Positions 1 to 27,279 of a stretch of 27,279 bases of DNA are shown one piece after another (positions within the stretch are counted from its first letter, which is position 1; the number at the start of each line of letters is the position of its first letter). The translations under genes were made by a program, and so were the position numbers. The notes under the pieces are model-generated. The model worked only from the letters and a program-made list of their open reading frames with translations. It did not search any database and was not told the origin of the DNA. Origin of the DNA: a virus (Duplodnaviria > Heunggongvirae > Uroviricota > Caudoviricetes); the IMG/VR virus record IMGVR_UViG_2541047774_000009; one strand, 5' to 3'.

Positions 1-3053
<3,053 letters not shown>

Positions 3054-3079
<26 letters not shown>

Positions 3080-3599
3080 TCAGCAACCCCGGTATCAGTT
3101 CATCCAGCGCGGCTGCTTTGTTCATGGCTTTGATGATATCCCGTTTCAGGAAATCAACATGTCGGTTTTCCAGTTCCGGAAAACGCCGCTGCACCGACAG
3201 GGGGATCCCGTCGAGAATACTGGCAATTTCACCTGCGATCCGCGACAACACGAAAGTACAGAATGCGGTTTCCACCACTTCAGCGGAGTCTCTGGCATTC
3301 TTCAGTTCCTGTGCGTCGGCCTGCGCACGCGTAAGTCGATGGCGTTCGTACTCAATAGTCCCTGGCTGGAGATCTGCCTCGCTGGCCTGCCGCAGTTCTT
3401 CAACCTCCCGGCGCAGCTTTTCGTTCTCAATTTCAGCATCCCTTTCGGCATACCATTTTATGACGGCGGCAGAGTCATAAAGCACCTCATTACCCTTGCC
3501 ACCGCCTCGCAGAACGGGCATTCCCTGTTCCTGCCAGTTCTGAATGGTACGGATACTCGCACCGAAAATGTCAGCCAGCTGCTTTTTGTTGACTTCCAT
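3054..3599 (-). CDS. Nu1: Terminase small subunit Nu1 (181 aa)
   Basis: Translation MEVNKKQLADIFGASIRTIQNWQEQGMPVLRGGGKGNEVLYDSAAVIKWYAERDAEIENEKLRREVEEL matches lambda Nu1; located immediately downstream of cos. Confidence 0.95.
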
Positions 3600-3776
3600 T
3601 GTTCATTCCACGGACAAAAACAGAGAAAGGAAACGACAGAGGCCAAAAAGCTCGCTTTCAGCACCTGTCGTTTCCTTTCTTTTCAGGGGGTATTTTAAAT
3701 AAAAACATTAAGTTACGACGAAGAAGAACGGAAACACCTTAAACCGGAAAATTTTCATAAATAGCGAAAACCCGCG

Positions 3777-3788
3777 AGGTCGCCGCCC
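3777..3788 (-). other. cosN cohesive-end sequence (12 nt); cosB lies between here and Nu1 start (3600-3776)
   Basis: Reverse complement of 3777-3788 is GGGCGGCGACCT, the lambda 5' cohesive end; reverse complement of 3600-3790 reproduces the lambda left-end sequence (GGGCGGCGACCTCGCGGGTTTTCGCTATTTATGAAAATTTTCCGG...). Confidence 0.85.
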
Positions 3789-3937
3789 CGTAGCCTGTTG
3801 GATCGCCGGAAAGGACCCGAAAAACGAGAATAATTATCACTTACAGCAAGAATCGAATCTGATCTATTATGGTGCTTGCTATTATGTGCCGGCACAAGTG
3901 CGTCGTTTACCGTCATTTCACACAGAGGCATCATCAA

Positions 3938-4189
3938 ATGAAAATCAGAAATATTCTCGCTATCTCCCTTGCAACATCATCCTTCAGTTGCCTGGCATTT
4001 AAATCCTCGCCCAATGTGCTACCAGGACCAACGAATCAACTAACTGCGGTAGAAAGTAAAATTATCGGACATTTTTATGCCCCACACAGTGCATTACCCG
4101 GAACAACCATCACAGGGACATGTGACGCCTCCCCCGTCCCGGGATGCACCTGTCCGTTTTGTACTATGCTGCGTAGCCAAAACCGATAA
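3938..4189 (+). CDS. Hypothetical small secreted protein (83 aa) with N-terminal signal peptide and Cys-rich C-terminus
   Basis: Internal ATG of track ORF 3869..4189; product MKIRNILAISLATSSFSCLAFK... has a hydrophobic signal-like N-terminus and CDASPVPGCTCPFC near the C-terminus; no family recognised. Confidence 0.3.
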   Translation: MKIRNILAISLATSSFSCLAFKSSPNVLPGPTNQLTAVESKIIGHFYAPHSALPGTTITGTCDASPVPGCTCPFCTMLRSQNR

Positions 4190-4552
4190 CATCCGCATTT
4201 ACCTGGTATTCCATGATGAGTTCACGCAGCGACTGATAGAGGAAGGAAAGATGGTTAGCAAAAGCAAGGCGCATTGCCGCCGCATGCTGCAGGCATTGCA
4301 ACAGACGAGAGCAGGTATTTTTGACCAGTTGGAAAACTGCCAGCATACTTTGCCCGAGTATATCGCCATCTCATCGGAAACCAGTGCAACTCTTATTCAT
4401 CGGGTTCCACTAGAGAAAAAGAAGAAATGAACAGTGAGGCGTTGTGTGGCATACAACGCCTTCTTCCATCATTCCTCGTCAGCCATGACAAAAATATAAC
4501 CGCTGGCTCTTTCATTTTTCTCCTGCTTCCAGCCCCTCTCTACCTGGAAGCA

Positions 4553-4879
4553 TCAGGGACGTGACGGCGTAAAGATAAATTGTCTCTTCACTCCCTGACA
4601 GGGACGATTCTTTTCAAATCGCCATTTCGCCATGGCCTTCACCACTTCATCACGAAACAAATTATGAGGCTCTGAGCGGAGAAAAACGATCCGTGTCACA
4701 GTCCCATCAGCACCAATATCGAACTTAACCTCAACCAGCCCCTTGATATAATTTGCTGCAGCATATTCCGGATATCGTGGATACACCGTCACTAATTGCC
4801 GGGGCTCATCAGCTTTTTGCTGCGAGCATCCCACTGCTAGGACAGATAACAGAAAAAGTAGTAAAAGGCGTCTTTTCAT
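4553..4879 (-). CDS. Lipoprotein with TonB C-terminal-like domain (108 aa)
   Basis: Start at internal ATG 4877-4879 with AGGA upstream; N-terminus MKRRLLLLFLLSVLAVGCSQQ (signal peptide plus lipobox LAVGC); C-terminal segment YIKGLVEVKFDIGADGTVTRIVFLRSEPHNLFRDEVVKAMAKWRFE resembles TonB C-terminal fold. Confidence 0.5.
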   Translation of the reverse strand: MKRRLLLLFLLSVLAVGCSQQKADEPRQLVTVYPRYPEYAAANYIKGLVEVKFDIGADGTVTRIVFLRSEPHNLFRDEVVKAMAKWRFEKNRPCQGVKRQFIFTPSRP

Positions 4880-5359
4880 TTTTATTCCTACGGGTCTTAT
4901 TCTGACAATATATCCTGTGTTCCAGACTGCCACATCACCACATCCTGTGCCATTATCTGACTCACATTACATACATCGCATCGGGATACAGTAGTAGCAC
5001 TTTCTGTAATACAGCTTCCGGTTTCTTCCACCATCGCACCGGGATAAATCCGCGAATCATTAACGCGGTAAAAACCCGGTGTGCATCGTTTTTAATTATT
5101 CCCGCACACTCACGCAGAAGGAATTCCCCGTCGGGCTACGGTCATGGTTAATGCGGGAATACGGCGACGATACAGCGCAGCTAAAAGGGTAATGGACGGA
5201 TAGACCGGTTTATTTCATTCTACAGGATTCTGAGTGTCCCCAACTCCCTCCAATCGTCTGAGCTCACCTGTGTAGTTTTAATTTTCATCAATCCATTTAA
5301 CTATCGTTTAATTGTTGTCACATAGGATTCTGCCGTTTTTAACAATGCAGGATAATAAG

Positions 5360-5653
5360 ATGAAAAAAATGTTGTTTTCTGCCGCTCTGGCAATGCTTAT
5401 TACAGGATGTGCTCAACAGACGTTTACTGTTGGAAACAAACCGACAGCAGTAACACCAAAGGAAACCATCACCCATCATTTCTTCGTTTCGGGAATTGGG
5501 CAGAAGAAAACTGTCGATGCAGCAAAAATTTGTGGTGGTGCAGAAAATGTGGTTAAAACAGAAACCCAGCAAACATTCGTAAATGGATTGCTCGGTTTCA
5601 TCACTTTTGGCATTTATACTCCGCTGGAAGCGCGGGTGTATTGCTCAAAATAA
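5360..5653 (+). CDS. bor: Bor lipoprotein (serum-resistance outer-membrane lipoprotein, 97 aa)
   Basis: MKKMLFSAALAMLITGCAQQTFTVGNKPTAVTPKETITHHFFVSGIGQKKTVDAAKICGGAENVVKTETQQTFVNGLLGFITFGIYTPLEARVYCSK closely matches lambda Bor; oriented opposite to lysis genes as in lambda. Confidence 0.9.
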   Translation: MKKMLFSAALAMLITGCAQQTFTVGNKPTAVTPKETITHHFFVSGIGQKKTVDAAKICGGAENVVKTETQQTFVNGLLGFITFGIYTPLEARVYCSK

Positions 5654-5684
5654 TTGCATGAGTTGCCCATCGATATGAGCAACT

Positions 5685-6146
5685 CTATCTGCACTGCTCA
5701 TTAATATACTTCTGGGTTCCTTCCAGTTGTTTTTGCATAGTGATCAGCCTCTCTCTGAGGGTGAAATAATCCCGTTCAGCGGTGTCTGCCAGTCGGGGGG
5801 AGGCTGCATTATCCACGCCGGAGGCGGTGGTGGCTTCACGCACTGACTGACAGACTGCTTTGATGTGCAACCGACGACGACCAGCGGCAACATCATCACG
5901 CAGAGCATCATTTTCAGCTTTCGCATCAGCTAACTCCTTCGTGTATTTTGCATCGAGCGCAGCAACATCACGCTGACGCATCTGCATGTCAGTAATTGCC
6001 GCGTTCGCCAGCTTCAGTTCTCTGGCATTTTTGTCGCGCAGGGCTTTGTAGGCGATTGCGTTATCACGGTAATGATTAACAGCCCATGACAGGCAGACGA
6101 TGATGCAGATAACCAGAGCATAAATAATCGCGGCGACTCTGCTCAC
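5685..6146 (-). CDS. Rz: Rz i-spanin (153 aa, GTG start overlapping R stop)
   Basis: Translation from GTG at 6144-6146: (M)[59 protein letters not shown]... matches lambda Rz. Confidence 0.9.
5744..5926 (-). CDS. Rz1: Rz1 o-spanin lipoprotein (60 aa), embedded in Rz in +1 frame
   Basis: [60 protein letters not shown], lipobox VVGC and Pro-rich tract, near-identical to lambda Rz1; entirely inside Rz. Confidence 0.9.
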
Positions 6147-6676
6147 TGATCTATCCCCCAACAGGCTAATGCGCTTTCCTGGTCACGACGAATAACCTGT
6201 CCATAGCAGTTATTTGAACGTATGCGGCAATCGCGCCCACCATCTTTTATCCACCAGCGAATCGCCTCGCATGCACCTTTACGATCACCGGCATTCAGCC
6301 GCTTATAAAACGTCGACGGGAAACACTTACCGGGGCCAATGTTATAGGGACAAAATGACGCGATACCCGCTTTCTGTGGTTCGGTCAGTGGCACTTTAAT
6401 ATTGCGCTCCACCCATGCCAGCGCCTTATCCCGTTCAATGGCGTTAACCTGGTCGCATTTTTCCTTCGACAGTTTCATACCGGGAACAACGGGTTTTCCA
6501 TCCACCACCGTGGCACCCCGACAGATGGTCCAGATGCCGGAACCATCGCGGTATGCCGTTGTGTGGTTACCTTCTTTTTCATCCAGAAACTGGTCGAGAA
6601 TATCAGGCGCAGGCGCACCGACGGCAATCAGTGCCAGAACGGCAGCCGACAGGCCGTATCTGATTTTTGCGTTCAT
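6143..6676 (-). CDS. R: SAR endolysin (GH24 T4-lysozyme-like, 177 aa)
   Basis: N-terminal signal-arrest-release segment [16 protein letters not shown] followed by catalytic E-x8-D-x5-T triad ([16 protein letters not shown]); matches P21/933W-type R rather than lambda transglycosylase. Confidence 0.9.
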
Positions 6677-6781
6677 GGATATTTATCAGGATTTATCGGT
6701 TTCTGAACCCTGGATATGTTTATCTGTCCCGGCCTGTTGAATCAGGCAAGGAATAGTTAAATACAATAGAGAGGATTGTTT

Positions 6782-7054
6782 ATGGACAATAGCACCATTT
6801 CTCTACAGGAGTTGCTCGACTGCATTTCCAGGCTTCGGGATGATGTAAATGCCCTTACTGTCGCATTTTCATATCTGGCATTCTCAATTCCCAAGGAACA
6901 AATGCAACCAACACTGGCATCGCTCCAGCTTGAATCAATCAATCCCAAATGGTCCCAGCAACAACAAAATTCTTTCAAGTGGCTGGCGGTATTACTGGAG
7001 GAAAAATATGCTGGTGAAATTACCATTTCGGCGGAGTCTTCAGTGAACCAGTAA
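6782..7054 (+). CDS. Hypothetical small protein (90 aa), antisense to the lysis operon
   Basis: ATG at 6782 preceded by GAGAGGA (6767-6773); occupies a 343-nt gap between the DUF1327-like gene and R; 3' end overlaps DUF1327-like gene on the opposite strand by 35 nt; no family recognised. Confidence 0.35.
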   Translation: MDNSTISLQELLDCISRLRDDVNALTVAFSYLAFSIPKEQMQPTLASLQLESINPKWSQQQQNSFKWLAVLLEEKYAGEITISAESSVNQ

Positions 7055-7364
7055 TTCTTCCCGGCAGTTTTCCTTTGTAGGTTATCCACACACTCTGCGC
7101 CTCTAAAATTATGGGGCGCTTTTCCGGCGACTGCTCATCCCCTCCACATAACCCGGCAGCAACATCCAGGAAGACCTGTCTGATGCTCCTTCTGGCTGCT
7201 GCCTCATAAAACTCCAGCGCGGCACCTTCAACACGGTCCAGCGAGATGTCCAGGTCAAAAATTTCACCGTCAAAGCGTTCTTTGTCCTGTAATGCTAAAG
7301 TTACCGTAACTTTATTCTCAAAATTGCGGATCCCTTTCACAATCATTTCATAGTTTTGGACCAT
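7020..7364 (-). CDS. DUF1327-family phage protein (YdfR-like, 114 aa)
   Basis: MVQNYEMIVKGIRNFENKVTVTLALQDKERFDGEIFDL...; AGGAG RBS; sits between holin and endolysin as ydfR does in Qin-type prophages; start 4 nt after holin stop. Confidence 0.6.
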   Translation of the reverse strand: MVQNYEMIVKGIRNFENKVTVTLALQDKERFDGEIFDLDISLDRVEGAALEFYEAAARRSIRQVFLDVAAGLCGGDEQSPEKRPIILEAQSVWITYKGKLPGRITGSLKTPPKW

Positions 7365-7368
7365 TATA

Positions 7369-7584
7369 TTACTCTCCTCTCGCAGCCTTTCTTCTGTCTT
7401 CTCTGATTTTGAAGTACAGATTCGTCAGATAAGTCAGAAAGCCCAGAACCAGACTTCCCAGTACACCAATCGCAGCCCACTGAGACGGACTAACCTGATC
7501 AAGCCATTGTAAAAACCAGTAGCCAGCACTGCCTGCGGAGGTGCCGTAGGCAATGCCTGTTGATATTTTTTCCATCTGATACAT
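7369..7584 (-). CDS. S: Class II holin/pinholin, S21/EssD-like (71 aa) with dual-start motif
   Basis: [71 protein letters not shown] matches S21/EssD family; two in-frame ATGs (7584 and 7575) 3 codons apart; paired with SAR endolysin. Confidence 0.85.
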
Positions 7585-7693
7585 ATCCCGCCCCAACAGA
7601 CCTGTGCTACCGGAAAGAAAAAAGGCCATCAGCAAAACTCTGATGGCCTGAATCACCTTTACCAGTCATGTATGAAAAAATACGCACAACCAA

Positions 7694-7823
7694 TTGACAA
7701 TAATTATCATTTTCATTAAAAATACCGCGTAACATTCTTATTTCATGAAGAACCATACCCGCCAGCGACCTGAGTAGCAAAAGCTGTTCATCCCCCATAT
7801 TTTTGCTGGCGGGTTCTTTTTTC
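7694..7823 (+). ncRNA. Candidate small RNA transcription unit antisense to the late-operon leader
   Basis: Consensus -35 TTGACA at 7694-7699, A/T-rich -10 region 7717-7723, then 10-bp perfect GC-rich stem (ACCCGCCAGC 7757-7766 / GCTGGCGGGT 7805-7814) followed by TCTTTTTT; no ORF over 10 codons. Confidence 0.3.
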
Positions 7824-8049
7824 TACTGCCCTCCTCCCCAGGAAAAGCATTTCATTCTTTTCTCATTAATCGTTACTGGAGAGAAGGCGGGAAAAAGCCA
7901 GCTCTTTGGCCCTAAATAACAGCATGGCTTCAGTCCATACAGAATCTGATTTTCCAGCTCACATAATAACCAGATGATGCAGTTGCAAAATCTGGCAACA
8001 TCGGATTATTATGCGCCTGTGAAAATTTCTTCACGTTTTATTCCTTGCC

Positions 8050-8077
8050 GCCCGTGCCTCCCAGCGCGGGCTTTTTT
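8050..8077 (+). terminator. Plus-strand intrinsic terminator-like hairpin with T6 run
   Basis: GCCCGTG...CGCGGGC stem (one G-U pair) followed by TTTTTT at 8072-8077. Confidence 0.4.
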
Positions 8078-8081
8078 ATCC

Positions 8082-8107
8082 AAAAAATACCCCTCCGGAG
8101 AGGGGTA
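8082..8107 (-). terminator. Minus-strand intrinsic terminator (candidate tR'-like)
   Basis: Perfect 8-bp stem TACCCCTC/GAGGGGTA (8088-8095/8100-8107) with 4-nt loop, followed on the minus strand by a U6 run (plus-strand AAAAAA 8082-8087). Confidence 0.5.
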
Positions 8108-8396
8108 TCATACAAGGGGATGACCATGATGCATGGTGCCGGGTGCCTCCCGGTGAGTCCGGCATCAGCATACGAACCCGCGATTATCCCAGAACTGACT
8201 GCTGATTCGCCCCGCCGCTTAGGGGGATTCACCATGCGTTTTTTTATTTACAAACTCTTCGCCAGACAAACAACCATTAACTGGCTGAATTGTGAGGTAT
8301 TTCAATTTTTAGAAAACTGACCAACCTCCGCTTATACGCCGGGCATGGAGCGGATACAAAAAAGCCCCGCAAAAGCAGATCAGAAGGATTCGTTGT

Positions 8397-8436
8397 AAAA
8401 AAAAAGCTGTCAGATTATCGCGCTAATCTGACAGCT
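8397..8436 (-). terminator. Minus-strand intrinsic terminator downstream of methyltransferase gene
   Basis: Perfect 12-13 bp stem GCTGTCAGATTA/TAATCTGACAGC (8406-8417/8424-8435), 6-nt loop, followed on the minus strand by a U9 run (plus A-run 8397-8405). Confidence 0.6.
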
Positions 8437-8677
8437 ACAGCAGGTATCCAAAAACATGGGTGGAAACAATAAGTGAGTTAAGAAGACACGGTGTCGGATT
8501 TTTACCGATGAGCCGTTGGCGTGGTCAACCGTGACTCGCTTGTATCAACGATGAATTAATGAAGCCAATCCTTTGCAGGCTATGTACAACCCACCACATC
8601 AGCCCTGCTGCATTGCAGGATACACTGTATCTGTAATCATTATACGGCACAGACATCCCACCAATAATTGAATTAAT

Positions 8678-9769
8678 TCACAAAATTGTATTTGCTGATA
8701 ACATACTGATTTCCTGGATGGTCTGATTAAACCGCTCTGTCTCAAGCTCAACACCTAACGCCCGACGCCCCAGCGCCATTGCTGCTTTTATTGTGGAACC
8801 GGATCCCATAAAGAAATCAGCAACCAGATCGCCGGGTCGACTACTGGCATTGATTATTTGCCTGAGCATATCCGCCGGTTTCTCACACGGATGTTTACCC
8901 GGGTAGAACTGAACGGGTTTATGCATCCAGACATCGGTATAAGGCACGGAGACTGATACGGAGAAATAGCGCCGGAGAGATTTAAACTCATCCAGCAATT
9001 CAGAATATTTGCGATTCAGTGAATCATAAGATGCCACCAACTGGTGGTGTGGTTGTTCCAGTTGTTGTTCCTGAAACTTCTCTGCCGCTATACGGGAAAA
9101 CAGTGCCTGTAACTTCCGGTAGTCAGCCTCATTCGGCAACTGCCACTGACTGGCACCAAACCAGTGGGAAACCATATTTTTCTTACCTGTGGCTTCGGCA
9201 ATTTGTTTTGCCGTTATACCCAGTTCGGCACGAGCATCCCTGAAATACGATATCAGCGGTGCCATTATGTGCTGTTTGAGTTCCCTTTCTTTTGCCGCAT
9301 AGCCGTCACTTTTGCCGCGATATGGCCCCTGGTAATGTTCAGCAAACAGAACGCGCTCTGTGGCAGGAAAATATGCGCGCAGACTTTCTTTATTACACCC
9401 ATTCCAACGTCCGGACGGCTTCGCCCAGATGATATGGTTAAGCACGTTGAAACGTTCACGCATCATGATCTCAATATCAGATGCCAGGCGATGCCCACAG
9501 AACAGGTAAAGGCTTCCGGCTGGTTTCAGTACCCGCCAGAACTGGGCCAGACAGTGGTCCAGCCACTTCAGGTAATCTTCGTCCCCTTTCCACTGATTGT
9601 CCCAGCCGTTGGGCTTCACTTTGAAGTACGGCGGATCGGTAACAATCAGATCAATGGAGTTATCAGGCAGGGACTGAATAAAATGCAGGCAATCAGCGTT
9701 GATTAAATCAACACTGTTTATTTTTACAGTATTTTCATGGATCAGTAAGCGTAACTCTGGTAGGCTCAC
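8678..9769 (-). CDS. Orphan DNA methyltransferase, beta-class N6-adenine/N4-cytosine type (363 aa)
   Basis: Motif IV DPPY near N-terminus (LIVTDPPYF) and AdoMet motif I near C-terminus (DFFMGSGST): circularly permuted beta-class order; GTG start at 9769; no adjacent endonuclease gene. Confidence 0.8.
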   Translation of the reverse strand: MSLPELRLLIHENTVKINSVDLINADCLHFIQSLPDNSIDLIVTDPPYFKVKPNGWDNQWKGDEDYLKWLDHCLAQFWRVLKPAGSLYLFCGHRLASDIEIMMRERFNVLNHIIWAKPSGRWNGCNKESLRAYFPATERVLFAEHYQGPYRGKSDGYAAKERELKQHIMAPLISYFRDARAELGITAKQIAEATGKKNMVSHWFGASQWQLPNEADYRKLQALFSRIAAEKFQEQQLEQPHHQLVASYDSLNRKYSELLDEFKSLRRYFSVSVSVPYTDVWMHKPVQFYPGKHPCEKPADMLRQIINASSRPGDLVADFFMGSGSTIKAAMALGRRALGVELETERFNQTIQEISMLSANTIL

Positions 9770-9888
9770 TCTGCTTTTGCGCTAAAGCAGTGGGCCGTGG
9801 TTCGCTTGTGACAAGTAAGCATGAGCGAATGGCTGGCAGGTGCTACCAACACCCACCAGCCGCCCATTTTCACAGCAGGAAACCGCCA

Positions 9889-10092
9889 TTACTGGCAGCG
9901 TCTGAATTTATTCCCGTACCCGCCGTTATCCTTCGCCAGACCCGCCAGAACTAACTGAGTCAGTATTAACTGGCACCGGGCTTCGCTTACTCCGGTAGTT
10001 CTCGTCATCATGCGTGGCGTTACCCACTTGTCAGCAGGTAAGAAATGAAGGACTGCGGCGGCGGTTTCTGTCATATCTTGCTGTTTTAGCAT
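9889..10092 (-). CDS. Hypothetical small winged-helix-like protein (67 aa from internal ATG; ORF extends to 10116)
   Basis: ORF co-oriented with and 119 nt upstream of the methyltransferase; helix-turn-helix-like segment TPRMMTRTTGVSEARCQLILTQLVLAGL; internal ATG has GAAGGG upstream; no family recognised. Confidence 0.3.
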   Translation of the reverse strand: MLKQQDMTETAAAVLHFLPADKWVTPRMMTRTTGVSEARCQLILTQLVLAGLAKDNGGYGNKFRRCQ

Positions 10093-10411
10093 GTCTTTTT
10101 CCCTTCTGGTTAACATGACATACCAATAACTCTTGTCTAAAAAGCCAGCAAGATAAAAAGTCAGTATTCACGACCACCAGCGTGTTTACTGTGCTGCACC
10201 AAGTTTACAGGTACAAAAAAACCGCTCAGCGGCGGGTTTAAGTTGTGTGGCGAAGTAACCACTCTTAACACAGTAATCTAGAAAATGCGGACCGCGTTAG
10301 TGATTTTTATCTGTTTTTCCATTATTTTTTTGCCACACAGCTTAAAACGAAAAATAAAGCAGGCGTTGCCAAACCTCACGGTGACAGTTGGCTTAGAATG
10401 AGGACATATTT

Positions 10412-11431
10412 TTGGATAAGTTTGATGAGATTCATGTAGACATTGAATCTGAGCAGCAAGCCTTCGATTTGCTTGAAAGCTATCTTGATGGTTATGGTTT
10501 ACCTGACAGTTTAAGTTTCAACGGATGGCCAAACCTTACCATCAGATTAACCGGTGAAAAATTCAACAGATCGCTAACACCTTCAGTTATGAAGGGATTT
10601 GTTGAAATGCAAGCTCAAATCAACAAATCATATGCCCTTGCCAAGTACGGTGTCCCTGACGTCCGCAAACTGACCAAAGAAGAACTTGATGCCCTAGAAA
10701 TAGAAGTTACGGTAGAACAGGGTTCTTCAATAGTAGAAATCAACATTGATGGCTTTTTAACCAAACTCACACAGGAACTTGTTGGTAAAATGAACGCAAC
10801 TGAGATCATGTTTACTGTTCTCGGCGCAGCAGTCATCTGGGGCGGAGTAACAGTATTTAAACGGTTCTTGGACAACCGTAAAGATATTCGCCTTGCAGAA
10901 ATTGCTAAGGATGGAGAGAAAGAACATCTCCGGACTATGCAGATCATGAGCGAGCAAGAAACTAAACGCCTGCGGGTTATTTCAGAAATGATTGCGGAAA
11001 AACCACTTCTCGATAACATGGACCGTATGTCGTATGACGCTAAAACCCAAATGGTCAAATCCTTTGTGCGTTCAGATAACGCTCAAATTGATGGCGTTAC
11101 TATTGATTCTGAAATGGCGAAAGAGTTGGTTACGAATGCTCGTAGACGTTCATCAGAAATGAGGATTGATGGTATTTACCGAATTGAAGAAGTCAATAAT
11201 ACTGACCCAGAGAGTTTCAAAGTTAAGGTCCGACGCGTAGATACCGACCAACGTCTAACCTGCGTAGTTCAGGATGTTTTCCTTGATGAATCCGGAAACA
11301 AAGAAGCATTGCAGCGAGCTGAGTGGGAAAGAAAGCCTGTACATTTGAGCATTAACGCAAAACACGTCGATGGTGACATTAAGTCAGCAGTAATTCTCTA
11401 TGTTCGAGATGTGGAACAAAAGCCCGAGTAA
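10412..11431 (+). CDS. Hypothetical membrane-anchored protein (339 aa, single central TM helix), lower-GC moron convergent with late genes
   Basis: TTG start with GAGGA 7 nt upstream; one hydrophobic helix (IMFTVLGAAVIWGGVTVF, residues about 133-150) separating two soluble domains; stop codon sits in the loop of a hairpin shared with the convergent Q gene; no catalytic motif recognised. Confidence 0.6.
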   Translation: MDKFDEIHVDIESEQQAFDLLESYLDGYGLPDSLSFNGWPNLTIRLTGEKFNRSLTPSVMKGFVEMQAQINKSYALAKYGVPDVRKLTKEELDALEIEVTVEQGSSIVEINIDGFLTKLTQELVGKMNATEIMFTVLGAAVIWGGVTVFKRFLDNRKDIRLAEIAKDGEKEHLRTMQIMSEQETKRLRVISEMIAEKPLLDNMDRMSYDAKTQMVKSFVRSDNAQIDGVTIDSEMAKELVTNARRRSSEMRIDGIYRIEEVNNTDPESFKVKVRRVDTDQRLTCVVQDVFLDESGNKEALQRAEWERKPVHLSINAKHVDGDIKSAVILYVRDVEQKPE

Positions 11432-11438
11432 TCGGGCT
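11417..11438 (-). terminator. Hairpin terminator immediately downstream of Q (shared with convergent 339-aa gene)
   Basis: 7-bp stem AGCCCGA/TCGGGCT (11421-11427/11432-11438) with GTAA loop; on the minus strand followed by TTTTGTT. Confidence 0.5.
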
Positions 11439-11445
11439 TCAATAA

Positions 11446-11823
11446 TCAATCTTTAATTTCGGGGTCCATCTCTAGACTAATTTCCAGCATCGATAGGCAG
11501 CCATCAATAAACCCCTCAGCCATCTGTATCTCAATGCGTATTAGTTTCTCATCCTTTTTACGAGCCTTGGCGAGCTTTCTTTTAGAGATACCGTATAGGT
11601 AATGGGCAACAAGAAGCGAATGTTCGTCCGGCCTTTTTTGCCTTAGACGAGCAAGACAACCTTCAATAATTAATGCATCACTATCTGAACATGCCTGACG
11701 TGTTTTGCTTGTATAGGGAAGAAGCCCTTTAAACCCAGCAGCTATAGGAGAATAGTCTACTCCTGAACTATCACTCGCCGCCCATGCTCCCCAACGATCC
11801 AGAACCATTTGAATATCACGCAT
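11446..11823 (-). CDS. Late-gene antiterminator Q, phage-82/QuuD type (125 aa)
   Basis: MRDIQMVLDRWGAWAA...IAAGFKGL...C.D.DA.II.GC.ARL...LL..YY...KAEG.I.G.L..L.I.LEMD pattern matching QuuD/Q82 family; GGAGA RBS before ATG 11823. Confidence 0.8.
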   Translation of the reverse strand: MRDIQMVLDRWGAWAASDSSGVDYSPIAAGFKGLLPYTSKTRQACSDSDALIIEGCLARLRQKRPDEHSLLVAHYLYGISKRKLAKARKKDEKLIRIEIQMAEGFIDGCLSMLEISLEMDPEIKD

Positions 11824-11840
11824 CAACTTTCTCCACAAAA

Positions 11841-12836
11841 TCAGGCCAGCACGCCAATTGCCAGCGCACGATCGATAAAACGAAATATCAGCTCCAGCTG
11901 GGAGCCATACTTCTCTTCAAATGCCACGGTATCCGCATGCAGCTCGTCGTGATGCTTTCTGCACAAAGGCAACACAAAGAGGTCATGCGCTTTTGTACCC
12001 ATTCCCCCCTGACCGTGGCCTATCAGGTGGTGGGGATCATCAGCAGGCTTTCCACAACATGCACACGGCTGTGTCTTAACCCAGCGCGTGTACTTTTCAT
12101 TAACCCAGCGGCGACGTTTTGGGCGTAACATAAAAGACTCCGGCGACTCCGGATCCACTTTCAGCGCCAGCACCTTTTTCGCCTTATCCTGGATGATGCT
12201 GGTGGCAGGAACCGAAGGCACAAGGTCACTTTCCCGGGTGACAGACGGCACAACAGGCTTCGGTAATCTCAGTGCCTTACGGGCTGCACTTTCCGGTAAG
12301 GCATCCGCCAGGTCATTACGAATCAGCCACCAGCACAGTTCCGGCATTGTCACAACGTGACTGTCATCAAAACCGAGATCCCGACGCACAACAGACAACA
12401 CCCAGCGGGCACAGTTATCCGTTGCCATTGATTCCAGCCGTTCCGTGAACTGATCGCGCAGCTGGTTATCGCAGTGCCAGCACAGACGGATTGCGCCCGG
12501 CGCGTGTCGCATTGTTGTCATGTTCTCGCTGTGCCAGTCGGAATGAGGCCACTGGCAGCCTTTTTCACGAAGTAACCAGCTTTCAAGACATTCCACGCCA
12601 CCAGCACGACGGATCACTGCCTCATTGCGGAACACGGCCCGAACGACAGGATCATCCGCCAGCGGTTGTGATGCCGCCGGAACGGCACCACTGGCAAAAG
12701 ATGAATAACGTTCCGGCTCAGGCTCCAGCAGGACACGCCCCTGCATAAACAGGGGCATCAGCTCTGAACCAGGTCTGAACAATACGATCCCCATACGCGG
12801 GGCAATTTCAGGGGTCAGTAGTGCTCTCACAGTCAC
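11841..12836 (-). CDS. DUF968-family phage protein with C-terminal HNH-like motif (331 aa, start uncertain)
   Basis: C-terminal cysteine/histidine cluster CACCGKP...HHLIGHGQGGMGTKAHDLFVLPLCRKHHDELH typical of DUF968 nin-region proteins. Confidence 0.65.
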   Translation of the reverse strand: MTVRALLTPEIAPRMGIVLFRPGSELMPLFMQGRVLLEPEPERYSSFASGAVPAASQPLADDPVVRAVFRNEAVIRRAGGVECLESWLLREKGCQWPHSDWHSENMTTMRHAPGAIRLCWHCDNQLRDQFTERLESMATDNCARWVLSVVRRDLGFDDSHVVTMPELCWWLIRNDLADALPESAARKALRLPKPVVPSVTRESDLVPSVPATSIIQDKAKKVLALKVDPESPESFMLRPKRRRWVNEKYTRWVKTQPCACCGKPADDPHHLIGHGQGGMGTKAHDLFVLPLCRKHHDELHADTVAFEEKYGSQLELIFRFIDRALAIGVLA

Positions 12837-12837
12837 C

Positions 12838-13647
12838 TCAATGAACGGTATCGAGCAGCTTTAACAGCTCAGGGAATCGGGATTCGAAGAAATGCGGCTG
12901 CGTCTCGCGCGGATTTGCAGGACTGGTGATGTTCTTGCCGAACATGCAGCCTTTCGCTGTCAGCGACCAGAATTTTTTGATGTTGTTAATCGCGGTACGG
13001 CTGTATCGTTCGCGCTGCTCGACGATCCCCAGCTTCACCATCTGGTGATATGCCTGATTAGCCGTAAGGCGGATACCATACTGTTTCAGCAGTGCACTCA
13101 GCGACAGCGTGGGGCGACTTGAGCCATCAGGCGCGTCAGCAGGAGCATCAATGGCATAGCGCGGTGCCAGATTCGGTAAGCCAACAGCCTCCTGGAGTTT
13201 CTGACAGGCACCAAGCACTGATGAGTTAGACAGGTTTAACTCCCTGCGCATAAAGTCCAGCAGAATCACACCAGCCTGCATCTTGTCAGCAGCCTGCCCG
13301 GATAATTTTTCCGGTGCGCTGGTTACCATATCGAAAGTACGGATCACCTTCAGATGGAATGACGGGCTGATCCACATTGCATAGGCATACACCAGTTCCT
13401 TGCAGACATACGTTCCCCGTTCATTTCCCCCATGAATCACACTCACCGGGTCAACACCCAAATTCTGGGTGTTGGTCAATTCATGAACAAGCTCAACAGT
13501 TTGTTGGCTGGAAAGAAACTTTCCTGGCTCCTTGGTTCTGGCATTTGCACCAGATGCTACTGCTGCGCGATGCAGATCGTTCAGGCTGTAACGCCCATAA
13601 GCATCACGACGAACTTCAATACCATCAATGACCATCAGATTATTCAT
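12838..13647 (-). CDS. KilA-N domain protein (269 aa)
   Basis: N-terminal IDGIEVRRDAYGRYSLNDLHRAAV... resembles KilA-N DNA-binding domain; GAGGAG RBS. Confidence 0.65.
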   Translation of the reverse strand: MNNLMVIDGIEVRRDAYGRYSLNDLHRAAVASGANARTKEPGKFLSSQQTVELVHELTNTQNLGVDPVSVIHGGNERGTYVCKELVYAYAMWISPSFHLKVIRTFDMVTSAPEKLSGQAADKMQAGVILLDFMRRELNLSNSSVLGACQKLQEAVGLPNLAPRYAIDAPADAPDGSSRPTLSLSALLKQYGIRLTANQAYHQMVKLGIVEQRERYSRTAINNIKKFWSLTAKGCMFGKNITSPANPRETQPHFFESRFPELLKLLDTVH

Positions 13648-13666
13648 ACTTCGTTTCTCCTCTTAA

Positions 13667-14056
13667 TCAGGCGGCTGCACCCGCCGTTTTCTCGTACTTA
13701 CTGATAGTGATCTCGACCTTCCCTTTCGGGATAACCGGTCCCCACTCCACCAGCATTCTTTTCACCTGTCTGTCGTCTTCCCACACACCCGCGTGGGTCA
13801 GGGCGTCAAACAGCGCCTTGTTATAGTTGTCCAGATCACGGATCCGGTTATCCGGCGGAAACAACACGATCTCCACTGAAGCAGGTGCCGACGTTGGTTT
13901 CGGCAGACGACGTAACTGCTCAACTATTGCTGCGCACGCCGCGCTCTGGAATTTTCGCCCCGCCGCGCTTATCAGGCTCTTACCAGCAAACGCCCCTTTG
14001 TTGGGGTGTCGCCAGTACGTGTTCACGCTGGGCGGAAAAGGCAGGATCAGCTTCAT
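13667..14056 (-). CDS. rusA: Holliday-junction resolvase RusA (129 aa)
   Basis: MKLILPFPPSVNTYWRH... with conserved RDLDN acidic motif, characteristic of RusA family; start overlaps upstream stop (ATGA). Confidence 0.85.
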   Translation of the reverse strand: MKLILPFPPSVNTYWRHPNKGAFAGKSLISAAGRKFQSAACAAIVEQLRRLPKPTSAPASVEIVLFPPDNRIRDLDNYNKALFDALTHAGVWEDDRQVKRMLVEWGPVIPKGKVEITISKYEKTAGAAA

Positions 14057-14379
14057 ACTTTCAGGTCCCTCTCATGTAACCAGTGGGTTGCACGCAGCCT
14101 TGCGTTTTCCTCACCGGCAAGCAGTGCGCGGATAATCCCGACCGCCTCGCTGTCGTCGTCCTTCACCGCGGTATGAAGCGTTATCCCCCGGGCCACGCCA
14201 CGCTTTATCGTGATGACGCCTTTTTTCTCCAGTGCGCGAAGATGCTCCACCGCTGCATTCACCGAACGGTATCCCAGCATGGTTGCCACCTCCTGATTGG
14301 TTGGCGGGAAGCCACGTTCTTTCTGATAAGAAATCAGCATATCCAGCACCTGCTGCTGGCATTGAGTTAACGTCGTCAT
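14053..14379 (-). CDS. LexA DNA-binding-domain-like protein (108 aa)
   Basis: LTQCQQQVLDMLISYQKERGFPPTNQEVATMLGYRSVNAAVEHLRALEKKGVI resembles the LexA N-terminal winged HTH; no peptidase domain. Confidence 0.55.
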   Translation of the reverse strand: MTTLTQCQQQVLDMLISYQKERGFPPTNQEVATMLGYRSVNAAVEHLRALEKKGVITIKRGVARGITLHTAVKDDDSEAVGIIRALLAGEENARLRATHWLHERDLKV

Positions 14380-15029
14380 GCCGCCATCTCCCTGACCAGT
14401 TTTTCTGCCTGCTGGCGAACCTGCGCCAGAAACGCCTCACCACATGCCTCAAGTTCATCGCGCCCGATGTAGCTGATTGCCGGGCCCTTCCAGGTCTTGT
14501 CGAAAACAGCAATAGCACCAGCGAAGAAAGCGCCTGTCGGCACCTGCTTCTCGTCCTTCGGGATAAACCAGGCAGGCAGTTCAAAACCAATACGCCCGCG
14601 AATAAAAGCAATATGATCTGCATCTTCCGGCCACCACACTTCGCTGGTGGCAGCTTTGATCAGGAAAACATAGCGTCCGCCCTTATCACGCATGGCACTG
14701 GCATGCTTCATGATGTAACGCATGCCGGTGATGTATTGCCCTTCATGCTGACTGGCGCGGCTGTACGGGGGATTACCAAAGGCAGCACCTTTAAGCTCCG
14801 CAAGACGTTCAGACCAGTCATGCGCCAGCGCGTTGTCTTCCGCAGTGTAATAAGCGGCACATTTGGCGTTATCACCATCAGTGAACAGATCCAGAACAAA
14901 CGGGCCAAACAGGGTGTTAATTCCCCAGAAAATGTTATCCGGCGTGCGCCACTGATCGCCCACTTCCTTCAGTTCATGGGCTGGTTTGTTCCGCAGCTCC
15001 ACCAGCGCCTGCCAATATTTATTACTCAT
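14376..15029 (-). CDS. Phage Dam-like DNA N6-adenine methyltransferase (217 aa from ATG 15029)
   Basis: NPPY catalytic motif (FGNPPYSRA); ATG at 15027-15029 overlaps upstream stop (TAATG); no endonuclease partner. Confidence 0.7.
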   Translation of the reverse strand: MSNKYWQALVELRNKPAHELKEVGDQWRTPDNIFWGINTLFGPFVLDLFTDGDNAKCAAYYTAEDNALAHDWSERLAELKGAAFGNPPYSRASQHEGQYITGMRYIMKHASAMRDKGGRYVFLIKAATSEVWWPEDADHIAFIRGRIGFELPAWFIPKDEKQVPTGAFFAGAIAVFDKTWKGPAISYIGRDELEACGEAFLAQVRQQAEKLVREMAA

Positions 15030-15523
15030 TAAGCCCCCACGTAATTCCCTGACAGATACCACTCTTCACCCGATGCAGCGCGCTTGCTGCTTTTCCGTAA
15101 GCACCGCTCACGACGCGCCAGAAAATTGTTTCGTTCTGGCTGGGAGTGGCTTTCACGGAATGCCGCCATCCACACCGTTGCAGCACGACGGTATAAGCCC
15201 CTGGACTCCAGTTCTTCCGCCTGGCGGGTCAGGCACAAAATCACCCGGGGATCGTTAGTGCCGACATAGAAATTGCGCACAGGTCTGGTTTCACGAACTG
15301 GTTGTGGTTCCGGCTCCTGCGCTCTCTCAGTCAGGCGCGGGAAATGTCTGCGTGTATCTCCTTCACAACGGTGAGCCACACGCCCACTCTGACGTAACTT
15401 GCTTGCTGACTGCAGAACGTGCAGCCGTGAGTAACCTGCAAAAGCATCCGCAATGTCTCCGGAAGTACACCCCGGATGGGCTTCAATGAATTTCTGAACT
15501 TCATTCAAAAGACTCATGATCAC
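15029..15523 (-). CDS. Hypothetical regulatory protein, N-terminal wHTH-like region and C-terminal PerC-like motif (164 aa)
   Basis: C-terminal LESRGLYRRAATVWMAAF resembles the PerC/Pch activator signature as recalled from memory; assignment tentative. Confidence 0.45.
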   Translation of the reverse strand: MIMSLLNEVQKFIEAHPGCTSGDIADAFAGYSRLHVLQSASKLRQSGRVAHRCEGDTRRHFPRLTERAQEPEPQPVRETRPVRNFYVGTNDPRVILCLTRQAEELESRGLYRRAATVWMAAFRESHSQPERNNFLARRERCLRKSSKRAASGEEWYLSGNYVGA

Positions 15524-16338
15524 CCCCTGAATCCTGCCGGGATCTGGCTGTAGTCCACGTTGTCGTAACTGGCTTTGAAGTACGGGTCCTCGCGTCTGGC
15601 TGCAGATACCGCAGGAACTTCCCAGGATTCTTCGAAATGACGATCCGGACCAAAGAACGTGACAGCCTGTTTCACAAATTGTGTGCCGCTGTTACCCATC
15701 GCAGATACCCAGCCCGCGTAGCGTTTCACACCTTCCAGCATGGTTTCGGGTTTTACCCCCTCATTCAAACGAGCTTTCCAGGCTTTGAAGGCTGCAGATT
15801 TTGAATTGCCACCAGCACGTTTGGGGTATGCCAGCCATGCCTGCTCAAACTCCGGAGAGTATTCCGGTCGGTTTGAACGAACTCGCACGGACTCATCAGC
15901 AGATGCACCAACAGCTATTGGTTCATTGACTGGTTCTTTGACTGGTTCAAAAGAGTGACTGGTTCTGGGTGAATCTCCTGCACCACCCCCTGGTGCAACT
16001 CCTGCACTACCTGGTGAATTTGCTGCACCAGATAGTGAATTATTTGCACTACCCCCTAGTGAATCTCCTGCACCATCAAGATGAAGGAGATAGATATTAC
16101 TTGAGTTACCTTTTTCACCTTTCCGGGTGACTTTTTTTACCAGCCCGGAATCACAAAGGGCCGCAATATGATTCATCACAGAACGTTTGCTAATCTCGCA
16201 CTGGTCAGCAATATGCTGGTAGCTGGGCCAGCACTCACCCTGATCGCTGGCATTATCAGCCAGCTTGATCAGAACCAGTTTTCGCAATGGATTACCCACT
16301 CGAATTTTCATCGCTTTAACCATCAGCTCCATACTCAT
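15520..16338 (-). CDS. Replication initiation protein, O-like with HTH_36-type N-terminal domain (272 aa)
   Basis: N-terminal VGNPLRKLVLIKLADNASDQGECWPSYQHIADQCEISKRSVMNHIAALCDSGLV typical of phage replication-initiator wHTH; iteron array inside the Gly/Ser/Ala-rich linker coding region; GGAGG RBS. Confidence 0.7.
   Translation of the reverse strand: MSMELMVKAMKIRVGNPLRKLVLIKLADNASDQGECWPSYQHIADQCEISKRSVMNHIAALCDSGLVKKVTRKGEKGNSSNIYLLHLDGAGDSLGGSANNSLSGAANSPGSAGVAPGGGAGDSPRTSHSFEPVKEPVNEPIAVGASADESVRVRSNRPEYSPEFEQAWLAYPKRAGGNSKSAAFKAWKARLNEGVKPETMLEGVKRYAGWVSAMGNSGTQFVKQAVTFFGPDRHFEESWEVPAVSAARREDPYFKASYDNVDYSQIPAGFRG
15925..16080. repeat. Iteron array (candidate replication origin) inside the initiator gene
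   Basis: Three TGACTGGTTC repeats (15927-15965) followed by five about 19-bp direct repeats of consensus TRGTGAATYTCCTGCACYA (15966-16075) at about 21-24 bp spacing. Confidence 0.6.
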
Positions 16339-16571
16339 GCTGCACCTCCGAGATGCTTCATGTTTTTTCCGGAGCGAAAGGCTATAAGCGGCATACTGAC
16401 GCGGTAATTACGGCCCAGCGGTTCACAAATCACCTTCTGACATTCACGGTCAACCAGGCTGACACGTAGAACATGCCCTGCTGGCGTGGTGTACCACTGC
16501 CCAACTGTGGGTGTTGATATTTTTTTACGCTGAAATAAACGGTAAATGTTGAGGAGCAACGGATTAAGCAT
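16335..16571 (-). CDS. Hypothetical protein (78 aa)
   Basis: ORF with start and stop overlapping neighbouring genes (translational coupling); no family recognised. Confidence 0.4.
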   Translation of the reverse strand: MLNPLLLNIYRLFQRKKISTPTVGQWYTTPAGHVLRVSLVDRECQKVICEPLGRNYRVSMPLIAFRSGKNMKHLGGAA

Positions 16572-17400
16572 GACGATGCCCTCCGCTGATATTCAGGAGA
16601 CGGTGAATATGAAAATTAGCCTTATCCGCCAGACGAATACGTTCAGCTTGCAAGTTAAGAAGGGTTTCTACCAGAACCTGATGTGCCTGCGGATCCGAAA
16701 GAGTTACCTTGCGCAGAGCACGTAGTGCAGTTGTTACATAACTGAGTTTATGTAAGTCTTCATCATTCAGACGAGTGAGGGCTGGGACAGTAGCCATGAT
16801 GGCAGCCTCCGTATGCAATGGATAACTTCCACCACCGGAAACGCCAATTTCGCTGGTGGTGAACTGAGCAGGGTTGGCGTAACCGGCGCATACGGAAACC
16901 GGCGCACCTTTCGGTGCCCCCACCCAGCCCACCATAATTTGGGTATAGCTGAGTTGTAGCAACAAAAAAGACGCTAACGCGCCAATTGTCGCCGTATGCA
17001 ATTCCAGGACGCCAATCCCGGCACCCGCTTTATAAGGTGCCTGAACAGTGTAACGTCCCGGAATGGCAGAATCAATGTGCTGGTGGTCCTTCACACTCAA
17101 CAAAATCACGCCTGAATTTCCACAAAGGGCTAAAGCACTCATGCGGGTAGTCTTTGCGAAGATAGATAACGCGCTGTGTTTCTGGCTCCCAACGAATAAC
17201 ATGAACATAAAGTCCTCTTCCGTCACGAAACCAGCGGTTAAGTTCCTGCACAACTCGCCCCCCACAGTCAGGTAAAGTTCTCTGTGGTTACTTACAGCCA
17301 GGAGATTTGGTAATCTGCATTCATGCCGTAACAACAGGTGTTCAGCGACGCTGACCACCAGCTGTTGCGACAAACGGTTATTTGCCGTTAAACTGTTCAT
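16564..17400 (-). CDS. Hypothetical protein (278 aa)
   Basis: Long ORF tightly packed in early-right operon with ATGA overlap to upstream gene; no family recognised. Confidence 0.5.
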   Translation of the reverse strand: MNSLTANNRLSQQLVVSVAEHLLLRHECRLPNLLAVSNHRELYLTVGGELCRNLTAGFVTEEDFMFMLFVGSQKHSALSIFAKTTRMSALALCGNSGVILLSVKDHQHIDSAIPGRYTVQAPYKAGAGIGVLELHTATIGALASFLLLQLSYTQIMVGWVGAPKGAPVSVCAGYANPAQFTTSEIGVSGGGSYPLHTEAAIMATVPALTRLNDEDLHKLSYVTTALRALRKVTLSDPQAHQVLVETLLNLQAERIRLADKANFHIHRLLNISGGHRHA

Positions 17401-17960
17401 GCGTTAGTTTCTCCACAGACACAAAACGCCACGACGCCCGGAGCTGCACACTCGCGGGCGTCACTCTTTTCTGGAGCGCAAAAGATTTTGTAGACCAGTG
17501 CTGCATGCTCCTGGAGCTTCGAAATTGACAGATACAACTCATCATTAATTGCTGTCTGCTCGTGTGGCTCCACTATCCCATCTTCGATTGCCGAACGAAT
17601 CTGCTTTGAGTAACTCCCGATCTGTTCGATGACTTCCAGCAGGCGCTGGTTTATATCGGCGTTCTCTACTTCCTCAATTTCAGGAAGCGATACAAACACC
17701 CCACCAGCAGACTGTGCGACAGCATCCGCAATGTAGTGAGTGCCAGCCGCGCGCTGTAAAATCATTGCCCATCCCAGCGGGAAAATCTGATCGCCATCTG
17801 CACGAAGGCGGTTGAATAAAGCGTTCTCTGTTACATCCAGCCACTCAGCAGCTTCAGCGTAACCCCCCGGCAACGCCGCGATAGTTTTTCTGACAGCTTT
17901 CACGTACCACTCAGGCTGTTTTTCTACTTTCCAGTGATGCTTACCCACGGTTAGCCTCAT
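17397..17960 (-). CDS. Putative CII-like/YdaT-like early regulatory protein (187 aa)
   Basis: Second gene of the rightward early operon, 31 nt after cro-like gene; assignment by position and loose resemblance only. Confidence 0.35.
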   Translation of the reverse strand: MRLTVGKHHWKVEKQPEWYVKAVRKTIAALPGGYAEAAEWLDVTENALFNRLRADGDQIFPLGWAMILQRAAGTHYIADAVAQSAGGVFVSLPEIEEVENADINQRLLEVIEQIGSYSKQIRSAIEDGIVEPHEQTAINDELYLSISKLQEHAALVYKIFCAPEKSDARECAAPGVVAFCVCGETNA

Positions 17961-17991
17961 CGTTCTGTGGTTAAAAATTGAAGGTGTTCTG

Positions 17992-18192
17992 TTAATCTTT
18001 CGGATAGATATCCGGTCTTAAGTCAGATTTCGTAATTGCACCTGACGTGCATTGCTCAAGTTTTTTAGCCAGCACAAAACTGGCTTTTTTATAACCATTG
18101 AAAACCAGCCGTAAGTAGCCTGGTGTTGAGCCAACTTTTCCGGCCAACTCGCCCTGCTGTTCTTTGGTTAAAGAGTCCCAATACGCTTTCAT
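17992..18192 (-). CDS. cro: Cro-like HTH regulator (YdaS-like, 66 aa)
   Basis: Start ATG 18190-18192 with GGAGG 9 nt upstream; MKAYWDSLTKEQQGELAGKVGSTPGYLRLVFNGYKKAS... HTH; divergent from cI across an operator-containing 90-bp region. Confidence 0.7.
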   Translation of the reverse strand: MKAYWDSLTKEQQGELAGKVGSTPGYLRLVFNGYKKASFVLAKKLEQCTSGAITKSDLRPDIYPKD

Positions 18193-18282
18193 ACAATATG
18201 TACCTCCGGTATACATATTACATGATTGAGATGAACCTTCAAGATACTTGTACCTTATCGGTACAAAGGTTTTAATTTCTTT
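18193..18282. promoter_or_regulatory. Immunity-region operator/promoter region (OR-like) between cro and cI
   Basis: Perfect inverted repeat TTGTACCTTATCGGTACAA (18248-18266) and related site ATATGTACCTCCGGTATACATAT (18196-18218), both with TGTACC/GGTACA half-sites. Confidence 0.6.
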
Positions 18283-18957
18283 ATGAAAACAGTCCATGAC
18301 ATCCGGCGGTCTAACGCCAGAAAACTGAGAGATGGTGTTGGCGGGAATTCTTCCTTTGCCACCATGATTGATCGCGAGCCAACCCAGACCAGCAGGTTTA
18401 TGGGAGATGGTGCTACTAAAAATATCGGTGACAGCATGGCGCGGCACATCGAAAAATGTTTCGACCTGCCTGTCGGATGGCTTGATCAAGAACACCAGAC
18501 CACGAACATCACAAAAAAACCTGATGTTTCAATCACTAACAAACAAATAACGTTAGTCCCTGTCATATCATGGGTACAGGCCGGAGCATGGAAAGAAGTT
18601 GGCTATTCTGAGGTTGATTTGAGCACAGCAGAAACTTACCCCTGCCCTGTACCCTGTGGCGAAATGACTTATATCTTGCGGGTGATTGGTGATTCAATGA
18701 TTGATGAGTACCGCCCGGGAGACATGATTTTTGTTGATCCTGAAGTCCCTGCCTGCCACGGTGACGACGTTATTGCATTGATGCACGATACAGGCGAAAC
18801 CACCTTCAAGCGGTTGATAGAAGATGGAACACAGCGTTACCTCAAAGCATTAAACCCAAACTGGCCTGAACCTTACATTAAGATCAACGGTAATTGCTCT
18901 ATAATTGGTACAGTGATTTTCTCAGGAAAACCAAGAAGATACAAAATAAAGACCTAA
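18283..18957 (+). CDS. cI: CI-like prophage repressor with C-terminal S24 (LexA-type) peptidase domain (224 aa)
   Basis: C-terminal autocleavage domain with GDSM serine motif and downstream Lys (RVIGDSMIDEY...FKRL); divergent from cro. Confidence 0.85.
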   Translation: MKTVHDIRRSNARKLRDGVGGNSSFATMIDREPTQTSRFMGDGATKNIGDSMARHIEKCFDLPVGWLDQEHQTTNITKKPDVSITNKQITLVPVISWVQAGAWKEVGYSEVDLSTAETYPCPVPCGEMTYILRVIGDSMIDEYRPGDMIFVDPEVPACHGDDVIALMHDTGETTFKRLIEDGTQRYLKALNPNWPEPYIKINGNCSIIGTVIFSGKPRRYKIKT

Positions 18958-18970
18958 TCATTATTTATGA

Positions 18971-18993
18971 ACCTGCTTCGGCAGGTTTTTTTA
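18971..18993 (+). terminator. Intrinsic terminator after cI
   Basis: ACCTGC-TTCG-GCAGGT hairpin followed by TTTTTTT. Confidence 0.6.
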
Positions 18994-18996
18994 TAC

Positions 18997-19030
18997 TTGA
19001 CAATGTACTTTTGGGATACATAATGTATCC
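18997..19030 (+). promoter_or_regulatory. pL-like promoter with overlapping operator palindrome
   Basis: -35 TTGACA (18997-19002), 16-nt spacer, -10 CATAAT (19019-19024); perfect 17-bp palindrome GGATACATAATGTATCC (19013-19029) overlapping the -10. Confidence 0.5.
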
Positions 19031-19624
19031 AAAAGAAACATGCAACAGGCAAGATTCAAACAAAGTTTGGTTGTAACACGGCGTATGGCACATGCGTCGT
19101 TAGCGGTCTGGAGACGTTAAAGGGGACAATCCACTCCTTGCTCGGGCAAACAAACCAGGTAGCCGGAATGTGCAAGTCAATGATGATGCTGATAAGACGC
19201 CTAACCAGCGTGGCGATTCGGTTTGACGCCTGGGAAGAGACCAGGGTGCAACGATAAGAGCATTTATGGAGCCGAGACAAAGTGTGGCGCCGAACTGGCT
19301 AAGTGCTCTCAGCGTTGTGGTAATCCGCGAAATGGCGCGGCGGTAAGTATGGCGGGGTTAGTCTTTCCCCGTTGAGGACACCGGATTGTCAGGTTGACCA
19401 TACGCCTGAGTGACAACCCCACCACAACAGCCACTGCTTTGGCGGTACCAGTTTGTACACTTGCTTCCGGCTGGTACCGCTCTTTTTACAAAACAGAGAA
19501 GAGCATCACCGGACGACGGGCTCATAACCCAATCCATCCGGGCGGCTGCCACCGCAGGTGTTCTTCTCTGTTTTGTGGAGAAACCAACCGGCCTTGCAGG
19601 GTCGATATGATGAGGAGCAGCAAA

Positions 19625-19987
19625 ATGGCTAGCGAACGCAGTACTGATGTGCAGGCATTTATCGGGGAGCTGGACGGCGGCGTATTTGAAACCAAAATCG
19701 GCGCAGTTCTCAGTGAAGTCGCTTCCGGTGTGATGAACACGAAAACCAAAGGGAAGGTCTCGCTCAACCTGGAAATCGAACCGTTTGATGAGAACCGTGT
19801 GAAAATCAAACACAAACTCTCATATGTTCGCCCGACTAACCGCGGGAAAATTTCCGAAGAAGACACCACCGAAACGCCGATGTATGTCAATCGCGGTGGT
19901 CGCCTGACTATTCTGCAGGAAGACCAGGGACAATTACTGACTCTTGCCGGTGAACCTGACGGAAAACTCCGCGCAGCAGGTCGTTAA
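19625..19987 (+). CDS. YfdP-like phage protein (120 aa)
   Basis: ATG 19625 with GAGGAG 7 nt upstream; precedes yfdQ/yfdR homologues in the same order as CPS-53 yfdP-yfdQ-yfdR. Confidence 0.55.
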   Translation: MASERSTDVQAFIGELDGGVFETKIGAVLSEVASGVMNTKTKGKVSLNLEIEPFDENRVKIKHKLSYVRPTNRGKISEEDTTETPMYVNRGGRLTILQEDQGQLLTLAGEPDGKLRAAGR

Positions 19988-20052
19988 TATCGTTCTTAAT
20001 TAACCGATTATTTATCTCATCACTGAATATCTTTATATAGTGAGGACTTATT

Positions 20053-20877
20053 ATGTCTCAGAACTTAGACGCAACCGCAATTAATCAAATCCATGCCCTT
20101 ATTTCTGCTCAGGGTGTTAATGAAATTATCAGTAAGATTGGTGCCGATGCTGTGGCATTGCCTGAGAATTTCCGCATTCATGATCTGGAAAAATTTAATT
20201 TAAATCGCTTCCGTTTCCGTGGTGCGCTTTCCACTGCCAGCATCGATGACTTTACCCGTTATTCTAAAGATCTTGCAGATGAAGGCACCCGCTGCTTTAT
20301 CGATGCTGATAATATGCGAGCAGTCAGTGTGCTTAACCTGGGTACTATTGATGAACCAGGTCACGCAGATAACACCGCCACTCTCAAACTGAAAAAGACA
20401 GCACCGTTCTCTGCCCTGTTGTCTGTTAACAGCGAGCGTAACTCCCAGAAGTCACTGGCAGAATGGATTGAAGACTGGGCCGACTATCTTGTGGGCTTTG
20501 ATGCTAATGGTGACACCATTCAGGCAACAAAAGCGGCTGCGGCGGTCCGTAAAATCACGATTGAAGCAAACCAGACTGCTGATTTTGAAGATAATGACTT
20601 CAGCGGCAAACGCTCCCTGATGGAGTCTGTCGAAGCGAAGACCAAAGACATTATGCCAGTGGCATTTGAGTTTAAATGCGTTCCGTTTGAAGGTCTGAAA
20701 GAACGTCCGTTTAAATTACGCCTCAGCATTATCACTGGCGATCGTCCTGTACTGGTTCTGCGCATTATTCAGCTGGAAGCGGTGCAGGAAGATATGGCTA
20801 ACGAATTTCGTGATCTGCTTGTTGAGAAATTCAAGGACAGCAAAGTAGAAACCTTTATTGGGACTTTCACCGCCTGA
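20053..20877 (+). CDS. yfdQ: YfdQ-like DUF2303 protein (274 aa)
   Basis: [22 protein letters not shown]... 274 aa, same length and N-terminus as recalled for E. coli YfdQ; GAGGA RBS. Confidence 0.7.
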
Positions 20878-21005
20878 TTTCATTACTGCAAATGCCCCTG
20901 CGGGGGCATTTATGGAAACGTAATTGACTCAATAATCGCCTGAAGGCGAGGGTTTTCTTTAACCAAAATTCAGCGCGATGCAGCGCATATAACGTGGAGA
21001 ATAAA

Positions 21006-21530
21006 ATGTCATTTATTAAAACTTTTTCCGGGAAACATTTTTATTATGACAGGATAAATAAAGACAACATCGATATTAACGATATCGCGGTTTCCCTTTC
21101 AAATATCTGTCGCTTTGCCGGCCATCTTTCACACTTCTACAGCGTCGCCCAACATGCGGTGCTTTGCAGCCAGCTGGTACCGCAGGAATTTGCTTTTGAA
21201 GCGTTAATGCATGATGCAACAGAAGCGTATTGCCAGGACATCCCGGCTCCACTGAAACGCCTTCTTCCTGACTATAAACGGATGGAAGAAAAAATAGACG
21301 CCGTAATCCGTGAGAAATACGGGTTACCCCCGGTTATGAGTACGCCCGTGAAATATGCCGATCTCATCATGCTGGCAACCGAACGCCGCGATCTCGGGCT
21401 TGATGATGGCTCTTTCTGGCCCGTACTGGAAGGTATCCCGGCAACAGAGATGTTCAAAGTTATTCCACTGTCGCCAGGCCATACCTATGGGATGTTTATG
21501 GAACGCTTTAAAGAGTTAACTGAGTCGTAA
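21006..21530 (+). CDS. yfdR: HD-domain 5'-deoxynucleotidase YfdR-like (174 aa from ATG 21006)
   Basis: MSFIKTFSGKHFYYDRINKDNIDINDIAVSLSNICRFAGH... with HD motif (LMHDATEAY); GGAGA RBS 5 nt before ATG. Confidence 0.75.
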   Translation: MSFIKTFSGKHFYYDRINKDNIDINDIAVSLSNICRFAGHLSHFYSVAQHAVLCSQLVPQEFAFEALMHDATEAYCQDIPAPLKRLLPDYKRMEEKIDAVIREKYGLPPVMSTPVKYADLIMLATERRDLGLDDGSFWPVLEGIPATEMFKVIPLSPGHTYGMFMERFKELTES

Positions 21531-21638
21531 AAATCAGCACGTACGAATTCAAACTCTGCCATAAAAGAACATATAAGTAATTTATTAACATATAGATATA
21601 GGTTATATTACAAATTGAACAATTATTGGAGAGCAACA

Positions 21639-22505
21639 ATGAATCAAAATCCATTCTCATTCTATGACTTTCTTGGATATTTAATACCAGGTGGTTTTTT
21701 TATCCTATTAATGTATTTCTGTGGTTTGACATTCGATCTAGATATTGTTATTGACTTAAGTGAATTGCTCAGAGGTCAAAGTCAAATCTTTGGCATTTTG
21801 AACTACGCTTCAATAGTTATTATATCTTATATAGCTGGACATTTTATTTCTATCACGTCAGCATTTTTTATCGAAAAACACATGAATAAAGAATTAGGAT
21901 ATCCTTCCAAATATCTATTTAAAAAATTGATAGATACCTCAGAAAGCATTTGTAGCCCATCATGCGATGAGAGAAGCGCTGATAAAAAAACAAAAATAAA
22001 GAATCGCATAATCAAATGCGTATTATGCCCAATAATACTATGGGATTTTATAACACAAAAACTATGTTATTCTCAATCTCTACCATTTCATTTAGCTAAT
22101 ACAACATGGTTAATGATCAAAGAAGGTTATGAGAAAAAGTTCATAACAAATCGCCAATTATTACAAGATAAAAACGGACTTGATGATGATCTCTTCAGAT
22201 TGGCATATCATTATGTTTATGAGTTTTCAAAACAACATCAAACAAAAATTCAAAACTATGTTGCATTATATGGTTTTTGCAGAAACATATGTTTAATCTT
22301 TATAATTTCATTTTGGGTATCAGTTCCAACCTTTATTTATCGATTATGTACTCATAGTGATTATCTTTATAGTTTACTTTCAATAATGCTTAGCTTTTTC
22401 TTCGTCTATGTTTTCTATGTTGGTTTTGTTAAATTTTATAGAAGATATACTTTAGAAGTATTAATGGCATTTGCTGTACTTCAAAGTAACGACACTATTC
22501 GTTAA
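21639..22505 (+). CDS. Hypothetical multi-pass membrane protein (288 aa), AT-rich moron
   Basis: GGAGAG RBS before ATG 21639; at least five hydrophobic helices (e.g. FFILLMYFCGLTF, IFGILNYASIVIISYIAGHFISITSAFFI, CRNICLIFIISFWVSVPTFIY, LLSIMLSFFFVYVFYVGFV); very low GC relative to flanking phage DNA. Confidence 0.6.
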   Translation: MNQNPFSFYDFLGYLIPGGFFILLMYFCGLTFDLDIVIDLSELLRGQSQIFGILNYASIVIISYIAGHFISITSAFFIEKHMNKELGYPSKYLFKKLIDTSESICSPSCDERSADKKTKIKNRIIKCVLCPIILWDFITQKLCYSQSLPFHLANTTWLMIKEGYEKKFITNRQLLQDKNGLDDDLFRLAYHYVYEFSKQHQTKIQNYVALYGFCRNICLIFIISFWVSVPTFIYRLCTHSDYLYSLLSIMLSFFFVYVFYVGFVKFYRRYTLEVLMAFAVLQSNDTIR

Positions 22506-22546
22506 TAATGTTGCTCCCGTGTGCAGACGGGATAATGGAGAAACGT

Positions 22547-22753
22547 ATGCTGAACCTCGATTGTGTTCCTATCTCAACTTATTGCAAAGAAACTGGCGAA
22601 ACTCCTGAAGCAATAAACAAACGTGTACAGCGCGGTGTTTGGCGTGAAGGTGTTCAGGTTTTAAAGGTTGAAGGCGTTAAGGAGAGGTGGATTGATCTTA
22701 GTGAGGTTGCAAAATGGGCCAGACAAAACTGCTCAAACTACCGCGCGGCGTAA
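22547..22753 (+). CDS. xis: Excisionase-like protein (68 aa; alternative start 22535)
   Basis: Small basic ORF immediately upstream of and overlapping int by 40 nt; GGAG RBS; resembles prophage excisionase-like proteins. Confidence 0.6.
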   Translation: MLNLDCVPISTYCKETGETPEAINKRVQRGVWREGVQVLKVEGVKERWIDLSEVAKWARQNCSNYRAA

Positions 22754-23889
22754 CAATCAGGAAACACCGCCAGGGCGAAACGATCAATATAACTTTCACC
22801 TACAAAGGAGTTAGATGTCGTGAGCCGCTTTCCAATCTGGAAGTAACACCAAAGAACATTAAATACGCCGAGCGTACACTCGGCGAAATCCATAATAAGA
22901 TCGAAAGGGGAACATTCATTTATGCAGAATATTTTCCCCGTTCTGCTCGTTTGAAAATTTTTGGTAATGCTGCTGCAGGCAAAACGGTAAAGATGTACCT
23001 GGACGAATATCTTGAAATCTGCGAAACAAGAAAACTTTCACCCTCTACGATTGGTGGCTATAAAAAATGCCGTAGTGCGTTAGCCTCACTTCACATTTGC
23101 CCTGCAAGTGAATTAACACCAGCAACCCTGAAAGCGTGGATTCAAAGCCAGAAAACAACCTTAAAAACCATTCGCAACCAGTTATCTTTCCTGCGGTCAG
23201 CACTTGATGAAGCCGTGACCGATGGGGTACTTCAAATTAACCCCGTATCGTTAGTAACAGCTTCGCGCTACCAAAGTGATAAGTCAGAAGCAGAAAGCAG
23301 CTATGTGGTTGATCCGCTATCACCAGCAGAAGTTGATGCATTACTAGCAGCAGCCGGAAACAAACAATGGGAAAATCTGTTCCGGTTCGCTATACATACA
23401 GGCCTGCGTAGTTCTGAACTATGTGCCCTTCGATGGCGTGATATCGACTTTGTTGGAAAAACAGCACATGTCCAGAGCGCAAGTGTTGTTGGTGTTATCA
23501 AAGGGACCAAAACAAAAGCCGGTACTCGTAAAGTTGAACTGACAGAAGAGGCAATGTTGGCGCTGATAAATCAGAAGCCATTTACGTTCATGAAAGATGC
23601 TACGGTCTTTGAAGATCCAAAGACCAATAAGCCTTGGGCAAGTGCTGATGCAATCAGGAAAAAAGCATGGGTGCCAACATTGCGAAAAGCAGGTATTCGC
23701 TACAGAAACCCATATCAGACCAGGCACACTTATGCTACTAAGTACATTAGCCAAGGAGCTAATCTCTTCTGGCTAGCAGGGCAGATGGGGCATAAGGGGC
23801 CCGAAATGTTGTTTCGTCATTATGGGCGTTACTTGAGTGATTATGACAACCACAGCTCAACAACGCTCACAAGTAATTGCAAAAAGTAG
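22714..23889 (+). CDS. int: Tyrosine integrase (391 aa)
   Basis: Catalytic-domain motifs HTGLRSSEL (Arg), RHTYATK (His/Arg) and LFRHYGRYL (Tyr nucleophile); N-terminal arm-binding-like domain. Confidence 0.9.
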   Translation: MGQTKLLKLPRGVTIRKHRQGETINITFTYKGVRCREPLSNLEVTPKNIKYAERTLGEIHNKIERGTFIYAEYFPRSARLKIFGNAAAGKTVKMYLDEYLEICETRKLSPSTIGGYKKCRSALASLHICPASELTPATLKAWIQSQKTTLKTIRNQLSFLRSALDEAVTDGVLQINPVSLVTASRYQSDKSEAESSYVVDPLSPAEVDALLAAAGNKQWENLFRFAIHTGLRSSELCALRWRDIDFVGKTAHVQSASVVGVIKGTKTKAGTRKVELTEEAMLALINQKPFTFMKDATVFEDPKTNKPWASADAIRKKAWVPTLRKAGIRYRNPYQTRHTYATKYISQGANLFWLAGQMGHKGPEMLFRHYGRYLSDYDNHSSTTLTSNCKK

Positions 23890-24139
23890 CCTTGAGCAAG
23901 GTAAAGCATGTTATTCAAAGAAGCCTATTTCGTTCAAAACGAGAGGTCCTCCACAAATCCACGCTTGAATAGGTATTCTTTACAATTATGAGCATACCCC
24001 TTATAGATTTATTCCATTGAAAAATGCCATCCCCCTGATAAAACAACAGTATTATTGTTTCAAAAAAAATGTTATAAGTAAATTCACTTACATGTAACGT
24101 TTAAATTTTTGTTTAAGAAGTATAAATTAGAGGGATAAA

Positions 24140-24991
24140 ATGACTACACCAGTAATAAGTTTCATAAATATGAAAGGTGGGGTTGGTAAAACAACTTTAT
24201 GCGTCGGCATTGCTGAATATCTTGCAAACTTCATGGATAAAAAGGTATTAATTATCGATATTGACCCACAATTTAACGCTACACAGTCAATACTTAGTAA
24301 ATATGATCGAGTGAAAGAGTATATAGCTGATCACTTAGAAAATACAAAAACCATCAGACGAATATTCGAGACAAAATCAAGCTTAACGGGTAAAGTTCAG
24401 CAGGTCACTCCTGATGAAATTATCATCAAGATGTCAGAGCACTTAGATATGATTTTTGGTGATATTAATACAATATTTGATATTGAACAACCTGCGGCAA
24501 GATTACATAAGCTAAAACGCTTTATAGAAGAACATAAGCTTCGAGATATATATGACTTCATTTTGATCGATAGCCCACCAACCATTTCATTATTTACTGA
24601 TGCAGCTCTCGTTGCTTCAGATTATTATATTGTGCCAGTTAAAATTGACCACTACTCAATTTTAGGTGCGACAAGTCTTTTAAGCGTAATAGAAAACATT
24701 CAAGATAATTATGACCATAAAAACATTCAAAACCTTGGTTTTATTTATACTAATACCCTAGAAAATCTATCAAAAAAGACAAAAAAGCTAAAGACAGACT
24801 TTGAAAGTACTGAACCTTTTAATGAACTATACTTTTTTGATAACCAGTTGAAGTTTGTACAGGATTTGATGGTGGGTGGTAGAGGTAATATATCATCAAG
24901 TTATAAATCATCCAGAAAATATATCAAAGCGATTTGTGAAGAGTTTTTAAGTCGGATCCAAGAAGTGCAAACGGGGGGGGAAGATGAATAA
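24140..24991 (+). CDS. ParA/MinD-family P-loop ATPase (283 aa)
   Basis: Deviant Walker A MKGGVGKTT, IDIDPQFNATQ motif, ILIDSPPTISLF Walker B-like segment; AGAGGGA RBS; AT-rich. Confidence 0.85.
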   Translation: MTTPVISFINMKGGVGKTTLCVGIAEYLANFMDKKVLIIDIDPQFNATQSILSKYDRVKEYIADHLENTKTIRRIFETKSSLTGKVQQVTPDEIIIKMSEHLDMIFGDINTIFDIEQPAARLHKLKRFIEEHKLRDIYDFILIDSPPTISLFTDAALVASDYYIVPVKIDHYSILGATSLLSVIENIQDNYDHKNIQNLGFIYTNTLENLSKKTKKLKTDFESTEPFNELYFFDNQLKFVQDLMVGGRGNISSSYKSSRKYIKAICEEFLSRIQEVQTGGEDE

Positions 24992-25397
24992 AAATAGTAA
25001 CAACCTCGAATTATTACAGACATTGGTTTATAAGAAGCCCTCGTCAAAAGAAGCGTTTATTGGTTTGATAACAATAGCAATCTATTCTAGGGAAATTTTT
25101 GTTAAAAATGAAGATGCAGCAGAATTCGTAAAAAATGTATTTGGATTAAGTTTCTTAGACTACGTCATCAAGTCAAGAACTTTATTATGCGCTAGACTTA
25201 CCCGTAATCTTGTAAATATGAGCGAGAGAGACATTAAAGAATGCATATATAAAGCATCAGAGTATTTTAAAACTGACAAATTTATTATTGGATATAATGA
25301 AAACTCACTTACTTTTAAAAAAAGTAACGTCAAACGTAATGCAAATCGAGATGTAGGTACGTGGATTAATGCTCTTTTGAAGAAGGATAGAAAATAA
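24984..25397 (+). CDS. Hypothetical protein (137 aa), second gene of ParA-like operon
   Basis: Start overlaps ParA stop by 8 nt; Lys/Asn-rich; no family recognised. Confidence 0.5.
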   Translation: MNKNSNNLELLQTLVYKKPSSKEAFIGLITIAIYSREIFVKNEDAAEFVKNVFGLSFLDYVIKSRTLLCARLTRNLVNMSERDIKECIYKASEYFKTDKFIIGYNENSLTFKKSNVKRNANRDVGTWINALLKKDRK

Positions 25398-26062
25398 TGC
25401 TTCAAAGAGACCCACATGGATTTAGAAAAGACGTAAAAGAATTTATCACAATGATAAAATCATTTCAGGTCGATATTCGCACCGAAAACAATCTTACATC
25501 GGCTTATAAACATGTGCTTTTTCTGGAGTTTATCCATAACTCACATCCAGAAATAAGTCACAAAACCTTTATAAAAAGTATTATTTATGATGTTTTAAGT
25601 TCAATTACAGCGATACTTCATAAACGAGAGCGATATCTTCATCTTAATTTTCGCTCAATGATTGAACATCTTGCACGTATATCCTTACAAAAAGTTGATA
25701 ACGGGGGGGATTTCGATATTACAATTAGAACTCTTGATTTCGAGAATCTTAAATCTACCAACACTGATGAAAACTGGGCGTACATGCATTCACAGTATAA
25801 ACAAGCATGTGGCTGGTTACACTCATCATCTAAAGTTAAATTAAATATCACAGCATCATTTCCAGATTTATTAAAGTCTGATTCAAAAAGTAATGCAGCT
25901 AAACTGTCAACCCATTTGCAAAAGATGACTACCGAAATGTTAAAGATTTTTTTTAACTACTATGTTGATGAGATTCAAACTTCTTTTTACCGCACACGGG
26001 GAGAAATGAGGTATGTGCTTGGCAACCATAACTTCGAATATTTTTTAAGCAAGAATCCATAA
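25397..26062 (+). CDS. Hypothetical protein (221 aa), third gene of ParA-like operon
   Basis: ATG overlaps upstream stop (TAATG), AAGGA RBS; no family recognised. Confidence 0.5.
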   Translation: MLQRDPHGFRKDVKEFITMIKSFQVDIRTENNLTSAYKHVLFLEFIHNSHPEISHKTFIKSIIYDVLSSITAILHKRERYLHLNFRSMIEHLARISLQKVDNGGDFDITIRTLDFENLKSTNTDENWAYMHSQYKQACGWLHSSSKVKLNITASFPDLLKSDSKSNAAKLSTHLQKMTTEMLKIFFNYYVDEIQTSFYRTRGEMRYVLGNHNFEYFLSKNP

Positions 26063-26152
26063 ATATATATTTCCTTAAAAAGGATACGTGAAGTACACGA
26101 AGCATGCGAGAAATAAAATAAAAAAATAAAAATCAATAAATTAAAAACAAAT

Positions 26153-26184
26153 GGACGCTGGTTCAACTCCCGCCAGCTCCACCA
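26153..26184 (+). other. ssrA: 3'-terminal fragment of ssrA (tmRNA) forming an attachment-site junction
   Basis: GGACGCTGGTTCAACTCCCGCCAGCTCCACCA matches the E. coli tmRNA 3' end (T-arm and CCA) with one G-to-T difference in the T-stem; upstream sequence is AT-rich and unrelated to the ssrA body. Confidence 0.8.
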
Positions 26185-26231
26185 AAATTCTCCATCGGTG
26201 ATTACCAGAGTCATCCGATGAAGTCCTAAGA

Positions 26232-26264
26232 GCCCGCACGGCGCAAGCCCTGCGGGCTTTTTTG
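26232..26264 (+). terminator. Intrinsic terminator downstream of ssrA 3' end
   Basis: GCCCGCA...TGCGGGC stem followed by TTTTTT. Confidence 0.6.
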
Positions 26265-26388
26265 TGCCTTGAATTTGTCCCGCGAAGTCTGATGCCAACT
26301 AATTAAATCCGAACCTTTTAGGCACCTTGTTAGGCACCTCATAAAGCTTTATTGTTTTTGAGGTGCCTAAAACTATGGAAACCCGGCA

Positions 26389-27279
26389 ATGGCAAGACAA
26401 ACCAAACCTCTCTCCGTTAAGGAAATCGAATCAGCCAAACCCAAAGAAGTGGACTACGTTCTCTATGATGGTGATGGCCTTGAGCTACTCATCAAATCCA
26501 GCGGGAGTAAAATCTGGCAGTTTCGCTACATTCGCCCTGTCACCAAGAAACGTGCGAAGAAGAGCATTGGCCCCTACCCGTCAGTTACGCTTGCCGATGC
26601 AAGAAACTATCGCGCAGAGTCTCGTTCTCTTCTGGCGAAACAAATCGACCCTCAGGAACATCAGCAAGAACAACTTCGCAGTTCGCTGGAAGCTAAAACC
26701 AATACTTTCCAGCTCGTGGCTGAACGTTGGTGGAATGTGAAGAAAACCAGTGTGACCGAAGACTACGCAGAGGATATCTGGCGCTCTCTTGAGAGAGATG
26801 TTTTTCCTGCGATTGGCGACGTTAGCGTTACAGATATTAAAGCTCACACACTGGTTCAGGCCGTCCAACCGGTTCAGGCCAGAGGAGCACTGGAAACCGT
26901 TCGTCGCCTGTGTCAGCGCATTAATGAGGTCATGATCTATGCCCAAAACACAGGGCTGATTGATGCTGTACCCAGCGTTAATATCGGTAAAGCATTCGAG
27001 AAGCCTCAGAAAAAGAACATGCCCAGCATTCGACCGGATCAGCTACCACAACTGATGCAAACAATGCGAACAGCCAGCATTAGTCTTTCCACACGCTGCC
27101 TGTTCATGTGGCAACTCCTTACTATTAGCCGCCCTGCCGAAGCGGCTGAAGCACGCTGGGAAGAGGTAGACATAGAAGCGCGAGAGTGGAAGATTCCTGC
27201 AGCACGTATGAAAATGAACCGCGACCATACTGTTCCATTGTCAGATGAAGCAATTGTGTCAACGACGGATGAAAAGTGA
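26389..27279 (+). CDS. intA: IntA-like (P4/CP4-57 family) integrase, apparently truncated at 296 aa
   Basis: MARQTKPLSVKEIESAKPKEVDYVLYDGDGLELLIKSSGSKIWQFRYIRP... P4-family integrase N-terminal and core-binding regions; in-frame TGA at 27277-27279 before the catalytic His/Arg/Tyr region. Confidence 0.75.
   Translation: MARQTKPLSVKEIESAKPKEVDYVLYDGDGLELLIKSSGSKIWQFRYIRPVTKKRAKKSIGPYPSVTLADARNYRAESRSLLAKQIDPQEHQQEQLRSSLEAKTNTFQLVAERWWNVKKTSVTEDYAEDIWRSLERDVFPAIGDVSVTDIKAHTLVQAVQPVQARGALETVRRLCQRINEVMIYAQNTGLIDAVPSVNIGKAFEKPQKKNMPSIRPDQLPQLMQTMRTASISLSTRCLFMWQLLTISRPAEAAEARWEEVDIEAREWKIPAARMKMNRDHTVPLSDEAIVSTTDEK

Follow-up and report, generated by a model that had tools for sequence, protein, structure and literature searches.

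What does a strikingly AT-rich gene, lying between the early-left genes and the excisionase-integrase pair of an Escherichia coli lambdoid prophage, do for the phage or for its host? The question is raised by an open reading frame (ORF) in a stretch of 27,279 nucleotides, hereafter the window, taken from a virus of the Caudoviricetes (IMG/VR record IMGVR_UViG_2541047774_000009). The ORF is intact, with 288 codons between an ATG start and a TAA stop (21639–22505, plus strand; stop at 22503–22505), and its region is 100% identical to part of the E. coli chromosome NZ_LR883965, where the gene order within a lambdoid prophage is yfdP-yfdQ-yfdR-[ORF]-xis-int and the product (WP_021530639.1) is annotated as "hypothetical protein." The features discussed below are collected in Table 1. 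A first-pass annotation, made from the sequence alone, had described a gene with a ribosome-binding site and a GC content far below that of its neighbors, encoding a multi-pass membrane protein, and each of these points was borne out. The GC content of the ORF is 28.6% (21.8% at third codon positions) and that of the spacer upstream of it is 26.9%, against about 46% in the flanking genes (yfdQ, 45.9%; yfdR, 46.0%; xis, 46.7%; int, 44.9%); a GGAG motif lies 7 nt from the ATG; and the predicted product is a multi-pass protein of the inner membrane. The ATG was preferred over a TTG at 21615 because it is the start called by PGAP and because conservation in the family begins at M1. With the threshold used in the consensus scan, no promoter was detected in the upstream spacer, where a possible weak one was picked out by eye, and the same scan gave no terminator belonging to the ORF itself.

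Table 1. Coordinates of the features described in the text (positions in the 27,279-nt window)
Feature	Position	Strand	Evidence or remark
Left flank: yfdR-like HD-domain 5'-deoxynucleotidase, last conserved early-left gene	21006..21530	+	
AT-rich 990-bp cargo cassette, not common to the E. coli C7 sister prophage	21526..22515	.	blastn
Possible weak own promoter: -35 TTTATT (21581-86), 17-nt spacer, -10 TATATT (21604-09)	21581..21609	+	by eye, putative
Shine-Dalgarno GGAG	21628..21631	+	7 nt 5' of ATG
CDS, Csx27-like 4-TM inner-membrane protein (predicted)	21639..22505	+	WP_021530639.1, PHROG 12528
Cytoplasmic N-terminal tail, aa 1-11, motif QNPFSxYDF	21639..21671	+	3.18 bits per column, top segment
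TM1, aa 12-34, conserved LGYxIPG	21672..21740	+	hydropathy, model, conservation
TM2, aa 51-78, conserved Y64, G67, H68, S74	21789..21872	+	hydropathy, model, conservation
Cytoplasmic helical domain, aa 79-208, K/R-rich, ~130 aa	21873..22262	+	positive-inside counts, model
TM3, aa 209-236, conserved ALYGFxR (R215) at cytoplasmic end	22263..22346	+	hydropathy, model, conservation
TM4, aa 244-265, ends in conserved F263, K265	22368..22433	+	hydropathy, model, conservation
Cytoplasmic C-terminal helix, aa 266-288, conserved FYRRxxLExxMA	22434..22502	+	model, conservation
Right flank: excisionase (PHROG 2917)	22547..22753	+	
Right flank: tyrosine integrase, Arm-DNA-bind_2 and Phage_integrase domains	22714..23889	+	
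Three overlapping ORFs in the second AT-rich block	24140-24991, 24984-25397, 25397-26062	+	

The gene had also been taken for a horizontally acquired insertion next to xis and int, and the comparison with a related prophage without the insert upheld this reading. In the sister prophage of E. coli C7, homology to the window detected by blastn ends at 21525 and resumes at 22516, with flanks that are 94.7% and 97.3% identical to those of the window. Between these same flanks, C7 carries a different segment of 610 bp, with two small ORFs, in place of the 990 bp. Since the 990-bp segment is replaced by other DNA in C7, it is an exchangeable cargo cassette occupying a variable slot. Its GC content is about 0.27–0.30 throughout, and no transposon-like repeats were found at its borders beyond chance matches between AT-rich sequences. 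The ORF is an intact, horizontally swapped passenger ("moron") gene of an E. coli lambdoid prophage. Exactly where the homology to C7 resumes, 16 nt before the start of xis, the window contains a perfect 5-bp hairpin (22516–22531; CCCGT-GTGCAG-ACGGG), which has no T-tract and is thus not a typical terminator, and which could serve in regulation or mark a site of recombination.

Some other features of the window were recorded during this analysis. Just past the integrase lies a second AT-rich block (23900–26100; GC about 0.28–0.34), whose three overlapping ORFs (Table 1) encode a ParA/AAA_31-type ATPase, with a weak PADLOC match to the candidate PDC-M28B, and two proteins without family. Other prophages with a roughly 95%-identical integrase have different cargo at this place: E. 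coli C7 carries DarT/NADAR (DarTG), and UPEC129 a STAS-like trio. The block is possibly another variable slot, occupied by an uncharacterised system of three genes. The homology shared with related prophages breaks off at 23825 or 23846, within the final 15–20 codons of int and ahead of its stop codon (23889). The 3' end of int is therefore overlapped either by the swapped downstream module or by the att core; no tRNA or tmRNA gene was found in the window. A second gene with an integrase domain (26389–27279) runs off the end of the window, and past it the matching genome encodes a response-regulator-receiver protein, an ATP-binding protein and an IS3 element, an arrangement that suggests tandem integrative elements beside the prophage. 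Finally, the early-right or replication region contains a cluster of short tandem repeats with periods of 12, 21, and 24 (15919–16073), similar to the iterons of replication origins.

Of 5,426 complete E. coli genomes, 205 have a full-length allele of the gene and about 284 others a more distant, P2-type homologue; about 9% of complete E. coli genomes carry a member of the family. The alleles with 77%–85% protein identity are all intact, with 288 codons, and dN/dS against them is 0.17–0.25: the gene is under purifying selection. With intact copies in 205 complete genomes and dN/dS values of this order, the ORF is not the degraded remnant that the first-pass annotation had set against its own reading. 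The 77% allele occupies positions 6001–6867 of E. coli chromosomal loci (L086–L091), where it comes after yfdP-yfdQ-yfdR in a prophage remnant without integrase, and it is followed there by a PrtN-like (PyocinActivator) gene and a gene with a SocA_Panacea domain, beside zur-dinF-lexA. In the collection, 2,138 blocks list this allele.

The identity of the product was sought by searches against the main family and structure collections. Pfam gave no match at E values up to 0.1, and in PHROGs the sole match was PHROG 12528, of "unknown function." No glycosyltransferase or protease motif had been recognized by eye, in agreement with the profile searches: there was no Pfam match to the CAAX protease/Abi family (PF02517) or to lactococcal Abi proteins and no PADLOC match to Abi, no match to GtrA (Gtr O-antigen conversion) or to glycosyltransferases in Pfam or NCBIfam, and no similarity to SieA/SieB-type exclusion families in PHROGs or Pfam. 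No PDB sequence was matched in a profile search even at E = 10, and a structure search with the confident AlphaFold model of the protein turned up no relative, either in the PDB or among models of viral proteins. The membrane nuclease SNIPE (PD-lambda-1) was set aside on account of its other architecture, made of one TM segment, DUF4041, and GIY-YIG. The family itself is large. An exhaustive HMMER search (E up to 1e-3) yielded 949 cluster representatives at 50% identity, nearly all of them full-length (about 270–300 aa), and one species-level genome scan placed relatives in Gammaproteobacteria, Bacteroidota, Bacillota, Acidobacteriota, Gemmatimonadota, Chloroflexota, and others. No domain fusions were present in the ten longer relatives, and a literature search found no paper naming the subfamily. 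The gene is already filed, as a PHROG and as an entry of the P2 hotspot described below, and its family is otherwise uncharacterised.

Kyte-Doolittle hydropathy delimited four membrane segments (about aa 12–34, 51–78, 209–236, and 244–265), and the helices of the AlphaFold model, for which an alignment of 117 sequences was the input (pLDDT 89.9, pTM 0.88), agree with them. This corrects the earlier count of at least five hydrophobic helices, as the fifth stretch (aa 124–142) scored 1.47, under the threshold, and in the model forms two short kinked helices within the cytoplasmic domain. Both termini are predicted to be cytoplasmic by the positive-inside rule. Among the 117 relatives, which share about 30% identity, 9 columns are invariant and 27 near-invariant. 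The invariant polar residues are H68, S74, E79, H191, R215, and K265, the first three of them conserved at the inner end of TM2, and E195, H200, K203, and N206 are near-invariant. Besides the N-terminal tail (Table 1), conservation is high in the helix that precedes TM3 (aa 184–208; 2.60 bits; D184, R187, H191, E195, H200, K203, and N206) and in the C-terminal tail (1.99 bits), while the periplasmic loops are short and poorly conserved (0.47 and 0.15 bits). This skew of conservation places the functional site at the cytoplasm or the inner leaflet of the membrane. A conserved surface that is cytoplasmic, not periplasmic, weakens the case for a role in receptor masking or surface conversion.

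Csx27, reportedly described in 2017 by Smargon and colleagues as an accessory membrane protein of type VI-B1 CRISPR-Cas13b loci, was the sole family that recurred among the 117 members in searches of PADLOC and NCBIfam. Its PADLOC model was matched by 83 of them (best E value, 2.2e-10) and its NCBIfam model by 19 (best, 2e-6). The ORF product itself matches the PADLOC model PDLC01605 with E = 3.8e-6, its residues 6–268 being aligned to profile positions 4–188 of 206, and the NCBIfam equivalog NF040557 with 15.2 bits (E = 0.017) over residues 5–44 only, a score that does not reach the NCBIfam cut-off of 65 bits for Csx27. In both cases, the QNPFSxYDF stretch of the N-terminal tail aligns to the start of the profile. 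The 41 kb of annotated sequence around the ORF contain no cas gene, and the window contains no CRISPR-like array. Since the protein is below the cut-off, is ~80 residues longer, and has neither cas genes nor CRISPR nearby, we regard it as a remote relative of Csx27 and not as Csx27; by profile match and by its four TM helices, it is a remote member of a Csx27-like superfamily of four-TM proteins.

According to second-hand accounts of Makarova et al. 2019 (PMC7642515, PMC11662929), Csx27 belongs to an expansive family of four-TM proteins, and a wide family in which many members match Csx27 fits this placement. In the same accounts, Csx27 family proteins are proposed to be channels for single-stranded DNA, and the wider family occurs in operons with natural-transformation (DprA/ComF), ubiquitin-system, and WYL-HTH genes. 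No DprA, WYL, or ubiquitin-like genes were seen among the families common to the 145 immediate neighbors of 78 relatives of the ORF. When assayed in E. coli, Csx27 represses Cas13b-mediated interference against MS2 by up to 1e5-fold (bioRxiv 10.1101/092577). Our literature search found no paper tying these prophage genes to Csx27.

The position next to xis-int is not peculiar to this prophage. Across about 45 non-redundant IMG/VR loci, a tyrosine integrase is found within the next two genes in 20, and the gene directly precedes an excisionase–tyrosine integrase pair in at least five different backbones, several of them of unrelated temperate phages. The integrases and excisionases next to it are of three Pfam types. 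Klebsiella phage P7641 shows the same placement upstream of xis-int. In P2-like phages, a homologue that is 42% identical over 287 aa (E = 1e-63) is located between the portal gene Q and the replication gene A, that is, in the gpA-gpQ or old/tin hotspot. It is part of a pair that Rousset et al. 2022 (PMC9122126) list in their Table S5B as system #3 of 169, with 1,102 of 18,150 hotspot loci and the remark "1 TM in protein 1, 4 TM in protein 2," where the four TM segments of the homologue were obtained with Phobius. By this table, the P2 homologue is the third commonest cargo of the gpA-gpQ defence hotspot. Many validated anti-phage systems reside in the hotspot, along with cargo that is not for defence, among it a toxin and the ParM/StbB partition genes (Rousset et al. 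2022, PMC9122126); the sequence of the P2 homologue is missing from the table of cloned systems in the same study.

In the P2-like phages, a one-TM protein of 165 aa with a DUF4760 domain (3464–3961 in locus L084, and also in loci L144–L150) always precedes the four-TM homologue, and ParM/StbB partition genes adjoin the pair. The two proteins may be a two-gene version of the module. Searches with jackhmmer found DUF4760 in P2-like loci only, with none in the window or in 80 genomic loci.

Outside phages, no conserved operon partner was found across 78 species-level genomic loci. The upstream neighbor is co-directional in 66 of 71 chromosomal loci, and the immediate neighbors are mixed, including integrases (six loci), type I restriction-modification genes (three), glycosyltransferases of polysaccharide loci (eight), and many housekeeping genes. 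With no conserved neighbor and such heterogeneous contexts, the family behaves as a solitary, mobile module. The chromosomal relatives are not clearly in defence islands. The polysaccharide loci (8 of 78) are mostly from Bacteroidales; in them, the relatives lie among GT2 and GT4 glycosyltransferases, in gut Bacteroidales and in one Acholeplasmataceae genome, and this is the sole recurrent context that is not mobile.

From these data, we infer that the ORF product could be a stand-alone membrane effector against phages or mobile DNA, working by exclusion or abortive infection, and we put the probability of this reading at about 0.4. It is drawn from position, both in the xis-int backbones and in the P2 gpA-gpQ hotspot, and from the remote homology to Csx27. 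The exclusion or conversion gene proposed in the first-pass annotation is plausible. Counting for it are the cargo status of the gene, its positions in phages, the P2 hotspot, the link to Csx27, purifying selection, the stand-alone character of the module, and the cytoplasm-facing site. Counting against it are the non-defence cargo of the P2 hotspot, the chromosomal neighbors, and a location on the early-left strand without a strong promoter of its own, as well as the facts that Csx27 represses Cas13b in E. coli and that the similarity to Csx27 is remote (15.2 vs. 65 bits). Given the early-left strand and the lack of a strong own promoter, expression in the lysogen is putative. If the protein is such an effector, the conserved cluster of His, Glu, Lys, Arg, and Tyr residues at the cytoplasmic face of the membrane would sense or bind a ligand in the cytoplasm or the inner leaflet, or else part of the entry machinery. 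The four-helix core would then perturb the membrane in the manner of RexB and Csx28, with abortive infection or dormancy as the outcome; alternatively, it would obstruct the passage of DNA across the inner membrane, causing superinfection exclusion.

Other readings were weighed against this one. The protein might be a membrane enzyme or transporter whose substrate, such as a lipid, an undecaprenyl-linked sugar, or a small molecule, lies in the inner leaflet. It would then alter the envelope or the physiology of the lysogen, and the gene would serve lysogenic conversion or fitness and not immunity. The clustering of the invariant polar residues at the cytoplasmic membrane interface is like that of an active or phosphate-binding site, the motifs are kept across phyla more strictly than is usual in pore-type effectors, and 8 of the 78 chromosomal relatives, mostly from Bacteroidales, are among glycosyltransferases of polysaccharide loci. 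These loci, however, are variable low-GC regions that gather foreign genes, and neither sequence nor fold matches any enzyme or transporter in Pfam, NCBIfam, or the PDB. The protein also has no conserved partner enzyme and minimal periplasmic loops. Conversion genes such as gtr and oac are usually on the att side of int and not upstream of xis, where the ORF lies. On balance, an enzyme or transporter seems doubtful.

Somewhat less probable is that the ORF is an early-left gene of phage development, equivalent to those of the lambda exo-xis interval, whose transcription from pL would follow infection or induction and whose product would serve the phage itself at the host membrane, for example in the early exclusion of co-infecting phages, in lysis timing, or in the lysis-lysogeny decision; we consider these options, taken together, unlikely. 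The gene does have the same strand and order as yfdP-yfdQ-yfdR-xis-int and no convincing promoter of its own, its placement just upstream of xis is repeated in other phages, and the chromosomal relatives mostly have a co-directional upstream neighbor (66 of 71 loci). It is, however, dispensable, as the sister prophage with the same flanks lacks it, and its P2-like counterpart resides in a cargo hotspot instead of an early operon. In addition, the family is widespread in non-phage chromosomal contexts of many phyla, and an allele is kept under purifying selection in a remnant without an integrase.

A role as an immune modulator or anti-defence protein, damping an immune or dormancy response of the host or of a prophage as Csx27 does, or altering DNA uptake, is very unlikely in our judgment. 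The remote homology to Csx27, which lowers Cas13b interference in E. coli (10.1101/092577), speaks for it, as does the proposal of ssDNA channels in second-hand accounts of Makarova et al. 2019 (PMC7642515, PMC11662929), itself hypothetical. Against this, E. coli is without a type VI system, the window and the 20 kb around it are free of cas genes and CRISPR arrays, and the 145 neighbors include no DprA, WYL, or ubiquitin-like families. A selfish or decaying passenger without current function, as might be expected of unannotated, AT-rich foreign DNA of the kind usually silenced by H-NS, is extremely improbable, since all examined alleles are intact with dN/dS of 0.17–0.25, and since 9 invariant and 27 near-invariant columns persist in 117 sequences of a family with 949 clusters at 50% identity.

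The effector reading can be extended from this gene to its family: stand-alone Csx27-like proteins with four helices would be a widespread single-gene membrane module for immunity or exclusion, shuttled in the cargo slots of temperate phages. We advance this as a tentative generalization, less probable than the effector reading of the ORF. If it is true, the E. coli copy is a tractable model for what the Csx27 family does at the membrane. The family is large and strictly conserved, has a fold without a solved relative, is common in E. coli prophages, and has no assigned function, and for Csx27, the sole known relative, no mechanism has been given since 2017. A phenotype would therefore explain a frequent prophage cargo gene and also provide a first functional handle on the Csx27 family; should the protein prove to be an ordinary membrane enzyme, or produce no phenotype, it would be one more hypothetical moron gene.

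Several known systems can be set beside the ORF. MotA has the same gross plan as the ORF product: a large cytoplasmic domain separates TM1-TM2 from TM3-TM4, and a cytoplasmic tail follows. Chains of MotA, PomA, and ExbB were among the top Foldseek rows for the model, yet without significance: MotA/PomA/ExbB/TolQ and ZorA of the Zorya system were all rejected, with E ≥ 0.7, TM-score ≤ 0.27, and probability ≤ 0.38. The stators of the MotA/ExbB type also differ in having a partner, and no MotB/ExbD-like gene is beside the ORF. By analogy only, lambda RexB (four TM), the Csx28 pore, P22 SieA, and HK97 gp15 may be compared with it as inner-membrane proteins of small or medium size from prophages or defence loci, with an action at the membrane during infection, although there is no sequence or profile similarity to the PADLOC models of these exclusion and defence membrane effectors and no structural match. 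Csx27 and the ORF product each have four predicted TM helices and have in common the N-terminal motif and the TM3-TM4 region, and the mechanism of both is uncharacterised. They differ in that the ORF product is longer by ~80 residues, which form a larger cytoplasmic domain, and in that the gene stands alone, unlike csx27, being phage-borne in Enterobacteria and without Cas13b or a CRISPR array. System #3 of the P2 hotspot is found in the gpA-gpQ slot behind DUF4760, whereas the ORF occupies the yfdR/xis slot of a lambdoid phage and has no DUF4760 partner; in both, a homologous four-TM protein is encoded by AT-rich cargo of E. coli temperate phages and is lodged in a hypervariable slot.

Follow-up and report, generated by a model that had tools for sequence, protein, structure and literature searches.

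The question raised by this locus is whether three genes led by a ParA/MinD-type ATPase, found at the edge of a prophage, serve plasmid-type partition or something else. The window, that is the whole stretch of 27,279 nucleotides that was analysed, carries them on the plus strand, as it does all the features described below. The remA-like gene (24140..24991, an ORF of 852 nt encoding the 283-aa protein A) is a ParA/MinD-type P-loop ATPase gene; the remI-like gene (24984..25397, 414 nt, 137 aa, protein B) encodes an all-helical protein that would be the immunity or inhibitor component; and the remN-like gene (25397..26062, 666 nt, 221 aa, protein C) encodes a HEPN-like nuclease by homology, with R86-S-M-I-E-H91 and H142. 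The first two genes overlap by 8 nt (ATGAATAA) and the last two by 1 nt (TAATG), all three reading frames are intact and the overlaps are conserved. The first-pass annotation had described three AT-rich overlapping genes, and the ORFs lie exactly where it placed them, with a GC content of 0.325 (0.496 for positions 1-21500 of the window), or about 0.33 against a phage backbone of about 0.50. In our judgement the operon is very probably an Escherichia coli lambdoid-prophage member of RemAIN, a three-component prophage competition and anti-phage system. The basis for this assignment is the homology of three proteins, the gene order and overlaps, the HEPN-like fold and motif, the prophage cargo context and the absence of partition features.

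The module is flanked upstream by the tyrosine integrase gene of the prophage (22714..23889; Pfam Arm-DNA-bind_2, E 1e-23, and Phage_integrase, E 4e-16; site-specific integrase in RefSeq). On the other side, at about 26153..26185, is the att core GGACGCTGGTTCAACTCCCGCCAGCTCCACCA, the phage-borne 3' end of ssrA, which marks the prophage boundary beside the module. In 721 E. coli genomes, this core and the sequence after it have matches in the ssrA 3' end and the flank downstream of it (annotated 'ssrA: transfer-messenger RNA'), and no complete tmRNA was found in the window. The junction was compared by alignment in the window, in a circular phage copy and in a chromosome where the adjoining island is another one. 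Since the three versions are identical through GCCAGCTCCACCA (ending in CCACCA) and diverge beyond it, the module is within the phage, with about 90 nt between it and the att core. The integrase domains, the ssrA match and the junction alignment thus agree with the location first given for the module, between the prophage integrase and an ssrA att fragment.

An AT-rich intergenic leader of 250 nt (23890..24139) separates the integrase gene from the remA-like gene and presumably holds the module's own promoter. A scan of the leader for consensus promoters returned weak promoter-like sites only, fewer than in shuffled sequences, and TGtTATAAG at 24070-24078, spotted by eye, is a possible extended -10 element. 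The leader also contains the palindrome TTACATGTAA (24088-24097), upstream of the ATPase gene, which had been proposed as an operator. A 10-bp perfect palindrome occurs in 38% of 2000 dinucleotide-preserving shuffles of the 250-nt region, the window as a whole holds 15 of them, and TTACATGTAA has no conserved counterpart ahead of the homologous modules L003 and L008 (the latter from Salmonella, see below). Given this chance-level frequency and the lack of conservation, the operator was rejected as unsupported.

Protein A is, as the first-pass annotation had it, a ParA/MinD-like ATPase, with matches to Pfam AAA_31 (E 1.9e-38) and CbiA (E 2.3e-16), a deviant Walker A motif KGGVGKT at residues 12-18 and an assignment to PHROG phrog_164. 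A three-way alignment of RemA-type ATPases shows no variation in the Walker A, A' and B regions. Type I (ParABS) partition ATPases likewise have the ParA/MinD fold and a deviant Walker A, but the module has no ParB, ParG or parS, is absent from plasmids apart from the circularised phage, and its ATPase scores far below the cut-off of every curated NCBIfam partition equivalog (78.6 bits against 400 for PrgP, 73.2 against 180 for ParA_partition and 37 against 725 for SopA).

RemAIN is a system of the Gifsy-1 prophage of Salmonella Typhimurium 14028, encoded by STM14_3218-3220 (remA, remI and remN; Sargen & Helaine, Cell Host Microbe 32:2063, 2024, as summarised in PMC13043305, PMC12724215 and PMC13492144). 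According to these summaries (PMC13043305, PMC12724215), RemN is a HEPN nuclease, RemAIN has anticodon nuclease activity and the small protein has an immunity role. The phenotypes given there are defence against external phages and a block of the lytic cycles of co-resident prophages. Transposon data for the same region gave a single Tn5 insertion in the middle gene and 223 and 103 in its neighbours (Kurasz et al., PMC9879122), as expected for an immunity gene. In one report, plasmid-borne remAIN was effective in one S. Typhimurium strain, 4/74, and ineffective in another, LT2 (PMC12724215), which suggests that RemAIN depends on the host.

The Salmonella counterpart was compared using L008, a 14028-type Gifsy-1 immunity region of Salmonella enterica with a repressor gene, an 840-bp ATPase gene, a small gene (387 nt) and a 663-bp gene. 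The 840-bp and 663-bp sizes agree with those of STM14_3218 and STM14_3220 in Kurasz et al. (PMC9879122), and a 210-aa ORF in the same region has R100-x4-H105, as published for HepS (STM14_3211; PMC13043305). All three window proteins have a homolog in this region: protein A is 58% identical over 276 aa to the 279-aa ATPase (E 6e-120), protein B 32% identical over 117 aa to the small protein (E 5e-19) and protein C 42% identical to its counterpart (E 5e-62). The two loci also have in common the gene order (first the ATPase at about 280 aa, then the small protein, then the HEPN-like one at about 220 aa), the RSMIEH motif, the status of low-GC cargo of a lambdoid prophage and, together with a second E. 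coli variant, the 8-nt (ATGxATAA) and 1-nt (TAATG) overlaps. They differ in that the window module has an E. coli host and diverged sequences, the immunity-like protein most of all, and lies between int and att behind its own leader, whereas the Gifsy-1 copy starts 58 nt downstream of the repressor gene. The module had first been presented as undescribed, on the ground that no anti-phage system built on a ParA-like ATPase was known; this no longer stands, as RemAIN was published in 2024 and all three of its components have homologs here. The operon belongs to a known system, of which it is a new, divergent and unannotated member, and its place in the prophage is not that of the Gifsy-1 copy. 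The other half of that proposal, accessory or defence cargo rather than partition, was borne out by the RemAIN homology, the prophage cargo slot and the lack of partition features.

The two partner proteins had been called unknown and without ParB features. The second part of that description stands, with no ParB signature in either protein; the first does not, as the two are homologous to RemI and RemN, respectively, and the 221-aa protein is HEPN-like. The structure and HMM searches of the two proteins had a mixed outcome. Nothing was found for proteins B and C in Pfam, NCBIfam or the PDB (also when 15 and later 104 family members were scanned, and in PDB profile searches), and Foldseek returned no significant PDB match for the protein C model, while homology to the Salmonella locus was detected. 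The predicted model of protein B resembles no DNA-binding fold, and its core motif SRTL(L/I/M)xA is common to the RemI-like proteins of all six loci compared; by homology, protein B would be the immunity or inhibitor component.

Protein C has the all-alpha helical-bundle fold of HEPN proteins, and the R86-x4-H91 motif (RSMIEH) is present in it and in Salmonella RemN. Among 108 members of the wider family, R86, E90 and H142 are invariant, and at position 91 as many as 74% have Asn and only 10% have His. The assignment of the active site in protein C is uncertain because H91 is so rarely His and H142 is invariant. The Pfam HEPN models matched neither protein C nor 104 diverse relatives, which weakens the filing of the family at the sequence level only, not the assignment by fold or from the literature. 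Compared with HEPN-MNT (HepT-MntA) type II/VII toxin-antitoxin pairs, the module lacks the MNT partner and has an additional ParA-like ATPase, and protein C, which no Pfam HEPN model matches, exceeds HepT by about 90 aa. HepS, the solo Gifsy-1 HEPN anticodon nuclease (PMC13043305), is likewise a prophage HEPN RNase with Rx4H and provides anticodon nuclease defence, as RemAIN does, but it is a single gene with neither ATPase nor immunity partner, and comparison with protein C revealed no sequence similarity. In Salmonella, HepS acts independently of RemAIN (PMC13043305).

Among 5426 complete E. coli genomes, 16 carry the window variant, and identity does not fall below 99.6% in any of these 16 full-length copies. 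The host strains came from chicken meat, duck, fox, cattle, humans and seawater. A second trio variant was found in about 51 of the 5426 genomes (for example NZ_CP046396.1, in a prophage near yagU/ykgJ). It has the same three-gene layout (846, 399 and 666 nt) with the overlaps, and an integrase remnant adjoins it at the prophage end, but its proteins are 58%, 37% and 38% identical to those of the window, its integration site is another one and its upstream region is unrelated. Of the 68 E. coli genomes with matches, 67 carry them in chromosomal prophages and one on a circular record.

Beyond E. coli, a check of co-occurrence proposed at the outset revealed a conserved trio (about 280, 128-143 and about 220 aa) in prophage cargo slots of several genera. 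It is found at varied positions in prophages of E. coli, Salmonella, Proteus, Xenorhabdus and Clostridium botulinum: beside the repressor in Gifsy-1, among tail genes in Proteus, near Arc/Ant genes in Xenorhabdus and after lysis genes in C. botulinum. In every case its GC content is below that of the flanks. RemAIN-type cassettes also occur in Enterobacter, Klebsiella and Cronobacter. When one genome per species was scanned, only Erwinia sp. S63 yielded a relative, which marks the family as accessory cargo at the level of strains. The INPHARED phage collection gave no match to the module at the DNA or protein level, and PADLOC v2 gave none to proteins B and C and only a weak partial one to the ATPase (PDC-M28B, E 2e-7).

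If the module works like its homolog, the RemN-like product would be an RNase that cuts tRNA and the RemI-like protein would keep this nuclease harmless to the lysogen. The RemA-like ATPase would be the third part of the unit, licensing or controlling the nuclease without moving DNA. A rival phage or a co-resident prophage entering its lytic cycle would release the nuclease, and cutting of tRNA would stall translation and so block the lytic cycle. The cleaved RNA ends are further predicted to switch on RtcR together with the Rtc RNA-repair operon. Activity of the E. coli copy, its working as in Salmonella, the role of the ATPase and the nature of the trigger are inferred by analogy.

It is possible, but on balance unlikely, that the E. 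coli lineage differs in function, with another trigger or other tRNAs, expression from its own int-att leader and not by read-through from a repressor, and a non-canonical HEPN site formed by R86, E90 and H142 across the wider family. Regulation may indeed differ from that in Gifsy-1, given the int-att rather than repressor-side site, and the trigger and the tRNA target may differ from those of the Salmonella system at identities of only 32-58%. If the R86/E90/H142 site were true, the ParA-like ATPase could sense the state of the DNA or nucleoid and license the nuclease accordingly, which would give the ParA fold a new use in immunity.

We consider it improbable that the operon is an addiction module, in which a toxin-antitoxin pair with an accessory ATPase stabilises the prophage by killing cured cells and any anti-phage effect is incidental. 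A toxic HEPN-like nuclease that is paired with a small cognate immunity protein resembles a toxin-antitoxin system, the strong depletion of transposon insertions in the Salmonella middle gene (PMC9879122) fits such a pair, and from its att-adjacent site the module would be lost together with the prophage. Yet the phenotypes given for the Salmonella homolog in the summaries (PMC13043305; PMC12724215) are defence against external phages and a block of prophage lytic cycles, and the trio sits in varied moron slots of otherwise unrelated prophages, like defence cassettes. Addiction and defence roles are not mutually exclusive.

Passive carriage of an inactive or decaying remnant is very improbable. 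The variant is rare (the 16 genomes above) and the two poly-G tracts of the module, G8 and G7, could in principle frameshift, but the three ORFs are intact, the overlaps are conserved and every family-invariant residue is kept (R86, S87, E90, Y134 and H142 of protein C, and the Walker A motif of the ATPase). The four copies compared have at most 4 substitutions in 2.3 kb, no indels and stable G-tracts; the near identity of all 16 copies and the varied sources of the host strains, from chicken meat to seawater, also speak against decay. These tracts were also considered as a source of phase variation, an idea that was rejected because neither G8 nor G7 changes in length among the four copies.

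The least credible reading, to which we give hardly any weight, is a plasmid-type partition cassette (a ParA, a novel centromere-binding adaptor and a centromere) with the excised phage as a stable episome, that is a phage-plasmid: protein A has a genuine ParA/MinD ATPase fold and the whole phage has been deposited as a 44.6-kb circular 'plasmid' (NZ_CP148393.1) in one complete assembly, where it is that genome's only match, but ParB, ParG, RHH and HTH signatures are absent from both partners, the third gene is HEPN-like, no parS-like repeat array was found in or around the module (only two-copy short chance repeats and an A-rich low-complexity stretch), a tblastn search of 72,556 plasmids with protein C recovered the circular phage and none of the other 72,555, PLSDB gives that record no replicon type and calls it non-mobilizable, and deletion of the Salmonella region does not act via plasmid copy number or segregation (PMC9879122). 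Since its junction is a clean attP, the circular phage is an Int-mediated excision product. Partition was therefore rejected for want of a ParB-like partner, repeats, a plasmid distribution and an ATPase above the cut-offs.

The RemAIN assignment extends such cassettes outside Salmonella, to at least two diverged E. coli lineages, in about 1% of complete genomes of that species. It also points to an annotation gap, as RefSeq describes these cassettes only as a 'ParA family protein' and two hypothetical proteins, and Pfam, NCBIfam and PADLOC v2 have no models for the partner proteins. Recognising these cassettes avoids misreading them as partition genes or as signs of a phage-plasmid. The prediction that follows is that E. 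coli lysogens of this prophage would activate the RtcR/Rtc operon on SOS induction and would restrict rival lambdoid phages, and the diverged homologs would provide a comparison set for the roles of the ATPase and the immunity protein.

The three genes of the module are co-directional ORFs on the plus strand at 24140-24991 (A, the ParA-like ATPase, 283 aa), 24984-25397 (B, 137 aa), and 25397-26062 (C, 221 aa). As the first-pass annotation had placed them, they lie between a tyrosine integrase gene (22714-23889, plus strand; Arm-DNA-bind_2 and Phage_integrase) and an ssrA 3' fragment (~26153-26185, plus strand). A and B overlap by 8 nt (ATGAATAA) and B and C by 1 nt (TAATG), and the GC content of the module is 0.325 versus 0.496 over window positions 1-21500. 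The fragment with its flank matches the ssrA 3' end in 721 E. coli genomes, and no complete tmRNA is present within the window. A three-way alignment of the window, the same phage in circular form (L001), and a chromosome whose neighbouring island differs (L002) showed identity up to and including ...GCCAGCTCCACCA and none beyond. Therefore, the ssrA fragment is the att core and the module, ~90 nt inside it, is phage cargo. The perfect palindrome TTACATGTAA, found at 24088-24097, had been proposed as an operator; as a 10-bp palindrome arose in 38% of the shuffled versions (dinucleotide-preserving) of the 250-nt intergenic region and this one was not found upstream of homologous modules, we give it no weight as a meaningful element. 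The sole G runs of at least 7 in the 27-kb window, G8 (24973-24980; 3' end of A, just ahead of the B start codon) and G7 (25703-25709; within the codons of the conserved GG of C), both fall in this 32%-GC module, which is an odd coincidence. There was no evidence of phase variation through these tracts, because their lengths are identical in the four copies compared.

A second integrase gene (Arm-DNA-bind_3, Phage_int_M; plus strand) follows directly on the att core, starting at 26389 and running off the window, and is preceded by perfect 12-nt inverted repeats (26316-26327 and 26361-26372) containing TTAGGCACCT. This arrangement points to mobile elements in tandem at ssrA; other strains have either a P2-like prophage or another integrase island adjoining this end of the prophage. 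The window also has a second very AT-rich ORF (21615-22505, plus strand; 296 aa, GC 0.28-0.30), which is flanked by a yfdR-like HD phosphohydrolase gene and a xis-like gene; its sole PHROG is phrog_12528, of unknown function, and PADLOC gave a weak hit to the membrane protein Csx27 (E 2.8e-6). Strain 2015C-3163 carries other genes at this position, which resembles a further cargo or defence slot of the prophage. On the minus strand, Rfam matches over the gathering score were found for the sRNA STnc100 (8078-8266) and for a C4 antisense RNA (16852-16939) and the Hfq-binding sRNA IsrK (16964-17040), the last two lying side by side in the early or immunity region.

The module had been put forward as a candidate undescribed system, a claim that falls with the homology of all three proteins to a Salmonella system. 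In Gifsy-1 of S. Typhimurium 14028, Kurasz et al. 2023 described a three-gene region comprising an 840-bp ParA-like ATPase gene (STM14_3218), a small gene (STM14_3219), and a 663-bp gene (STM14_3220), and activation of the RNA-repair regulator RtcR in the SOS response needs this region (PMC9879122). The locus was given the name remAIN in Sargen et al. 2026 (PMC13043305), citing Sargen & Helaine 2024, and two further papers summarise RemAIN as blocking the lytic cycle both in co-resident prophages and in incoming phages (PMC12724215; PMC13492144). A protein search seeded with the C protein of a second, diverged E. coli variant found P0217, a 220-aa Salmonella enterica protein. Its locus (L008) reads Q, NinG, DinI, a 210-aa ORF, P, O, cII-like, cro-like, repressor, and then a 279-aa ParA-like gene (840 bp), a 128-aa gene, the 220-aa gene (663 bp), and recE. 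Both the layout and the gene sizes agree with those reported for the variable region of Gifsy-1 in strain 14028, and R100-x4-H105 in the 210-aa ORF is precisely the motif reported for HepS. A is 58% identical to the 279-aa ATPase over 276 aa (E 6e-120), B 32% identical to the middle gene product over 117 aa (E 5e-19), and C 42% identical to P0217 over 210 aa (E 5e-62), and both gene overlaps are alike in the two loci. By sequence, the operon is therefore homologous to RemAIN in each of its three components.

A is a ParA/MinD-type ATPase (AAA_31, E 1.9e-38) with the deviant Walker A motif KGGVGKT, and it scored far under the curated threshold of every NCBIfam partition equivalog. B and C had no match in Pfam, NCBIfam, or PADLOC, and their sole family membership is one PHROG each, of unknown function. 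The B model, with a helical core predicted confidently at residues 21-95 plus a C-terminal helix, had no informative structural neighbour. An exhaustive profile search gave a C family of 126 cluster representatives at E <=1e-3, nearly all of 215-240 aa. Over 108 full-length members, R86, E90, and H142 (window 25820-25822) are invariant (108/108) and S87, Y134, K38, D65, and R94 near-invariant. The Rx4H motif of C spans residues 86-91 (25652-25669), and its 'canonical' H91 is His in 10% of the 108 members (enterobacterial subclade only) and Asn in 74%. The Pfam HEPN models matched none of 104 family members. The C family may represent a non-canonical branch of HEPN proteins and may use a non-canonical HEPN active site, with H91 and H142 as candidate catalytic histidines.

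The exact variant of the window was present in 16 of 5426 complete E. coli genomes, and the second variant (58%, 37%, and 38% identical to A, B, and C) in ~51 further genomes of this set; RefSeq labels both as 'ParA family protein' and hypothetical proteins. C has close homologues in Enterobacter, Klebsiella, Cronobacter, Pseudescherichia, Proteus, and Pantoea. The proposed co-occurrence check found the same trio in prophages of E. coli, Salmonella, Proteus (among tail genes), Xenorhabdus (near Arc/Ant genes), and Clostridium botulinum (3' of holin and amidase genes), its GC lower than that of the flanks in every case. The module was absent from INPHARED phage records and was found in only one of the species-representative genomes. 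A plasmid-type partition system, which a ParA-like gene could suggest, was rejected given the varied prophage slots, the occurrence in 1 of 72,556 plasmid records, the absence of parS-like repeats, and the scores of A under the partition thresholds. The distribution fits a mobile defence cassette. The earlier judgement that the module is cargo, probably defensive and not for partition, was correct.

The homology, the architecture, the fold and motif, and the context were observed here; the nuclease role, the immunity role, and the phenotypes come from the literature on the Salmonella system. By homology with that system, C would be an RNase effector and B its immunity protein. In Salmonella, Tn5 insertions numbered 1 in the middle gene versus 223 and 103 in its neighbours (PMC9879122), a depletion consistent with an immunity role. 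If the unit is active in E. coli, A would be the ATPase required for its function, and the nuclease would presumably be unleashed when a rival phage or a co-resident prophage enters lytic development. Cleavage of tRNAs, the probable targets, would then stop translation and thereby both lysis and the production of phage. RtcR is activated by 2',3'-cyclic-phosphate ends, which HEPN RNases produce, so cleavage of this kind would explain the Salmonella RtcR phenotype.

The module of the window is a divergent member of the RemAIN family in a different prophage position (the int-att junction, versus the immunity region in Gifsy-1) and a different host (E. coli, versus Salmonella). It is useful chiefly for annotation and for dissecting RemAIN by comparison.

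Follow-up and report, generated by a model that had tools for sequence, protein, structure and literature searches.

A displaced ssrA 3' end is very probably shared by a lambdoid prophage, as attR, and a CP4-57-type island, as attL

Introduction

What does a piece of the tmRNA gene (ssrA) of only 32 nucleotides mark when it stands between a block of AT-rich genes and the start of an integrase gene? The question is raised by a stretch of viral DNA of 27,279 nucleotides (Caudoviricetes; IMG/VR record IMGVR_UViG_2541047774_000009), which was analysed as a whole and is called the window below. Tandem integrative elements at the tmRNA gene were reportedly treated by Williams in 2003 under the title 'Traffic at the tmRNA gene'. 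Arrays of this kind, at tRNA as well as tmRNA genes, are catalogued as a matter of routine, the strongest enrichment being found for the tmRNA gene as a target (PMC4383910). A first-pass annotation of the window, made from the sequence alone, had read the fragment as the junction of two tandem elements, formed when a lambdoid prophage integrated into ssrA beside a resident CP4-57-like island. In this study, the fragment, its two flanks and the repeats upstream of the integrase gene were compared with those of related phages, lysogens and islands. The fragment is very likely a composite site, its left half being attR of a lambdoid prophage of about 50 kb and its right half attL of a CP4-57-type island, and we hold the full mechanism set out below to be equally well founded.

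The ssrA fragment

The 3' end of E. coli ssrA (GGACGCGGGTTCAACTCCCGCCAGCTCCACCA) has a single match in the window, on the plus strand, with 31 of 32 nt identical; no match was obtained in 100 shuffled sequences. ARAGORN detected neither a tmRNA nor a tRNA over the whole window and Rfam detected no tmRNA, so the body of ssrA is absent from the window and the matched piece is the only part of tmRNA that it holds, as the first-pass annotation had stated. The sole mismatch is a T at 26159 replacing tmRNA G338 (numbering checked on K-12 ssrA). The G338–C350 pair is the middle pair of the tmRNA T-stem, and the earlier description of a G-to-T change in this stem was correct. The T357 of tmRNA is kept in the fragment, at 26178. 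The AT-rich cargo reported to the left is likewise real, the G+C content being 31–33% over 24001–26000 as against 45–58% elsewhere in the window. The left side of the junction is composed as follows.

26063–26152, no strand assigned: P arm of the prophage attR, nearly identical in the attP of circular phage record L003 and in attR of GF47 and MB06234 (one A/C difference in the aligned stretch)
26153–26184, plus strand: displaced ssrA 3' end (tmRNA nt 332–363), read as the core of the prophage attR and of the island attL at once

Attachment sites of the prophage

Attachment sites were aligned from the window, the circular record L003, the lysogens GF47 and MB06234, and ET358, which carries the island only. 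L003 is a 44.6-kb circular record of a closely related phage; it was deposited as a plasmid, and we read it as a circular phage genome, the genes listed for it being essentially all of phage type except for accessory genes that flank att. At 17933–18236 it joins both prophage ends across the same ssrA fragment, in the order P arm–GGACGCtGGTTCAACTCCCGCCAGCTCCACCA–P' arm, which is the attP of the free element. In MB06234, attL consists of an intact ssrA with G338 followed by P', and in GF47 of an ssrA identical to that of K-12, again followed by P'. In the window, GF47 and MB06234, attR consists of the P arm and the T-bearing ssrA fragment, and in ET358 ssrA is joined directly to DNA that matches the window from 26185 onwards. 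The intact, co-oriented ssrA at the other prophage end is seen in the relatives GF47 and MB06234; it lies outside this window.

The T found at 26159 is thus shared by attP and attR, while attB and attL lack it, and T338 is therefore phage DNA. Since the T occurs in attP and in the displaced fragment, and G338 in the rebuilt ssrA, the crossover must lie inside the 26-nt block of identity between attP and attB at 26160–26185 (nt 339–363 plus one base). The exchange falls to the right of the T, in agreement with the earlier suggestion of a phage-derived arm that extends up to the crossover point.

The motif AAAAAGGATACG, at 26077–26088, has one copy on either arm of the phage attP (L003 17947–17958 and 18142–18153), and the 9-mer AAGGATACG has only two occurrences in the 44.6-kb phage, one per arm. 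The AAAAAGGATACG pair, which emerged from a k-mer comparison of both arms, may be an arm-type site of the phage integrase; a repeat search in the phage attP returned nothing beyond the terminator hairpin and, on P', a weak pair of 16 nt.

The phage P' arm (L003 18056–18210) is an approximately 90% copy of a segment of which 4170 of 5426 E. coli genomes have a single copy, at the outer end of the ssrA array (L005 22687–22840); in K-12 the segment lies to the right of CP4-57. The idea that the K-12 DNA in this place is a relic of the phage was rejected in view of this distribution, the copies showing 85–92% identity. The segment is apparently the native ssrA trailer, in which case the phage would rebuild ssrA with a native-like trailer and with its own terminator.

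The prophage and its cargo

The GF47 prophage is 99.6% identical to 2300–26186 of the window, the homology breaking off where the ssrA fragment ends. The genes stand in an inverted lambdoid order: the terminase, lysis, Q and replication genes are on the minus strand, while the repressor, the early genes, xis and int are on the plus strand, with xis and int reading towards the ssrA fragment. An integrase gene with xis just upstream lies between the fragment and the side on which the intact gene is found in the relatives. The genes nearest to the attachment site are as follows.

22508–22753, plus strand: open reading frame of xis, the excisionase of the lambdoid prophage (the start annotated in GF47 corresponds to 22547; PHROG excisionase phrog_2917, E 8e-45)
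22714–23889, plus strand: int, the prophage tyrosine integrase of 391 amino acids (Pfam Arm-DNA-bind_2 and Phage_integrase)
24140–26062, plus strand: cargo region of three AT-rich genes separating int from att (G+C 31–33%)
24140–24991, plus strand: cargo gene for a ParA-like ATPase (Pfam AAA_31/CbiA)
24984–25397 and 25397–26062, plus strand: cargo genes for two phage-family proteins of unknown function (PHROGs)

The int protein is 100% identical to the integrase of L003 and 83–89% identical to the integrases that adjoin ssrA fragments in five other species. The cargo set matches PHROGs 164, 6264 and 7540, and a Pfam search of the three cargo genes gave no match for two of them. A role of the cargo as a defence system was considered and dropped, PADLOC yielding only a 63-residue P-loop match to PDC-M28B and a marginal one to TRIP13. 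The slot between int and att holds exchangeable AT-rich cargo: N1286 (L006 30834–32704) carries a different set of three genes there, on the opposite strand and including a STAS-like protein, and in Trabulsiella the slot is empty. Just upstream of xis lies a further, very AT-rich open reading frame (21615–22505; 28–30% G+C; 296 amino acids; PHROG 12528, of unknown function) with a weak PADLOC match to the membrane protein Csx27 (E 3e-6). Three Rfam matches above the gathering score, STnc100, C4 antisense RNA and isrK, fall inside the prophage, at 8078–8266, 16852–16939 and 16964–17040, all on the minus strand.

The island arm and intA

To the right of the fragment, 110 of 116 positions (26185–26300) match the DNA that follows ssrA in K-12. 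The DNA starting at 26185 is the attL arm of a CP4-57-type island; it directly follows an intact ssrA in many genomes. A terminator-like hairpin at 26245–26259 with a T run lies in this arm, and the distance of 204 nt from the end of ssrA to the intA ATG is kept in about 70 species. The features on this side are listed below.

26185–26388, plus strand: P' arm of the CP4-57-type island, comprising an ssrA trailer from the island, the terminator (about 26232–26264) and the intA upstream region; 175 of 204 positions identical to K-12
26389–27256, plus strand: 5' part of intA, 868 nt, codons 1–289 of 413, encoding the arm-binding and central domains and the start of the catalytic domain
27257–27279, no strand assigned: terminus of IS100 (IS21 family) inserted in intA; the identical 23-mer stands next to the IS100 istB in E. 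coli Nissle 1917, and the window ends inside the element

The gene that comes next after the 3' end of ssrA thus encodes a P4-family tyrosine integrase (Pfam matches to Arm-DNA-bind_3, to Phage_int_M and, in part, to Phage_integrase, profile positions 3–76 of 172). The window IntA is identical to that of K-12 at 242 of 289 residues (84%), with 72% identity over residues 1–95 and 90% over residues 96–289. These figures, together with the match of the arm, confirm the CP4-57-like DNA and the intA-type gene that had been noticed here at first. Homology to every other intA ends at 27256, and the last 23 nt have short matches in thousands of records, several of which are annotated as IS21-family transposase. 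The gene stops at codon 289, short of the region of the catalytic tyrosine, and an island whose intA is cut there by IS100 lacks a catalytic domain of its own and cannot move on its own integrase. The right end of the window is probably that of an assembly contig broken in the IS100 repeat.

Repeats upstream of intA

Three copies of an octamer had been noted upstream of intA. They are real and longer than reported, being exact 10-mers:

26318–26327, plus strand: predicted arm-type site P'1, TTAGGCACCT
26330–26339, plus strand: predicted arm-type site P'2, TTAGGCACCT, 12 bp from P'1
26361–26370, minus strand: predicted arm-type site P'3, TTAGGCACCT inverted, 19 bp before the intA ATG

The three exact matches in the window compare with 0.03 expected, and no shuffled sequence reached three. 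In a survey of 69 species, the repeat upstream of full-length intA was of the TTAGGCACCT type in 42 loci and of the TAGGCCCA type in 27, K-12 among the latter. The layout is constant across both types, the direct copies standing at about −71 and −59, 12 bp from each other, and the inverted copy at about −28, and all three copies change type as a set. Fifteen IntA residues have no overlap between the repeat types; all lie at amino acids 9–74, in the Pfam arm-binding domain, and the other approximately 340 residues contain no type-diagnostic position.

This association could partly reflect physical linkage, as the sites are at most 71 nt from the codons concerned. The far ends of the islands, however, are concordant, which disfavours linkage as the explanation. 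There, in DNA that is otherwise divergent, a pair of motifs 12 bp apart lies 70–85 bp to the left of the core. The pairs are TAGGCACC in five E. coli islands and in C. amalonaticus, and TAGGACCA/TGGGACCA in K-12, while a far-end site in Cedecea is TAGGCCCA; both ends were read directly for three islands (ET358, K-12 and C. amalonaticus P55), and the type of three more was assigned from high identity. The motif therefore occurs on both arms, P and P', in relatives of the window island. Because the sites on both arms follow the N-terminal domain of IntA, the three TTAGGCACCT repeats are very probably arm-type sites of IntA. The arm-type reading offered at first from their appearance is thus favoured by two comparative observations, the tracking of the IntA domain and the matching far-end pairs.

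The same observations bear on the alternative that the TTAGGCACCT repeats are operators for another island protein, for example the excisionase and activator AlpA. AlpA activates expression of intA. CP4-57 excision is induced in published work by overproducing AlpA (PMC10107115), and attL of KplE1 contains excisionase sites alongside the Int arm sites (PMC2951348); among 41 variable columns of AlpA from 18 loci, however, none tracks the repeat type, against 15 residues in the arm-binding domain of IntA, and the presence of one motif on both arms is typical of Int arm sites. We consider an operator function in place of IntA binding quite improbable. With the repeats taken as IntA sites, their position just upstream of intA suggests that IntA probably represses its own gene. 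This proposal rests on analogy, a consensus promoter scan of 25900–26500 having found no site; IntS of KplE1 and Int of P4 have been shown to control their own expression (PMC2951348).

T357 in the core copies

Far-end core copies of IntA-type islands share TTCAGACTCCGCCAGC, and T357 is missing in all of them. The copies noted are the following.

Far-end core copies: L005 22675–22690; L061 1786; L065 1835; L089, L091 and L093; L001 20873

The intact form, TTCAGACTCCGCCAGC-CCACCA, lacks T357 in 7 of 7 intact copies examined, and two more far-end copies (FEX669 and strain 1105) have larger deletions at the same place; two of the far-end copies examined sit in island–island junctions. Fragments of the phage type mostly keep T357, MB06234 and C. 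freundii L033 being the exceptions. The uniformity across island copies suggests that the loss of T357 is a feature of the island attP and not decay. Excision of CP4-57 leaves an ssrA without T357, which is reported to inactivate tmRNA (PMC10107115); if T357 lay inside the strand-exchange overlap, the pattern in the genomes would be reconciled with this published product.

A wider proposal, which we offer as possible but doubtful, links the two observations: arm sites would be recognized in the IntA family with two natural specificities, TTAGGCACC and TAGGCCCA, determined by some 15 residues between positions 9 and 74 of an otherwise freely recombining integrase, and the missing T357 would be part of the island attP. 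If this were true, the TTAGGCACC and TAGGCCCA types of IntA would form a ready-made pair for a specificity swap, and the presence or absence of the T in a junction fragment (26178 here) would record which recombinase acted last.

Proposed history and order of arrival

The composite site is very probably explained as follows. The attP of the phage carries ssrA nt 332–363 with T338, followed by the approximately 90% copy of the native trailer and by the phage's own terminator, and the phage integrase would have exchanged strands somewhere within the 26-nt block (nt 339–363 plus one base). Chromosomal ssrA would thereby have kept G338 and gained a 3' end, trailer and terminator supplied by the phage, while the old 3' end, with all the DNA downstream of it, would have been displaced by about 50 kb, to the end of the prophage that is nearest to int. 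That downstream DNA would be an island inserted at this site on an earlier occasion, which is why its arm and intA now abut the phage, the order of the two events being presumed. The N-terminal arm-binding domain of IntA would bind the TTAGGCACCT repeats, two direct and one inverted near intA, and IntA bound there would probably repress its own promoter, as in P4 and KplE1. The phage keeps xis and int together with both halves of att, and is predicted to be able to excise, restoring ssrA exactly and returning G338; the island, having lost the catalytic half of IntA to IS100, is predicted not to excise by its own enzyme and to be locked in place.

The structure itself is hardly in doubt. The window ends are probably contig breaks in repeats, as with IS100 at the right, which is the one circumstance that might point to an assembly artefact; but an agreement of 31 of 32 nt where none was expected, the recurrence of the same junction in several complete genomes and the exact coincidence of the left breakpoint of the fragment with the phage attP reduce to almost nothing the probability of a match by chance, of an artefact, or of a duplicated ssrA that lost its body and left this remnant. 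As for the order of arrival, the same structure would result if the phage had been resident first and the island had then entered the phage's displaced ssrA fragment. The fragment does hold the whole short core of IntA-type islands, the duplicated piece in K-12 being annotated as 14 nt, and the island core copies lack T357, as do the phage–island junctions of MB06234 and C. freundii (L033), which would be easier to understand if IntA had acted there. The window fragment, however, keeps its T357. In more than 20 of the best 30 E. coli records this island arm comes straight after ssrA; the phage, itself intact, is almost the same as the GF47 copy, which has a different neighbour; and the island integrase is already broken by IS100. 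Because the direct ssrA–island arrangement is common, the phage intact and near-identical to a differently neighboured copy and the island damaged, arrival of the phage after the island is the more economical reading and is favoured here, and we regard the reverse history as unlikely, if distinctly less so than an artefact. The first-pass picture of a prophage integrating beside a resident island therefore stands as far as the tandem att junction and the displaced 3' end are concerned; the prior residence of the island is not proved by the junction.

Relation to known systems

Taken with the intact ssrA seen in relatives, the window has the organization of the tandem arrays at the tmRNA gene in the Islander catalogue, in which each element contributes an integrase gene and a displaced 3' fragment behind an intact target gene and the attP of each element carries the fragment that rebuilds the gene (PMC4383910). 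It does not differ from these in principle, pairing a lambdoid phage with an island that has a P4-type integrase. An experimental parallel is provided by phage PhiNP of Citrobacter rodentium, which integrates into K-12 ssrA next to CP4-57 (PMC6456863) and produces the order ssrA–phage–fragment–CP4-57, like the tandem in the window. PhiNP uses the same 25-bp core, GGTTCAACTCCCGCCAGCTCCACCA, which corresponds to a 25-nt part of the 26160–26185 block. PhiNP, however, is a P2-like myovirus with another integrase, whereas the window phage is lambdoid, and the ssrA copy of the window-type phage is 7 nt longer than that of PhiNP, has one mismatch and is accompanied by the copied native trailer.

CP4-57 of K-12, with IntA and AlpA (PMC10107115; PMC3105296), occupies the same place after ssrA as the window island, with the trailer and terminator region, the integrase homology and the three-repeat layout before intA described above; the window island differs in having TTAGGCACCT where CP4-57 has TAGGCCCA, and in an intA interrupted by IS100. 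The body of this island, where alpA and a second copy of the core would be expected, lies beyond the right end of the window. As in the attL–intS region of KplE1 (CPS-53) and the att–int region of P4 (PMC2951348; Piazzolla et al., 2006, cited therein), the integrase gene reads away from attL, and the recombination arm contains both its control region and the arm-type sites. In both of those elements Int represses its own gene; their targets, argW and leuX, and their integrase subfamily are different from the ssrA target and the integrase found here.

Tandem use of ssrA is long known and has been reproduced experimentally in K-12, and the junction in the window is an ordinary one that introduces no new principle. 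It matters mainly for annotation: the exact point at which the prophage ends on its right and the island begins on its left is fixed at 26184/26185, the live ssrA of this strain would end in phage-supplied DNA, and the phage is predicted to be still able to leave cleanly. From the arm-site comparison comes a recognition code, concrete and open to testing, for an integrase family that is very widespread: dozens of Enterobacterales species have IntA-type islands at ssrA.

Occurrence of the junction in other genomes

The junction of phage, fragment and island is found in the complete genomes of MB06234, where the phage is decayed, and N1286, where the phage has a variant integrase and different cargo. 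In 5 of 80 IntA loci from different species, a phage-like integrase gene stands immediately to the left of the ssrA fragment and the island arm; these loci are from Trabulsiella, two Kosakonia, Citrobacter freundii and Buttiauxella. In GF47 (L004 45540–50000), the attR fragment is followed by a P2-like prophage with ogr, gpD and tail genes, which constitutes another tandem at ssrA.
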